A stretch of 64,000 nucleotides of DNA from an uncultured delta proteobacterium. Lineage in GTDB: Bacteria > Desulfobacterota > Binatia > Binatales > Binataceae. The stretch spans positions 1,792,001-1,856,000 of the forward strand of contig CAWJET010000001.1 of NCBI GenBank assembly GCA_963842085.1. Direction: 5' to 3'. The translations under genes and the position numbers were made by a program. The first letter of the stretch is position 1. Each line of letters starts with the position of its first letter. This document shows, piece by piece, positions 1 to 64,000 of the stretch. The notes under the pieces are model-generated. The model worked only from the letters and a program-made list of their open reading frames with translations. It had not been told where the DNA came from and ran no database searches.

Positions 1-1
1 G

Positions 2-55
2 TTCTTCGACGACTTCAGTCACGGCGCGGTCAAGGGCGAGATTGTCTCGCGCTGA
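2..55 (+). CDS. C-terminal fragment of a probable EfeO/FtrB-type cupredoxin-domain protein (gene starts before the window)
   Basis: Frame from base 2 reads FFDDFSHGAVKGEIVSR*, resembling the 'Y.FFDDFH...KG.I.V' C-terminus of Cupredoxin_1 proteins. Only 17 aa visible. Confidence 0.5.
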   Translation, partial: FFDDFSHGAVKGEIVSR

Positions 56-548
56 CGCTCCGACGGGTCGCCGCGCGTGCCGGGTGATCCTTTGGTCAAC
101 AGCAATCGCGATGGTGACGGCACAGTTCGTCCGCATCGATCGTTCCAATCCCGCGGTGGACGGGGACTTGTCCGCGCCGCCGGTCGTCAAAAATGCCATT
201 CAGCGCGCCTGTTACGATTGCCATTCGAACCAAACGCGGTGGCCGTGGTACAGCGCCGTGGCGCCGGTCTCCTGGTGGATTCAATACGAGGTCGATGAGG
301 GGCGGAGGCGAATGAACTTCTCGTCATGGACCGACTACACGTCGGATCCCGGCACCGAGGATCAAAAGCTGGGCGAGGTCGCGCGACTGATTGCAAGCGA
401 TGCGATGCCGCCGTGGTACTACCGCGCGATGCATCCAGGGGCGCATCTGACGCAAAGCGAGCGTGCCGCTATCACGCGCTGGATCGTCGACGAGAAGTCC
501 TCGCACGCGTCGCCAGCCGGCGATCACTCCGAGCGTGGCGCGCGATGA
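42..548 (+). CDS. Heme-binding domain protein (Haem_bd-type monoheme cytochrome c)
   Basis: N-terminal hydrophobic anchor, CYDCH heme motif followed by HSNQTRWPWYS..APVSW and MPP..Y...H, typical of the family. TTG start overlaps the upstream stop region. Confidence 0.85.
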   Translation: MSRADAPTGRRACRVILWSTAIAMVTAQFVRIDRSNPAVDGDLSAPPVVKNAIQRACYDCHSNQTRWPWYSAVAPVSWWIQYEVDEGRRRMNFSSWTDYTSDPGTEDQKLGEVARLIASDAMPPWYYRAMHPGAHLTQSERAAITRWIVDEKSSHASPAGDHSERGAR

Positions 549-1351
549 GTCTGCGGACGATCGTTCTCGCCGCGGCGCTCGTGCTGATCGCCGCAAACGC
601 GTCCGCGCAAGTCGATCCTTTCGAGTTCGAGGTGTACCCGTATCAAACCGAAGGCAAGGGCATGGTCGAGCTGGAATCGCTCAACAGCTTCGTGCCGAAC
701 GGTCATAACCATGGCGATGACGGCACGTCGGCCGGCGATTTCCCCAGCCAGGACATGTATCGCACGGCGTTCGAACTGACCTACGGCCTTACCGACCACG
801 TCGAGGGCGCCGCCTACCTCAATCTCGCCCATCCCAACGCCGAGTCGTTTCAATACGCGGGCTCGAAGTTTCGCGTGCGGGGCAGCCTGTTCGAGCAGGG
901 CGAGTTGCCGATCGATTTGGGCTGGTACCTCGAGATGGAATGGCATCGGACGCCGCAATTCGACGACAACCAGCTCGAACTCGAGCTGAAACCGATTATC
1001 GAGAAAGATTTCCGGAAGGTCGAAGTCGAACTCAATCCGATTTTCGAAAAGGGCGTTTTCGTCGGACCCAACAAGAACAAAGGATTCGAGTTCGGCTACG
1101 CCGCGGGGATCTACTACGACTACCTGCGCGAGATTTCGCCGGGCCTCGAGTTCTACGGCGCGCTCGGCCTGATCGACGACAACGACCCGCTGCACGCGCA
1201 GCAGCACTATATCTTCCCGGTGCTCAAGGGCGAGGTGCCGGGTGGAATCGAATACAACGTCGGTCCCGGCATCGGCCTCACGCGCGGCTCCGACCGGGTG
1301 CTGATCAAGTTCAATCTCGAGCTCGAGCACTTCGTCGGCTCGCTGTTCTAG
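545..1351 (+). CDS. Putative outer-membrane beta-barrel protein
   Basis: ATG at 545 overlaps upstream TGA (ATGA). Signal peptide MSLRTIVLAAALVLIAANASA, alternating aromatic/hydrophobic strands, C-terminal Phe. Confidence 0.7.
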   Translation: MSLRTIVLAAALVLIAANASAQVDPFEFEVYPYQTEGKGMVELESLNSFVPNGHNHGDDGTSAGDFPSQDMYRTAFELTYGLTDHVEGAAYLNLAHPNAESFQYAGSKFRVRGSLFEQGELPIDLGWYLEMEWHRTPQFDDNQLELELKPIIEKDFRKVEVELNPIFEKGVFVGPNKNKGFEFGYAAGIYYDYLREISPGLEFYGALGLIDDNDPLHAQQHYIFPVLKGEVPGGIEYNVGPGIGLTRGSDRVLIKFNLELEHFVGSLF

Positions 1352-2319
1352 GCTTTGCCTGCGAATGCGTATTGGTTAGTCGCGCGGATCAGTTCCCTGG
1401 TGATGCCCGCGTTGGAGGCGTCGTGTCCGGCGTCATCGACGATCGCAAGCTTGGCGCGCGGCCACACGCGCTTGAGGTCCCACGCCCAGCCGATCGGCGC
1501 CTGAAGGTCGAAGCGTCCATTCACCATGACGCCGGGAATGTCGGCAATCGCGCGTGCGCCGCGAAGGACGCTCCCGTCCTCGAGCCACGCGTCGTGCCGG
1601 ACGTAATGGGTCACGATGCGCGCGAACGCCATTGCATACGCGGGATCTCTGAACCGCGGCGACAGCCCATCAGCAGGCGGCCACGCTGGCGTCGCAGACT
1701 CCCACGTACACCATGCCAACGCGGCTCGATTGCGAATCGCGGGGTCGGGATCGTCCAGCAGCCGGCAGTAGGCATCGACGATATCGCCATCTCGCATAGC
1801 GGCGGGCACGGCATCGCGCAGACGCTCCCACTGCTCCGGGAATAGAATCGCTACGCCGCCGCGGAACAGCCAGTCGAACTCCATCCGGCGCCCCGTCGAG
1901 ACCCCAAACAAAATGATCTCCGTGACGCGATTCGGATAACGTTCCGCATAAGCGAGCGCCAGTATGCTGCCCCACGAACCGCCGAGTACCAGCCATCGCT
2001 CGATGCCCAGGTGCTGGCGGATTCGTTCGATATCCGCGACGAGGTTCAACGTGTGGTTACTCGCGAGATCCGTGTCAGGCGCGCTCGCATGCGGCGTGCT
2101 CCGTCCGCAATTGCGTTGATCGAACAGCACGACGCGATAGGCGTCCGGATCGAACAGCCTGCGATGCCACGGCGTGCATCCCGAGCCGGGACCGCCATGC
2201 AGGACGACGGCCGGCTTTCCGCGTGGATTGCCGCACGTCTCCCAGTACACGCGATTGCCGTCGCCAACCTCGAGCATGCCGTGCTCGTAAGGTTCGATCG
2301 CTGGATAAAGCTGCGTCAC
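1348..2319 (-). CDS. pip: Proline iminopeptidase (peptidase S33)
   Basis: LYP..EPY, HGGPGSG, FDQRNCGRS, GGSWGS nucleophile, GRFD and AGH catalytic Asp/His. Confidence 0.93.
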   Translation of the reverse strand: MTQLYPAIEPYEHGMLEVGDGNRVYWETCGNPRGKPAVVLHGGPGSGCTPWHRRLFDPDAYRVVLFDQRNCGRSTPHASAPDTDLASNHTLNLVADIERIRQHLGIERWLVLGGSWGSILALAYAERYPNRVTEIILFGVSTGRRMEFDWLFRGGVAILFPEQWERLRDAVPAAMRDGDIVDAYCRLLDDPDPAIRNRAALAWCTWESATPAWPPADGLSPRFRDPAYAMAFARIVTHYVRHDAWLEDGSVLRGARAIADIPGVMVNGRFDLQAPIGWAWDLKRVWPRAKLAIVDDAGHDASNAGITRELIRATNQYAFAGKA

Positions 2320-2422
2320 GCGGGTTCAGACTCGCACCTCGACGGCCCGATGTTCCAGTCTTTCAATTGTTCCGTCCAGTCGCGATACTTGGCCATCTGC
2401 TCCGGGGAAGGTCGGTCGCAAA

Positions 2423-5400
2423 ATGCATTGCGCGAAGTGCGGCATCGACAATGCCGCAGACGCCAGATTCTGCAATCAGTGCGCGACGCCACTCAGTCGG
2501 GCGTGTCCAAAATGCGCTCGTCTGAACGCGCCTGATGCGAAATTCTGCTCGCAATGTGCCGCCGTACTCGATGGGCAAGCCGCGGTTGGCTCGAACGTTT
2601 CGGTGCCGCCCCGGCCGCGCGGTGGTGTTCGCGTCGCGACGGAAGACTCTGACGCTCCTGCCCCGGCAGACGGAGAGCGCAAGACGGTCACCGCGCTGTT
2701 TGCCGACATCAAGGGCTCGACCGAGCTCGAGCAGGACCTCGATCCCGAAGAGGCGCGCGCAATTGTTGATCCCGCCCTCAAGCTGATGATCGACGCGGTG
2801 CAGCGCTACGACGGTTACGTCGTGCAGTCGACCGGCGACGGCATCTTCGCACTGTTCGGCGCGCCGGTTGCGCACGAGGACCATCCGCAGCGCGCACTGT
2901 ACGCCGCGCTGCGCCTGCAAGAAGAGCTGAAGCGTTACTCGGCTAGGTTGCGCGAGGCCGGCAACCTGCCACTCGAAGCGCGCGTCGGTGTGAACACTGG
3001 CGAGGTTGTCGTTCGTTCGATCACTACCGGCGCGGGCCACACCGAGTACACGCCAATCGGCCATACGGCCAATCTTGCCTCTCGGATGCAGGCGCTCGCG
3101 CCGACCGGCTCGATCGCCATCAGTGAGCAAACGCGCAAGTTCTGCGAAGGTTACTTCACGCTCAAACCGCTGGGTCCGACCAAGGTCAAGGGCGTTACCG
3201 AGCCCGTCAACGTTTACGAAGTAACGGGACTTGGACCCTGCGCACGCGGCTGCAACGCTCGGCGGGACGCGGTTTGTCGAAATTCGTGGGTCGGCAGGCC
3301 GAGATGGACATGCTCAAGCGCGCGGCCGAGCGGGCCAAGGAGGGACGCGGGCAGATCGTCGCGGCGATGGCGGAACCGGGAGTGGGCAAGTCACGGCTGT
3401 TTTTCGAGTTCAAGGCGACTTCGCAATCTGGATGGATGGTGCTCGAAGCCTTCTCAGTCTCGCACGGCAAGGCGTCGGCGTTCGTGCCGGTGATCGATCT
3501 GCTCTGGAGCTATTTCAGGATTACCTCCGATGACGACGAGCGCACGCGCCGCGAGAAGATCAACGGCAAGATCCTCACGCTCGACCGCTCGCTGGAGGAC
3601 GTGCTGCCATACTTGCACGCGCTGCTCGGTCTGAGTGAACAGAACAGTCCGCTCGCCGAGATCGAGCCGCAGACCCGCAAGCGCCGCTCGCTGGACGCGA
3701 TCAAGCGCATCCTGCTGCGCGAGAGTCTCAGCCAGCCGCTGATAGTGATCTTCGAGGACTTGCACTGGGTCGATGAAGAGTCGCAGGGATTTCTGAATCT
3801 GCTCGCCGACTCCATCGGCACCGCGCGCATCCTGATGCTGGTCAACTATCGACCCGAGTACCGCCATGAGTGGGGTCACAAGACCTACTACACGCAGTTG
3901 CGGCTCGACCCGCTCGGCAAAGAGAGCGCCGATGAGATGCTGAGCGCGCTGCTCGGCGAAAGCAAGGAACTGGCGCCGCTCAAGCGCCTGATCATAGAGC
4001 GCACCGAAGGCAACCCGTTCTTCATGGAAGAGACGGTGCAGGTGCTGCTCGACGAAGGGGTTCTGGTGCGCAACGGAACTACCAAACTCACCAAGCCGCT
4101 CGCACAACTGAAGATTCCGCCTACGGTGCAGGACATTCTCGCCTCGCGAATCGACCGGCTGGCGCCGGATCAGAAGGACCTGCTCCAGACCCTCTCGGTA
4201 ATTGGCACTGAGTTCAAACTCGGTCTGGTCCGTAAAGTGGTCGCGAAGCCGGGACCGGAGTTGGAGCCGATGCTCTCAGAACTCCAGCTGGGCGAGTTCA
4301 TCTACGAGCAGCCCGCGGTCGGCGACATCGAGTACACCTTCAAGCACGCGCTGACCCACGACGTCGCCTACCACTCGGTGCTGAACGAGCGCCGCCGAAT
4401 GCTGCACGGACGAATCGGCGCGGCGCTGGAGTCGATCTACGCCGACAGCCTCGACGACCACGTCGCCGAGTTGGCGCATCACTGCGCGCGCAGCGGCAAT
4501 CCGGGCAAGGCGGTGGAATATTGCCTGCGTGCCGTCCGGCAGTGCGCTCATCGAGGTTCATTTGCCGAAGCCGTCGCGCAGTTTGAGACCGCGCTCGAAT
4601 TACTGCAGAAGCTTCCCGATGACGACCGGCGCGCCGAGCTGGAACTGGACCTCAGAAACGCAGTGGGTGTGGCACTGTCCGTAATCAAGGGCTACGGCTC
4701 GCCCGAAGACAAGCAATCGTCCGCGCGCGCAGTAGAGCTTTGCCGGCGGCCCGAGGTCGACTGGGTAAAGAGATGGTCAGCACTTCGCATAGCATTTGTT
4801 CCCCGCGTGGGCGACCTGCGTGCGGGCGAAATAGCCGCCGAGCTGGTTGCCTTGGCTGAGGAGCACGGCGGCGCGGAACGTATTGCGGAAGCGGTGACCC
4901 TCTTGGCACAAAATAGAATGTTTTTGGGCGACTTCGAGCCAGCCGCCCAAGGCTACGACCGGGCGTGGGCGACGTGGGAATCCACAGGGAAACCGGCCTT
5001 GCGCGGCAACTGGATGGCGTCCCACTACCGCATGCAGTCGGCATACAACCTTTGGTTCCTGGGTTACCCTGACCGCGCAGTGGAGCGAGCAATTATTGCG
5101 ACCGCGAACGCCCAAGAATCCGGGTCGAAGCTTATCCTGTCAGAGGTACACTACTGGGCAGCCGCTCTTTATGAACTCCGCCGCGAAATGGACCATATGA
5201 CGGAGCGGGCAGAAACAGCGCTGGCAGCAGCGAGCGAAGTGGGCAATCGTGTTATTCGCAGTCTCAGCGAAATTTACCTCGGGTGGGCGGATGCGATAGC
5301 CGGTGATCTCGAGGGCGGCATCGCTCGGATGAGAGCTGGAGGAACCTCACGTCCCATCCTGATTGCCACCGCTCTGGGTCGGATGGGGCGGTTCGATGAA

Positions 5401-5748
5401 GGTCTTCGCACGATCGATGAGTCATTCCCGTTCATCGAGAGAACCGGCTCGCGGTTATATGAGGCGGAGATGCGTCGAGTAAAGGGTGAATTGTTGCTGG
5501 CGCAGGACGCATCGAACGCCGCGCCAGCGGGGCAATCCTTCCGCACCGCAATCGAAATCTCGCGCAAGCAGCACGCGAAGTCGTGGGAATTGCGCGCGAC
5601 CACGAGTCTCGCGCGGCTGCTTGCGACGCAGGGACATCGCGACGAGGCGCGCGCGATGCTCGCCGAGATCTACCACTGGTTCACCGAGGGCTTCGACACC
5701 GCCGACTTGAAAGACGCGAAAGCCCTGCTCGACGAATTAAAACCTTAG
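2423..5748 (+). pseudogene. Double zinc ribbon + class III nucleotide cyclase + AAA (STAND-like) ATPase + TPR protein, split by a 1-nt frameshift near 3236-3238 (pseudogene or sequencing error)
   Basis: ORF 2423..3493 has four CxxC, LFADIKGST, TGDG, GHTANLASR. ORF 3274..5748 has FVGR, Walker A EPGVGKS, Walker B FEDLHW, EGNPFF and a TPR-like C-terminus (WFTEGFDTADL). Adding one base to ggaCCCtg restores GPLRTRLQRSAGRGLSKFVGR. Confidence 0.85.
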
Positions 5749-5814
5749 CGGCTCGGACTCTGCCAGCGCATCACCGCCGATAAATCGGACAAGCTCGACG
5801 CACCATGGCGCCTC

Positions 5815-5874
5815 TTGACAGTATCGCGCCACGGTCATATGGTGAGCATCTACTCACTGAGTTGATACTCAGTG
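5815..5874 (+). promoter_or_regulatory. Sigma-70 promoter with two tandem palindromic operators, probably TetR autoregulatory sites
   Basis: TTGACA (5815-5820), 17 bp, TATGGT (5838-5843); GTGAG-N6-CTCAC (5842-5857) and CACTGAGT-N4-ACTCAGTG (5855-5874). Confidence 0.7.
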
Positions 5875-5890
5875 GAAGACTTGGAGCGCG

Positions 5891-6478
5891 ATGCAGGCAG
5901 CGACACGGCGGGAGCAAAAAGTGGTGACGCGGGACCGGTTGGTCAATGCGGCCATGGCGCTGTTCGCGCGCAAGGGCATCGTCAATACGACGACTGCCGA
6001 TGTGGCCAGGTCGGTTCGCATGTCGCACGGCGTCGTGTTCCTGCATTTTCCCCGGCGCGACGACCTGGTGATCGCCGTGATCGACGAGTTCGGGCGCCGG
6101 CTGTCGGCCGAGTTTCGGCAGGCCTTCGAGCGTGACCTTGGCCTCCGCGCCGTTCTGCAGGCGCATCTGCGCGTGCTCGCCGAGTTCGAGCCGTTCTACG
6201 CGCGGCTGGTGACCGAAGCGCCGATGCTGCCGCCCAAAGTGCGCAGCACTCTGATGATGCTGCACGCTGCCGTGTCCTACGAGCTGTTCATCGCGCTGGA
6301 GCGCGAACGCAAGGCGGGCCGCGCGCGCAAGATCGAACGGCCACTGCTGTTCAATACCTGGATCGGGCTGGTGCATCACTACCTCGTCAATCGGGACGTG
6401 TTCGCCACCGGGGACTCCGTGATCGCGGAGCAGGGAGAAACCCTGGTGAATCATTTTATGACGCTGATGAAATCGTAA
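5891..6478 (+). CDS. TetR/AcrR family transcriptional regulator
   Basis: N-terminal HTH: LVNAAMALFARKG...TTTADVA...SHGVVFLHFP.RDDL. Confidence 0.92.
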   Translation: MQAATRREQKVVTRDRLVNAAMALFARKGIVNTTTADVARSVRMSHGVVFLHFPRRDDLVIAVIDEFGRRLSAEFRQAFERDLGLRAVLQAHLRVLAEFEPFYARLVTEAPMLPPKVRSTLMMLHAAVSYELFIALERERKAGRARKIERPLLFNTWIGLVHHYLVNRDVFATGDSVIAEQGETLVNHFMTLMKS

Positions 6479-6492
6479 AAGGAGAAAAGACC

Positions 6493-6747
6493 ATGGCTGA
6501 AAAATGTCCCGCTTGTGGTTCATGCGGAATGCCGATGGAGAAACCCGAAGACTACGCGCTCGGCGACGTGACGCACCCCTACTGCCGCTATTGCACCGAC
6601 GCGCGCGGCGAGCTGCTGCCCTACGAGCAGGTGCTCGCGACCAACGCCCGCTTCTACGTGGAGTCGCAGGGCGTCACGCCTGCGGCGGCGAACGCGATGG
6701 CGCGCGCGATGCTGGCGGACATGCCCGCGTGGCGCGGTAGACATTAA
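6493..6747 (+). CDS. Zinc-ribbon domain protein (Zn_ribbon_2-like)
   Basis: CGSCGMP...YCRYC and terminal MPAW; strong RBS AAGGAG. Confidence 0.8.
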   Translation: MAEKCPACGSCGMPMEKPEDYALGDVTHPYCRYCTDARGELLPYEQVLATNARFYVESQGVTPAAANAMARAMLADMPAWRGRH

Positions 6748-6792
6748 GGATTCGAAGAACAAAAAACGAAAATTCAGAACAAGGAGAAAGTC

Positions 6793-7155
6793 ATGTTTGA
6801 TCACATCCAGCTGAAGGTGAAGGACCTCAAATCGAGCAAGCGCTTCTACACTGCCGCCTTGGCGCCGTTTGGGTTCAGCGTGCAGTACGATGCCGACGGC
6901 GTGGTAGGCTTCGGCCCCAAGGGCGCGCCGGCCTTGTGGTTGGCTGAGGGCGAGCCGCGCGGTCCCGTGCATGTCGCATTCACGGCGAAGGACCGCGCTG
7001 CCGTGCGGGCATTCTACGCGGCTGCTCTGCCGGCGGGCGGCAAGGACAATGGCAAGCCAGGGCTCAGGCCCGACTATTCCGCCAATTACTACGGCGGGTT
7101 CGTGAAGGATCCCGACGGCAACAACATCGAGGCCGTCTGCCATAAAGAAGAATAG
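6793..7155 (+). CDS. VOC/glyoxalase family protein
   Basis: FDHI...HVAF.A..R..V.AFY.AAL..GGKDNG.PG.R..Y...YYG.FV.DPDGNNIEAVC. Confidence 0.92.
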   Translation: MFDHIQLKVKDLKSSKRFYTAALAPFGFSVQYDADGVVGFGPKGAPALWLAEGEPRGPVHVAFTAKDRAAVRAFYAAALPAGGKDNGKPGLRPDYSANYYGGFVKDPDGNNIEAVCHKEE

Positions 7156-7164
7156 CTAAGGCGA

Positions 7165-7203
7165 GGGACTGTCCTGATCGGCCGCGTCGATCAGGGCAGT
7201 CCC
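7165..7203. repeat. Intergenic inverted repeat (16-bp stem hairpin)
   Basis: GGGACTGTCCTGATCG-gccgcgt-CGATCAGGGCAGTCCC with one G-T pair and no U-tract. Confidence 0.6.
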
Positions 7204-7225
7204 GAACGAGTTCAAGGAGGCGGTT

Positions 7226-7696
7226 ATGAATCTGGAAGGTGGATGTTCATGCGGAGCTATCCGCTACAAACTGACCAACAGTCCGCTAATCGTTCATGCC
7301 TGCCACTGCCGGGATTGCCAGCGCGTCACCGGCAGCGGCTTTGTGGTCAACATCTGGATCGAGAAGCAGTTCGTGGAAAGGACGGGCGCAGTTCCGAAGT
7401 CATTCACGCTCAAGGGAGGCACCGGCAAGGATCACGAGGTGTTCTTCTGCGACAAGTGCGGCACCTACGTCTGGAGCCGTTATCAGGTCGCGCCCGGCGG
7501 CGACGCCTTGTTCGTTCGGGCAGGGACGCTGGATAATCCCGACGCGGTCACGCCTGACGTGCACATCTTTACCAGGAGCAAGTTGCCGTGGCTGAGACTT
7601 CCGGAGGGTGCGACCGCGTTCGAGACAGCATACAAGATCGACGACGTCTGGCCGGCGGCGAGCAAGGAGCGTCTGCGTCGCAATGCCGAGCGCTAG
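7226..7696 (+). CDS. GFA (glutathione-dependent formaldehyde-activating) family protein
   Basis: GGCSCGAIRY...CHCRDCQ...FCDKCGT...GTLD...HIFT.SK.PW. Confidence 0.92.
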   Translation: MNLEGGCSCGAIRYKLTNSPLIVHACHCRDCQRVTGSGFVVNIWIEKQFVERTGAVPKSFTLKGGTGKDHEVFFCDKCGTYVWSRYQVAPGGDALFVRAGTLDNPDAVTPDVHIFTRSKLPWLRLPEGATAFETAYKIDDVWPAASKERLRRNAER

Positions 7697-7717
7697 AGCT
7701 GGTCTTGCCGCGACGCG

Positions 7718-8263
7718 TCAGTAGTTCGTATCCAGCCCCGATGAGGAGCTGTAGTGGGTATCCAACCCTGACGAGGAATAGTGGGTATCCAGCCCCTGAC
7801 GATTGTTGTTGAATTGGCTGGGCGGAAAGCGATCGGAAGAGGACAGGTCGGTGCGAGTGGGGAATCGATCCTTATCCTGGAATCGTGCGGACGAATCGGC
7901 GAACCTGTCAGAGTTTTGTCCGCTCTGAAACTGTGACTTTGGCCAGCGCGATTGCGAGGCCGCTCCTCCAGTCATCGAGCCCGCCCGCGAATCGAAATTG
8001 CCACCAGCGGCAGAAGACGACGCAGCCCCGGCCCTTTCCTCAAAGGTGCTGCCCAATGAGCTGGCGCCCCACGTCCGCGACCCTCCGCCCAAGTCGTCCG
8101 AGCCGACCGTGGACCCGATGCTGGTACCCATCGAGCTGCCGCCGGTTCCGACTCCCGCCGTCGTGGTTGCGTACTCGCCCATCGTTTGCGCGTTCGCATG
8201 CGGCGCGAATACTGCGAGCCCCGCGATTAGCGCGGCTGGTACGATCATCTTGACGAGTCTCAT
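7718..8263 (-). CDS. Secreted low-complexity Gly/Ser-rich hypothetical protein with C-terminal peptide repeats
   Basis: Signal peptide ending HANA, RBS GGGAGG, repeated xDRF motifs and 3x GLDT(H/N)Y(SSS). Confidence 0.7.
   Translation of the reverse strand: MRLVKMIVPAALIAGLAVFAPHANAQTMGEYATTTAGVGTGGSSMGTSIGSTVGSDDLGGGSRTWGASSLGSTFEERAGAASSSAAGGNFDSRAGSMTGGAASQSRWPKSQFQSGQNSDRFADSSARFQDKDRFPTRTDLSSSDRFPPSQFNNNRQGLDTHYSSSGLDTHYSSSSGLDTNY
7720..7798 (-). repeat. Three imperfect 27-30 bp coding tandem repeats (GLDTHYSSS)
   Basis: Repeated gtagtgggtatcca(a/g)ccc units on the + strand. Confidence 0.7.
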
Positions 8264-8424
8264 GGCCTTCGACCTCCCCTGAGCCTACTGCCAGTAACGT
8301 TCGATACTGTAGTCGTAGCGTCAAGTACGAGGCAATAACCCGCCCGGGCGGTCGCACGCGAGCGGCCATGCTTGTTACCTATCAATCCCCGCGGTTAGTC
8401 TGGAATGGATACTCAAAGAAGACC

Positions 8425-9726
8425 GTGGACGAAATCGAAATCACTCCCCTGACCGCCCCGCTCGACGCCCGCGTCGTGCTGCCCGGCTCCAAGAGCATAA
8501 CGAACCGCGCGATGGTGCTGGCCGCGCTGGCGCAGGGCCGCTCGGTCCTCGAGGCGGTCCTGCTGAGCGACGACACGCGCTACATGAGCGACGCGCTGCG
8601 GGTGATGGGGTTCATCGTCGAGATTGACGAGCCGGCGCGCAGAATCACAGTCAGCGGGCGTGGCGGCACGATCCCGACGCGTGGCGGTGAGATCTTCGTC
8701 GGCGGCGCCGGCACCGTGATGCGATTTCTGGTCGCGATGGTCACGCTCGGCGAGGGACGTTTTCGGGTCGACGGCAATCAGCGGATGCGTCAGCGTCCGA
8801 TCGGTCCGCAGCTCGACGCGATGCAACGCCTGGGCGCCAGTGTGTACAGCGAGCGCGACAACAACTGCCCGCCGGTGATCGTCGATGCGTCCCGGGCGCG
8901 CTTCGAAGGGGGCGAAACTTCGATCGACGCGCGCGTCTCGTCGCAATTCGTCTCGGCAATGCTGATGCCGGCGCCGATCTGGAAGGCCGGCCTCAAGCTG
9001 CGGGTGATCGGAGACGCGGCGCGGCCGTTCATCGACATGACGCTCAGGCTGATGGAAGTGTGGGGCGCGCATAGCTCGGTCGAAGGCGAAACGATCGTAG
9101 TGCCCGGCGGCCAGTGGTATCGCGCGCAGCGCTTCATCGTCGAGCCGGACGCGTCGAGCGCAAGCTATTTTGCCGCGGCCGCCGCGCTGGTCGGCGGCAG
9201 CGTCCGAATCGAAGGCATCAGCTCGAACTCGGTGCAGGGCGACATCGGTTTTCTCGGCGTGCTGCAGCGGATGGGCGCGCGCGTGCTGTGGCATCCCGAC
9301 TATGTCGAGGTCGCGGGAACCGGGCAGCTTGCCGGCGTCGACGTGGCGATGAATTCGATGCCGGACATGGTGGCGACGCTCGCCGCGATTGCCCCATTCG
9401 CTTCGTCGCCGACCAGAATCCGCAACGTCGCGTTCATCCGGCATCACGAAAGCGATCGCATCCGCGCGCTCGCGACCGAACTGCGGCGGCTGGGTGCGAC
9501 CGTTATCGAGAACGACGACGGACTCGAGATTGCGCCGTCCGCGATGCATCCGGCGGCGGTCGAGACCTACGACGATCATCGAATCGCGATGAGTTTTGCG
9601 GTGACGGGTCTGAAACTCGGCGGCGTGAGGATCAAGGATCCCGGATGCGTCGCCAAGACTTTCCCGGATTTCTTCGAGCGTGTCGCCGCGCTTGGCAGCG
9701 CAGCAGCCTCTGGACGTGGCCAGTAA
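8425..9726 (+). CDS. aroA: 3-phosphoshikimate 1-carboxyvinyltransferase (EPSP synthase)
   Basis: PGSKSITNR, GAGT.MRF, SSQF.SA, EPDASSASYF, HESDRI, DDHRIAMSF, KTFPDF. GTG at 8425 is the likely start; the ORF track extends to 8368. Confidence 0.96.
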   Translation: MDEIEITPLTAPLDARVVLPGSKSITNRAMVLAALAQGRSVLEAVLLSDDTRYMSDALRVMGFIVEIDEPARRITVSGRGGTIPTRGGEIFVGGAGTVMRFLVAMVTLGEGRFRVDGNQRMRQRPIGPQLDAMQRLGASVYSERDNNCPPVIVDASRARFEGGETSIDARVSSQFVSAMLMPAPIWKAGLKLRVIGDAARPFIDMTLRLMEVWGAHSSVEGETIVVPGGQWYRAQRFIVEPDASSASYFAAAAALVGGSVRIEGISSNSVQGDIGFLGVLQRMGARVLWHPDYVEVAGTGQLAGVDVAMNSMPDMVATLAAIAPFASSPTRIRNVAFIRHHESDRIRALATELRRLGATVIENDDGLEIAPSAMHPAAVETYDDHRIAMSFAVTGLKLGGVRIKDPGCVAKTFPDFFERVAALGSAAASGRGQ

Positions 9727-10582
9727 AAGGACGAATCCGGAGCGGTTCGTCCTCGGTTTCATCAAGTTTTTCGGCACACCGCTATGCATCGCCGCGCTGC
9801 TCGCCGCGATGGTTGCGGTCACCCGCGCGCGCGCCGGGCGATGGGAGGACGCGGCGCTGGCCGCGTCACTCGCGCTGGCATGTGCGGGCGCGGGAATCGG
9901 CGCGAGCTGGTGGGTTCGATACCACGCGCGCGCGCCGGATGCTTCCGAGCGATTGCGCGCGGCGAATCCCGACGCGCCGTGGATGTGGCGGGAGGACTGG
10001 GCCGCGGGCGAAGTCCGCACTTCGGCGCGGCGCGACGCGAATCGACTGACGCTCATCGCGCTCGCATGGTGCGTCGCGACGTTTCCGATCTTCTTCATCG
10101 CGCCGCACCGCGCGCTCCGAGGCGCCGACTACTTCGCGCTGCCGTCTTTGATATTGCCGCTCGCCGGCGTCGTCATGCTGACGTGGGCGATGCGGATGCG
10201 GCGGCGACTCCGCGAATACGGCGAATCCCGGTTCGCGATCGCTTCCGTGCCCGGGCAAATCGGCGGTTCGCTCGACGGTTCGATTCATATCGACAAGCCG
10301 ATCCCGGCAGGGCAACAAGTCGCGCTCGAACTCGAATGCATCAACCGCACGACCCGCGGCTCCTGGCACAGTCTCACGACGTGGGACTGGATTTTGTGGC
10401 GCGCCGAGCAAACTTCGATGAGCGATTCGACGGGATCGATTCCCGCCGCGTTCATGATCGCGCCGGACTGCCGGCCTACCGACGACTCGAATCCTCGAAG
10501 CCGAATCGTCTGGCGCCTGAGCGCGAGGGCAGGGGAATACCGCGCGGAGTTCGAGGTGCCAGTGTTCCTTATTGTCGCCTGA
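9716..10582 (+). CDS. Hypothetical membrane protein (about 4 TM helices plus a C-terminal beta-rich domain)
   Basis: Overlaps the aroA end; hydrophobic segments, PWMWREDW motif, C-terminal YRAEFEVPVF. Start is uncertain. Confidence 0.65.
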   Translation: MASKRTNPERFVLGFIKFFGTPLCIAALLAAMVAVTRARAGRWEDAALAASLALACAGAGIGASWWVRYHARAPDASERLRAANPDAPWMWREDWAAGEVRTSARRDANRLTLIALAWCVATFPIFFIAPHRALRGADYFALPSLILPLAGVVMLTWAMRMRRRLREYGESRFAIASVPGQIGGSLDGSIHIDKPIPAGQQVALELECINRTTRGSWHSLTTWDWILWRAEQTSMSDSTGSIPAAFMIAPDCRPTDDSNPRSRIVWRLSARAGEYRAEFEVPVFLIVA

Positions 10583-10647
10583 CCCGAGCCGCCGGACCGC
10601 TTCGCGATTTCAAAACCGGAACCGGCGTCGCTTGCGCGCGGCTGTCC

Positions 10648-10692
10648 GAGATCCTTCCTGCCGCTCGCGATGCTCGCTTCGTCAGGATGACA
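10648..10692. repeat. REP-like miniature palindromic element (GTCATCCTGA...GAAGGATCTC type), single copy in this window
   Basis: Reverse complement reads TGTCATCCTGACGAAGCGAGC...GAAGGATCTC; it lies between convergent genes. Confidence 0.45.
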
Positions 10693-10728
10693 AACGGGGA
10701 TCGATCCTTTTTGCCAAACCATTACGGC

Positions 10729-11850
10729 TCAGACTTCGCCCAGCGCTTCGCGGATGGAGCGGTGGAAATGTTCGAGCGCGTTTTCGTAGCGGCCGTACAT
10801 CACTTTTCTGATCGCGCCGGATTCGAAGCCGTGCTGGATGCCCTCGCCCAGGGTGAAATCCTGATCGACCACGCCGAGCAGAAGATCCATCGTGCGCGAC
10901 CATTTTGGCGACGGCTCGGGCGCCAGGATGCTGACGGCGGTGACGCTCTCACCGACGCCGTCCGGGAAGATGCGGTAAACCTCGGCGTGATCGGATTGCA
11001 TCACGAGGATGGTCTTGGGAAACAGGTTCATCAGGATGGTTGTGTGGGGTATTAGGTTCCACTTCTCTTCGGGGAGGTCGCGCAGCTTCTCGATTGACTT
11101 GCGCACGCCGATGTAGCGGGTGTTGCGGCCGAACGCGTCGAACATCGCGAGGTTCTTGATGAACAGCGGGCCGACGTTACCAGCGTGCAGCACTTTGATG
11201 TGGTACGCCTCCCAGAATGTGTCGCTGACCAGCTTCCAATTCATCCGGCGGCGGACGACGCGCGTCTCCTGATGCGCCATCGTGGCGATGCCGTACGACC
11301 CGATGTCGTCGCCGAGACCGGCGAGCATCGCGTCAACGTCGATCGCCTCGCCCGGACCGGGGGTCGCGAAGATGAGGCCGTACTTCTCGGCGACCGGCAA
11401 TGCGACCAAGCCGCTGGCGGCGCGATCGAGACCTTCGAATCCGTAGTCGTCGGGAATCGCGACGAGGCGTCCGTCGGTGTCGTAGCTCCACGCGTGATAG
11501 GGGCATGAAAACAGCTTCGCGGTGTGGCCGCATCCGGCGAGGAGCTGGGCGCCGCGATGACGGCAGATATTCACGAAGGCGCGCAACTCGCCGGAGGTGT
11601 TGCGCACGACGAGGATTGGCACAGGCGCGAGATCCTCGGTGAGGTAGTCGCCGGGATTGGGAATCTGGGAGCTGAAGCCGGCGACGATCGGATGATGCCG
11701 AAACAGCACGTCACGTTCGCGGGCGGCACGCTGCGGCGACGTGTACGCGGACGTATCGTTGCGCGTGAATCGCTCGGCCATCGGCGGCGTCCCGCGATCG
11801 ATCGCGTCGAAGATCTGGTGGATGAGATTGACCTGGGTTGAGTGCTTCAT
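10729..11850 (-). CDS. Rieske non-heme iron oxygenase, alpha subunit
   Basis: NICRHRG...CPYHAWSY Rieske ligands; NWK...EAYHIKVLH mononuclear iron motif; C-terminal Asp (DQDF). Confidence 0.92.
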   Translation of the reverse strand: MKHSTQVNLIHQIFDAIDRGTPPMAERFTRNDTSAYTSPQRAARERDVLFRHHPIVAGFSSQIPNPGDYLTEDLAPVPILVVRNTSGELRAFVNICRHRGAQLLAGCGHTAKLFSCPYHAWSYDTDGRLVAIPDDYGFEGLDRAASGLVALPVAEKYGLIFATPGPGEAIDVDAMLAGLGDDIGSYGIATMAHQETRVVRRRMNWKLVSDTFWEAYHIKVLHAGNVGPLFIKNLAMFDAFGRNTRYIGVRKSIEKLRDLPEEKWNLIPHTTILMNLFPKTILVMQSDHAEVYRIFPDGVGESVTAVSILAPEPSPKWSRTMDLLLGVVDQDFTLGEGIQHGFESGAIRKVMYGRYENALEHFHRSIREALGEV

Positions 11851-11978
11851 TGGGGAAGTCGGGATGCGAAGATCATCGGGAGATGGGTAAGCTATACCAT
11901 GTCATGGGTTGTGGTTCACTGGCTTATGTGCCACCAAGGATAGGTAGTGGGTGGTTTTGAAAATTGGAGATCAGGGCG

Positions 11979-12116
11979 ATGAGTAGTAAGAACAAGATAC
12001 TGACTATAGTACCGGCGATGGCACTCGGAATTGGGCTGGCACTGCCGGCTCTTGCACAGGAAACGAGTGGCCGTTATTCAATCTGCGATTCTGATCCTGG
12101 GAAGACAATTCTTTGA
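11979..12116 (+). pseudogene. 45-codon ORF that is mostly a signal peptide; probable truncated secreted-protein gene
   Basis: GGAGA RBS; MSSKNKILTIVPAMALGIGLALPALA|QETSG..., then a stop after 19 residues. Confidence 0.45.
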
Positions 12117-12159
12117 TCGAAACCGGATCAGGGAATATGCACCAGTCGGCAGCTGCTAA

Positions 12160-13143
12160 CTATTGCCTCGCTATATTCTCAACGGTAATCACCAGTCCAG
12201 GCATCACTCGCAGAATTCCGAATAGCGACGGCAATCCTCGATTGACTAGATGAACACCGTGCGCTGCCGCCAAACCATTTTCTTGGGAGCTTCGCTCAAT
12301 CAGCGCAAAAGGTACAAGGAATGACGCTGGATGCGTTTCAGGCTTCTCCACCCGGTGGGCTTCCGCCTGAGCCGGCAAGTTGCCTAGTCGAACGCGGTTG
12401 ATCTCATTCTCCAGTTCTTGGCCTATTGTCTCCGCTTCGATCTTTTTGGCGTCGGCTCTTGCCCTCTCGGCATCGGCTCTTGCCCTCTCGGCATCGGTTT
12501 TTGCCTGCTCGGCGTCGCTTCTTCCCTTTTCGGACCTTCGCTTCTGCCAATTCAGCGTCAGATCGATAGCACCGGTGAGAACAGCCGTTCCTGCTATTAC
12601 AGGAACAGAAATCACACCGACACCGCACGTAGTGAGTAAACTCAACCCACCGACGACCAAACCAGGACCCGTTGCGAGAAAGTCCACCGAACCTTTGACA
12701 ACCCGAACAGTCGGCATCGCGGCATCCGCGCCAAACGAGCGATTTGCCGCCAAAAGCGATGTAACGAGTTCTGTCAGCGCTAATGAGGTGGCTGCGACTT
12801 CGGAAAGTGGCAGCCCACCATCGAGGGCAGCGCGCATCGCCGGATGGCTAAATCGAACAAGAAATTCGCGCGGCTCCAGCAGACTGCGGTCAAAAGGCAA
12901 CATTCCGCTTTGAACGAGCTGGACCATCTCATCGTCTGAAGGATCGATTCTTCGTAAGAGGTGCGGGAGTATCTTGGCGCCATTTTGAGTTACCCAAGAA
13001 TCCGCCTCTTCCAGATCTCCATCCTCTGCGTCTCCGCGTAAGAGCGACGGCCTATCGTCACTTATCTCTGCCTCGCGGATGATCTCAAGCCGATCGGCTT
13101 CGGTAAGTTTAAGAATGAGCTCTCGCAATACTTCACTCGGCAT
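12160..13143 (-). CDS. Hypothetical protein with a hydrophobic hairpin and heptad coiled-coil repeats
   Basis: GGAGG RBS before ATG at 13143; GLVVGGLSLL...VIAGTAVLTGAI hydrophobic region; DAEQAKT/DAERARA/DAERARA/DAKKIEA repeats; AT-richer codon usage. Confidence 0.6.
   Translation of the reverse strand: MPSEVLRELILKLTEADRLEIIREAEISDDRPSLLRGDAEDGDLEEADSWVTQNGAKILPHLLRRIDPSDDEMVQLVQSGMLPFDRSLLEPREFLVRFSHPAMRAALDGGLPLSEVAATSLALTELVTSLLAANRSFGADAAMPTVRVVKGSVDFLATGPGLVVGGLSLLTTCGVGVISVPVIAGTAVLTGAIDLTLNWQKRRSEKGRSDAEQAKTDAERARADAERARADAKKIEAETIGQELENEINRVRLGNLPAQAEAHRVEKPETHPASFLVPFALIERSSQENGLAAAHGVHLVNRGLPSLFGILRVMPGLVITVENIARQ
12452..12514. repeat. 21-bp coding tandem repeat x3
   Basis: tcggctcttgccctctcggca twice exactly, plus one degenerate copy. 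Confidence 0.8.
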
Positions 13144-13370
13144 CGCGGCACCTCCGGGGCATCTTGCCCCTGACCGGCTTCGCATCGAGCCTACATTCGC
13201 CCATAATTTATCCGCAAAAGCAAAAGGCGAAATGAAGCACAAAGGTGTCTCGATTCCAGAGACGGATCATCGAGCGCGTGGTGGAATTCCTCCCCAACCG
13301 CAATATCCGCGTCGATATGGTCCCGATCAGCGCCGCTGAGTATTTCAAAAAAGCAATTGAGCCTGTGTGA

Positions 13371-13392
13371 ATCGGTTATATGGATAACCGAT
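13371..13392. promoter_or_regulatory. Perfect palindrome upstream of the Crp/Fnr gene; candidate operator
   Basis: ATCGGTTAT-atgg-ATAACCGAT. Confidence 0.5.
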
Positions 13393-13460
13393 CTCGTCGA
13401 ATAAACGCTGCGCGCTCAGCCTGATCACGTGAGAATCAGCCAGCCTGCTATATTGTGTCA

Positions 13461-14174
13461 ATGACCGCTGCTCGTGCATCGCCCCGGAGACTAGAAAGCC
13501 TCAAGAACATCTCCTGGCTCACGGCGCGCCAGCTCGACAAGCTCTCCAACGCGCTAACGGTCAGCACCATCGAAAAGCGCGCGATCATTTTCGACGAGAA
13601 ACATTCACCCGACTCCGCATACATCTTGCTCGCGGGAGTGGCACGAATCACATGCCGCAATCGCAAGGGTCGGCGTACCCTGGTGATCATGGTCGCGCCC
13701 GGTATGGTTCCCGGCTTCCCGCCGGCGGTACCCGGCTTCAGTTACGATTTTCGCTGCGAAGCGGTTACCCCTTGTCGGATAGGGACGATCCAACTCGACT
13801 CGTTGATCGAAATAACACTGGGCATTGCTTCGACAAACTTCAAACGGATGGCGGCGAGCTACCTGGGCCGCTGGGATTTAGTTCAACTGCGCTGCGCAAA
13901 TTTCATGAGCTGTACTTTGGAAGAACGGTTGGCTCTAATTCTGCTGGAATTGAGTGAAACTTTTGGGGCTTCCGATGGAAAAGAAATACGGCTGACATTA
14001 CCGGTCCGGCACAGGGATTTGGCTGAACTGATCGGTGCCTCGCGCCCCCGAATTACCGAACAGTTGGCTTTGTTCGAGCAAAAGCATCTGATTTCGCGCA
14101 AAGGCCACCAGCTCGTTGTCAATCGCGATCGATTGGAAGGTCTTTTGGCGCAAACTCACATTTCTGAAAATTAG
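13461..14174 (+). CDS. Crp/Fnr family transcriptional regulator
   Basis: cNMP-like beta-roll (YILLAGVARI) and C-terminal HTH (LEERLA..LLEL...HRDLAELIGASRPRITEQL). Confidence 0.88.
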   Translation: MTAARASPRRLESLKNISWLTARQLDKLSNALTVSTIEKRAIIFDEKHSPDSAYILLAGVARITCRNRKGRRTLVIMVAPGMVPGFPPAVPGFSYDFRCEAVTPCRIGTIQLDSLIEITLGIASTNFKRMAASYLGRWDLVQLRCANFMSCTLEERLALILLELSETFGASDGKEIRLTLPVRHRDLAELIGASRPRITEQLALFEQKHLISRKGHQLVVNRDRLEGLLAQTHISEN

Positions 14175-14498
14175 CGCTTTTACCGTTGTGGTTCCTCACA
14201 ACTTGATCCGAGCGAATTGGTGGGTGGTTTCGATCGGCTGGCGATAGCCTGCGGTGGCATGGAAATGTCGACAAACGAGTCATTCCAGGTAGCCGGAAGC
14301 GCGAACCGCGAACCCGCACCGTCGCGGCGCCACTTTCCTGATTCGAAGTCCACCGCGTTAGCGCGCCCCGGCGAGTCTCCCGCGTTTCCGTGCGCGCGGA
14401 TGAGGTTTTGAGGAATCATGCCCTCATGGTGAAGCCAACGCGTGCCTCTCCTTTTTTTGGGCGTCCTATCTTAGAGTGAATTTTCGGTAACTGTGCCT

Positions 14499-15505
14499 CT
14501 AGCTGCTGCTGCCGCGCAACGAGTAGGAACTCAGCACGCGGACATAGTTGGAGCGCTGGAAGGCCGCCGGGTTGGGCACATTGCGCTGACTCATGCTGCC
14601 GCACATCTGGCGAATAGACTCGTACTCGTGCTCCTCCATCCATCTCAGGAGGTCGCGCAAGACGGCGTCGAGATGCTCGACGCCGTTGCGGAGCAGTGCC
14701 GAGGTCATCATCGTGATCCGCGCGCCGGCCATCATGGCTTTCAGCACATCCTGCGCGCTATGCACGCCGCCGGTGATCGCAAGGTCGGCATCAACATGTC
14801 CGAAGAGGATCGCGACCCAATGCAGCCTCAGCAGCAATTCTTCGGGGCGACTCAGAGTCAGGCTGGGCGTGACTTCGAGCAGCTCGAGATCCAAATCGGG
14901 CTGGTAGAAGCGATTGAACAGCACCAGCGCATTCGCGCCGACGCCATCGAATCGTTTTGCGATGTTCGCGGGAGCACTGAAGAATGGCGACAGCTTCACC
15001 GCGACGGGAACCCGTACACTTTGTTTTACCTCGCGAACCAGCTCGAGGTATGCCCGCTCGACGTCGCCGGCGGTGAGTTGCGGGTCGGTCACTACCGAAT
15101 AGAGGTTCAGCTCGATGGCGTCGGCGCCCGCTTGTTCCATCTCGCGCGCATAACGGAGCCAACCGCCGGCTGAGACGCCATTGAGGCTGCCGATGACAGG
15201 AATCGAGACGCTCGCCTTGGCCTTGCGAATCAGCTCCAGGTAGCCGTCGGGACCGAGGTTGTAGGTCGTCAGGTCGGGAAAGTAGTTCAGCGACTCGGCG
15301 AAGCTTTCAGCGCCGCGAAACAGATCCGCGTCAAGCGTCTCACTTTCCAGCGTGAGCTGCTCTTCGAAGAGCGATGGCAGCACGACGGCGGCGATCGCGT
15401 GATCTTCGAGCTGCCGAATCTTGTCGAGCGAATCGCTGAGTGGCGACGCCGACGCGACGATGGGGTTTTTCAATGCAAGGCCCAGGTACGTCGTCGTAAG
15501 GTCGA

Positions 15506-15509
<4 letters not shown>
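14499..15509 (-). CDS. Dihydroorotate dehydrogenase-like flavoprotein (PFOR-associated family)
   Basis: [56 protein letters not shown]-coupled to the nifJ stop. Confidence 0.9.
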
Positions 15510-19111
<3,602 letters not shown>

Positions 19112-19336
19112 TTCTAAGCTCCCGCTGAACGCTGCCGCGCGACAGACGAGTGAGACGTGCCGGCGATCCTACCACAAAAAAATCAGCGCTGGTGACCCTT
19201 TCCCCCGCCCGTTCACGGATTACAGGCAGGAGGAATTTCAACTTGGGATTCAAGCGCCATTTTGTTACTTACAAGTAATCGGCAAGAGTCAAACCTGATC
19301 ACCATCCTCCTGCGTCTTCGAAAAAGGAGTTGATCC

Positions 19337-19804
19337 ATGGCTGACACGACCGGAATCGGCAAAGTGCTGCGCGACATAGCGCAAGCATATGTTGATGGCC
19401 TCTCGACAATAGGTGGCGCGATTGGTGATCTCGCCAAGCGCCGCATACCCGACGGCGAACGACAGATGGAGCACTGGATCGGAGTTGCCCGCGCCGCCAA
19501 GGACGGCTACGTAGCGGCAATCGATCAGAGCTTCGCCGTTTGGGAGCGGCGGATTCGCCGGACGATGGCTCCCCCGCAGTCATCCTCTTCCGGAAAGAAG
19601 TCGAACAGCGAGCAGAAAGCTCCAGCGAGTCAAATCGAAGCGTGGTTCGAGGCGTGGCGCGATGCGAACGAGTCTTTCATGCAGTCGATTCGAGATAGCG
19701 GACTCGGCGAGGAGGCTCTCAAACAAACCAGAGAATTGCGCAAGACGCTCGACGATGGCCTCAAGAATTTGCAGAAGCTGTGGCAGCCCTCGAGCAAGGG
19801 ATAG
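19337..19804 (+). CDS. Hypothetical amphipathic-helical protein (phasin or lipid-body-protein-like?)
   Basis: AAGGAG RBS; 155 aa, helix-like composition with periodic W/F and no TM segment; converges on WS/DGAT. Confidence 0.6.
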   Translation: MADTTGIGKVLRDIAQAYVDGLSTIGGAIGDLAKRRIPDGERQMEHWIGVARAAKDGYVAAIDQSFAVWERRIRRTMAPPQSSSSGKKSNSEQKAPASQIEAWFEAWRDANESFMQSIRDSGLGEEALKQTRELRKTLDDGLKNLQKLWQPSSKG

Positions 19805-19865
19805 GCTCTGCCGGGCGTCAACCGCAACTCCCGGACTCCCCGATTTCCTGCAAGCGCGGCGCCGA

Positions 19866-21458
19866 TCAGTGGGCGTTCATCGCCGCGAGACCCGGATGCG
19901 GAGAATCATCGCGGATCGCGAGCGGCGTGCCCACCTGTTTCGGTCTCTTCGGACGCGGCGGAGCTGCCGCAGGCACGTTCTGGGCGACGGCGGCCCGCTT
20001 CAGTTCCTCGAAGACCTGCTCGACCAGCGACTTCATGCGATCCGGATCGGGCATCAGATTGGGTGCAGCCATCATCGTGAAATAGAGATTCTGGTTGTAG
20101 CTGATGATCGGCACGCCGAATCCGAGATTGGCGCCCAACGGAAGCAGGCCGAGGTAGTCGACCATCCGATGGCCCGCGAGATAGAGCGGCACCTGTGAGC
20201 CGGGAACGTTGGTGGCGATGAAACTTATCCCCATCGGCTGCGCCGCGCGTCTGACCCATGACGGGAAAATTCGCTGGAACGACACTGCGGTATCCATCGC
20301 CGTGGTTGCAAATCCGGCGAGCGTCGCGACCAATGCCGGCGGCGAGGCACTCAGGCCGATACTCATCAATCTTTCGAGCGCCTGCGGCTCCGCGGCTTCC
20401 TTGATCCTTTGGGTCTCAGCCGTGACGAGCTTCAGCCTGGCCACCGGATCCATTGGTTCAGCGGGCAATTCGGGGAACATCATCGAAACCCGGTTCCCCA
20501 ACGACCCGTTTTCGTCGTCGTGTCTCACACTGACCGGGCACCCGATTCGGAAGGGTGCGCCAGGCTGCACGCGATGATCGCGCAGGTAGCGGGCGGCGCC
20601 CTCGCTGAGCATCGTCAGCACGACATCGTTGATGGTGCCGCCAAAGGCGCTGCGAATCGCCCGGATATCCGCAAACGACGTGCGCAGCCAGGCCAGCGTC
20701 CGCTCCTGGGTGACCAGGCCGGCGCTCCAAGGTGTGGCCGCGATCGGTCGAATCATCTGCCGGGCCAACTTGGCGAGCGCGCCGGCATCCGCGCCAAGAT
20801 CCTTAACCAACGACCGAACGTCCGGGGCCTTTCGACTCAGGCGGCGCATCGAGTCGACCTGTTCCTGAGCGCGGTCGAGCGCGACGTCGACCAGCTGTCG
20901 CAGCGGTCCTGGCAGAGGTTTTGGAGACCATCGCTCGACATACGGTTCCGGCGCCGGGGGGTCCGGCCGGAAATCCATCACCACGTTCAGCAACTCCATT
21001 CCCGACACGCCATCGACGAGGCAATGGTGAATCGTCCACATCACGACCGAGCGATTGCCCTTGAAGCCGTTGAACAGGTTCACCTCCCACAGTGGGCGGT
21101 TGCGATCCAGCGGCTTGCGGAAGACCGCCATGGCCGTCTCGATCAGCTGCGCTTCGGAAGTATCCTCAGGCAACTGATGGAACTTGACGTGATTCTCGAT
21201 CGTGAAGTCGGGATCGTCCTCCAGCGTCGCGCGATCAAGATTGAAAGGCACCGGGATCAGGCGCTGACGGTAACGCGGAACCAGACGCAGTTTGCTCTCG
21301 AAATGACGGATCAACTCCGGATACGTGATCTCGTCATCGAAGAACGAGAGCGAGCCGACATGCAGTGGCCCGTTGCGCGACTCGCCGTAAATGAAGGTGG
21401 CATCCTGACCAGTGAGGCGATGGCTCAGCTTTTCAATTGCGATAGACTTTTCAGCCAT
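19866..21458 (-). CDS. Wax ester synthase/diacylglycerol acyltransferase (WS/DGAT)
   Basis: RLTGQDA.F, PLDR.RPLWE, catalytic HHCLVDG, TINDVVL, LGNRVS, TNVPG.Q.PLY. Confidence 0.93.
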   Translation of the reverse strand: MAEKSIAIEKLSHRLTGQDATFIYGESRNGPLHVGSLSFFDDEITYPELIRHFESKLRLVPRYRQRLIPVPFNLDRATLEDDPDFTIENHVKFHQLPEDTSEAQLIETAMAVFRKPLDRNRPLWEVNLFNGFKGNRSVVMWTIHHCLVDGVSGMELLNVVMDFRPDPPAPEPYVERWSPKPLPGPLRQLVDVALDRAQEQVDSMRRLSRKAPDVRSLVKDLGADAGALAKLARQMIRPIAATPWSAGLVTQERTLAWLRTSFADIRAIRSAFGGTINDVVLTMLSEGAARYLRDHRVQPGAPFRIGCPVSVRHDDENGSLGNRVSMMFPELPAEPMDPVARLKLVTAETQRIKEAAEPQALERLMSIGLSASPPALVATLAGFATTAMDTAVSFQRIFPSWVRRAAQPMGISFIATNVPGSQVPLYLAGHRMVDYLGLLPLGANLGFGVPIISYNQNLYFTMMAAPNLMPDPDRMKSLVEQVFEELKRAAVAQNVPAAAPPRPKRPKQVGTPLAIRDDSPHPGLAAMNAH

Positions 21459-21551
21459 TGTTCTCAAGCCTCCAAGGTCGCCTCATTCACTGGTCGTTGC
21501 TGCCGATTCAGGCGCCTTCGATCATTCGTCATTTTTGTTCAACGATCAGCA

Positions 21552-21567
21552 AGCAAGGAGTACGCCA
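21552..21567 (-). promoter_or_regulatory. Sigma-54 (-24/-12) promoter candidate for WS/DGAT
   Basis: Minus strand TGGCGTACTCCTTGCT with exact GG-N10-GC spacing. Confidence 0.55.
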
Positions 21568-21797
21568 CCCGACGTTCTCAGAACATGCTCAAGATAACAT
21601 GGGTAGAGATTGACCAGCCTGTCACCAAAAGGCACAGGTGGCTCCGTCGGACGCATCCGACAACAGTGAGTGGAGGCGCAGATCCTAGAATCGTCGTCCG
21701 ACTACGACATGCCAGCGAAAAACCGATTCAGCCGCCGGCCGAGGCTCTACAGCATAAGGGCGACGCTCGCTACGCTGAGTGCGGGCGCGATATGAAC

Positions 21798-21813
21798 CGG
21801 CATGGGAAATGCT
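21798..21813 (+). promoter_or_regulatory. Sigma-54 promoter candidate for the LLM gene
   Basis: CGGCATGGGAAATGCT, GG-N10-GC, about 40 bp upstream of the ATG. Confidence 0.5.
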
Positions 21814-21853
21814 CTACTGTTCGCAGCGAAGAGCCGGTAACGGAGGAACTGCA

Positions 21854-22957
21854 ATGAAGTTCGGGATGCTGCATTTCTTTGAACATCCTGCAGGGGGCAA
21901 GAGTGAGCACCAAATAATCAGAGAGCAGCTCGATTGCATGCGCGCGGCCGAGGACTTGGGCTTCGACTCCATCTGGGCACCCGAACATCATTCCACCGAA
22001 TATGGCTTCAGCGCGTCGCCTATGTTGACGCTTGCGGCGATTGCATCCGTTACGAAACGGATCCGATTGGGGAGCGGTGTCATGGTGCTGCCGTTTAACG
22101 ACCCGATCCGGGTAGCCGAGGAAGGAGCGATGGTCGACCTGATGAGCGATGGCAGGCTCGACCTTGGGGTTGGGAGAGGCTTCCAGCCAATCGAGTACCA
22201 GGGGTTCACAGTCAATCAGGCCAGGTCACGCGAGATTTTTGACGAGGCTCTCGACGTAATTGTGCGCGCATGGACGGAGGAACCGATGAGCTTCAAAGGA
22301 GCTCACTTCGACATTCCCGAGCAGTCGGTGCGTCCCAAGCCGTTGCAGAAGCCTCACCCGCCCATATGGATCGCCGCCATCAGCGAGCCTTCCTTCGAAT
22401 TGGCCGGTCGACGGGGGTTCAATCTGCTCTGTTCGCTGGTCTACGGCTTTAAGTCTGATCGCCTTCACCAGCTTCTTGCGGACTACCGCGATGCTTTACG
22501 CGAAAAAGGATTTAACCCCGAAGAGCGCGAGCTCGGCGCCTTGTGCATGGTCTATTGCTCGGAGTCAACCGAACAGGCTCGGCTGGACTTCGGTGCACCG
22601 GTGTTATGGTACTACCGAACCATTGCGAACCTCGTAGCTCCTCCACTCGGCCAGCTACCTCCAGAAGGCTACGAAGCCTATCCGAACATTCGCAAGGCGG
22701 CGCAAACTGTGCAGTGGGACGAGCTTGTGAACAGTGGCACCCTGATATGCGGAAACCCGGCGTCGTGCATCCGGCAGATTGAGGAGCTGCAGACGAAATA
22801 CGGTTTCACTCAGATACTGTGCTGGACCAGGCTATCCGGTCTTGAGAACCGAAAGGTTCTGAGAAGCATGGAGCTTATGCAAACGCATGTGATTCCGCAC
22901 TTCAAACGTCAGGCTCAAGACCGAGGTACCCGGCACGGCTTGCGTTCCCAAGAGTGA
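21854..22957 (+). CDS. Luciferase-like (LLM class) flavin-dependent oxidoreductase
   Basis: MKFG...AEDLGFDSIWAPEHH, T.RIRLG, P..VAEE.A.VD.MS.GRL.LGVGRG, PKPLQKPHPPIW; GGAGG RBS. Confidence 0.93.
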   Translation: MKFGMLHFFEHPAGGKSEHQIIREQLDCMRAAEDLGFDSIWAPEHHSTEYGFSASPMLTLAAIASVTKRIRLGSGVMVLPFNDPIRVAEEGAMVDLMSDGRLDLGVGRGFQPIEYQGFTVNQARSREIFDEALDVIVRAWTEEPMSFKGAHFDIPEQSVRPKPLQKPHPPIWIAAISEPSFELAGRRGFNLLCSLVYGFKSDRLHQLLADYRDALREKGFNPEERELGALCMVYCSESTEQARLDFGAPVLWYYRTIANLVAPPLGQLPPEGYEAYPNIRKAAQTVQWDELVNSGTLICGNPASCIRQIEELQTKYGFTQILCWTRLSGLENRKVLRSMELMQTHVIPHFKRQAQDRGTRHGLRSQE

Positions 22958-23043
22958 CGCAGCTCGCATGCAAGTATTACGGCGGGCTCGGCCGTTTCCA
23001 GTATACACGCGCTCCCGCCCTCGATTTCCCGGCGCTTGACCCG

Positions 23044-24729
23044 CTACTTACTTGCCGCGGGCACCGGCGTCCGCTGATGCGCGAGGAAGCGCGCGATGTC
23101 CTCGATCTCGGTGTGGGTCAGCTTGCCCTTCGGCTCCAGGAACGAAGGCATCTTGCTCTGCGAGAAGATCGCCTTGGGATCCTCGATGTAGCGGTGGATG
23201 AACGAAACCGACCGCACCAGCCCAATTCCGCTCAGGTCGGGTCCTTCGGCGCCGCCGTGGCCTGCCACGGTGTGGCACTTGCCGCAGTTTCGGTAGAACA
23301 GCCGGGGCGCCTTGTCGCTATAAGGCCCGCCACCCTGCAATTCCTCAATGTAGTCGAACAGGTCCGCGCCTTCCTCCGGCAACAATCCGGTCATTGCGGT
23401 GCGCATACCGGGCCGCACCACTTGGCCGGGCTGCTCGAGATGGGACAGTATCCAGACTTTGTCGTGCTTGAGCGGATCCAGCATCAGGTCGGGCCCGATG
23501 TTGGCCCCGCGGCCATTGACGCTGTGGCAGTATGCGCAATTCAGCGCGTGAAAGAGCCGGTGACCCTCGGCGACGGTCGGCAGTTCCGGCACATATGGGT
23601 TGAGTAGCGGCGACTGCGCGCCGATCACGGTCAACGCAATCACACCAACCAGCGCGGAGATACCGAAGGCGACGGCAATCGGACGGTCGAGCGGATGTTG
23701 GCGCATCCGCCGATCGAAGAAAGGCACTGCCAGGAGGATCAGCAATGCGATCCCCGGCAGCCCGACTGCCGCAACCGATTCCAGGCTTCCGGGAAAATAC
23801 TTGAGCGCCTGAAACAGGAACAGGAAGTACCAGTCGGGCCGCGGATTGAAGCTGATGCTGGCGGGGTCGGCCATCTCGCCGATCTCGACCGGATATCTCC
23901 AGGCCAGAAAGGCCACCACAAGAAACGCAATCACGACCGCGACTACGTCCTTGGCCAGGTAGAACGGATAGAACGATTCGCCTGCCTCTTTGCGGCGATG
24001 GTATTCCTCGTCCGCCATCCGCCGCTGGGTTTCGATGTCCAGGTTGTCGTATTCGGGATGATGCGAGGGCGGCGCCGAAATGCCCTGCCGCACGACCATG
24101 AAAAGATGCGCCGACACGAAAACGATAAGCGCCGCCGGCAGCATCAGCACGTGCATTGCGTAGAAGCGGGACAACGTCTGTGGGCCGACTTCGCTGCCGC
24201 CGCGGAAGAAGCGCACGATGTACTGTCCTATCATCGGGGTTGCGCCCGCGATGTTGGTGCCGACCACGGTCGCCCAGTACGCTTTCTGGTTCCAGGGCAG
24301 CAGGTATCCGGTGAACCCGAACAGCATCACGACCAGGAACAGGACGACGCCGGTAACCCAGGTTGTCTCGCGCGGATACTTGTAGCTGCCCGAGAGAAAC
24401 GTGGTCAGCATATGCGCGCCGATCACCACCACCATCGCGCTTGCGCCCCAAAAGTGAAGCCCGCGGATGAACCAGCCCAGGAAAGCGCGCGTCGAGATGT
24501 AACGCGCGGCGTCGTAGGCGTGATCGGGGCTGGCCACATAGTTCATCGCCAGCATCATCCCGGTCACTGCTTGCAGGATAAAAAAGAACAGCAGAATGCT
24601 GCCGAGCGTGTAGATCCACTCGACCAGCGGGCTGCTTTTCGGAATATTGCGATCGAACAGCGCCTGCCGGATGGTGCGCGTGCCGAGGCGCTCGTCAAAC
24701 CACTTGCTTAATCGGGGTCGGGACCACAT
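23044..24729 (-). CDS. qcrB: Cytochrome b (b6 + subunit IV type) fused to two class I cytochrome c domains
   Basis: H-x13-H and H-x14-H heme b ligands, GYLLPW.Q.AYWA, PDWYFLF Qo motif, then CAYCH and CGKCH heme c motifs with GPDL and distal Met (SKMP). Confidence 0.93.
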   Translation of the reverse strand: MWSRPRLSKWFDERLGTRTIRQALFDRNIPKSSPLVEWIYTLGSILLFFFILQAVTGMMLAMNYVASPDHAYDAARYISTRAFLGWFIRGLHFWGASAMVVVIGAHMLTTFLSGSYKYPRETTWVTGVVLFLVVMLFGFTGYLLPWNQKAYWATVVGTNIAGATPMIGQYIVRFFRGGSEVGPQTLSRFYAMHVLMLPAALIVFVSAHLFMVVRQGISAPPSHHPEYDNLDIETQRRMADEEYHRRKEAGESFYPFYLAKDVVAVVIAFLVVAFLAWRYPVEIGEMADPASISFNPRPDWYFLFLFQALKYFPGSLESVAAVGLPGIALLILLAVPFFDRRMRQHPLDRPIAVAFGISALVGVIALTVIGAQSPLLNPYVPELPTVAEGHRLFHALNCAYCHSVNGRGANIGPDLMLDPLKHDKVWILSHLEQPGQVVRPGMRTAMTGLLPEEGADLFDYIEELQGGGPYSDKAPRLFYRNCGKCHTVAGHGGAEGPDLSGIGLVRSVSFIHRYIEDPKAIFSQSKMPSFLEPKGKLTHTEIEDIARFLAHQRTPVPAASK

Positions 24730-25228
24730 AAAGGAAGCCCTCGCGGACCTCAGTCGCGTAAATGTCCAGCGGACGCGGGGGAGGACCGCTGACCACCTTC
24801 CCGGTCATGCTGAACACGCCGGCATGGCACGGACAGAAGAACTGCTTGGCCTGCTCGACCCATCGGTAGGCGCATCCCAGGTGGGTGCAATGCGGATCGA
24901 ACGCGAGGATTTTGTCCGGCAGCCGCACCACCCACGCCGTCACCTGCGAATCGTCCGTCTCCCATCCCTCGACCACGCGCCGGGCGACCTCGAGCCGCTG
25001 GGGAAAGTTGAGCGGAAGGTCGTCGACCTTTCCTACCCGCACCCAATCTTTGGCTTTGGGCGCGCCAAACAGCGGACCGATGAGATAAGTCAGGATGGGC
25101 GCCGCGATGCCGACGGTGACCAATCCGACGCCGGACCAGAACACCCGCGCCAGAAACCGCCGCCGTGATCCGTTCCCTACCTCGCCGGCCGCAACCTCGG
25201 CGGTGTCTGCACCATCACCCGGGGACAT
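24695..25228 (-). CDS. qcrA: Rieske [2Fe-2S] subunit of a quinol:cytochrome c oxidoreductase
   Basis: Tat motif SRRRFL plus TM helix; CTHLGC and CPCH boxes; GPPPRPL. Confidence 0.93.
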   Translation of the reverse strand: MSPGDGADTAEVAAGEVGNGSRRRFLARVFWSGVGLVTVGIAAPILTYLIGPLFGAPKAKDWVRVGKVDDLPLNFPQRLEVARRVVEGWETDDSQVTAWVVRLPDKILAFDPHCTHLGCAYRWVEQAKQFFCPCHAGVFSMTGKVVSGPPPRPLDIYATEVREGFLYVVPTPIKQVV

Positions 25229-25242
25229 GGCTTGCAGCGCTT

Positions 25243-25647
25243 TTACTTGTTGCAGAAGCTGCGGACGTAGGCGACCAGCCCGCGAATCTCGTCGTCGTCG
25301 TAGGCCTTGCCGAAATCTCCCATGTCCTTGCTTTTGCCCACTGACTTGCCGCCGTTCTTGATGACGTTAAAAAGATAATCGTCGGTGTATTTGGACATCG
25401 CCGCGCAATCCGTGTAGTTGGCGGGCTTGGCGCCCTTCAGCTCGGCGGCCTTGGGTCCGTCGCCTTTGCCCGACTGACCGTGGCAGTCGGCGCACGAATC
25501 CGCATAATTGCTGGCCGCGGCCTTCAGATCGACCGCGGCGGCGCGGGCTGTGCTCGAAATCAAGGCGAGCGCTGCAACCGCCGGTATGGCCGACGCGGTC
25601 CAAATCCACAGTCTCGATCGAATCCTGGTTCTCAAACTCTCAGACAT
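25243..25647 (-). CDS. Periplasmic monoheme cytochrome c (MtoD-like position)
   Basis: GGAGG RBS, signal peptide ending ARA, CADCHG..GKGDGP, IKNGG, distal Met (SKDMGDF). Confidence 0.9.
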   Translation of the reverse strand: MSESLRTRIRSRLWIWTASAIPAVAALALISSTARAAAVDLKAAASNYADSCADCHGQSGKGDGPKAAELKGAKPANYTDCAAMSKYTDDYLFNVIKNGGKSVGKSKDMGDFGKAYDDDEIRGLVAYVRSFCNK

Positions 25648-25770
25648 GGCTCCTCCGATTCCCTCTATTCCCTTCCTGACACCTGGTTCGCGGGCCGGGT
25701 CGCGGTGGAAGGTGGTCGTTCGTTGTTTGCCCCGGCCTCTCGCTGTTCGCAAATATATACCAACCTCCGA

Positions 25771-28023
25771 CTAAAATTTGTATTTCAGGGTTATGAATCC
25801 GACATTGGCGTCGTAGGGAGACCAGTCACTGTTGCCGAGGAATGTCGAGTTTGGGCTGGCATGCGGCATGTAGTTCTGGACTTGATCCGTCATGAAATTG
25901 TGTTCGCCGAAGTTGCTGAAGTAGTAGCCGATGTTGATCGCGAAGTTGTCGCGCAAATCGTACTCGTACTGAATCATCAAGTCGTGCAACCTGGTGCCGG
26001 TATCGGGATAGTCGATCGCCGGCGTTGACGACGCAGTATCTCCCGACTGGTGGATGCTGCTGTTGCCAACCGTGTACGTGTACTGGAGTTTCAGGTGCGA
26101 CGGCCTGAGCAAAAAACGATTCTGCGGTATCGCGATGTCCATGCCGACATCAATATTGTTGCCCTGATTGCGGCCCACGGCCGTCCAAACCGACGTTTTC
26201 CCCGGCGGTGGCGGCGGCGCAGGGATCGTGCTTTCGTCAAGTGACCGTGTGTTCCAATCGTACGCCTGCCATTCGTAGTCGCCAAAGACGTGCACGCCCG
26301 GCAGTGGATCCCAACTGGCCCCTACCGACGGTGAATAGCTTGAAGTGTGCTGCAGGCCGAAATCGGTGGACGGGTAGTTATAGTCGTCGTAGTTGAAGGC
26401 CGCGAACATCGTCAGGTGTTCGATCGGCTGCACGGAGGCGTAGAGCGAAGTCTGGTTCACATCGAGCGTGGCCTCGTCGAACCGCCGCAGGTCCTGCAGC
26501 TCCTCGATATCTCCCGGGGTCCCGCCGAGCACCTCGACCAGGCTGGCGCGGTTGTTGTTGTATCCCGGCGAGTCGCGATGCGCGTGCTGGTAATCGGCGC
26601 GGAAATTCAGCCACGGGTATGGGTTCCAATCGAGCGCTGGTCCATAGCTGGTTTGATCCTGCTGCAGTACCATCAGCCCGCCGTTGTGGTTGGTCTGCCA
26701 CTCGAAATTAAAGTGCGCGGCGAGAGTATCGGTCACGCGGTAGGTTGGCTCGATGCTGACGTCCTGCTCCGAGAAAGCAAAGGGATAAGCGGTGAAAGGA
26801 GTCTGCGCGCTCGCCACGTCATTCAGCGACTTGACGCCGGTGAAGGTGATCGCCGGCGTCAGGTTGTCGTAATCGAAATAGGAATAGGTTGCGGTTAGAT
26901 TCAGCCGTTCGATCGGATTGCTGTCGATCGTGAAGTTGGCGAAGAAAGGTTGCACGTCGCCGCCAAGGCTATTGGGCGCTCCGACCGAACTTAATGACTG
27001 CTGCAGCTTGCTGTTGCTGGTAAGCGGGATGAAGGGCGAGTTCTGCAGCCAGAATCCGTACTCCAGGCTGCCCATTACGTGCGTGTTGTATGGGAGCTGA
27101 CCTGCTCCGTTCACGATGAAGTTGTGCGCCTGGTTGTTCGGGTACATCGCCGCTCGTCCCTGGCAGGGGCCGGTAAGCGACGTGGAACTGAAGCTGATGG
27201 AATCAACGCAGTTACTGCCAACTCCGCTGGTATTGAGGGGATTGTCCCAGGTCAGGGTGGAGTAGTCGTCAACGAAGAAGGATCCCTGGTACTGGAATCC
27301 GAGCATCCATCCGTTTTTCGCGTATTCTGCGCCCGCGCCGAAGTTATAGGTGTAGTACTGCGTTGGCACCCAGAGTTCATTCACTTTGAAAGTACCCGGG
27401 CTGCTGCCAAACATAAAGCTGCCGCCGAAAGGCTGTTGGCCGGTGGGGTTCTGATAATCCAGGTTCGCACTGAAGCTCAGCGACGGCGTCGGCGTATAGC
27501 GCAGGTTGATGTCCGCGATACCTTCGAGCAGGCTCATGTCGAACGGCTGGCCGTTCGCTTCCAGCCAGGAATGGAGAGCGGCGCCGGTACCAGTGGGCTT
27601 CGAGGATAGAGTGAAGCTGCCGCCGTTTTCGTCGTACGGCGTGCTCGCGACGTGGTCGCTGAAGAAGTGCGGAATCTCGATGAATTTTACCTGAACATCG
27701 AGCAGACCGTACTCGCCGAAGCGCAGCGAGTACATCTGGTTTTTTTGCCCGACGTTGACGCCATCGAACTGGACGTAGTAGTTCTCGGCCTTGTCGCCCA
27801 GGATCAACTGGAGTTTCGGGGCGATGAACTGCTGCGCAAGATCGCGGTACTCCTGATACTTCGCGGCGACGTCGTCATAAGGAACCGGCTGGGGAATGGC
27901 GCCCGCCTCGACCGAACCCTGCGCTGTGTATTGCCCGAGATCGACCTGTGCCAGTGCCGGCGAAAGCATTGACAGCACCAGCGCCACCGTTCCGTACCCG
28001 GCGAATAACCGCTTCAGGTTCAT
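25771..28023 (-). CDS. mtrB: MtrB/PioB/MtoB family outer-membrane beta-barrel porin
   Basis: Signal peptide, AKYQEYRDL, TLTWDNP, P.N.AH, LRRFDEA, C-terminal LKYKF; 750 aa; directly downstream of the decaheme cytochrome. Confidence 0.9.
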   Translation of the reverse strand: MNLKRLFAGYGTVALVLSMLSPALAQVDLGQYTAQGSVEAGAIPQPVPYDDVAAKYQEYRDLAQQFIAPKLQLILGDKAENYYVQFDGVNVGQKNQMYSLRFGEYGLLDVQVKFIEIPHFFSDHVASTPYDENGGSFTLSSKPTGTGAALHSWLEANGQPFDMSLLEGIADINLRYTPTPSLSFSANLDYQNPTGQQPFGGSFMFGSSPGTFKVNELWVPTQYYTYNFGAGAEYAKNGWMLGFQYQGSFFVDDYSTLTWDNPLNTSGVGSNCVDSISFSSTSLTGPCQGRAAMYPNNQAHNFIVNGAGQLPYNTHVMGSLEYGFWLQNSPFIPLTSNSKLQQSLSSVGAPNSLGGDVQPFFANFTIDSNPIERLNLTATYSYFDYDNLTPAITFTGVKSLNDVASAQTPFTAYPFAFSEQDVSIEPTYRVTDTLAAHFNFEWQTNHNGGLMVLQQDQTSYGPALDWNPYPWLNFRADYQHAHRDSPGYNNNRASLVEVLGGTPGDIEELQDLRRFDEATLDVNQTSLYASVQPIEHLTMFAAFNYDDYNYPSTDFGLQHTSSYSPSVGASWDPLPGVHVFGDYEWQAYDWNTRSLDESTIPAPPPPPGKTSVWTAVGRNQGNNIDVGMDIAIPQNRFLLRPSHLKLQYTYTVGNSSIHQSGDTASSTPAIDYPDTGTRLHDLMIQYEYDLRDNFAINIGYYFSNFGEHNFMTDQVQNYMPHASPNSTFLGNSDWSPYDANVGFITLKYKF

Positions 28024-28095
28024 TACCTTCCCTCCCGAGAGGCCGCAAAACCGCGGTGCGGCCCAGCGATGCCGTGCCTTCGTCTGCTTCCCGCA

Positions 28096-29133
28096 TCAGC
28101 GCGTGAAATATCTCCCGCCCGGCGAGTTGGAGCCGTGTATCTGCGAATGGCAATTGGTGCATTGCTGGTTGATAACGAAAATTTGTCCCCTCGCATGGGG
28201 CGAACTTGGATGATGGGTGCCGATGTGGCAGCGCTGGCAGAGCAGCGGCATGTTGATTACCAGCATGTGCTGGTTGACGCTGCCGTGCGGCAGATGGCAG
28301 TTCAGGCAGTTCATCGCCACCGGCGCGTGCATCCACAGGAACGGCCCGCGCTTTTCGGCATGACAGCGGTAGCAGACCTCATTGACCATCGCCGCCCGCA
28401 ATTGATGCTGGTAGGGTCCGCCGTGCGGATTGTGGCAGTCGGTGCAGGTCATCGACCCTTCGCGCAACGGCATGTGCGAGGGCAAATTGATTTCCATCTT
28501 CTTGTCCATATGGCAGCGGAGGCAGACCTGGGTTTCGGGGCGCGTCACGATGAATGGATTGATGAATTCCGTGCCCAGCGGTGACTTCTTGAGTTGCGGC
28601 TCCGGCAGCGCACTCGCCGTCACCGGACACATCACGGCGTGGCAATCGACGCATCGGATGCCGCGGGTGGCGTGTGGACTGACGTCCCAGAACGCACGCT
28701 CGCCGTTCTGATGGCATTCGAGGCAGCGTTCGTTCTCAATCTTGATGTCAGTGAAGGAGGTCTCTTGAAAATTCAGAAATCCCGGCGCCGGCTTGTGCGG
28801 ATGGCGTATGTGCTCGCGGCCGGGACCATGACAGGACTGGCAGGCGAGGCCCTCCTGCTCGTCGCGCGGCCGGCCCAGCATGAGATGGCCCATCATTGTC
28901 TGCCGGAAGGACTTGACCTGTACATCATGGCAACTGGTGCAGGTCGAATTATCGACGTAGCCGCGCGGCAGGGTGGCCCCCGATGCCGTCGCTTGGGAAG
29001 GCAGGGTGCCGTCCGCGCCGATTGCCGGGGTGGATGAACTCAGGGAGGCGATTCCAAACGCGAGCAACGCCACGAAAACACCCGCCCAAAATTTTCGCGG
29101 ACCGCGTTCCCCCTCCATCCTGGTGTCCTCCAT
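28096..29133 (-). CDS. mtrA: DmsE/MtrA/MtoA family periplasmic decaheme cytochrome c
   Basis: Ten CxxCH motifs (CTSCH, CQSCH, CLECH, CVDCH, CLRCH, CTDCH, CYRCH, CLNCH, CQRCH, CTNCH); hallmark CHAEKRGPFLW.H.PV and CHSQIHGSNSP.G..F.R; Sec signal. Confidence 0.95.
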   Translation of the reverse strand: MEDTRMEGERGPRKFWAGVFVALLAFGIASLSSSTPAIGADGTLPSQATASGATLPRGYVDNSTCTSCHDVQVKSFRQTMMGHLMLGRPRDEQEGLACQSCHGPGREHIRHPHKPAPGFLNFQETSFTDIKIENERCLECHQNGERAFWDVSPHATRGIRCVDCHAVMCPVTASALPEPQLKKSPLGTEFINPFIVTRPETQVCLRCHMDKKMEINLPSHMPLREGSMTCTDCHNPHGGPYQHQLRAAMVNEVCYRCHAEKRGPFLWMHAPVAMNCLNCHLPHGSVNQHMLVINMPLLCQRCHIGTHHPSSPHARGQIFVINQQCTNCHSQIHGSNSPGGRYFTR

Positions 29134-29448
29134 TTCGGGCGCCAGCCGTTGGCGCCCGTTCGGCAGCTTACCGCCGGCGCTTACACGTGCTCCTCACAGC
29201 GACGAATGTAGTCGAAACTGTCGAGCGGCAGGCGTAGCTCCCGGTCCGCCTTCGCCTCGATGGTCCCTAGGCTCGATCGCATACCTTCCCCCGCGTTCTC
29301 GAACTCGCCCCTCACTGGTCCGAGAATCCGACTGTGCCCCGATCGGAACTGAATCCAAGTAGCCCAGACGGTCTGCCTTTGCAAGGTTCCAAGTGGGTTT
29401 GGTAGTGTCCCCGGACAAATGCATGCGCGCAAGACAAAGAGGGCGGTG

Positions 29449-30198
29449 ATGGGCAAAGTGGCCGGCAAGGTCGGGACGTGGATTTGCGTTATCCTGGTTG
29501 CGGCTATTTCCGCTTCCTGGGCCGCGGAACTCCCGAAGGCCGACAGTGTCGGCGGCACGATCGAAGGATTCGTCCGAATCGAGGGCGAGGTGCCGAAACT
29601 GGCGCCGCTCGACGTCAACAAGGACACGGACATCTGCAAAGACGTGCCCAACGAAACGCTGGTCGTTGGCCCGGGCAAGGGCGTGCAATACACGGTGGTC
29701 ACTATCGAGGGGTTGGTGAAGGCGCCGGAACCAGGAGGCGGCGATCAGGTCTCCACCGTAAACCGGCTCGACAACAAGGGCTGCCGGTTCGTGCCACATG
29801 TGCTCGCGATGGAGGTGAATCAATTTCTCGAGATCGACAATAGCGATCCGATTCTGCACGCCACGCACGCCCTGTTCCATGAGGGGCAGCCGCAATTCAA
29901 CGTGGGTCTATATCCCGGAAGAATCGTTCGCAAACCGATTGTAACGCCAGGCCCGGTGAAGATGATTTGCGAAGTGCATCCGTGGATGAGTGCCTACGTC
30001 TACGTCACGCAGAACCCGTACCACGCTGTTACCGACATCTATGGAAGGTATGAGATTCGCGGCGTACCGCCAGGCACCTACCGACTCAAGGCCTGGCATG
30101 AACGTCTGGGTATGCAGGAGCAAAAGGTCGTAGTCACAGAGGGCAAGACGACCGAGGCGACCTTCACCTTCAAGCCCGACGTGAGTGCGAGCCGATGA
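29449..30198 (+). CDS. Secreted cupredoxin-like protein with carboxypeptidase-regulatory-like (Cna-B/transthyretin-like) flanks
   Basis: Signal peptide; GCRFVPHV, N.DPILHATH, CEVHPWM (candidate H/C/H/M type-1 Cu set); VPPGTY...WHE.LG. Confidence 0.8.
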   Translation: MGKVAGKVGTWICVILVAAISASWAAELPKADSVGGTIEGFVRIEGEVPKLAPLDVNKDTDICKDVPNETLVVGPGKGVQYTVVTIEGLVKAPEPGGGDQVSTVNRLDNKGCRFVPHVLAMEVNQFLEIDNSDPILHATHALFHEGQPQFNVGLYPGRIVRKPIVTPGPVKMICEVHPWMSAYVYVTQNPYHAVTDIYGRYEIRGVPPGTYRLKAWHERLGMQEQKVVVTEGKTTEATFTFKPDVSASR

Positions 30199-30818
30199 GA
30201 ATCATTTCCGCGCTGTTGGCTGCCGCTCTGTTGATTGGCGGCAACGTCGCCGCACTGGCTGCGGGTCCGGATTCAAATTCGGGAGCCGTTGTCGGTACCG
30301 TCACTGTTAACGGACAGCCGACCTCGGATGTCGTCGTTTCCGTCGAGGGGTTGCCGCCGCCTGGCAATGAAAAAAGCCCGAACCCGGCGGCACCTCCACC
30401 GCAAGCGACGATGGCTCAACAGGATCTGAAATTCGTTCCTCACGTTCTGCCTATCCTGGTCGGAACGACGGTAGCATTTCCAAACAACGATCAGGTTTGG
30501 CACAACGTCTACTCGGACTCCAAGGTCAAGAAGTTCGACTTGGGCCTGTACGGTCCGGGCAAGAGCAAGTCAGTAATCTTCGACACGCCGGGTGTCGTGC
30601 GAATCCGCTGCAACGTTCATCCGGCCATGGAGGCTTACATCGTTGTCGAGGCTCAACCGAATTTCGCTTCTCCCGATGCGCAAGGCAACTACAAATTCGT
30701 GGGGTTACCGCTAGGCACCTACCACCTTCAGGTCTGGCATCCGTCGCTTGGCGTCAAGACGGAGTCATTCACGCTGGAGCGGGCTGGCGAGGTGCAGCAG
30801 ATAGACGTCAATTTCTAA
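30195..30818 (+). CDS. Secreted plastocyanin-like cupredoxin with carboxypeptidase-regulatory-like domain
   Basis: ATGA-coupled; signal peptide; FVPHVL, FPN.D..WHNVYS, CNVHPAM. Confidence 0.82.
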   Translation: MRIISALLAAALLIGGNVAALAAGPDSNSGAVVGTVTVNGQPTSDVVVSVEGLPPPGNEKSPNPAAPPPQATMAQQDLKFVPHVLPILVGTTVAFPNNDQVWHNVYSDSKVKKFDLGLYGPGKSKSVIFDTPGVVRIRCNVHPAMEAYIVVEAQPNFASPDAQGNYKFVGLPLGTYHLQVWHPSLGVKTESFTLERAGEVQQIDVNF

Positions 30819-30907
30819 TCGGGAAGAGCGCGGAGTTGGGCAAGGCTGCAGCGCTTTGAATCGTTCGGCGCGGTAGCTATGGCTTCTCAAGACTTGATCG
30901 GCGCGGA

Positions 30908-32731
30908 TCAATCGGTGGTTGTAGGCATAGCTGTCGCGGGATAATAGATTCCTTCCGGCTGCCGGACCCACCAGGCGCCGGTGGCTTTCTTTTCTTCCGG
31001 GCTGGAATAGCGATAGTCGTAAAGCAGGGCCCGCACGTAGAGAGGCGCCTTACCAGGAAACGGATTGCTCCCGAGCAGGGCGGTCACCTCCGGCGAATTT
31101 TCCAGCAACCGCTGCAAGAACAGCGAAAACCAGGGACTTTGCGACGCCGGCCCGAGAGCGGCAAACCACATCTGCCAGTCAAGGCGCGGCTGGTGCGGAA
31201 TGTTCCACTGCGGTCGGCGCATGACGTCGCCCGGTTTGTACTTAAATCCGTACTCGCGCCAGTGAACGCCATCATCCGATCCCTCGACGATGATTTCCGG
31301 CAAAGTGGTCGTCATCACCGCAAACAAACCATAAGTATTGACGATACGCAGTGGCGCAATTTCAGCGTTGACCCACGTACCCAGGGCGGAGATTCGGCCG
31401 TTGAGCACCGCATGGAGCTGCACAAGACCGGTGAACACGATCAACATCGCGAACGCGCCGACGGCAAAAGAAACGATCTCCCCCGGCTTGATATCGCGGA
31501 CCTGGCGTTGCACAAACCGGGTCGCGCGCTCAGGAAGAACCTTGCGCAGCGCGGCATCGTCAAACAGCGCCAGGCACAAGGCCATCGTCAGGAGATTGAA
31601 GAAAGCATAGTTGCCGGTGAGAAGGATCACCACCTGCAATAACAAAATGCCGAATGCTGCGACGAACCTCAGCCGCCGCGGGAAGAAAATCAAAAACGGC
31701 AGCCCCAGTTCAATGACCAGGGTCGCCGCCGTTGACGCTGTGAGTACCGCCTGCGGTAGGTGATGCGCGTACCAGGCCAGCGGTGTCGGCAGCGGCTCGG
31801 TCTGAAAATAGTAGGAGAGCGCGGAAAGGTTGGCCCATGTAGGGTCGCCGCTCAGGAGCTTTACCGCGCCCGAAAGAAACATGAAGCGGAATAGAAGCCA
31901 GCGCAGCAGCCATATACCCGGCTTTGTCGCCATGCTCAGAACAAGCGTAAGGAAGCCGGATTCGAGCAAAAGCAGATCCCACTGAAAGCCCATGAACTCC
32001 TGACCGGCGTAAAACAGCGAAAGATAGAGCGCATAGAGAAAAAACAAGCTCAGACGCGGCCGGATGTCGAAAATCAGGAGCAGCGACAGCGCCGCACCCG
32101 CCCAGCATACGGCCCGAATGGCAAAATCGCTTTGGTCCAGCCAGAACACCATCGGAACCCGCCAGTAGCTTTCTGAACCAAGCTGGCTCCGGACAGCGCC
32201 GGCGAATTCGGATAGCGGCAGGATGCCGTGGCTACCGATCAATCCCAACGCCTGCACGCCAAATGAAACAAAGGCGGCAAGATAAATCAGCCCTATGGCT
32301 CGCAGAAACAGCCAGGCAACCAGATCGAAACGCGGCGGCTCATAGTCGCGCCCCCATAGCCATAGGCTCGTGGGGTAAAGCGCGGAGCGGTACGCAGCAG
32401 CGAACGCGTACATGCGCTCGGCGACTGCTGCAAAGCCGGGAACATGCCGATAAAGCGTCAGCCAGAAGCCTTTGCCGCTCGCGTGCCTTAAGGTAAGGAG
32501 AACGGCTTCGGCGCCGCTCGCGATTTTTCCATCGGGCGCTACGTATTGAACGGCGCGCTGGAACGCGGCCACAGGAATTTCCGGAAATTGTGCGGCGACT
32601 TCCTGGTACGGCGCGTAAGTCACGCGATGACCGGTGAGTCTCTGCCAATAGCGCACCCAGTAGAGGCAGAACCCGCAATCACCGTCATAGATCAGAAGCG
32701 GCTGGCCGAGGACCGTTGTCGTTTGCATCAC
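30908..32731 (-). CDS. Lipase maturation factor (LMF1) family membrane protein with N-terminal DCC1/DUF393 thiol-disulfide domain
   Basis: YDGDCGFC; FLRAIGLIYL.AF, FQWD.LLLE.G, FRFMF.SG.VK, GNYAFFN, YGLFAVMT, HQPRLDWQMWFAA. Confidence 0.9.
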   Translation of the reverse strand: MMQTTTVLGQPLLIYDGDCGFCLYWVRYWQRLTGHRVTYAPYQEVAAQFPEIPVAAFQRAVQYVAPDGKIASGAEAVLLTLRHASGKGFWLTLYRHVPGFAAVAERMYAFAAAYRSALYPTSLWLWGRDYEPPRFDLVAWLFLRAIGLIYLAAFVSFGVQALGLIGSHGILPLSEFAGAVRSQLGSESYWRVPMVFWLDQSDFAIRAVCWAGAALSLLLIFDIRPRLSLFFLYALYLSLFYAGQEFMGFQWDLLLLESGFLTLVLSMATKPGIWLLRWLLFRFMFLSGAVKLLSGDPTWANLSALSYYFQTEPLPTPLAWYAHHLPQAVLTASTAATLVIELGLPFLIFFPRRLRFVAAFGILLLQVVILLTGNYAFFNLLTMALCLALFDDAALRKVLPERATRFVQRQVRDIKPGEIVSFAVGAFAMLIVFTGLVQLHAVLNGRISALGTWVNAEIAPLRIVNTYGLFAVMTTTLPEIIVEGSDDGVHWREYGFKYKPGDVMRRPQWNIPHQPRLDWQMWFAALGPASQSPWFSLFLQRLLENSPEVTALLGSNPFPGKAPLYVRALLYDYRYSSPEEKKATGAWWVRQPEGIYYPATAMPTTTD

Positions 32732-32805
32732 TCCAGATTATGCCCGAAGAGTAAAAGAAGGTCGTGGCGGATCTTAATCCGGAGGACGATGCGGCTCACC
32801 GTCAA

Positions 32806-34929
32806 TCAGGCGGACGCGGCGCTGGCGGCGACAATCCGCTCGCGCGTGATCGGCAAATCCCGGATGCGGAAATCGAGCGCCCGCGCTACTGCATTCGCCA
32901 CGGCTGCGGCGGCGGGACCCTGGGCCGCCTCTCCCACGCCGAGCGGTGGGCAGTCTGGGCGCTCGATCAGCTCGACCTCGAGTTCCGGCACTTCATCGAA
33001 GCGCAGAATAGGATACTCTTCCCAGGTCCTGGTGGTCACGCGGCGGCCGTCGAAGACGACTTGTTCCTTGAGCGTCCAGCTGATCGATTGCACGATGCCG
33101 CCTTCGATCTGATTGAGCACCCCGTCCGGATTGATCACCAGGCCCGCATCGACCGCGCCGACGACCTTCGAGACGCGTACGTCCTGATCAACTTCGACCT
33201 TCGCGATCACTGCCACGTATGCGGCCGTGTTCTTGTATCGCGCGAAACCGATACCCGCCGCGCGGCCTTTGCCGCGTTCCGCATCGAATTGCCAGCCCGC
33301 TAAGCGCACCGCGGTCTCGATTACACGGCGCGCGCGCGGGTCCGACAAATAACGCAGCCGGAACTCGACTGGATCGGCGCCTGCGGCGTCGGCCAATTCG
33401 TCCATAAACGATTCGGCGGCGAACACGTTCGCGTAGCCGCCCAGCGTGCGCAGCGCGGAAGTGCGAAACGGCAGGCCCGGGAGGCTGTGCAGCACAATCT
33501 TTCGATGCGGCACCTCGTACGCCGGCTCAGAATTTCGGGCACCGCCGGCAAATCCCGACAGGACTTCGTACGCCTCGGGGAAAGGGATCGGCGGCTCGAC
33601 GTGCGCCGCGGCCAGCAGATTGACCGGTCCGTGCGCCCGGGGACGCTGGCCGTGTGGTCCGCTCCAGATCTCGCTGGACCAATCGACGATGTCGCCGGCC
33701 GGGGTCACCGCGCTCTCCATCTTAATCACCATCGGCGAGCCCAGCGGCGACCATGCGAGCTCGTCTTCGCGGTTCCACTGGATTCGTACGGGACGCGACG
33801 GGACCTGGCGCGCCAGCAGGGCCGCGTCCAGCGCGACATCATCGGCGCCGTTGTGTCCGTAGACTCCGGCGCCTTGGGCGTGAATCACCGCGACGCGCGA
33901 CTCGTCGAGACCGAGAGCTGATGCGAGCGCACCCCGGAGCGGGAAGACACCTTGCGAGTGCGTCCATACCGTCAGACGGCGTTCGTCATAAACGGCGACT
34001 GCGCACGACGGCGCCATCGATGCGTGCGCTAGAGGCGGCCGCGAATAAGTCGCCGACAAGCGCCGCACGCTCGCCGTCCCAAACGGGCGCTCGCCCACCT
34101 CGGTCTCCGAATCGATCGCGCGCAACGTCGGCAGCAATTCGCGCCAGCTGCGAGTGTCGGCGGACACTTCGCTCTCGATCCAGCGCGCGCCTGCACCCAG
34201 CGCTTCGAGCGCCTTGACGGCCTGGTATTCGCGCTCGCAACAAACGCCCACGAAGTCGCCGCTCCGCCAGATTTTCACTACGCCGGGCAGACGCTCCACC
34301 GCCGACGTATCCAGCGAACCCAGCCGCGCGCCGTACGAAGGCGGCCGCAGCACGCGTCCGTGCAGCATTCCCGGCAATTCGAGGTCGTGGATGAAGGCGG
34401 CGCCTGCGACCTTCGCGGGAAGGTCGAGACGCGCAACGCTCTTGCCAAGAGCAGTTGAGTTCCCCGGCGTCGCGAACGGGGCCGTTCCCGTGACCGGCCG
34501 CTTCCAATCAACCTTGCGGGCGACCTGCCAATAGTCGAGCCCCGATGGCGCCCCGTCGAGAAGAATGAGCCCGCCATCGGCAGCAACGCGGGACTCCTCC
34601 GCGTCCAGCATGCGCGCGGCGCTCTCGACGAGCGCGTGGCGCGCCTCGGCACACGCCATCCTGACGGAGGTGCCGCCCACTTCGATCGACATACTGCCGG
34701 CGGTGTAGCTTTCATTCGGGCAGGAGCGCGTATCGCCCGACACGACTGCCACCTTCGACATCGGCAGTTTGAGCTCCGTGGCCGCGATTTGCGCGATAGC
34801 GGTGACGATTCCCTGTCCGATCTCGACCTTGGCTGAAAACACGCGCGCGATGCCCGGTTGGCTGAGATCGACCCACTGGCTAAGCAGCGGATTCTCGTGG
34901 ATGCTCCAGGGAAGGTTTGGCGGAGTCAT
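32806..34929 (-). CDS. Xanthine dehydrogenase-family molybdopterin subunit (NicB/IorB-like)
   Basis: KVEIGQGI.T...TAGSMS, HGRVLRPP, HASMAPS, TSALRTLG, ESFMDELA, NQIEGG, GVGE. ATG at 34929 overlaps the upstream stop. Confidence 0.92.
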   Translation of the reverse strand: MTPPNLPWSIHENPLLSQWVDLSQPGIARVFSAKVEIGQGIVTAIAQIAATELKLPMSKVAVVSGDTRSCPNESYTAGSMSIEVGGTSVRMACAEARHALVESAARMLDAEESRVAADGGLILLDGAPSGLDYWQVARKVDWKRPVTGTAPFATPGNSTALGKSVARLDLPAKVAGAAFIHDLELPGMLHGRVLRPPSYGARLGSLDTSAVERLPGVVKIWRSGDFVGVCCEREYQAVKALEALGAGARWIESEVSADTRSWRELLPTLRAIDSETEVGERPFGTASVRRLSATYSRPPLAHASMAPSCAVAVYDERRLTVWTHSQGVFPLRGALASALGLDESRVAVIHAQGAGVYGHNGADDVALDAALLARQVPSRPVRIQWNREDELAWSPLGSPMVIKMESAVTPAGDIVDWSSEIWSGPHGQRPRAHGPVNLLAAAHVEPPIPFPEAYEVLSGFAGGARNSEPAYEVPHRKIVLHSLPGLPFRTSALRTLGGYANVFAAESFMDELADAAGADPVEFRLRYLSDPRARRVIETAVRLAGWQFDAERGKGRAAGIGFARYKNTAAYVAVIAKVEVDQDVRVSKVVGAVDAGLVINPDGVLNQIEGGIVQSISWTLKEQVVFDGRRVTTRTWEEYPILRFDEVPELEVELIERPDCPPLGVGEAAQGPAAAAVANAVARALDFRIRDLPITRERIVAASAASA

Positions 34930-35411
34930 CGCGCGGCTCCCTCGATCGACGCTTTCCACGCGGCCTCGATCGCTTTCACGATTCGCGCATGAGCGCCGCA
35001 GCGGCAGAGATTGGCGTCCAGCGCCGCGACGATTTTCTCGCGCAACGGCTCACCGCCGCTGCCGATTAATTCCGCGGCCGTCATGATGATTCCCGACAGG
35101 CAGTAGCCGCACTGGCCGGCCTGGAAATCGATGAACGCGCGCTGCAGCGGATGAGGCCGGTCGAGCGTGCCCAGGCCCTCAATGGTCGTGATCGATTTAC
35201 CCTCGACAGACCACACCGGCAATTCGCAAGAGCGCTGGGCATGCCCGTCAACCAGCACCGTGCACGAGCCGCAGCTTCCATCCCCGCATCCGAAGCGCGT
35301 TCCCTTGAGACCGAGGTCGTCGCGCAGGACGTAGAGCAGGGGCGTCTCAAAGTGATCGACAGTCACCCGGTGCGGCTGTCGGTTCACGACGATGGTGTGC
35401 GTGGTGCTCAT
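34926..35411 (-). CDS. (2Fe-2S)-binding small subunit (NicA/IorA/CoxS-like)
   Basis: GCGDGSCGSC..., QCGYC, NLCRCG. Confidence 0.94.
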   Translation of the reverse strand: MSTTHTIVVNRQPHRVTVDHFETPLLYVLRDDLGLKGTRFGCGDGSCGSCTVLVDGHAQRSCELPVWSVEGKSITTIEGLGTLDRPHPLQRAFIDFQAGQCGYCLSGIIMTAAELIGSGGEPLREKIVAALDANLCRCGAHARIVKAIEAAWKASIEGAAR

Positions 35412-35457
35412 CGACTCGGTGCGGCGGCTTGGAACGCCGTCGTTTGAAGACCTCTGG

Positions 35458-36645
35458 TTATCCTGCGCAATGGTTGAAGAATTCGATCACGGTTCGAAGG
35501 AACTCCGCCGCGGGCGCGCCGTCAACCACTCGATGGTCAAACGTCAGGCTGAGCCAGAGCATCGCGCGCTTGGCGATCGCGCCCTTGAAGACGGCTGGCT
35601 TCTCGATAATTCGCCCGACGCCGAGGATTCCGGCCTCGCCGGGATTCAGAATCGGCGTGAACGCGTCGACGCCGAACATGCCGAGGTTGGTTATGGTAAA
35701 CGTGCCTCCGGTTACGTCTTCGAGCTTGAGATTACCGGCGCGCGCCTTTTCGGCGAGCGCGCGGCTTTCGACCGCGATCTCCTGAAGCGACTTGCTCTCG
35801 GCGCGATTCACGACTGGAACGATCAGCCCCTCATCGAGTGCGACGGCGATTCCGACGTTTGCGCTTGCGGAAAGAACAATCTCCGTGCCGTTGAGGCGCG
35901 CATTCATTCGCGGATGGCGCGTCAAAGCGCGCGCGACCGAATAAATCATCATATCGGTGTATGAAAAATCGAATTCGCGGGACTGGCGCGCGCGAAACTC
36001 GGTCGCCGGGGTCACGTCGGCTTCGGCGGTGATGGTGATCTGCGCGCTGGCGTGCAGGCTCTGATGCATCCGCTCGGCAATCACCTTGCGCACGCCGCGA
36101 AACGCGACGCGCTCGCCAGACGGCGCCGCACCCGACAACGGCGGCTGCGTTTTCGTCGAGGAGTGGGCTGTGCGCTCGACGTCATCGCGAGTGATCCGTC
36201 CGCCGGGACCGGTGCCTTCGACGCTATCGAGATTGACGCCGAGCTCAGACGCGAGTTTGCGGGCAACCGGGCTTGCGCTGCGCCGCGCATTGGCGGTGGC
36301 TGTGACGCTTTGATTGTACGGCGGCGGCGAGGTCGCGGGTGAGCCTTGATTGGCCGGGCGCGACGCCGATTTTACGTAACGCGCCGCGATCGTCGCGACA
36401 TCTTCGCCCGCCTCGGCGATCACCGCTACCGCAACGCCGCATTCAATCGTTTCGCCTTCGTCGAACAGCGTGGTCGCCAGCGTACCCGACGCGGGAGCCT
36501 CGACCTCGTAGAGAACTTTCTCGGTCTCGACCTCGTAGAGCGGTTCGCCCGCGCGGACGCGCTCGCCAGCGGCCTTGAAGAACCGCTGAATCGTTCCTTC
36601 ATGCATCGTCAGCCCGAACTTGGGCATCGTAACTTCAACTGCCAC
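35458..36645 (-). CDS. Dihydrolipoamide acyltransferase (E2) of an acetoin/2-oxoacid dehydrogenase complex
   Basis: Lipoyl domain EVETEKV, E3-binding ASPVARKLA...GTGPGGRIT, catalytic DHRVVDG. GTG start inferred. Confidence 0.92.
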   Translation of the reverse strand: MAVEVTMPKFGLTMHEGTIQRFFKAAGERVRAGEPLYEVETEKVLYEVEAPASGTLATTLFDEGETIECGVAVAVIAEAGEDVATIAARYVKSASRPANQGSPATSPPPYNQSVTATANARRSASPVARKLASELGVNLDSVEGTGPGGRITRDDVERTAHSSTKTQPPLSGAAPSGERVAFRGVRKVIAERMHQSLHASAQITITAEADVTPATEFRARQSREFDFSYTDMMIYSVARALTRHPRMNARLNGTEIVLSASANVGIAVALDEGLIVPVVNRAESKSLQEIAVESRALAEKARAGNLKLEDVTGGTFTITNLGMFGVDAFTPILNPGEAGILGVGRIIEKPAVFKGAIAKRAMLWLSLTFDHRVVDGAPAAEFLRTVIEFFNHCAG

Positions 36646-36673
36646 AGTCAGTTCCGCAATTTGCCATGCCTGC

Positions 36674-37645
36674 TTATCGTCCGACCACGTCGCGAATCGC
36701 GGCTTCGATGCGAGCCTCGTCCGCGATGGCCGCCTTTTCGAGCGGCGGACTGAACGGAATCGGCACGTCCAGCGACGTGACACGGCGGACCGGCGCATCG
36801 AGGAAGTCGAAGCCCTTGTCAGCGACGATCGCGGCGATATCTGCGGCGGCGCCGCCGCGCAGATGGCCTTCGTCGGCGATCACGACGCGATTGGTTTTCT
36901 CGACCGAAGCGAGGATCGCATCTTCGTCGAGTGGCACCAGCGTGCGCGGATCGATCACTTCAACCGAGATTTTTTCCTGCTCGAGCCTGGCCGCGACGCT
37001 CATCGCCTTCGGCACCATCGCGCCGATCGCCACCACCGTAACGTTCTCGCCTTGCCGCTTGACGGCGGCCTTGCCGAGCGGCACCAGGTGCTCGCCGGCG
37101 GGGATATCCTCCTTGAGGCGGCCGAGCGCACCGTGCTCGAAAACAATCACGGGATTGTTGTCGCGGATAGCGCTCTTGAGCAGGCCCTTCATATCCGACG
37201 GCCCCGAAGGCACGACCAGCTTGAGGCCCGGGACGCTCAGAAACTGCGCGTACACCGTCTCGGAATGCTGCGCGGCCGCGCCACCCATCGCGCCGAACAC
37301 GGCGCGAAACGTGATCGGCATGGTGGCCTGTCCGCCGGACATGTAGCGGAGCTTGGCGGCCTGGTTGCAGACCTGGTCGAAGGCGCAATAGAAGAAGCTG
37401 GCGAATTCGACTTCGCAGATTGGCCGCGTCCCCGCCATCGCGGCGCCGACCGCAGCGCCGACGAAGCCGGCCTCCGAAATCGGGGTGTTGCGCACGCGCT
37501 TGGCGCCGAACTTGTCGACCAAGCCCTTGGTCGCGCCGAACGCGCCGAGCACGACGTCCTCGCCCATCAGGAAGGTCAGCGGATCGCGTTCCATTTCTTC
37601 GGCGATGGCCTGGTTTATCGCCTGGATAAAATTGGTTTGCGGCAT
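36674..37645 (-). CDS. TPP-dependent dehydrogenase E1 beta subunit (acetoin/pyruvate dehydrogenase family)
   Basis: GEDV, RVRNTPISE, DQVCNQAAK..YMSGG, AAQHS, IDPRTLVPLD. Confidence 0.94.
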   Translation of the reverse strand: MPQTNFIQAINQAIAEEMERDPLTFLMGEDVVLGAFGATKGLVDKFGAKRVRNTPISEAGFVGAAVGAAMAGTRPICEVEFASFFYCAFDQVCNQAAKLRYMSGGQATMPITFRAVFGAMGGAAAQHSETVYAQFLSVPGLKLVVPSGPSDMKGLLKSAIRDNNPVIVFEHGALGRLKEDIPAGEHLVPLGKAAVKRQGENVTVVAIGAMVPKAMSVAARLEQEKISVEVIDPRTLVPLDEDAILASVEKTNRVVIADEGHLRGGAAADIAAIVADKGFDFLDAPVRRVTSLDVPIPFSPPLEKAAIADEARIEAAIRDVVGR

Positions 37646-37669
37646 GACGATACCTCCGCGGGCGGCCGC

Positions 37670-38650
37670 TCAGGTGTTGTTGTAAACGTCGTCGGTGACT
37701 TCCGACGCCGCGGGCAGTTCGCTCGAGCGTGCAAATTCGACCGCGGCGGCGAGTTCCTTTTCGGTGTCGGCGACGATCTGCTTGAGTTCGGCCGAGCTGA
37801 TCTTGCCGCTCTCGGCGCACCACTTTTCGAAGCGAAGCAGCGGGCATCTGCGCTTCCATTCCTCGACTTCGGACTTCTCGCGATACGCGCCGTCGCCAAG
37901 AAAGGCCTGCTCGCCGACGACGTGCCCCTCCCATCGATAGGTCTTGCATTCGAGCAGGGTGGGACCTTCGCCGGCGCGGGCGCGCGCGACGGCCTCACTG
38001 GTGTAGCGAAAGACCTCGAGCACGTCGTTGCCATCGACGATATAGCCGGGGATGTCGTAGGCCTTGGCGCGCACCGCGATGTCCCTGACCGAGGTCACGC
38101 TCGCCATCGGAGTGAACTCGCCGAAGCCGTTGTTCTCGCATACGAAGACGACTGGCAACTTCCAGACCGCCGCCAGGTTCAGCGACTCGTGGAAAGTGCC
38201 TTCGTTGGAGGCGCCGTCGCCAAAGAACGCCGCGGTGACATCGTCCTTGCCGGCGATCACGGCGCCCAGCGCGGAGCCGGTGGCAATCGGCAGTCCAGCG
38301 CCGACGATCCCGTTGGCGCCCAGGATGCCGAGCGAGTAGTCGACGATATGCATCGAGCCGCCCTTGCCTTTGCAGTAGCCGGTGCGCTTGCCGAATATCT
38401 CCGCCATCATGCGATCGAGCCGTCCGCCCTTGGCGATCAGATGTCCGTGCCCGCGATGGGTTGACGTGATGCGGTCGGTCTTGCGCAGCGCGGCGCAGAC
38501 GCCGGTGGCGGAAGCTTCTTCGCCGATCGAGACGTGGACGAAGCCGGGAATCTCGGCGGCCATCGCGAGGTCGCGCGCCTTGGACTCGAAATGCCGGATC
38601 TTCTGCATAGTGCGGTACATCTCGAGCAATTTATCTTTGCTGATATCCAT
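37670..38650 (-). CDS. TPP-dependent dehydrogenase E1 alpha subunit (AcoA-like)
   Basis: STHRGHGH, GKGGSMH, FFGDGA.NEG.FHESLN, ENN, TYRW.GH. Confidence 0.94.
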   Translation of the reverse strand: MDISKDKLLEMYRTMQKIRHFESKARDLAMAAEIPGFVHVSIGEEASATGVCAALRKTDRITSTHRGHGHLIAKGGRLDRMMAEIFGKRTGYCKGKGGSMHIVDYSLGILGANGIVGAGLPIATGSALGAVIAGKDDVTAAFFGDGASNEGTFHESLNLAAVWKLPVVFVCENNGFGEFTPMASVTSVRDIAVRAKAYDIPGYIVDGNDVLEVFRYTSEAVARARAGEGPTLLECKTYRWEGHVVGEQAFLGDGAYREKSEVEEWKRRCPLLRFEKWCAESGKISSAELKQIVADTEKELAAAVEFARSSELPAASEVTDDVYNNT

Positions 38651-38815
38651 GAAGGACTTGCCTCCGTGAGGATTCGGGGAAATGCGCGTTGAATGTCCCC
38701 GGCGAGCGGAAAACTATTCCCAACCGCAGCAACCGTCAAATGAGCGAATAGCGGCGGTTCTTTCAGCCGCGACGGCGACGGTTGCGCCACGGCGTTGGCG
38801 CTGCTCATCCAGAGT

Positions 38816-39622
38816 TTATTTTCCCTGGAATTTGGGCTTGCGCTTTTCTGCGAAGGCAGTCGCCGCCTCGCGATGGTCTTCGGTGTTGAAGCTCATCATC
38901 TCATACGCGATCGACGCGTCCAGGATCAAATTGACCTGCTGCTTGAGCCATTTGTTGACCGACAGCTTGGTCCATCGGATCGCCCACGTCGGGCCGTCGG
39001 CCAATTCGCCCGCGATTTCCCGAGCCTTGGATAGCACCTGGTCTCCCGGCACGGCGTGATTGACCAGCCCCATTTTCGCGGCCTCTGATCCGCTGATGAA
39101 CGTTCCTCGCATCAGGAATTCCTTGGCCCGCGCCGGACCCACTAGGAGCGGCCAGATGACTGCGCCGCTGTCGCCGGCAACGATTCCGACCTTGACGTGG
39201 GTATCGGCGATCCGCGCGGTTTCAGAGGCGACGATAACGTCCGACAGCAGCGCGATATTCGCGCCGAGCCCCATCGCGTCGCCATTCACCGCGGCTATGA
39301 TCGGCTGCTCGACGTCCAGCAGGTTCTGGATGATCCTGCGGCCCGCCGCGGCGATCTTGAGCGTCCACTTTCTGCCTTCCTCGGTGCCCCAGCGCGCCGC
39401 CATCGCCTTCACGTCGCCGCCCGCTGAAAAGGCGTTGCCCGCGCCGGTCAGCAAAATCGCGTTCACTTCCTCGTCGTTGGCGAGGTCGAGCCAGATGTGT
39501 TCAAGCTCGTCGTGCAGTTCGGAATTGACCGCGTTAAGCGCTTCGGGCCGGTTCAGGGTCACCGTGGCGAGCTTGTTCTCCTTCTCGACCTTGATGCATC
39601 GATACTTCCGATAGTCGATCAT
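38816..39622 (-). CDS. Enoyl-CoA hydratase/isomerase family protein
   Basis: TLNRPEALNA, AFSAGGD, AAVNG.AMGLG, AFAEKRKPKFQG. Confidence 0.92.
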   Translation of the reverse strand: MIDYRKYRCIKVEKENKLATVTLNRPEALNAVNSELHDELEHIWLDLANDEEVNAILLTGAGNAFSAGGDVKAMAARWGTEEGRKWTLKIAAAGRRIIQNLLDVEQPIIAAVNGDAMGLGANIALLSDVIVASETARIADTHVKVGIVAGDSGAVIWPLLVGPARAKEFLMRGTFISGSEAAKMGLVNHAVPGDQVLSKAREIAGELADGPTWAIRWTKLSVNKWLKQQVNLILDASIAYEMMSFNTEDHREAATAFAEKRKPKFQGK

Positions 39623-39737
39623 GAAGACTCCCCTCTCTTCTGACGTTGTCGCCTATGGCTCAATCGGCTACATCTGATGCCATCGGAGACATCGCTGGCC
39701 TGTTCTCAGCTCTGAAGATGAAAGCCGGTGGCCGACG

Positions 39738-40007
39738 CTAATGTGCCAATTGGCTCAAGCAGCCTCGGTTGCAGTCACCGTGTTCGGGCCACCGGGAACA
39801 TCCGGCCAGGCGGAGCCTGCTCATCCCAACTACCGACGTCATCGCAACGTAAGCGGCGTCCGCCGTGATTTGAGCAGGCTCGCCGTTTTCAGGGCAGATT
39901 ACCTCCCTGGGCTTGCTGAATTCTGCGAAGACGCTCAGCCCGACGGGTAGCAGAACGTAGGTGACGCCGATTGCAGCGATAATGCCGAGTGCGATCAAGA
40001 TATCCAT
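39738..40007 (-). CDS. Small membrane-anchored 4-Cys hypothetical protein
   Basis: GGAGG RBS; N-terminal TM helix; CPE...CSRWP...CNRGC. Confidence 0.7.
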   Translation of the reverse strand: MDILIALGIIAAIGVTYVLLPVGLSVFAEFSKPREVICPENGEPAQITADAAYVAMTSVVGMSRLRLAGCSRWPEHGDCNRGCLSQLAH

Positions 40008-40049
40008 CGGTCAGACCTCCTGTTGATACGTAGAGACCGAGATCCTTTA

Positions 40050-40065
40050 CGCATTAATCGTACCG
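40050..40065 (-). promoter_or_regulatory. Sigma-54 promoter candidate for the small Cys protein
   Basis: Minus strand CGGTACGATTAATGCG, GG-N10-GC, about 30 bp upstream of the RBS. Confidence 0.5.
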
Positions 40066-40088
40066 CACCCCATGGCGAGACAACTCGG

Positions 40089-40622
40089 TCAATCACCGGG
40101 GCGCGTAATACGGAAGACGGGGTACAAAGGCGCGATCTTCGCGAACTCCGATAACTCGGCCTTGAGATCGATCTCGATATGCGGGCGCGCGCCGGGCGCG
40201 GCCCGAAGATACGCCTTCAGGATGGGCGCGCGCTCACCGACGGGCACTTCCTCGAGTCGCACCTCTTCAACACGACCGTGACGCAATGTCGCAATACCGC
40301 CGGCGGCCCGCACGTTCTGGACCCAACTCGCGTTCTGACCCAGCATCGAGACCAGGTACTGCTCCCCCGCTACCTCAGCAATCACGACGGGAGCCGAATA
40401 GACGCGGCCTGTGCGCCGCCCCACCGTTTCAAGGCTCGCCACCCACTTCGGCGAGATACCGGCGGCGAAAATCCGCGCCGATACAGAGTTCATCCATCCG
40501 GCGAGGGCGTTCGGTCTGCCTCCCGGATACAGCATCGCGCGGTACCATGACCGCGGCATCCAAAGGACGGCGCTCAAGAAGGCCGCAACGATCAGTGCCA
40601 CGATTGTGATCAGGTAGATCAA
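40089..40622 (-). CDS. Deazaflavin (F420)-dependent nitroreductase (DDN-like) family protein with N-terminal TM helix
   Basis: LETVGRRTG....PV, YLVS..G...WV.N.RAAG, PVFRI. Confidence 0.75.
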   Translation of the reverse strand: MIYLITIVALIVAAFLSAVLWMPRSWYRAMLYPGGRPNALAGWMNSVSARIFAAGISPKWVASLETVGRRTGRVYSAPVVIAEVAGEQYLVSMLGQNASWVQNVRAAGGIATLRHGRVEEVRLEEVPVGERAPILKAYLRAAPGARPHIEIDLKAELSEFAKIAPLYPVFRITRPGD

Positions 40623-40661
40623 CGTGTCTTCTCGCCGATCGTCCCGAATAGTCCAACCGCG

Positions 40662-41453
40662 CTAAATCATGAATCCGCCGTCAACGCTGATGACCTGTCC
40701 GGTAACTGCGCCGGCGGCGTCGGATGCGAGCAGCGCCGCCATCGCACCCAATTCATCGGGCTCGACGATTCGCTTCTGGATGTTCTGGCTCTCGGCGAAT
40801 CGCTTGGCCTCGGCCGCGCTCACTCCCATCATCGCGCCCAGCACATTCCAATCCACCATCCGGGTGTTGGTCCATCCGGGACATAGCACGTTCACGTTGA
40901 TGCCATGCGGGGCGGCGGCATAAGCGAGCGAGCGCGTGAAGCCGATGAGGCCGTGCTTCGCGGCCGAGTAGGCGAGCGGGCCGCCGCCGTTTTTCGCATA
41001 GCCGGAGCCGATGCTGATGATGCGGCCCCACTTCTGTTTGATCATGTAGGGCAGCGCGGCGTGAGTCGCATAGAACGCCTGGGTCAGGTTCAGGAACAGG
41101 TTGTCCTCGAACGCACGCGGGTCGTGATTGAGCGGATCGAGGTGAAGCGGGTTCTCCGCGATCACGCCGCCCGCGTTGTTGATCAGGATGTCGAGACCGC
41201 CGAGTTTGCGCGCAGCCTCATCGACGCCCGCGGTAATCCGCTCGCGGCTCATCACGTCGATGATGACCGCGAAGCCACGCTGCCCGCGCTGCCCAATCTC
41301 GCTCGCGACCGCGTCCAGCTCGCCCTGCGAGCGGGCGGCGACCGCGACGTCGGAGCCCGCGTCTGCCAGCGCAAGCGCCATCGAGCGGCCAATCCCGCGC
41401 CCGCCGCCGGTTACCAGCGCACGCCGCCCATGCAGATCAATCAGTTGCTTCAT
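40662..41453 (-). CDS. Short-chain dehydrogenase/reductase
   Basis: TGGGRGIG, NNAG, YSAAK, VNVLCPG, GQVISVDGG. Confidence 0.93.
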   Translation of the reverse strand: MKQLIDLHGRRALVTGGGRGIGRSMALALADAGSDVAVAARSQGELDAVASEIGQRGQRGFAVIIDVMSRERITAGVDEAARKLGGLDILINNAGGVIAENPLHLDPLNHDPRAFEDNLFLNLTQAFYATHAALPYMIKQKWGRIISIGSGYAKNGGGPLAYSAAKHGLIGFTRSLAYAAAPHGINVNVLCPGWTNTRMVDWNVLGAMMGVSAAEAKRFAESQNIQKRIVEPDELGAMAALLASDAAGAVTGQVISVDGGFMI

Positions 41454-41799
41454 TTCGCTGCCGCTCCATTTGTCGAATGCTTCTTCGGCTTCGATCGTTT
41501 TTGTCTCATCCCTCCGCAGATTTTTGCAAATGGGCGTGGCGCATAATGCGGCCTGGATGCGAACTCGTCTCCGCTTGATCGCGCAAACTCTACGGTTCGT
41601 GTAGGCTTCCCGCGCGTGAGCTCGGGTTACCCGGGCCGATGCCCGAAAGCGCCGATTTTTGTGACGAACTCGCGGAGATGTTGCCGAGCCTGGAGAGTTG
41701 AACGCGGTTCGCCCTGCTTCAATCGGAGCCGTAACCTTCGGACGCTTTCGGAGGTTCTACTAGTCACGCCCCCCCTAGCGATCGCCGAGGAGCAGTCCC

Positions 41800-42186
41800 A
41801 TGAGCGCCACTAACAAGCATATTCAACCCGGCTACACGACAATCACGCCCTACCTGTATGCGAAGCTCGACCTTATAGACTTTCTCAAGAATGCTTTCGG
41901 CGCCGAGGTGAAACATACTCCGGCGCCTGACGCTGAGGGGCAATTTCACGCCGAGGCCAGAATTGGCGACGCGCAACTGCTGTTTGGCAACGGCTATTTT
42001 TCCGATCCCTCGATGGCAGCGGCGATTTATCTCTACGTTCCCGACGTCGATGCGACCTACAAACTCGCGGTGAGCCTCGGCGCCAAAGCAATCAGAGAAC
42101 CGGCCGACATGACCTGGGGCGACCGCGTCGGCGGCGTGAAGGACACCTCCGGCAACACCTGGTGGATTGCTACCAATAAGAAGTGA
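41800..42186 (+). CDS. VOC/PhnB-like glyoxalase family protein
   Basis: ITPYL, HAEARIGD, YVPDVDA.Y..A...GA, WGDR.GGVKD..GN.WWIA. Confidence 0.9.
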   Translation: MSATNKHIQPGYTTITPYLYAKLDLIDFLKNAFGAEVKHTPAPDAEGQFHAEARIGDAQLLFGNGYFSDPSMAAAIYLYVPDVDATYKLAVSLGAKAIREPADMTWGDRVGGVKDTSGNTWWIATNKK

Positions 42187-42198
42187 GCGAATCATCCG

Positions 42199-42684
42199 AT
42201 GGCACATCCTCGCATGTATGACGATTCGAATCCTGCGATAAAGCGGTTGCGCGAGATCTGTCTGGCGTTGCCCGAAGTCTTCGAAAAGGAAGCGTGGGGC
42301 GAGTGTACGTTTCGCGTTACCGGCGGAAGCATGTTCGCCATGACCGACAACAATCACCACGGTAGCGGCCACGTCGCAGTCTGGGTCAAAGCGCCCGCGA
42401 TGGTTCAAGAGATTCTGGTCAACTCGGATCCCGAGCGGTTTTTCGTCCCGCCATATATGGGCAAACAGGGATGGGTCGGCGTTCGCATCGACCGCAAAGC
42501 CAAATGGGACCACTTGGCGGCGATTCTTAAAGATGGCTACCTAATGTCGGCGCCTAAAAAATCTCGGGCTGGAGCGCCAGCGCGGCTTGTCGCTGTCGCG
42601 GTTTCGACCGTCTCGCCTCCAAAGCGAACCTCCCGGCCAGCGCGACGAAAAAAAACGTCCGGCCAAGTCCGCTACGAAACCTGA
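42199..42684 (+). CDS. MmcQ/YjbR family protein
   Basis: LREICLALPE..E...WG..TFRV, FFVPPYMG..GWVG, Y...APK. Confidence 0.88.
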   Translation: MAHPRMYDDSNPAIKRLREICLALPEVFEKEAWGECTFRVTGGSMFAMTDNNHHGSGHVAVWVKAPAMVQEILVNSDPERFFVPPYMGKQGWVGVRIDRKAKWDHLAAILKDGYLMSAPKKSRAGAPARLVAVAVSTVSPPKRTSRPARRKKTSGQVRYET

Positions 42685-42832
42685 ACACGCGGAACTCACC
42701 CGCTCATAGACGGCTTTTGCACCGCGTGACGCCAGCCAGCGCCCGCCTGTGCCGACTGTCGGATAATTGCCTTTGCAAACCAACGCTATCGGCAGATAGT
42801 TGTGGTGATCGCTCCGCCACGGGGGTTGAGTT

Positions 42833-43993
42833 ATGGATTTCGAGCTGGATGAAGAGCATCGCATCTTTCGCGACAACTTGCGCAAGTTCCTGGAAGCCGA
42901 ACTCCGCCCGCTCGATGAAAAATGGGGCGACGAGGAGATGGTTCCTGAGCGCGCGCGCCAACTGACGAAAATGCTGGTGCCGTGGGGCTATCTGGGCGAC
43001 GCGCGCAGCGACGATCCTTTCATCAGCTGCATCATGACCGAGGAGCTGGCGCGCATCTTTCCCAGCGCGGCGGGAATCGTCGGCATGACGGCGGGAGCGG
43101 GATGGTCGATTTCCCGGCGTGCGCATCCCGAAGTGGCGAAGCGTTTCGGGCCGCCGCTCCTGGCCGGCGATCTGATCGGCGCCAACGCCATCAGCGAACC
43201 CAATGTCGGTTCCGATCCGTCGTCGATCCAGTGCCGCGCGGAGCGCAAGGGCGATAGCTATGTGATCAACGGCACCAAGTGCTGGATCAGCAACGGCCAT
43301 ATCGCGGACGTGGTGGTGCTGGTCGCGCAGACCGATCCCAAGCTCGGCCCCGCGGGAGTGCGTCAATTCGTGGTTGATCGCCGCGAGTCTCCGTTCAAGA
43401 GCCGCGACATCGAGACCATCGGGCTCAAGGCGTTCCCGACCTCCGAGCTGTTTTTCGACGACGTTGCGATTCCGGCAACTCATCGGCTCGACGGATGGGA
43501 GGACTCGGGCACGGCGGCCGATCCGGCGAAGTCGTTTCCCCAGGTGTTGCAGGCGATCTCCGCGGCGCGCGTCGGAACCGCGCTGATTTCGGTGGGTATC
43601 GCGCAGCGGGCGTTTGAGATTGCGCTCGCGTACGTGAAGGTCCGCAAACAATTCGGCAAGGAGATCGGCCGCTTCCAACTGGTCCAGGAAATGATCGCCG
43701 AGATGGCGACCGACATCGACGCCGGCCGCCTGCTCTGTTATCGGGCGATGCAGCTCTCGCACAGAGCGCGAAGCGACGCAGAGGTATCGATGGCGAAGGC
43801 GTATGCGACTGAGATGGGCGTGCGGGTGGCTTCCACGGCGATTCAGGCGATGGGCGCGATCGGGCTTGCGGTCGAGAACAGAGTGGAGCGATGCCTGCGC
43901 GACGCGCGGATGCTGACGATACCCGACGGCACAACGCAGATTCAGAACCTAATCATCGGCCGCGCCCTGATCGGAATGTCCGCGATCCGGTAA
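42833..43993 (+). CDS. Acyl-CoA dehydrogenase
   Basis: ISEPNVGSD, INGTKCWISNG, RKQFGKEIG.FQLVQ, RDAR...IPDGTTQIQ. Confidence 0.94.
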   Translation: MDFELDEEHRIFRDNLRKFLEAELRPLDEKWGDEEMVPERARQLTKMLVPWGYLGDARSDDPFISCIMTEELARIFPSAAGIVGMTAGAGWSISRRAHPEVAKRFGPPLLAGDLIGANAISEPNVGSDPSSIQCRAERKGDSYVINGTKCWISNGHIADVVVLVAQTDPKLGPAGVRQFVVDRRESPFKSRDIETIGLKAFPTSELFFDDVAIPATHRLDGWEDSGTAADPAKSFPQVLQAISAARVGTALISVGIAQRAFEIALAYVKVRKQFGKEIGRFQLVQEMIAEMATDIDAGRLLCYRAMQLSHRARSDAEVSMAKAYATEMGVRVASTAIQAMGAIGLAVENRVERCLRDARMLTIPDGTTQIQNLIIGRALIGMSAIR

Positions 43994-43995
43994 TC

Positions 43996-44577
43996 ATGAA
44001 GGCAGACGATCCGATCGCGCGATTTACTCGATGGTTTCGTCAGGAAGTGGCTGCGGGCACCGACCTGCCGGAATCGATGGCGCTGGCTACTTGCGGCCTC
44101 GACGGCATACCCAGCGTGCGCTACGTCCTGCTCAAGCAAGCCGATGAGCGAGGGTTTTCCTTCTACACAGACATCCGCAGTCTCAAGGGCCGGCAAATTG
44201 CGCAAAATCCCCGCGCCGCACTGGCCTTCTACTGGCCGCGGAGGGGACGTCAGATCAGGATCGACGGTTCGGTCGAGCGGATGACCGCGCACGAAGCGGA
44301 CGAGTATTGGGCGACCAGGCCGATAGACAGCAGGTTTTCGGCCAGCGCGTCGCACCAGAACCATCCGCTGAAAAACCGCGAAGAGCTAACTGCGCGGGTC
44401 GCCAGGCTCCGGCGGGAATTGAAGGGCAAGCCGCCGATTCGGCCGAATTACTGGCTCGGACTCCGCGTGGTGCCTAATCGGATCGAATTCTGGGTGCGCG
44501 CTCCCTTCCGGTTGCATCGGCGCGAGTTGTTCGTGCGAAGCGGGGGCCGATGGCGCAAGACACTGCTCCAGCCCTGA
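43996..44577 (+). CDS. pdxH: Pyridoxine/pyridoxamine 5'-phosphate oxidase
   Basis: MALAT...PSVRYVLLK, S.KG.Q...NP, RQIRIDG, EFW....RLH.R, LQP. Confidence 0.88.
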   Translation: MKADDPIARFTRWFRQEVAAGTDLPESMALATCGLDGIPSVRYVLLKQADERGFSFYTDIRSLKGRQIAQNPRAALAFYWPRRGRQIRIDGSVERMTAHEADEYWATRPIDSRFSASASHQNHPLKNREELTARVARLRRELKGKPPIRPNYWLGLRVVPNRIEFWVRAPFRLHRRELFVRSGGRWRKTLLQP

Positions 44578-44713
44578 ACACTGCTTCCGATCGAAACAGT
44601 CCCTGCATCGAAACCACCCAGATTCCAGAAATCCCGCGGAAACAACGCACACAGAAAGGCTCACGCTCCAAGGCTGCAATGTGCGCAAACAACCGTTGGG
44701 ATGCGCGCTTACG

Positions 44714-44729
44714 TGGCACGTTCGATGCA
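44714..44729 (+). promoter_or_regulatory. Sigma-54 promoter candidate for the ACAD + CoA-ligase pair
   Basis: TGGCACGTTCGATGCA, a near-perfect match to TGGCACG-N4-TTGCW. Confidence 0.65.
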
Positions 44730-44805
44730 CCGTGATCGAAAGCTGAAGCCGGTAAGCTGGCGATCACGGCTCTCGGAAGCCGCAGCGCGAGGAGAAAACA
44801 GGCCG

Positions 44806-46077
44806 ATGGATACTTACCGTGAACTCTGTATGGGGGTCCCGAAAGAATACGAGTCGCTGCGCGAGAACGCTCATCGCTTCGCGAAGGAAGTGATGCGTCC
44901 AGCCGCGATCGAACTCGATCGCATGGCAGATCCCAGGGACGTCATCGCCCCGGATTCTCCGCTAAGACGCGTACTGAAGCAGGCCTACGGCCTTGGCTAT
45001 CATGTGGCGGGAATCCCGGTCGCGATGGGTGGGCTGGGACTCGATCCGCTCGCGACTCACATCCTGCATGAGGAACTGGCGTGGGGCTCGGTCGATCTGG
45101 CGCTGGCGATCGGATGCTCAGGGTTCCCGTCGTTCGTCGCCGCCACCAGCGGAAATCCCGATCTGTACGAAAACTTCGTGAAGCCCTACGTCGAGGACCG
45201 CGAAGCCGCCTTCATAGGATGCTGGGCTATCACCGAGCCCAACCATGGCTCAGATCACATAATGGTGGGCACGCCCGAGTATCACAATCCGAAGGTGCAG
45301 GGCGAAGTTGTCGCGCGCGTTGAGGGCGACTCCTACGTCATCAAGGGCCAGAAGTCGTCATGGGTTTCCAATGGCACCATCGCGACTCACGCGGCGCTCT
45401 ATCTAAGAATCGAATCCAATTCGTCTCATGCAGCGACCGGAATGTCCGGCGGCGGCGTCGCAGTGGTTCCGCTCAACTTGCCGGGAGTGTCGAAGGGCAA
45501 GCCACTCAACAAACTGGGGCAACGCGCGCTAAACCAGGGCGAGATCTTCTTCGACAACGTGCGCATCCCGCGCCATTACATGGTGGTGAACTCCGATGCC
45601 TATGAGCAGCACACGATCGCGACGCTGACCGGGGCCAACGGCGGCATGTCCACCGCATTTACCGGTCTCGCCCGCGCCGCATATGAGGCCGCACTCGACT
45701 ATTCGAAGGAGCGCATCCAGGGCGGGCAGCCCATCTGCGAGCATCAGCTCGTGCAGAAGCGCCTGTTCGAAATGTTCACCAAGGTCGAGGCATGTCGCGC
45801 CCTTTCGCGTGCGGTTACCGTTTACAACAGCTCGTCGGGAGCGCCTTCGCTCCAACATGCGATCGCCGCGAAGACCTTCTGCACGCAGGCCGCATTCGAG
45901 GTGACCAGCGATGCCTTGCAGATATTCGGCGGCAACGGGCTGAGCAAGGAATATCCGGTCGAGAAGATGTTCCGCGATGCGCGGGCCTCGCTGATCGAGG
46001 ACGGCACCAACGATGTCCTGAGCCTGGCTGGCGCGCGGCACATCCTGGCCGAGGCCGATGGCCACGCGCACGCGTAG
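44806..46077 (+). CDS. Acyl-CoA dehydrogenase
   Basis: ITEPNHGSD, GQKSSWVSNG, RIQGG.PI.EHQLV, FRDARASLIEDGTN; GAGGAG RBS. Confidence 0.93.
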   Translation: MDTYRELCMGVPKEYESLRENAHRFAKEVMRPAAIELDRMADPRDVIAPDSPLRRVLKQAYGLGYHVAGIPVAMGGLGLDPLATHILHEELAWGSVDLALAIGCSGFPSFVAATSGNPDLYENFVKPYVEDREAAFIGCWAITEPNHGSDHIMVGTPEYHNPKVQGEVVARVEGDSYVIKGQKSSWVSNGTIATHAALYLRIESNSSHAATGMSGGGVAVVPLNLPGVSKGKPLNKLGQRALNQGEIFFDNVRIPRHYMVVNSDAYEQHTIATLTGANGGMSTAFTGLARAAYEAALDYSKERIQGGQPICEHQLVQKRLFEMFTKVEACRALSRAVTVYNSSSGAPSLQHAIAAKTFCTQAAFEVTSDALQIFGGNGLSKEYPVEKMFRDARASLIEDGTNDVLSLAGARHILAEADGHAHA

Positions 46078-46118
46078 CAGCTACGGCCGGATTTGATTGA
46101 TCGCGATGGAGGTTGCCG

Positions 46119-47690
46119 ATGGCACGTGCACAGGGAGCGATTGAGCAGCTGATCAGGCTGCGCGTGAAACAGCATCCACACGAAACCTGGCTCAAGTTCA
46201 AAGACCAGGAATTTTCGTGGGAGCAAGTGTTGAGTAACATTCATCGCGCTGCGAACGGCTTGCTTGCTCTCGGCATCGCGCCCGGCGACCGCGTCGCGAT
46301 CATGATGGGCAATCGCCCCGAATTTTTGTGGATCCACTTCGCGATCGGTTTCATCGGCGCGGTGAGCGTTCCCGTCAACACCTCGCAGCGCGGCGTGACA
46401 TTGCATCACGTGCTCGCGGACTCCGACTCCGCGGCGGTGATCTTCGAAGAGCTACTGCGCGATTCAGTGATGGCGGTAAAGGACTCGCTGCCGAGCCTGA
46501 AGGCAATGGTGTCAGCCGACGGCAAGACCGGCAAGGGAGTAGATACCACCGTGGACGCCCTGATGGCGCATCCCGATCGGGAACCCGACGTCGATGTAGG
46601 CTCAAGCGCCGGCGGCGCAAATATGATGTACACCTCGGGCACCACCGGGCCTCCGAAAGGCGTCATCGCCAGCGGCGGGGATAGCACCGCGATCGGTGCG
46701 GTGCTGGGCGCCTTAAAGGTACGCCCCGGCGAGACCATCTACACCGCGCTCCCGCTGTTTCACGGCAACGCGCTGATGATCTCGGGATTCGGCTCGATGC
46801 TGCTTGATACCAAATTCGCGATCGCCGAGCGCTTCAGCGCATCGCGATTCTGGGACGAATGCCGCAAGTACCACGCCGTCGAGTTCAACACTCTGGGAGG
46901 CATGATTCCGATTCTGCTCAAGCAGCCGCCGCGTCCCGACGATCGCAAGCACGAAGTGCGGGTGGTGCTCTCGGCAGCATGCCCGGCATCGGTGTGGAAG
47001 GAATTCACGGATCGTTTCGGCGTCAGGATCATCGAAGTTTATGGAATGGTCGATTCGCCCGGTTTCCTGATGAACGACGTTGACCGCGTCGGCTCGATGG
47101 GCAAGCCGGTCGGCGAGGTCGAGTTCCGCGTGGTCGACGACAACGACATTCCGCTCCCGGCCGGCAAGGTCGGCGAACTCGTCTTCCGGCATCCCAAGGG
47201 GCAGCTCAGTCACTATCACAAGCTGCCCGATGCAACTGCGGAGGCATACCGCAACGGATGGTTTCATTCGGGCGATCTCGCCAGGACCGACGAGGACGGT
47301 TTCTATTATTTCTGCGGACGCAAGAAGGCGTCGATTCGGCGCCGCGGCGAGAATATTTCCGCCTGGGAGATCGAGACCGTCGTTGATCAGCATCCCGCGG
47401 TGTTGGAGTCGGCAGCCTACGCGGTGCCGTCGGAACTCGGGGAGGATGAAGTCAAGATCGCGGTCGTGCTGGCGCCCAACGCGAAACTTCGCCCCGAAGA
47501 GCTCATCGAGTTTTGCCGCGATCGGATGGCCTACTACGCGGTGCCGCGGTATATCGAATTTATCGACGAGCTTCCCAAGACCGGCACTCAGCGCATCCAG
47601 TATGCGGCCCTGAAGGCGCGGGGCGTCGCCGGCGCGTGGGATCGCGAGCAGGCAGGCATCAAGGTCGAACGAGCACGCACGCCGGCATGA
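46119..47690 (+). CDS. ATP-dependent acyl-CoA ligase (CaiC-like AMP-binding enzyme)
   Basis: YTSGTTGPPKG, LPLFH, YGM.D, GWFHSGD, RRRGENIS, PKTGTQRI. Confidence 0.93.
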   Translation: MARAQGAIEQLIRLRVKQHPHETWLKFKDQEFSWEQVLSNIHRAANGLLALGIAPGDRVAIMMGNRPEFLWIHFAIGFIGAVSVPVNTSQRGVTLHHVLADSDSAAVIFEELLRDSVMAVKDSLPSLKAMVSADGKTGKGVDTTVDALMAHPDREPDVDVGSSAGGANMMYTSGTTGPPKGVIASGGDSTAIGAVLGALKVRPGETIYTALPLFHGNALMISGFGSMLLDTKFAIAERFSASRFWDECRKYHAVEFNTLGGMIPILLKQPPRPDDRKHEVRVVLSAACPASVWKEFTDRFGVRIIEVYGMVDSPGFLMNDVDRVGSMGKPVGEVEFRVVDDNDIPLPAGKVGELVFRHPKGQLSHYHKLPDATAEAYRNGWFHSGDLARTDEDGFYYFCGRKKASIRRRGENISAWEIETVVDQHPAVLESAAYAVPSELGEDEVKIAVVLAPNAKLRPEELIEFCRDRMAYYAVPRYIEFIDELPKTGTQRIQYAALKARGVAGAWDREQAGIKVERARTPA

Positions 47691-47711
47691 CCCGTTCGCC
47701 TTTGAGGGGCG

Positions 47712-47717
47712 TATAAT
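47712..47717 (+). promoter_or_regulatory. Consensus -10 box upstream of the nitroreductase
   Basis: TATAAT 33 bp upstream of the ATG; no clear -35. Confidence 0.35.
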
Positions 47718-47750
47718 GGCGGCACGAGTTCCGCGACCCGAGGAGGGACA

Positions 47751-48533
47751 ATGGAATATCAGGAATTAATCGGCACGCGACGTTCGATTCGCTTCTTCGA
47801 TCCCAAGCGACCGGTCGAACAGGACAAGATTCAGAAAATTCTGGAGGCTTGCCTGATCGCTTCATGCGCCGTCAATGCGCATTGGCTCCGCGCAATCGTG
47901 GTCAAGCGCGATGACATACCGAAGGCCGAACTCGAGAAGCTGAAGAACCCGGTGCAGGCCATCGTTATCGAACTCGCGCCGGTGCATATCTACTTCTATG
48001 CCGACCTCGGCGTTGTGAATCGGGTCAAGGGCGCCCGTCTCCGGCAGTTAGTCGATGCAAATGTCGTGGCATCGACCCACGGCTGGAGCATCAAGTTCGT
48101 CGATGAGGTCGTATATCCGATGATCCTCAAGCCGATGACCGAATCGCCGCACTATCCGGCCATGGCCGCTTTCGATTGCGGCGTCGCGGCGTGCCAGGGC
48201 CTGCTGATGGCGTTCGAACAAGGGCTCGGTGCGTGCCTGACCGCGTTCAACGCACCCATCATCGGCGCGATCACCAAGCCGCCTGCGGACTGGTTCCCGC
48301 TCTATCAGCTCAACATCGGCTACTCGCTGGAGTCTCGCGAAGCGGGCGGGCAGCGGCCGCGGCCTCCGTTCGAGGAGCAGTACTTCCTCGGCAAGTACGG
48401 AAATCCGTTTCCGCGCGATCCCAAAGTGGTCGAGGAGCTGAAGAAATCGAAGATGCTGCAAGCGCCGGCGCCGCTTCCGGGCCGCAAAGAGGAACTGCGC
48501 CGCCTGGCACGGCAGCTGAATCTGCCGGAGTGA
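47751..48533 (+). CDS. Nitroreductase-family (FMN-binding) protein
   Basis: RRSIRFF....V...KI..ILEA; LLMAFEQGLGAC; IGY...RPR. Confidence 0.82.
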   Translation: MEYQELIGTRRSIRFFDPKRPVEQDKIQKILEACLIASCAVNAHWLRAIVVKRDDIPKAELEKLKNPVQAIVIELAPVHIYFYADLGVVNRVKGARLRQLVDANVVASTHGWSIKFVDEVVYPMILKPMTESPHYPAMAAFDCGVAACQGLLMAFEQGLGACLTAFNAPIIGAITKPPADWFPLYQLNIGYSLESREAGGQRPRPPFEEQYFLGKYGNPFPRDPKVVEELKKSKMLQAPAPLPGRKEELRRLARQLNLPE

Positions 48534-48542
48534 TCGCGGCGT

Positions 48543-49361
48543 TCAGGAACGATCGCTGAAGATGCGCGCGTAAGTTTTTTGTGTAGCCGCCGCTTGTTCC
48601 TGCGCCTTTCTGCGCTCCTCGGGCGTTGCCATCCCGGCGATCATCTTTCGCTCCAGAGCAATCGCATCTTTCAGCGGTAGTTCCGCTCCGCGATTAACCA
48701 ACTGTTTTGCTGCTTTGAGCGCATAGGCAGCCCGCTCGACATAAACGCCCGCCATCTTCTCGCACTCCTTGATCAACTCCGCGGCCGGCGCCACGCAATT
48801 AACCAGCCCCACTCGAAGCGCTTCTTCCGCGGTCCACGGAAGTCCGCTGAAAATCATCTCTTTGGCAACGCCGGGCCCGACCAGGCGCGGAAGGCGTTGC
48901 GTTCCCCCGCCGGCAGGGAGAGCACCGAACCGGATTTCCGGGAGACCGATCGTGGCGGTATCAGAAATAACTCTGACGTCGCATGCCAGCGCGATTTCGC
49001 AGCCGCCGCCCATCGCGGCGCCGTTGATTGCCGCGATGACCGGGACGCGGGATTCTTCGAGCGCGCTGAAGAGATCGCGTTGCGGTATCACAAAGTCTCC
49101 GCTGCCCTGACGCTGTGCGCCGATCGACGCGCGCTCGCGGGCGCGCTCAGCGAAGTCCCGCAGATCGGCGCCGCCGCAGAAGTGTTTGCCGGCGCCGGTG
49201 ACAATGACGACGCGGTACTCTGGGTCCGCTTCGACTTCGTCCATCGCGCCGACCACTTCGCGCATGAGCTTGAAGCTGATCGTGTTCGCGCGATCGGGAC
49301 GGTTCAGCGTCAGGTAGCCGATTCCTTCCTTGCGCTCGAGAATTATCGTTTCGTATTTCAT
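48543..49361 (-). CDS. Enoyl-CoA hydratase/isomerase
   Basis: LTLNRPD, FCGGADL, GGGCEIALACD, LPEIRFG, GGTQRLPRLVG; both catalytic Glu present. Confidence 0.93.
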   Translation of the reverse strand: MKYETIILERKEGIGYLTLNRPDRANTISFKLMREVVGAMDEVEADPEYRVVIVTGAGKHFCGGADLRDFAERARERASIGAQRQGSGDFVIPQRDLFSALEESRVPVIAAINGAAMGGGCEIALACDVRVISDTATIGLPEIRFGALPAGGGTQRLPRLVGPGVAKEMIFSGLPWTAEEALRVGLVNCVAPAAELIKECEKMAGVYVERAAYALKAAKQLVNRGAELPLKDAIALERKMIAGMATPEERRKAQEQAAATQKTYARIFSDRS

Positions 49362-49376
49362 GCTGTTCCCCATCGA

Positions 49377-50168
49377 CTAAATCGCGAACGAATAGCCGCC
49401 GTTGACCGGAATCGTTTGTCCGGTGATCCAGCTCGACGCGTCGGAACTCAAAAACAGGATCATGTTGGCTGCGTCCTCCGGCTCGCCAAGTCGCTTGATC
49501 TGGTAAACCTTTAGCATTCGCTTGACCGTTTCTGGATCGGAGGTGGCGCGCTCGATGGCCGGCGTGCGCGTCGCGCCCAGTGCGACACAATTGGCGGTGA
49601 CTCCCGCGCGGCCGAGGTCCTTGGCCACCGCCCGCATGAAGCCCGCAGCGCCCGCCTTGGCGCCCGAGTAGATTTCCAGGTTAGGCTCGCCCACGCGACC
49701 CGCATCCGAGATCACCGTCACGATCTTGCCGTACTTGTTCGCGAGCATCGCGGGTCCTGCCACTCGCACGCAGTTCAGCACGCCGAAGAGGTTGGTGCCG
49801 AGGAAGGGCTCCCAGTCTTTCGGCTCCTGTTCCCAGAAGGGTTTGCGTGCGACGGCGCTTGGATCGGCGCCGGCATTGCCCGCGTTGTTGACCAAAATAT
49901 CGACTTTGCCGAAAGTCGCCCGCGCTTTTTCAAACATCGCGGTGACCGACGCGAAATTGGTCACGTCGCACTGCGCCGCGATCGCTTTGACGCCCAGCTT
50001 TTCCACTTCGGCTGCCACCGCTTCGGCGCGCTCGAGGCGGAAATCGTTGACGACTACGCCGCCGGCGTTGTTCTGTGCGAAACGAAGCGCGACCGCGCGC
50101 CCCACGCCTTGTCCGGCACCGGTCACAAGGCCGACGCGTCCCTTGAGATCGAGGATATTGACGCTCAC
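49377..50168 (-). CDS. SDR, 3-hydroxyacyl-CoA dehydrogenase-like (BadH-like)
   Basis: TGAGQGVG, NNAG, SDAGRVGE, YSGAK, GQTIPVNGG. Confidence 0.92.
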   Translation of the reverse strand: MSVNILDLKGRVGLVTGAGQGVGRAVALRFAQNNAGGVVVNDFRLERAEAVAAEVEKLGVKAIAAQCDVTNFASVTAMFEKARATFGKVDILVNNAGNAGADPSAVARKPFWEQEPKDWEPFLGTNLFGVLNCVRVAGPAMLANKYGKIVTVISDAGRVGEPNLEIYSGAKAGAAGFMRAVAKDLGRAGVTANCVALGATRTPAIERATSDPETVKRMLKVYQIKRLGEPEDAANMILFLSSDASSWITGQTIPVNGGYSFAI

Positions 50169-50193
50169 GTTTCACCTCCAAATGATTGGCGTT

Positions 50194-51405
50194 CTAGGCG
50201 AGCACTCCCGCCTCGCCCAATTGCGCGATTTCCGTTTCCGAGATTCCCAAGACCGCGGTCAGCACCTCTTTCGTATGCTCACCGATTCGAGGCCCGCGCC
50301 GCGTCGCGGGAAGGTTGGTGCGAGCGAGCGAGAAACGCGGCCCCTCGATCACTGCCTCGCCGAAAACCCGATCGTTGATCTTGTTAAGGTGTCCCGCTGC
50401 GAGAAGATCGGCATCGCGCGCGAGGTCGCCGCCCCGGCTGACGACATGAGCGGGCACTCCCGCGGCTTGAAGGCGGTGCTCGATGGCATCCACTTCCTGT
50501 CCATGAGTCCAGCCAGCGATCGCCTGGTCCAGCTCGGCGCGATTGCGCAGCCGGCCGATGATCGTGTCGAACTTCGCATCGCGCAACTCGACGCCGATCA
50601 CGGCGCGAAGTGCCTCCCAATGAGTTGGAGCTGAAGCGTCGATCGCGATCCATCGATCCTCCCCGCTGCACGGATATACTCCCTGCGGCGCCTGCAGCGG
50701 CGATCCTGCAACTCCGCGGCGTTCCGGAATCGTGCCGTTCGCGGCGTATTCGTAATATGCGGGCATCATGAACTGAATTCCCGCTTCGGCTTGCGCGACA
50801 TCTATATAGCATCCCATCCCGGTGCGCGATCGGCGATGGAGCGCCGCGAGGATGCTCGCCACGATAAACCTCGGCGTCACCGCGTCGGTCCACGGACCCC
50901 ACGGCCCGGTGGGCTCGCGATCGGTCCATCCGATTTGATACGTCGCGCCTGACATCGCCGCGCCCATCGTGCCGACGCCACTGGTGCCCTTCGCGTACGG
51001 TCCGGTCTGTCCGAGCAGGCTCGTCGACGCCATGATGATCCGGCCGTTGCTATTCTTCAGATCTGCGTAGCCGAGATGAAGCGTCTCGAGCACGCCGGGT
51101 GTAAAGCTTTCCAGCACGACATCCGCCCAAGCCGTCAGTCGCAGGACTATCTCGCGCCCCTCGGGACGGCGGATATCGATCGCGACGCATCGTTTGCCCG
51201 CGTTGAGGTTGTGATAGCTGACCGAGCGTTCGGGCCCCATCTTCCCGTCCTTGAACGGACCGAGCGTGCGAACCGGATCGATGCGTTTCGAGCTTTCGAC
51301 CTTGATCACGTCGGCGCCCATGTCGGCCAGGCAGCGCCCGCTGGCCGGCCCGACCATCACCCAACTCAAATCGAGCACATGAACGCCGTCGAGCGGTGCC
51401 GACAT
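50194..51405 (-). CDS. Family III (CaiB/BaiF) CoA-transferase, catalytic subunit
   Basis: PLDGVHVLDL...GP...LADMGADVIKVE, N.GKR, Asp in WTDA, GEHT..VL. Confidence 0.9.
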   Translation of the reverse strand: MSAPLDGVHVLDLSWVMVGPASGRCLADMGADVIKVESSKRIDPVRTLGPFKDGKMGPERSVSYHNLNAGKRCVAIDIRRPEGREIVLRLTAWADVVLESFTPGVLETLHLGYADLKNSNGRIIMASTSLLGQTGPYAKGTSGVGTMGAAMSGATYQIGWTDREPTGPWGPWTDAVTPRFIVASILAALHRRSRTGMGCYIDVAQAEAGIQFMMPAYYEYAANGTIPERRGVAGSPLQAPQGVYPCSGEDRWIAIDASAPTHWEALRAVIGVELRDAKFDTIIGRLRNRAELDQAIAGWTHGQEVDAIEHRLQAAGVPAHVVSRGGDLARDADLLAAGHLNKINDRVFGEAVIEGPRFSLARTNLPATRRGPRIGEHTKEVLTAVLGISETEIAQLGEAGVLA

Positions 51406-51406
51406 C

Positions 51407-52630
51407 TCAGATTGCTCTGGCGATGAACAGCGCCTGGATTTCAGTTTTGGAAAGTCCGAGTTCCGCTTCAAAGATCTCGGCGGAGTGTTCAGATAATTTC
51501 GGCGCGGGCCGTTTTATCTCGATCGAGTAGTTCGAGAATTGTGCAAATCGCGCGGGCGCATCGATTTCGCGGCCTGCCTCGATGCTCACCCGCGAGAAGA
51601 GTCCGCGCTCGCGGTACTGCTCGTAGGCGGCAACGTCTTTCATGTTCATCACGGGCGACGCGAGCAGTCCAAGTCTGCGTGAGGCCTCCGCGATCTCGGC
51701 CTTGGTCTTCGACTGCGCCAGCGACTTGAGTCCGTCAACCAGCGCTTGCAGATCCGACGGTGAGGTCTTTCCCGCCGACAGGTCGCCGATGAACGAGGGC
51801 CAGCTTATCCCGGCGATTCGCCGAGCCATGCGCCCTTCTTCAGCCGCCCACGCCGCAAGCCGCTGTGTCATCTGCCCGAACACCGGGCCGAAGCCGATCG
51901 TGATCAAGGCGAACCCGTCCGCGCATTCGTACACGCTTGGCACTTGCACCCCGGCTATCGCCATCGCGCCTTGCGTCCGCTTGGCGTCGGGATTGCCCGA
52001 GCCGGGAACAAGAGCCTGTCCGAAGGCGCTCATCATCGCGGCGATCCTGGCCGATACTTCCGCGCGCTGTCCAAGTCCGTCGCGGTCGCGTGCGATGAGT
52101 CCTGCGAGCGTCGCGACCGCCGCGTCAGCGCCAGCTTCCATCATCGCCTGCGGCACCGGGAAAAACAGTGGCGGGCGATCGAGGTCTCCGGTCGTTGCCG
52201 ACGCGCCGCTCGCCGCCATCACGGTAATGTCGGTCGCCGCGTATTCGCTCTTCGGGCCGGTGCGGACGAACGGGGCAACCGTGCATCGGATCGTGCGCGG
52301 TGAAAATTCGATTGCGTCCAGCGGCGACTCTTTGCCCCCGCCGACCGCTTCGAGCACTACGTCGAACCTGGCAGCGAGGTCGCGCATCAGCGCCATTCCG
52401 TCGGGCGACGCGAGCTCAAGCGTGACTCCGCGCTTGTTGTAATTGAGCGCTTGCCAGACGAGGCTGCGCTCGATTCCCGGCGTGTCGTCCAAAAACGGGG
52501 CAGGCCGCCGCCCCGGAGATCCGGCAGGCGGCTCGACTACGATGACATCCGCACCGAGATCAGCAAGGATCCTTCCCGCCAGCATCGTCTCAGGCGCGGA
52601 GATTTCCAGGACGCGAACGTCATCGAGCAT
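51407..52630 (-). CDS. Family III CoA-transferase, partner subunit (BbsE-like)
   Basis: LDDVRVLE, LADLGADVIVVEPP.G, NYNKRGVTL, PAPKLSEH; no Asp at the catalytic position (PQAMMEAG). Confidence 0.85.
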   Translation of the reverse strand: MLDDVRVLEISAPETMLAGRILADLGADVIVVEPPAGSPGRRPAPFLDDTPGIERSLVWQALNYNKRGVTLELASPDGMALMRDLAARFDVVLEAVGGGKESPLDAIEFSPRTIRCTVAPFVRTGPKSEYAATDITVMAASGASATTGDLDRPPLFFPVPQAMMEAGADAAVATLAGLIARDRDGLGQRAEVSARIAAMMSAFGQALVPGSGNPDAKRTQGAMAIAGVQVPSVYECADGFALITIGFGPVFGQMTQRLAAWAAEEGRMARRIAGISWPSFIGDLSAGKTSPSDLQALVDGLKSLAQSKTKAEIAEASRRLGLLASPVMNMKDVAAYEQYRERGLFSRVSIEAGREIDAPARFAQFSNYSIEIKRPAPKLSEHSAEIFEAELGLSKTEIQALFIARAI

Positions 52631-52756
52631 GAGCGCGGCTCCCGCTCACAGTCGCGGCGCGATGCGTAATGCTCGTCATCGGGCCGAAACATACCCACTT
52701 GCCGGTCAGTATGCAAAATTGACGCGGGCGAAAGTTTAGTCCTATCGTCTCCCATC

Positions 52757-53179
52757 ATGCCCAACCGCACTGCCGCTCATCCCGAACTCTACTCAGCCGA
52801 GCCCGACGACAATCCGCCGCTGAACGGCGGCAAATGCCGCGCTTGCGGCTACGTCTTTTTCCCCCCGCAACGCTATGGATGCGAAGCCTGCGGTGCGCCG
52901 CCCGAAAAGCTCGAGGCAGTACAATTGGCCGGACGCGGCACGCTTCATTCATACGCAACCGTTCATCTCCATATGGGCAAGGACATCGAGGCTCCGTTTA
53001 CGATCGGCCTGATCGTCCTCGACGACGGCCCCGCCGTTCGATCGACGCTCACCGACCGCACGGACGCGGGCCTCGCCATCGGCGATCGCATGAAGAGCGT
53101 GCTGGTTGCGGCCGGTAACGATCAGGCGGGGGTCGAGATGGTCGAGCTACGCTTCGCCAGGGCAGAGGCAAGCAAATGA
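52757..53179 (+). CDS. DUF35/ChsH2-type Zn-ribbon + OB-fold protein
   Basis: CRACG..FFPP...CEACG, GRGTLHSY, PF.IG...LDDGP.V, IGDR. Confidence 0.9.
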   Translation: MPNRTAAHPELYSAEPDDNPPLNGGKCRACGYVFFPPQRYGCEACGAPPEKLEAVQLAGRGTLHSYATVHLHMGKDIEAPFTIGLIVLDDGPAVRSTLTDRTDAGLAIGDRMKSVLVAAGNDQAGVEMVELRFARAEASK

Positions 53180-54327
53180 AAAAGAAACTTCGCGACATGC
53201 GTCCGATCTATGTGGTCGGCATCGGCCTCCATCGATACCAGCGCCTCAGCGAGACCACATACGTGACGCTCGGCCTTACTGCGGTGCGGGAGGCGCTAGC
53301 GGATGCTGTCCTTGAATGGCGAGCGGTCGAGTCGGCTTACACCGGCACGGCGCTGATCGGGATGGCGGCGTCGCGGCCAATGCTGCGCCATCTCGGCGCG
53401 ACTGGAATTCCGATGGCCCAGGTTGAGAACGCGTCGGCTTCGGGCTCGACCGCGTTTCGCCAGGCGTGCATCGATGTCGCCAGCGGCTTGACCGATGTTT
53501 CACTCGCGGTGGGAGTGGACAAGCCGGGCCCGGTCGCGATGGCGCCCGGCAAGACCCGTATGCGCGACCTGCTCGGCTCTCGGGTGGTGCCTTTCACCCA
53601 TTTCGCCCTGCTCACGCAGGAGTACATGACTCGCTACGGTGTGAGCGCGGAACAGGTAGCGCAGGTCGCGGTCAAGAACAACCGCAACGGCGCCAACAAT
53701 CCGTACGCGCAGCGCCAAAAGGCAGTAACACTGGCAGAAGTGATGGCTGGGCCGGCAATTTCGGGGTCGCTGACGCGCCTTCAATGCTGCCCCGTCGGCG
53801 AAGGCGCAGCCGCAGTGATCGTCGCCTCCGACGATGCGATCGCGCAACTCCGGATCGATCGCAGCCGCGTCGTCAGAGTCGTCGCGTCGGTGACGAGAAC
53901 CGAGCGGGTGTACCGCGGAGCGAAGAATTTTGACGCGGAGCTGACGCGCGAAACGGTCCAGCAGGCGTTCGACGAAGCCGGCATAGGACCGGGCGACCTG
54001 GATCTGATCGAACTCCATGATGCGTTCACGATTGAAGAGCTGCTGTACGTGGAGGCAATGGGGCTGTGCGCGGCGGGCAAGGCCGCGGGCGCGATCGCGG
54101 CAGGCGAGTTCGACATCGGCGGCCGCTGCGCGGTAAGCGCGTCAGGCGGACTGCTCGCGATGGGCCATCCGATCGGACCGACCGGCGCCGGGCAGATCGC
54201 CGAACTCACGCGCCAGTTGCGCGGCGAAGCGGGCGTGCGGCAACAGCCGAACGCGAGGACAGGACTGGCTCACATGGTGGGCGTCGGCGCCGTTTGCGTC
54301 GCTCATGTTCTCCAGAAGGGCGCGTGA
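53176..54327 (+). CDS. SCP2-type thiolase-family protein with the nucleophile Cys replaced by Ser
   Basis: VENASASGSTA (canonical VENACAS), VKN..NG..NP.A, IELHDAF, SGGLLAMGHPIGPTG; ATGA-coupled to DUF35. Confidence 0.9.
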   Translation: MKKKLRDMRPIYVVGIGLHRYQRLSETTYVTLGLTAVREALADAVLEWRAVESAYTGTALIGMAASRPMLRHLGATGIPMAQVENASASGSTAFRQACIDVASGLTDVSLAVGVDKPGPVAMAPGKTRMRDLLGSRVVPFTHFALLTQEYMTRYGVSAEQVAQVAVKNNRNGANNPYAQRQKAVTLAEVMAGPAISGSLTRLQCCPVGEGAAAVIVASDDAIAQLRIDRSRVVRVVASVTRTERVYRGAKNFDAELTRETVQQAFDEAGIGPGDLDLIELHDAFTIEELLYVEAMGLCAAGKAAGAIAAGEFDIGGRCAVSASGGLLAMGHPIGPTGAGQIAELTRQLRGEAGVRQQPNARTGLAHMVGVGAVCVAHVLQKGA

Positions 54328-54374
54328 ACGATGCGGTCGAATCGCAGTCCGGAGAAAATCGCGGGCGCTCGCGG

Positions 54375-55613
54375 TCAGTTGCCGAAGTCCCAGCTCTCCC
54401 CATTGTGATAGCGCGCAAGCACGTTCTTCGCGACCAAAATCCTGTGGACCTCGTCCGGGCCGTCCGCTAGCCGCAGCGTCCGTGCGCCCTGGTACATGCC
54501 CGCGAGCGGCAGGTCGCCCGAGACGCCTGCTGCGCCCCACACCTGGATCGCGCGGTCCACCACCCGCTCGTAGGCGGCGGGGACGAAGATCTTGATAGCC
54601 GAGATGTCCGTGCGCGGGTCGGAGCCGCTGTCCATGCGCTCGGCGCAGTGGATGGTCATCAAGCGCGCCGCCTGGATGTCGATGTATGAGTCGGCGATGA
54701 ACCCTTGAATGAACTGCTTGGTCTCGAGCTTGCCGCCGTGCACCTCGCGCATCGTGGCGCGCTCGACCATCAAGTCGAAGGCCCGCCACATCTGCCCGAC
54801 CGAGTTCATGCAGTGATAGACGCGCCCCGCGCCGAGACGATCCTGTGCGGCCTGATGGCCCGAGCCCGCCTGGCCAAGCTGGTTAGTGAGCGGCACGCGC
54901 ACGTCGTCGTAGACGATCTCGCAGTGGTCGCTCGGCCGGCCCCAGATCTCGACGCCGCGCACGATGCGCAGGCCCGGAGTCTCCTTGGGCACGATTATCT
55001 GGGTCATGCGGCCGTTGTCGTGGCCGCTCCCTTCCGTGCGGCACATGACGATCAGGAAGTCGGCGCGAAAGCCGTTTGAGGTGAACCATTTGTGTCCGTT
55101 GATCACCCACTGGTCGCCCTCGCGGCGCGCCGTGGTCTTGATCGACCGCGGATCGGAGCCGGCCGAGTCGGGCTCAGTCATCGAGAAGCCTGACTCCATC
55201 TTGCCCTCGGTGAGCGGCACCAGCCACTTGCGCTTCTGCTCCTCGGTGCCGTACTTCAGCAGGATCTGTTGGTTGCCCGAGTTGGGCGCGACCACGCCGA
55301 ACAACGCCGCCGCTCCCATACTGTAGGCCAGCACCTCGTTCATGTACGCATGCTCGAGGAAGCCCAGCCCGGCGCCACCGTACTCGGGCGGCAGATGTGG
55401 CGCCCAGAGGCCCGCCTGCTTCACCTTCGCCTTAATCGATTCTCGCAGCTCCCGAGAGCTGCGCCGCTCCTCGTCGGTCGAGCCGTCGCGCCATCCCGCC
55501 CAGAGCTTGCGCTCGTTGGGCAGGATGTCGTGGTTTACGATCCGCGCCGTGAGCGCGCGGATCTCGTTGATGCGGGGTTCGAGCGTCGGGATGGGTTTCA
55601 CATTCATTTGCAT
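54375..55613 (-). CDS. Acyl-CoA dehydrogenase (FadE2/ACAD11-like)
   Basis: APNSGN, FSMTEPD.AGSDP, INGHKWFTSN, AQDRLG.GR..HCM, RTLRLADGPDEVH. Confidence 0.93.
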   Translation of the reverse strand: MQMNVKPIPTLEPRINEIRALTARIVNHDILPNERKLWAGWRDGSTDEERRSSRELRESIKAKVKQAGLWAPHLPPEYGGAGLGFLEHAYMNEVLAYSMGAAALFGVVAPNSGNQQILLKYGTEEQKRKWLVPLTEGKMESGFSMTEPDSAGSDPRSIKTTARREGDQWVINGHKWFTSNGFRADFLIVMCRTEGSGHDNGRMTQIIVPKETPGLRIVRGVEIWGRPSDHCEIVYDDVRVPLTNQLGQAGSGHQAAQDRLGAGRVYHCMNSVGQMWRAFDLMVERATMREVHGGKLETKQFIQGFIADSYIDIQAARLMTIHCAERMDSGSDPRTDISAIKIFVPAAYERVVDRAIQVWGAAGVSGDLPLAGMYQGARTLRLADGPDEVHRILVAKNVLARYHNGESWDFGN

Positions 55614-55871
55614 GGTGGTGTCCTCTTTGGGCTCAAGCGTAGCATTGCGCGACCGCGGCTAAAACTTGTGCCGCTCGCTCCGGGATCAAAGCCACGCTGC
55701 ACAAAGCCTTGTTCACTAAGTAGTGTCCTAGTTTGAACGCTGCCAAAAATCCAGCGAGCCGGAAGCTTTCTCCTGTTCGTGCGACCCGACGATCGGAACG
55801 TAGCGATGGTCATGTGGGCGGGCTTCCTGCTAGAACCGCATCATCACGAGCCCGACTCGAGGAGGCGCCCA

Positions 55872-57314
55872 ATGGCCAAGTACGAACGGCTAAGTCCCCT
55901 GGACCGGACGTTCCTCGACCTCGAATATCCCCAAACGCACATGCACGTTGCGGGCGTTACGGTCTTCGAGGCCGGTCCGCTTAGGACTGCTGACGGCGGC
56001 ATCGATATCGATAAGATCCGGCAATACATTGTGTCGCGATTGCATCTCATCCCGCGTTATCGACAGCGGATCGCGCGAATACCGCTCGAGAATCATCCGG
56101 TGTGGGTGGACGACGAGCGCTTCAACCTTGAATATCACGTGCGCCACACTGCACTGCCGCATCCCGGCGGCGACGAGCAGCTCAAGCGGTTGACGGGCAG
56201 GATCGTCTCGCAGCAACTCGATCGCGGCAAACCGCTGTGGGAGTTGTGGATCGTCGAGGGACTCGACGGCGATCGCTTCGCGATGATCAGCAAGACCCAT
56301 CACTGCATGATCGACGGAGTGTCCGCCATCGATCTCGCGTCCGTGCTGCTGAGTCCGTCGCCTGACGCGACGATTCCAGAACCGCAGCCGTGGAAGCCGG
56401 AATCCGCGCCCTCGCGCGGAGAACTGGTGATGGAAGAAGCCTGGCGGCGACTGGCGAGCCCGCTGGAATTCGGCAAAGCGGTCCTGGGCGCTGTGCAAAA
56501 TCCGGCCGAGACAGCGCAGAGCATGAGCGAACAGATTTCCGCGGTAGCCGAAACGCTCGGCGCGGGGCTGTTTCCAGCTTCGGAGTCGCCGTTCAACAAG
56601 CCCATCGGGCCGCATCGGCGATTCGAATGGACGGCGATCGAGCTGGCGGACGTCAAGCGGGTGAAGAACGCTTTGGGCGGGACGGTGAACGATGTCGTGC
56701 TGTCCACGGTGGCAGGCGCGGTTGGATCGTTTCTGAGCGGCCGAGGATACCCTCCCGAAAACATTGCGGCACTCGATTTCCGCGCGATGGTTCCGGTGAG
56801 CCTGCGCACCTCGTCGGAGCATGGCACGCTGGGAAATCGAATCGCGTCATGGGCGGCGCGCCTTCCCATCGCGGAGACCGATCCGCGCCGGCGCCTGCAG
56901 GCGGTCCGCGCGGTCACGGCCGATCTCAAACAGTCGCGGCAGGCGATGGGAGCAGAGGTGCTTGCGCGGGTCAGCGAGTGGACGGTGCCCACGCTGTTGT
57001 CGCTCGCGATGCGTCTGGCGGCGCGTGCGCGCTCGTTCAATTTGACTGTCACCAACGTGCCGGGGCCCCAGATTCCGCTCTATATGATCGGTTCGCGGAT
57101 GTTGGCCGCATATCCGCTGGGGCCGCTGTTCTTGGATCAAGCACTCAACATCGCGCTGCTCAGCTACGACGGCCGGTTGCATTGGGGATTGAATGCGGAC
57201 TGGGATGTGCTGCCTGACCTTGGCGATCTCGTTACGGCAATTCGTGCATCATTCGACGAGTTACTCCAGGTGACTGCGACGGCGGATGCTCAAGCGCGCA
57301 CGCGTCCGGGATGA
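55872..57314 (+). CDS. Wax ester synthase/diacylglycerol acyltransferase (WS/DGAT)
   Basis: ERLSPLD..FL, LDRGKPLWE, HHCMIDG, TVNDVVL, LGNR, TNVPGPQ.PLY; GGAGG RBS. Confidence 0.94.
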   Translation: MAKYERLSPLDRTFLDLEYPQTHMHVAGVTVFEAGPLRTADGGIDIDKIRQYIVSRLHLIPRYRQRIARIPLENHPVWVDDERFNLEYHVRHTALPHPGGDEQLKRLTGRIVSQQLDRGKPLWELWIVEGLDGDRFAMISKTHHCMIDGVSAIDLASVLLSPSPDATIPEPQPWKPESAPSRGELVMEEAWRRLASPLEFGKAVLGAVQNPAETAQSMSEQISAVAETLGAGLFPASESPFNKPIGPHRRFEWTAIELADVKRVKNALGGTVNDVVLSTVAGAVGSFLSGRGYPPENIAALDFRAMVPVSLRTSSEHGTLGNRIASWAARLPIAETDPRRRLQAVRAVTADLKQSRQAMGAEVLARVSEWTVPTLLSLAMRLAARARSFNLTVTNVPGPQIPLYMIGSRMLAAYPLGPLFLDQALNIALLSYDGRLHWGLNADWDVLPDLGDLVTAIRASFDELLQVTATADAQARTRPG

Positions 57315-57372
57315 CCCACAGGTGTCCAGCGAAGAGGATTCGGGTCCAGCCGAGAAGTCGGGGGAGACAACG

Positions 57373-59274
57373 ATGAAGGACGCAACCGACGCGACGCGTG
57401 CCGCAAACCGCGCAGCGCTGGCGCAGGCGCCGCTTGCGGATCGGCAGTCGTTCGAAGATGCGCGGCGCGGCTTTATCGAGGCGCTGGGCGACAAGCTGAT
57501 CACGCGCACCGACGGCCGTCTGGTGTGGACGCTCCAAGGCTACGAGTTTCTCGAAAACGAGCAGGCGCCGGACAGCGTCCATCCGGGGCTGTGGCGGCAT
57601 GCCCGAGTCAACACGGCCAACGGCCTGTACCGGGTGGCGGATCGTGTCTATCAGCTTCGCGGCTTCGACGTATCCAATATGACAATAATCGAGGGCGACA
57701 GCGGTCTCATCGTGATCGACCCGTTGATCTCAACCGAGGTCGCCAAAGCCGCGATGGACCTGTATCTGAAGCATCGGCCCAAAAGGCCGGTGGCCGCGGT
57801 GATTTATTCTCACAGCCACGTCGATCACTTTGGCGGAGTCCGCGGGGTCGTCAGCGCCGACGACGTTGCGGCCGGAAGGGTGACGATCTGGGCGCCGGCG
57901 GGCTTCATGGCGGCCGCGGTCGGCGAAAACGTGATCGCTGGGAATGCGATGCTGCGCCGCGCCCTGTTCCAGTTCGGTGCGATGCTGCCGCGCGGCGAAC
58001 GGGGCCAGGTCGATACCGGACTGGGCAAAAGCGTCTCGCTGGGCACGGTCACACTGATTCCGCCGACCAATCTGATCGAAAAGCCGGTCGAAACGCATCG
58101 GATTGACGGCGTCGAGATCATCTTCGAGCTGACGCCCGACGCCGAGGCGCCGGCCGAACTGATCATGTACTACCCGGATTTCCGCGTCCTCAACATGACG
58201 GAAATTACCACCCAGAATTTTCACAACCTGCTGCCGATGCGCGGGGCGCTGGTGCGCGACTCGCTGGCATGGTCGAAGTACATCGGCGGCGCGCTGCACC
58301 GTTACGGCGCATCGAGCGACATCCTGATAGCGCAACACAACTGGCCCGTTTGGAGCGGCGAGCGCGTGCGCGCCTTTTTAAGCAAGCAGCGCGATGCCTA
58401 CAAGTTCGTGCACGATCAGACCGTGCGCCTGATGAACTACGGCTACGTCGGCGCTGAGATCGCCGAGATGGTCAAGCTGCCGGCGAGTCTCGACCAGGAA
58501 TGGTCGGCGCATTCCTTTTACGGCAGCCTAAAACACAACGTCAGGGCAATCTATCAGCGCTACCTGGGCCACTACGACGGCAACCCCGCGAACTTGGACG
58601 CTCTGCCGCCGGTCGAGGCCGCGAAAAAGAGCGTCGAGTACATGGGTGGCGCCGAGGCAGTGCTGAAGAGGGCGCGCGAGGATTATGCGCGCGCGGAGTA
58701 CCGCTGGGTCGCGCAAGTGGCCTCGCAACTCGTGTTCGCCGATCCCGCCAATCGCGACGCGCGGGAGCTTGCCGCCGACGCGCTCGAGCAGTTGGGCTAC
58801 CAGGCCGAATCGGCGACCGCGCGAAACGCGTATCTGCAGGGAGCATTTGAGCTGCGCAACGGCGTGCCTAATCTCCCGGCCGGATCCGGCGCGGCGCCAG
58901 ACATAATCCGGTCGCTGCCGCTCGACATGTACTTCGACTTCATGGCGGTGCGGCTCAACGGCGACAAGGCCGCCGGCAAGACTATCGTGCTCAACTGGCG
59001 GTTCACCGACACGAAGCAGAACTACGTGCTCAATCTCGAGAACAGCGCATTAACCTGCGTACCCGACATGCAAGCGGACCACGCCGACGCGACGCTGACC
59101 TTGACGCGGGCGACGCTGGACGAGATCTCGCTGCAAAAGAGCACCTTTCCAGCGGCTTTGCAGTCCGGGCAGATCGCGGTCACGGGCAAGCGTGAAAGTC
59201 TCATCGAGTTGCTGGAGATGATCGACACGTTCCCGATACGGTTCCCGGTCGTCGAGCCACGCCCGACGCGCTGA
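57373..59274 (+). CDS. Alkyl/aryl sulfatase (SdsA1/BDS1-type, MBL fold + dimerization + SCP2 domains)
   Basis: YQLRGFDVSNMT, HSHVDHFGG, EAPAE, HNL...RGA.VRD, QHNWP, YDGNPANL, LEQLGYQAE...RN.YL; no signal peptide. Confidence 0.92.
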   Translation: MKDATDATRAANRAALAQAPLADRQSFEDARRGFIEALGDKLITRTDGRLVWTLQGYEFLENEQAPDSVHPGLWRHARVNTANGLYRVADRVYQLRGFDVSNMTIIEGDSGLIVIDPLISTEVAKAAMDLYLKHRPKRPVAAVIYSHSHVDHFGGVRGVVSADDVAAGRVTIWAPAGFMAAAVGENVIAGNAMLRRALFQFGAMLPRGERGQVDTGLGKSVSLGTVTLIPPTNLIEKPVETHRIDGVEIIFELTPDAEAPAELIMYYPDFRVLNMTEITTQNFHNLLPMRGALVRDSLAWSKYIGGALHRYGASSDILIAQHNWPVWSGERVRAFLSKQRDAYKFVHDQTVRLMNYGYVGAEIAEMVKLPASLDQEWSAHSFYGSLKHNVRAIYQRYLGHYDGNPANLDALPPVEAAKKSVEYMGGAEAVLKRAREDYARAEYRWVAQVASQLVFADPANRDARELAADALEQLGYQAESATARNAYLQGAFELRNGVPNLPAGSGAAPDIIRSLPLDMYFDFMAVRLNGDKAAGKTIVLNWRFTDTKQNYVLNLENSALTCVPDMQADHADATLTLTRATLDEISLQKSTFPAALQSGQIAVTGKRESLIELLEMIDTFPIRFPVVEPRPTR

Positions 59275-59277
59275 ATT

Positions 59278-60153
59278 ATGCGCCGCACTTTCACTGTTCT
59301 CTTGATGTTCATTGCGCTGGCTCTCGCACGCCCCGCCGGCGCGCAAGAGGCGTGGTTGCGTCTGCCGCCGACACCGGTCCTACCCAAACCTGAGACCAGC
59401 GGCATCGCGCCCGTCAACGGCATCCGCTTGTGGTACGCGGAGTTTGGCCACGGTGCGCCGGTCATCCTGGTCCATGGCGGCCTGGCCAGTTCAACTTATT
59501 GGGGATTGCAGGTGCCGGTCCTCGCCGCGCACTACCGTGTGATTGTTCTGGATAGTCGCGGCCACGGACGCAGCACAGAAACCGACACGCCAATCGGTTA
59601 TGATCTGATGTCGTCAGACGTCCTGGGGTTGATGGACTACCTGCATATCGGCAAGGCTGCCCTGATCGGATGGAGTGACGGAGCGATTGTCGGCCTCGAT
59701 ATCGCGATCCACCATCCGGACCGCCTGACGCAGCTGTTCGCATTTGCCGCCAATTCCGATCCATCGGGAGTGAAGGATGTGAGCAAGAGCCCCGTCTTCG
59801 CTGCCTATATCCAGCGCGCAGCGAAGGAGTATACGCAACTCTCGCCGACCCCGACGCGGTTCAACGCCTTTGTCACGAACGTCGAGCACATGTGGGCGAC
59901 CGAGCCGCACTTTACCGACGATCAACTGAGCCATATCAAGGTGCCGACGTGGATCGTCGATGGGGACCACGATGAGGCGATCAAACGCGAGAACACCGAT
60001 CACATGGCAGCACTAATTCCCGATTGTGGCGAGCTAATCCTCCCCGGAGTGAGTCATTTCGCGTTCCTGCAGGATCCAGTGATGTTCAATGAGTCGCTGC
60101 TGCACTTCCTCTCGGTCGAAGACGGCGCTCATTCCGCGCCACGTGTGGAGTGA
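59278..60153 (+). CDS. Secreted alpha/beta hydrolase
   Basis: Signal peptide; HGG, DSRGHGRS, GWSDG nucleophile, GDHDE, SHFA. Confidence 0.9.
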   Translation: MRRTFTVLLMFIALALARPAGAQEAWLRLPPTPVLPKPETSGIAPVNGIRLWYAEFGHGAPVILVHGGLASSTYWGLQVPVLAAHYRVIVLDSRGHGRSTETDTPIGYDLMSSDVLGLMDYLHIGKAALIGWSDGAIVGLDIAIHHPDRLTQLFAFAANSDPSGVKDVSKSPVFAAYIQRAAKEYTQLSPTPTRFNAFVTNVEHMWATEPHFTDDQLSHIKVPTWIVDGDHDEAIKRENTDHMAALIPDCGELILPGVSHFAFLQDPVMFNESLLHFLSVEDGAHSAPRVE

Positions 60154-60180
60154 CATTGAACTGAGGGAGACACGAATAGG

Positions 60181-60639
60181 ATGTTTTGGCTGGTAACAGC
60201 CGACCTCGTAGCGGTGATTCACGCGGCTTACGTCGCGTTCGTGGTCATCGGATTCGTCGCGATTGTGGTTGGCTGGGCAGCCCACTGGGATTGGGTCCGA
60301 AACCTCTACTTTCGCGTTGCCCACCTCGCGATGATTCTGCTCGTGTGCTGCGAGGCGCTCATGGACACAACCTGCCCACTCACTGCGTGGGAGAATGCGC
60401 TCCGCTTACGCGGAGGCGAATCCGGCTACTCGCGCGACTTCATCGGCTATTGGCTCGACTGGCTGATCTTCTATAGGGCTCCCGATTGGGTGTTCACAGC
60501 CGTCTATCTAACCTTCGGCGGCCTGGTGCTTCTGGCGTTTTGGTTCGTGCCGGTGCACTCGCGCACTGCGAACCGCTCCGGCGCGTCGAACCTCGTTCGA
60601 CGAGATTCAGACGCCGCCAGGAAGGCCGGAGGTCACTGA
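60181..60639 (+). CDS. DUF2784 family membrane protein
   Basis: AD.V...H.AYV.FVV.G, HL, CPLT.WEN.LR...G..GY...FI..W. Confidence 0.85.
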   Translation: MFWLVTADLVAVIHAAYVAFVVIGFVAIVVGWAAHWDWVRNLYFRVAHLAMILLVCCEALMDTTCPLTAWENALRLRGGESGYSRDFIGYWLDWLIFYRAPDWVFTAVYLTFGGLVLLAFWFVPVHSRTANRSGASNLVRRDSDAARKAGGH

Positions 60640-60675
60640 CTCATCACACGCCCTACTGTTTCGATTGAGCTCTTT

Positions 60676-61723
60676 TCACTCGAGACGCTTCAGAAAATCA
60701 CGTAGCACGCGATCCCACTTCTGCCAGTCGGCGCCGCTTGCAAGATGACCCTTGTCGCTGTCGATCTCGAAGTAAGTAGCATCGACGCCCGCGGCCTTCA
60801 GTTTCGCCATCACGTCGGGCGCGATGCTCGGCGGAAACAGCTTGTCAGTGCGCGAGAGGACGTAGAGCACTTTCGCGCGAAGCTTCGCGAACTCCTTCTC
60901 TGTGTTGTAATGCGAGCGCGCCCGCGCCAGCGCAATCAGCGAATTAGGGTCGAAGACCTTCGCCCACGGTTCCGCGAGCTGATGGATCGCGGCCTCCCTC
61001 TTCGCCGGATCGGGAAACCTCGCAGCGAGCTCAGCCTCGATGCCGTAACGCTTGAGCGTCGCAACGCGCAGCTCGGTCATGAAGCCCACCATTTCCGCGT
61101 TGCCGTAATGATGGCCGCCGTTCCATCCTGGAGCCTCGGCAAAGTGCGCCCGCAGATCGGCCACCATCCGGTCGTCGTCAGTTGCGCTGGGCGCCGTGAC
61201 GACAGGGACGATACCGCTCATCGCGTCGGGAAACGTGACACCCCATTGAAACGCCTGGTAGCCGCCGAACGACGGCCCTGCAACCGCGACCAGATGCTTC
61301 ACACCGAACGCGTCGAGCATCGCGTGCTGCGAGGTAACGATGTCGACGAGCGTGTAGTTGGGAAAATCCGGACCATACTGCTTGCCGGTTCTCGGATTGA
61401 TGCTCGCCGGTGCAGTGGAACCGTACGACGAGCCGAGCATGTTCGATGACACGACGAAATACTTCTTGGTGTCGATCCCCTTGCCGGGTCCGATCAGCCC
61501 GTCCCACCATCCGGGCTCGCCATTCGCGTCGAGTCCCGCCGCGTGCTGGCTCGAGGTATAGCCATGAGTGGGCGAGGATCGCGTTGCGTCCGTCCGGCGC
61601 GAGAGTTCCGTAGGTCTCATAAGTGAGCTTGAGCTCGGGCAGGACCTCGCCGCTTTGAAGGCGGAAGTTCGTGGTCGAGAAACTTTTTACTTCAACTACG
61701 CCGAGGCCGCTTTCATTTGCCAT
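60676..61723 (-). pseudogene. Homoserine O-acetyltransferase (MetX)-like alpha/beta hydrolase with a 1-nt frameshift near 61570-61572
   Basis: 5' ORF has FRLQSG..L....YETYG.L...GRNAIL; 3' ORF has THGYTSS.HAAG, GWWD.LIGPGK.IDT, GPSFGG, DSDKGH. Removing one C from 'gcc c act cat' gives NAILATHGY. Confidence 0.82.
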
Positions 61724-61752
61724 CGTCTTGCTCGCAGTTCGTCGATTTCGGT

Positions 61753-62367
61753 TCAGCGTTTAGGCGTGCGGCGGAAGGTCCAGAAGCGAACGCCACTCAT
61801 GCCGGCCTCTTCGCCGTTTACGATCATGTCGAAGCCGTGTTTCAGATAGAACGCGACGTTGCGCTGGTTCTCCGTCTCGAGATAGCACGCGAGCTGCGCG
61901 GCGTCGGCGCGCTCGAGTATCGGGCGCATCAATGCGCCGCCAAGTCCGCGCCGCTGACGGCTCGGCTCGACCCCGAGGATAAACAGGTACCAGCAGGAGC
62001 CGGTCATGTCGCGCTCGCGCGCCTGCCATTCGCGTCCGACCACTTCTCGATAGCGCCGATACGCGTCGTCGCCAATGAGGGTCGCAGTCTCGTGCATCCC
62101 CGACGCTTCGATATTCTCGCGCGACCATTTCGCGTCCGGTGGGAGCCAGAGCGCGACGCCCTCGAGCGCGCCCGCGGTCGCATAGACTTCGCCGGCGAGC
62201 ATGCCGAAGCGGATCATCCTCGCATACACTCCGGGCAGCAGCCGCTCGCGGTCGGCCGGGCCGGGAATCGCGTAGCGCATGAGCGGATCGTCGTGAAACG
62301 CGCGCGCCAGCGTCGCCGCGGCCGCAGGTATTTGCGCGTCGCTCAGTCTTACAATTTTCGCACTCAC
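61753..62367 (-). CDS. GNAT family N-acetyltransferase
   Basis: LARAF.DDP, WYL..LGV.P..QRRGLG.AL, YLET....NV.FY.KHGF. GTG start inferred. Confidence 0.9.
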   Translation of the reverse strand: MSAKIVRLSDAQIPAAAATLARAFHDDPLMRYAIPGPADRERLLPGVYARMIRFGMLAGEVYATAGALEGVALWLPPDAKWSRENIEASGMHETATLIGDDAYRRYREVVGREWQARERDMTGSCWYLFILGVEPSRQRRGLGGALMRPILERADAAQLACYLETENQRNVAFYLKHGFDMIVNGEEAGMSGVRFWTFRRTPKR

Positions 62368-62408
62368 GCGCGCATCTTCGCACACCGCGCGTCAGGCTTG
62401 TAGGGAGG

Positions 62409-64000
62409 TCATCGATACGCGTCGGCCTGGATGCCGTAGAGCTCGGCGTACTGTCCGCCTTTGGCCATCAGTGCTTCGTGGGTGCCGACCTCTGCGACGC
62501 GTGCGCCGTCAAGCACGACGATCTGATCGGCCATCCGCACGGTACTGAACCGATGCGATATCAGAATCGTGATTTGCCCCTGACGTGCGTTGCCGGAGCT
62601 GCCATCGCGCCGCGCACTGCGAGCGGCCGCGGCGTAGCGCTCGAACAACGCGTGTTCGGTCTCGGCGTCCAGCGCCGCAGTGGGTTCATCGAGCACGAGC
62701 AGAAGCGGGTGATCGCGCATGAAGCCGCGCGCCAGCGCCAGCTTCTGCCATTGCCCGAAGCTCACTTCGACGCCATTGGGCCAGGTCGGCCCGAGTTGCG
62801 TATCGAGGCCGGCGGCCAGCCGCGCGACCACGTCGTCGGCGCCGGCGCGATTGACGGCGGTCACGACAGCCGGCTCGTCATCGAGCCGCGGCACGTCGCC
62901 GAGGCCCACCGTGTGGCGCACGCAAAACTCGAAACGGAAAAAGTCCTGGAACGCTCCGGCGACGTGCGCGCGCCAGTCGTCAGCGGGAATCCGCGCCAGG
63001 TCCACTCCGTCGACGAGGATTCGTCCCGCGTCGGGCTGATAGAGCCGGGCCAGCAGCTTGACCAGCGTAGTTTTGCCGGCGCCGTTCTCGCCGACGATCG
63101 CAACCACTGACCCTTGTTTCAGATCGAGGCTCACATCGTCGAGCACATGGCGTGTCGTCCCCGGATAGGCAAACGAGACATGCTCCAGGCGGATTCCGTC
63201 GACGAGGTGGTCGGGCGCCGGCGTGTCCGCATGCTCGGTTAACGCGGCAGCATAGTCCTCCAACCACGCCAGCCGGCGGGAACCGTCAAGCCAGATGCCG
63301 CGCAGAAATCCAATTTCGCCGACCGTCGCGCCGATATACGCCGAAAGGCGCGAGCCGGCGGCCAGCACCAACAGCACCTGCCCTGACGTCGCGTGGAGTC
63401 CCACGGTGACGAACACGATCGCACCGATGTAGCCGGTGCCGAAGATCAACCACGCGACCGTATGCCACGCCGCACTTCCCCAACGCGCGGAGGCCACGGG
63501 TCCATACCAGCGCTCCCACGCGTCGCGCCGCAATTTCACCAGGCGGTTTCCAATTCGCGTGACTCGCACTTCTTTTCCGGGAGGCGCAGTGGTGGCGATG
63601 GTGAAGAGATGCCGCGCGAGGCGGTTCGCCGATGCGCCACGCTCTTCCGCGGCGCGTTCGATACCCGGCCGCCAGGTCGAGGTCAGCACCGTTGGCAGTG
63701 CGAAGGCAGCCAGCAGCGCCAGGATCGGGCTAATCGACATCAGTAGCACGACCGTCACGCCGAGCCGCAGGATCCATCCGCAGGTCGAGAACAGCGACAT
63801 GTACATGTGGTCGAGCACGAAGACCTGGTCGCGCAGCACTGCCAGCCGGTCGAGGTATTCGGGACGTTCGTGATGAGCGATAGTTGCGACGGTGGCCTGC
63901 AGCCGTGCCACGTGAGACTCCAGCGCGATGGTCAGGCGATCGCGGAAGCGGCGCTGAACGCGATCGCTGGTCACGCGCAGAAACCAGGTGCCGACGGCGG
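62409..64000 (-). CDS. ABC transporter fused permease/ATP-binding protein (5' end outside the window)
   Basis: TM helices; Walker A GENGAGKT; signature SFGQWQKLALAR; Walker B LDEPTAALD; SHRFST. Confidence 0.92.
   Translation of the reverse strand, partial: AVGTWFLRVTSDRVQRRFRDRLTIALESHVARLQATVATIAHHERPEYLDRLAVLRDQVFVLDHMYMSLFSTCGWILRLGVTVVLLMSISPILALLAAFALPTVLTSTWRPGIERAAEERGASANRLARHLFTIATTAPPGKEVRVTRIGNRLVKLRRDAWERWYGPVASARWGSAAWHTVAWLIFGTGYIGAIVFVTVGLHATSGQVLLVLAAGSRLSAYIGATVGEIGFLRGIWLDGSRRLAWLEDYAAALTEHADTPAPDHLVDGIRLEHVSFAYPGTTRHVLDDVSLDLKQGSVVAIVGENGAGKTTLVKLLARLYQPDAGRILVDGVDLARIPADDWRAHVAGAFQDFFRFEFCVRHTVGLGDVPRLDDEPAVVTAVNRAGADDVVARLAAGLDTQLGPTWPNGVEVSFGQWQKLALARGFMRDHPLLLVLDEPTAALDAETEHALFERYAAAARSARRDGSSGNARQGQITILISHRFSTVRMADQIVVLDGARVAEVGTHEALMAKGGQYAELYGIQADAYR

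Follow-up and report, generated by a model that had tools for sequence, protein, structure and literature searches.

A compact MtrAB-type gene cluster with its own Rieske/cytochrome b genes in a Candidatus Binatus genome

In Zixibacteria RBG-1, MtrA, MtrB, a monohaem cytochrome c and the Rieske/cytochrome b pair PetAB are encoded in one cluster that, as described, has no extracellular cytochrome (Castelle et al., 2013, Nat Commun 4:2120; PMC3903129). The MtoAB-MtoD-CymA(ImoA) system of Sideroxydans and that of Gallionellaceae strain KS join an MtrC-less decahaem cytochrome and porin to a periplasmic monohaem cytochrome c and an inner-membrane quinone-active haem protein (PMC5566968), which in strain KS, where mtoAB is accompanied by Cytc1, Cytc2 and Cytbc, combines a b-type domain and a dihaem c in one protein (He et al., 2017; PMC5566968). 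In Geobacter, the conserved extHIJKLMNOPQS cluster encodes a porin-like protein of the outer membrane, multihaem cytochromes, the Rieske protein ExtO and the cytochrome b ExtP, and has been linked to selenite and tellurite reduction (Jahan et al., 2018; PMC5877670). In Acidithiobacillus ferrooxidans, the petI operon (cycA1-sdrA1-petA1B1C1) encodes a dedicated bc1 complex, the second of the organism, and a cytochrome c that belongs to it; together with the rus operon, this complex has been described as running in reverse during Fe(II) oxidation, in a pathway that includes a cupredoxin (PMC10654088; PMC5566968).

Composition and origin of the five-gene block

A preliminary description of a 64,000-nucleotide stretch of DNA (the window) from Candidatus Binatus (Binatota), a soil bacterium of an uncultured genus, had singled out five same-strand genes. 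We found all five open reading frames intact on the minus strand between positions 23044 and 29133, and translations, profile searches (TIGR/NCBIfam and Pfam) and motifs bore out the family proposed for each of the five, which are arranged in the order decahaem MtrA-family cytochrome c, MtrB/PioB, monohaem c, Tat-Rieske and a cytochrome b6/subunit-IV protein fused to two c haems. The features of the locus are:

28096..29133, minus strand: MtrA/MtoA/DmsE-family periplasmic decahaem cytochrome c, 345 aa (10 CxxCH, TIGR03508)
25771..28023, minus strand: MtrB/PioB-family outer-membrane barrel, 750 aa (PF11854)
25243..25647, minus strand: periplasmic monohaem class-I cytochrome c (PF13442/PF00034)
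25480..25540, minus strand: approximate crossover within the monohaem c gene (sliding identity)
24695..25228, minus strand: Tat-exported Rieske [2Fe-2S] protein, 177 aa (PF00355, motifs)
23044..24729, minus strand: cytochrome b6-like and subunit-IV-like protein with a C-terminal dihaem c, 561 aa (PF00033, PF00032, PF00034)
29134..29205, minus strand: leader 5' of mtrA, at which the conserved block, and with it the similarity to relatives, ends upstream
29419..30818, plus strand: two divergently transcribed secreted cupredoxin-like proteins, 259 and 207 aa (Pfam)

From the coordinates, 72 nt separate the decahaem and MtrB genes, the gap between the MtrB and monohaem c genes is 123 nt from the ATG start of the latter or 18 nt from a TTG start, 14 nt separate the monohaem c and Rieske genes, and the Rieske and cytochrome b genes overlap by 35 nt. 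The decahaem protein, whose ten CxxCH motifs were counted in the translation, passed the check proposed for it against the DmsE-family model TIGR03508 (228.8 bits; cut-off 192.2), matched chain A of PDB entry 6r2q in a sequence search (E 1.8e-53) and is 83% identical to its ortholog in the related genome G014. A barrel gene of the MtrB/PioB family follows directly, as in MtrAB/MtoAB/PioAB conduits; its product, which has a signal peptide and ends in LKYKF, fell short of the suggested model TIGR03509 (209.8 bits; cut-off 240.05) but is placed in the family by PF11854 MtrB_PioB (260.6 bits; cut-off 23), is 82-85% identical to its orthologs in the genus and gave no match to the PDB by sequence at E 0.01. 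As first described, the window encodes neither MtrC/OmcA nor a NapC/NirT quinol dehydrogenase, since a scan of ORFs and CxxCH motifs found no further ORF of at least 100 aa with at least four CxxCH within the window's range of the genome; for the OmcA/MtrC family this extends to the whole genome, in which no match exceeded the cut-off of TIGR03507 (best match 19.1 bits; cut-off 209.3).

The ORF of the monohaem cytochrome c (25243-25752, 169 aa) reaches a TTG at 25752, and its true start is likely to be the ATG at 25647; it contains one CxxCH and gave weak matches to the NCBIfam profiles of cytochrome 579 and PdsA. The Rieske protein carries an RRRF twin-arginine motif, CTHLGC at residue 114 and CPCH at residue 132, the second box (CPCHAGVF) having no Ser and no Tyr after it, and its top NCBIfam models are b6f-type, with scores under their cut-offs. 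In the cytochrome b, PF00033 (172.3 bits) and PF00032 (33.9 bits) are accompanied by PF00034 in two stretches, corresponding to two fused class-I c domains at the C-terminus with CxxCH at residues 398 and 482; the Qo motif is PDWY at residue 298, and among solved structures cytochrome b6 chains come closest (E 2.5e-49). The Rieske boxes, the N-terminal and subunit-IV parts of cytochrome b with a Qo motif, and the c-haem exit domain identify a complex of the bc1/b6f type. PDWY has been associated with low-potential Rieske proteins and menaquinone (Kao and Hunte, 2014), and PDWY and CPCHAGVF point to a complex of the low-potential, probably menaquinol, type. Each of the two cupredoxin-like proteins adjoining the cluster has a C-terminal CarboxypepD_reg domain, and the pair shows C-x2-H-x2-M sites and weak amicyanin/plastocyanin matches; it was not found at the relatives' loci that we compared, and we treat these genes as neighbours of the cluster.

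In relatives, the cluster is longer by about 5.8 kb, placed between two paralogous c genes and encoding an NrfH-like hexahaem protein, an 11-haem cytochrome, an FdnI-like cytochrome b and a Band 7 protein. In the window, the c gene is chimeric, joining a part like the relatives' first and second c genes (c#1/c#2) to a part like their third (c#3), with a switch in sliding identity between the two: at all nine long-form loci, window positions 25541-25700 match only c#1/c#2, while 25243-25480 best match c#3. From this pattern, recombination between paralogous c genes is the most likely origin of the compact five-gene form and would have removed the intervening stretch of about 5.8 kb. The system had been proposed to be self-contained, with no NapC/NirT protein; this absence is real in the window but is probably a secondary loss, and relatives keep the extra modules within the cluster. 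A type-2 (paralogous) cluster also has the pair of 11-haem cytochrome and FdnI-like b, and the second Mtr cluster of the genome retains a 171-aa NapC/NirT-like tetrahaem protein. An assembly artefact was rejected, as soil-metagenome contigs from runs of two studies span the joins between MtrB, c and Rieske genes (X2 record 4 covers 25285-26479 and X5 record 28 covers 24961-25597). Near-identical DNA occurs in soil metagenome runs of two studies, and the titles of related records mention peat and palsa MAGs.

Proposed electron path and its direction

We consider it probable that the block is one functional unit that leads from the cell exterior to the quinone pool, and the conduit probably links external iron or humic substances to that pool. 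MtrA is predicted to sit inside the MtrB barrel and would take electrons across the outer membrane, the monohaem c would serve as periplasmic shuttle, and the Rieske/cytochrome b proteins with the fused dihaem c would form the quinone-coupled node in the inner membrane. Our main reading, to which we give as a whole a probability of roughly 0.45, adds electron uptake as the direction, which we infer: electrons from an external donor (Fe(II), reduced humics or another) would pass through MtrA to the c pool, from which a downhill branch would lead to aa3-type oxidases for energy, and an uphill branch, spending proton-motive force, would run through Rieske/b in reverse to the quinone pool and NAD(P)H, which could supply the CBB cycle in this genome.

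We favour uptake over outward respiration because the genome is without an OmcA/MtrC-type extracellular cytochrome, because the monohaem c resembles, weakly, cytochrome 579 and PdsA, and because the genome has a CBB operon (FBPase-PRK-FBA-RuBisCO L/S-CbbX) as well as, about 20 kb from the other Mtr cluster, a second aa3 oxidase accompanied by a cupredoxin. In addition, the bc1 or ACIII complexes described as tied to an outer-membrane iron system belong to Fe(II) oxidisers (PMC10654088; PMC5566968), a review of inner-membrane quinol oxidases in extracellular electron transfer names neither bc1 nor Rieske (0 occurrences; PMC6295460), and Castelle et al. likewise read the RBG-1 cluster as serving uptake (PMC3903129). 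The CBB operon also shows that the host is not just the beta-oxidising heterotroph it had seemed. RuBisCO was found in this genome only of the 41 searched, and in none of the 24 genus relatives among them, including the cluster-bearing G014, G008, G005 and G002, so that an uphill branch for CO2 fixation cannot account for the cluster in those genomes. Also counting against uptake, the native direction of Rieske/b complexes is quinol oxidation, and in a heterotroph that oxidises Fe(II) the downhill branch alone would be enough.

Energy-conserving respiration in the outward direction is possible but, in our view, less probable than uptake. Here Rieske/b would oxidise (mena)quinol with Q-cycle proton translocation, and electrons would leave through the dihaem c, the monohaem c and MtrA. 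The acceptor would have a fairly high potential, as do Mn(IV), oxidised humics and, at low pH, Fe(III), and in the long form acceptors of lower potential would be left to the NrfH-like and 11-haem/FdnI-like b modules. Such a path would use the usual reaction of Rieske/b and ACIII, forward quinol oxidation, and it agrees with the cluster-bearing relatives without RuBisCO, with the soil, peat and palsa records and with the long form, whose two further quinone-coupled modules are of a type through which metal reducers send electrons outward. The description of Binatota as aerobic heterotrophs and methylotrophs (PMC8262859) fits as well. It would, however, have to operate in a genome without an extracellular MtrC/OmcA-type cytochrome. 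Known members of the MtrA decahaem family are low-potential, and this family would need to take electrons from a Rieske centre whose potential, by the figure quoted in Kao and Hunte (2014), is near +120 mV; nor does any known metal reducer feed its conduit via a bc complex, judging from the zero mentions in the review cited above (PMC6295460).

Linkage of the Rieske/cytochrome b genes to MtrAB

The preliminary description had allowed that the Rieske/b genes might simply be the only complex III, placed there by chance, which is ruled out because five cytochrome b loci and one ACIII occur in the genome, along with two MtrAB clusters; another Rieske/b locus, encoded with aa3 oxidase genes, looks like the housekeeping one. 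The proposal that Rieske/b is the complex-III-type partner of the conduit cluster found support in co-occurrence, replacement, block conservation and recurrence. Among 47 genomes of the genus, type-1 MtrB was present in 10, the Rieske-linked cytochrome b ortholog in 10 and both in 8, of which seven have the pair on one contig, 1-15 kb apart, and one (G047) has it split at contig ends. The two genomes with the MtrB cluster but without Rieske/b (G041 and G057) have, after the third c gene and in the position of Rieske/b, an ACIII-like module (pentahaem, Mo-like protein of 818 aa, FeS, NrfD, c, NrfD) whose best matches within its own genome are the housekeeping ACIII. Positions 23044-29205 form a conserved block between two flanks that are both unlike those of relatives, and similarity to loci L020, L022 and L023 starts at about 72 nt 5' of the ATG of mtrA. 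In Zixibacteria, MtrB was found in 4 of 81 genomes, three of them with Rieske and cytochrome b within 5 kb, and two loci (G063, G071) match the window's order A-B-c-Rieske-b. At three Bryobacterales loci, a DmsE-family decahaem (272-277 bits) and a 665-aa barrel-like protein are encoded divergently from Rieske-cytb-cc.

That the genes are neighbours without a dedicated link, c-Rieske-cytb-cc being one of the genome's five quinol:cytochrome c oxidoreductases, with a general role in feeding a common periplasmic c pool, seems unlikely to us. The module does stand without MtrAB at two Myxococcota loci, at L039, where it follows a molybdopterin oxidoreductase, and at L042, where the cytochrome b is 93% identical and yet the 9 kb upstream hold unrelated genes; at the majority of Acidobacteriota and Chloroflexota loci it is alone too, with no decahaem near most of the Acidobacteriota loci that have this type of cytochrome b, and with a gene of at least nine haems in only three of L045-L111. 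No Rieske/b was found within about 8 kb of MtrAB in other Binatia families (L028-L030). But in the two genus genomes that have an Mtr cluster without Rieske/b, the ACIII-like module fills its exact position; the pairing, moreover, recurs in three phyla, the block remained in one piece while both flanks were rearranged, and the housekeeping role looks filled by the locus encoded with aa3 oxidase. Least probable is a non-working remnant, left by the deletion and being lost from the genome, since its patchy presence (10/47 genomes), other decayed copies (a frameshifted MtrB in G002, a deletion remnant at L032), the sister form L042 without MtrAB and a dN/dS (0.24-0.45 against G014) that implies less constraint than on neighbouring regulator genes (0.10-0.16) are opposed by five intact ORFs with every haem and cluster motif, by dN/dS below 0.5 in all five genes, by the compact form in populations of seven soil runs, with the join bridged by contigs of two of the four examined, and by an identical gene order that is the standard form in Zixibacteria.

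Comparison with described systems

With Shewanella MtrCAB-CymA the cluster shares the MtrA and MtrB families, MtrA matching the 6r2q structure noted above and MtrB being too diverged for a sequence match to it, but the window is without MtrC/OmcA and CymA and its inner-membrane partner is of another kind; with no OmcA/MtrC decahaem lipoprotein in the genome, a Shewanella-type MtrCAB assignment was rejected. A Sideroxydans-type assignment was likewise rejected, as the window encodes no NapC/NirT tetrahaem protein; the inner-membrane partners described for Mto-type systems are a NapC/NirT tetrahaem, the nonahaem MtoC or a cytochrome b561-dihaem fusion, rather than a Rieske/b6-type Q-cycle complex (PMC5566968). 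In the Geobacter Ext cluster, as described, ExtI resembles phosphate-selective porins, not MtrB, and a rhodanese and a selenocysteine cytochrome are included (PMC5877670); equivalents of ExtI, the rhodanese and ExtKL were absent among the annotated neighbours of our cluster, whose cytochrome b scores 213.3 on the ExtP model NF040969 (cut-off 290), and membership was rejected. The bc1 system of A. ferrooxidans differs in that its outer-membrane part is Cyc2, not MtrAB, in a separate operon from bc1. A. ferrooxidans is an acidophile with a high-potential ubiquinol-type complex, whereas the Qo motif and Rieske box point to a low-potential type in the window.

As a speculative generalisation, MtrAB-type conduits in soil phyla outside Proteobacteria might end at the inner membrane in an interchangeable Q-cycle complex, Rieske/b or, in sister genomes, ACIII, that works both outward and inward. 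Were this so, extracellular respiration would be tied to the translocation of protons at complex III, as in no studied metal reducer, the wire run in reverse would serve lithotrophic electron uptake, and the five genes of the window would represent a minimal, naturally occurring version of a reversible, energy-coupled wire.

Whether the same architecture had already been characterised was a question raised at the outset: it is in print for Zixibacteria RBG-1, in a cluster that, as reported, is known from its genes only (PMC3903129), as is the one in the window. The Zixibacteria clusters belong to another phylum (identity about 40% for MtrA, 24% for MtrB and 37% for cytochrome b), and their cytochrome b has no c-haem fusion and is followed by 9-haem and further multihaem genes. 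These extra multihaem cytochromes of the RBG-1 type are absent in the window, whose compact form is probably secondary, and are present in its genus relatives as 6-haem and 11-haem genes. The architecture is thus not new, and the window is a further case of the RBG-1-type layout, with informative natural variants.

Gene content of the cluster and the host's other complex III loci

Translation of the ORFs, together with family profile matches, bore out the preliminary description of a same-strand cluster of five genes, all of which are intact:

28096-29133 (-), DmsE/MtrA-family decahaem cytochrome, 345 aa, 10 CxxCH, TIGR03508 228.8 bits against a cut-off of 192.2
25771-28023 (-), MtrB/PioB-family barrel, 750 aa, PF11854 260.6 bits
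25243-25752 (-), monohaem class-I cytochrome c, 169-aa ORF, signal peptide from the ATG at 25647
24695-25228 (-), Rieske protein, 177 aa, RRRF Tat motif, boxes CTHLGC and CPCHAGVF
23044-24729 (-), cytochrome b6-like protein with a subunit-IV-like part and two c-haem domains, 561 aa, Qo motif PDWY

Gaps of 72, 123 and 14 nt separate the genes along the cluster, followed by a 35-nt overlap. Soil metagenome contigs from two studies bridge the MtrB/c/Rieske joins, so that misassembly is excluded as the source of the compact layout. One promoter-like site (2.7 expected) and 11 terminator-like sites (8.2 expected) were counted, with no terminator-like site in the intergenic gaps, and a simple consensus scan revealed no convincing sigma-54 promoter upstream of mtrA. 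MtrA matches the MtrA of the solved MtrCAB structure (PDB 6r2q, chain A; E 1.8e-53), a chain named "Cystathionine beta-synthase" in the sequence file, apparently through mislabelling. MtrB scores 209.8 with TIGR03509, below the stricter cut-off of that model (240.05), finds no match in the PDB by sequence and does not carry the N-terminal CXXC that is the signature of metal-reducing gammaproteobacterial MtrB. The reported absence of NapC/NirT and MtrC from the window also held, no further ORF with at least four haem motifs being present there, and a profile search of the whole genome found no OmcA/MtrC-family protein.

The surroundings of the cluster include the following genes:

29419-30818 (+), tandem pair of secreted cupredoxin-like proteins with C-terminal CarboxypepD_reg, divergent from mtrA
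15506-19111 (-), pyruvate:ferredoxin oxidoreductase, 1201 aa
19866-21467 (-), WS/DGAT wax-ester synthase
21779-22957 (+), luciferase-like monooxygenase
40089-40622 (-), F420H2-dependent quinone-reductase-like protein

The last four are ordinary neighbours, none of them common to the cluster flanks in relatives. Genes of the cupredoxin/CarboxypepD_reg kind were seen three times near a Rieske/b or cytochrome b locus, the other two sites being C1:368391-369095 of the host genome (L113), after the cytochrome b/octahaem locus, and L101:16716-17438 (39-40% identical), 5 kb from a Bryobacterales Rieske-cytb-cc.

The host genome (phylum Binatota; two contigs of 3.24 and 1.69 Mb; completeness rating 100%) encodes five cytochrome b loci and one alternative complex III (ACIII). 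Its other cytochrome b loci and a second Mtr cluster are:

COX2-COX1-COX3-dihaem c-Rieske-cytochrome b, apparently the aerobic housekeeping locus
c-flavoprotein/FeS-Rieske-b-tetrahaem
b-(301 aa)-octahaem
Rieske-(437 aa)-b-pentahaem
C1:663-676 kb (L031), paralogous MtrAB cluster, ~50% identical, in the order MtrA2-MtrB2-c-pentahaem-pentahaem-Kelch-TPR-c-NapC/NirT-like tetrahaem (171 aa)-183 aa-11-haem-FdnI-like cytochrome b-ABC1 kinase

Since there are four other b loci and an ACIII, the window's complex is not the host's sole complex III, and it is not the evident housekeeping enzyme either; the proposal that a lone complex III came to lie there by chance was rejected on this count. At C2:36900-41870 (L114), a monohaem c gene and a Pyr_redox_2/Fer4_20 flavoprotein-like gene precede Rieske/b and a tetrahaem c gene, an arrangement reminiscent of the Rieske/b complexes with a link to NAD(P) that have been proposed in anammox bacteria.

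Association of the Rieske/b genes with MtrAB

We consider that the Rieske/b complex and MtrAB form a real functional unit, with a probability of about three in four. Among 47 genomes of the genus, MtrB of the window's type occurs in 10, the cytochrome b ortholog in 10 and both in eight; in seven of the eight the two genes share a contig at a distance of 1-15 kb, and in the other (G047) they are split at contig ends. Two relatives (G041 and G057) carry a longer form of the cluster without Rieske/b, in which the third c gene is directly followed by an ACIII-like module (pentahaem, 818-aa Mo-like subunit, FeS subunit, NrfD, c, NrfD). Searched against the window's genome, this module matches the housekeeping ACIII best. 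One quinol:cytochrome c oxidoreductase is thus exchanged for an analogous one at this position. Similarity to relatives sets in ~72 nt upstream of mtrA and stops where the cytochrome b gene ends, and both flanks differ, so the block has moved or survived as a unit; the regulator pair that precedes the cluster in G014 is found 440 kb from it in the window's genome.

A synteny search beyond the genus, as the preliminary description had proposed, recovered the pairing in Zixibacteria and Bryobacterales. Four of 81 Zixibacteria genomes encode MtrB, three of these with Rieske and cytochrome b genes no more than 5 kb away, and two of the three have the window's gene order. In three Bryobacterales loci, the gene of a DmsE-family decahaem (272-277 bits) precedes that of a probable barrel of 665 aa, and the pair is divergent from Rieske-cytb-cc:

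L101:6396-9340, decahaem and barrel pair
L093:6331-9374, decahaem and barrel pair
L111:6393-9310, decahaem and barrel pair

The barrel candidate (665-667 aa, signal peptide, C-terminus ...LLWSF) belongs to no Pfam or NCBIfam family and matched an MtrB alignment at only 6% probability in profile comparison; among its atlas look-alike clusters, PF11854 is found in 10% of members, and other clusters carry porin families. As a lead only, we regard it as probably a diverged MtrB-like barrel. Genus, swap and other phyla together support the earlier interpretation in part, as far as the tie is concerned; the architecture itself is not new, the Zixibacteria RBG-1 cluster having been described before.

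Against these lines of evidence, mere neighbourhood of Rieske/b and MtrAB would fit the loci in which c-Rieske-b stands alone (L042, L039, Myxococcota, most Acidobacteriota and Chloroflexota) and the MtrAB of other Binatia families, near which no Rieske/b was found, but we judge it unlikely. Also counted against the tie are the patchy and at times decayed state of the cluster (MtrB frameshifted in G002, a remnant in L032) and its dN/dS relative to G014, 0.24-0.45 for the five genes and 0.10-0.16 for the flanking regulators; that the intact window cluster is itself a decaying remnant is more doubtful still.

Compact and long forms of the cluster

The long form of genus relatives reads MtrA-MtrB-c-c-[NrfH-like hexahaem, 11-haem, FdnI-like cytochrome b, Band 7]-c-Rieske-cytb-cc, its 11-haem cytochrome having a C-terminal anchor; in G014, the cluster is preceded by genes for a sensor kinase and a sigma-54 regulator. 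In comparison with all nine long-form loci, window positions 25541-25700 match the first two c genes only (77-87% identity), whereas positions 25243-25480 match the third c gene best (80-86% versus 64-71% for the other c genes). On this alignment pattern, the window's c gene is a chimera of the relatives' c genes. The chimeric gene recurs in two other records, L042, where the c-Rieske-b unit lies downstream of unrelated genes, and L036. Recombination between c genes can delete or insert the intervening stretch. The compact form is probably derived, by deletion, a polarity we infer because the type-2 cluster (the second, paralogous one) also has the 11-haem/FdnI-like b pair, which has diverged about as far as MtrA and MtrB have. 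The NrfH-like gene is absent from the window's genome.

Two further variants were observed. L118 (G002:C4:100000-119999) has MtrB split by a frameshift and ~7.5 kb extra between FdnI-like b and Band 7, with a 9-haem and a second 11-haem gene. L032:111-2833, a Binataceae record probably corresponding to contig G018:C126, is a decayed copy in which MtrA is reduced to its C-terminal 6-haem part, MtrB to its first ~43 codons and Rieske to its C-terminal ~100 residues, joined to an intact cytb-cc.

Type of complex, direction of electron flow and known systems

PDWY is confined to the window's cytochrome b among the host's five; three of the rest carry APWY, and the pattern used to search for the Qo motif did not hit the oxidase-linked one. 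The window's Rieske box is without the Ser and Tyr that bear on potential type, and this, together with PDWY, points to a predicted low-potential, menaquinol-type complex. Kao and Hunte (2014) associate PDWY with low-potential Rieske proteins and menaquinone. Family searches of the host returned no MqnA/MqnD match, and all MenD and UbiH-family matches fell below the cut-off. In a Myxococcota record, a HiPIP gene (L044:11976-12452) directly follows dihaem c-Rieske-cytb-cc, with a cytochrome b 54% identical to the window's and the Qo motif PEWY.

As to direction, our tentative preference is that electrons would be taken up from outside via MtrAB. Counted in its favour are the absence of an extracellular cytochrome from the genome, the faint likeness of the small c cytochromes to cytochrome 579 and PdsA in profile search, and RuBisCO within a full CBB operon, outside the window:

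C1:691800-712000 (L119, L120), CBB operon with glpX-type FBPase, PRK, class-II FBA, RuBisCO L/S and CbbX-like AAA

The operon is followed by multicopper-oxidase-like, COX2-like, ribulose-phosphate epimerase, UbiA-family and cupredoxin genes and a second, COX3-COX3-COX1-COX2 (aa3) oxidase, and operon and oxidase lie ~20 kb from the second MtrAB cluster. Moreover, the known organisms with a bc1 or ACIII tied to an outer-membrane iron system are Fe(II) oxidisers (PMC10654088, PMC5566968). Outward flow from quinol through the conduit appears less likely, even though forward quinol oxidation is the native, energy-conserving reaction, NrfH-like and CbcL-like modules are also found in the long form, and relatives bear the cluster without RuBisCO, which was found in the window's genome only among 41 searched. 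The MtrA homologues listed, all named "DmsE family decahaem" and mostly from Binataceae, Binatia and Terriglobales, give no indication of direction.

The step from conduit to quinone pool is the least settled in extracellular electron transfer, above all for Fe(II) oxidisers. Genus adjacency, the Rieske/b-ACIII swap at the same position and recurrence in Zixibacteria and Bryobacterales add comparative evidence for a complex-III-type enzyme built into MtrAB-type clusters of at least three non-proteobacterial phyla. The compact form, the swap and the decayed copies are informative natural variants, and the window's version, with five genes and a single inner-membrane partner, is the smallest that occurs naturally and a handy construct for heterologous tests. 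Binatota, an uncultured phylum that abounds in soil and peat and has so far been described as methylotrophic and alkane-degrading (PMC8262859), gain possible iron or humic redox cycling, plus a CBB operon in the window's genome. That genomic survey gives an ACIII-based aerobic chain and does not use the word "extracellular", and the literature searched on Binatota with MtrB or extracellular electron transfer yielded no description of this cluster.

Two comparative papers on extracellular electron transfer genes (PMC6295460 and PMC8805035) each contain no occurrence of Rieske or bc1. Related precedents exist: in Gallionellaceae KS, mtoAB is accompanied by two small c genes and by a fusion of b561 with a dihaem part (PMC5566968), the Geobacter ext cluster has ExtO/ExtP (PMC5877670), the window's cytochrome b scoring below the ExtP cut-off, and Acidithiobacillus petI represents a dedicated bc1 (PMC10654088, PMC5566968). 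The Zixibacteria RBG-1 cluster, known from sequence, is of the same kind as the window's, in another phylum: it comprises MtrA, MtrB, two monohaem and multihaem cytochromes, PetAB and no extracellular cytochrome, which Castelle et al. (2013) read as mixotrophic Fe(II) oxidation (PMC3903129). The Binatus cluster is of this type, in print before from sequence, and Binatota is a new phylum for it.
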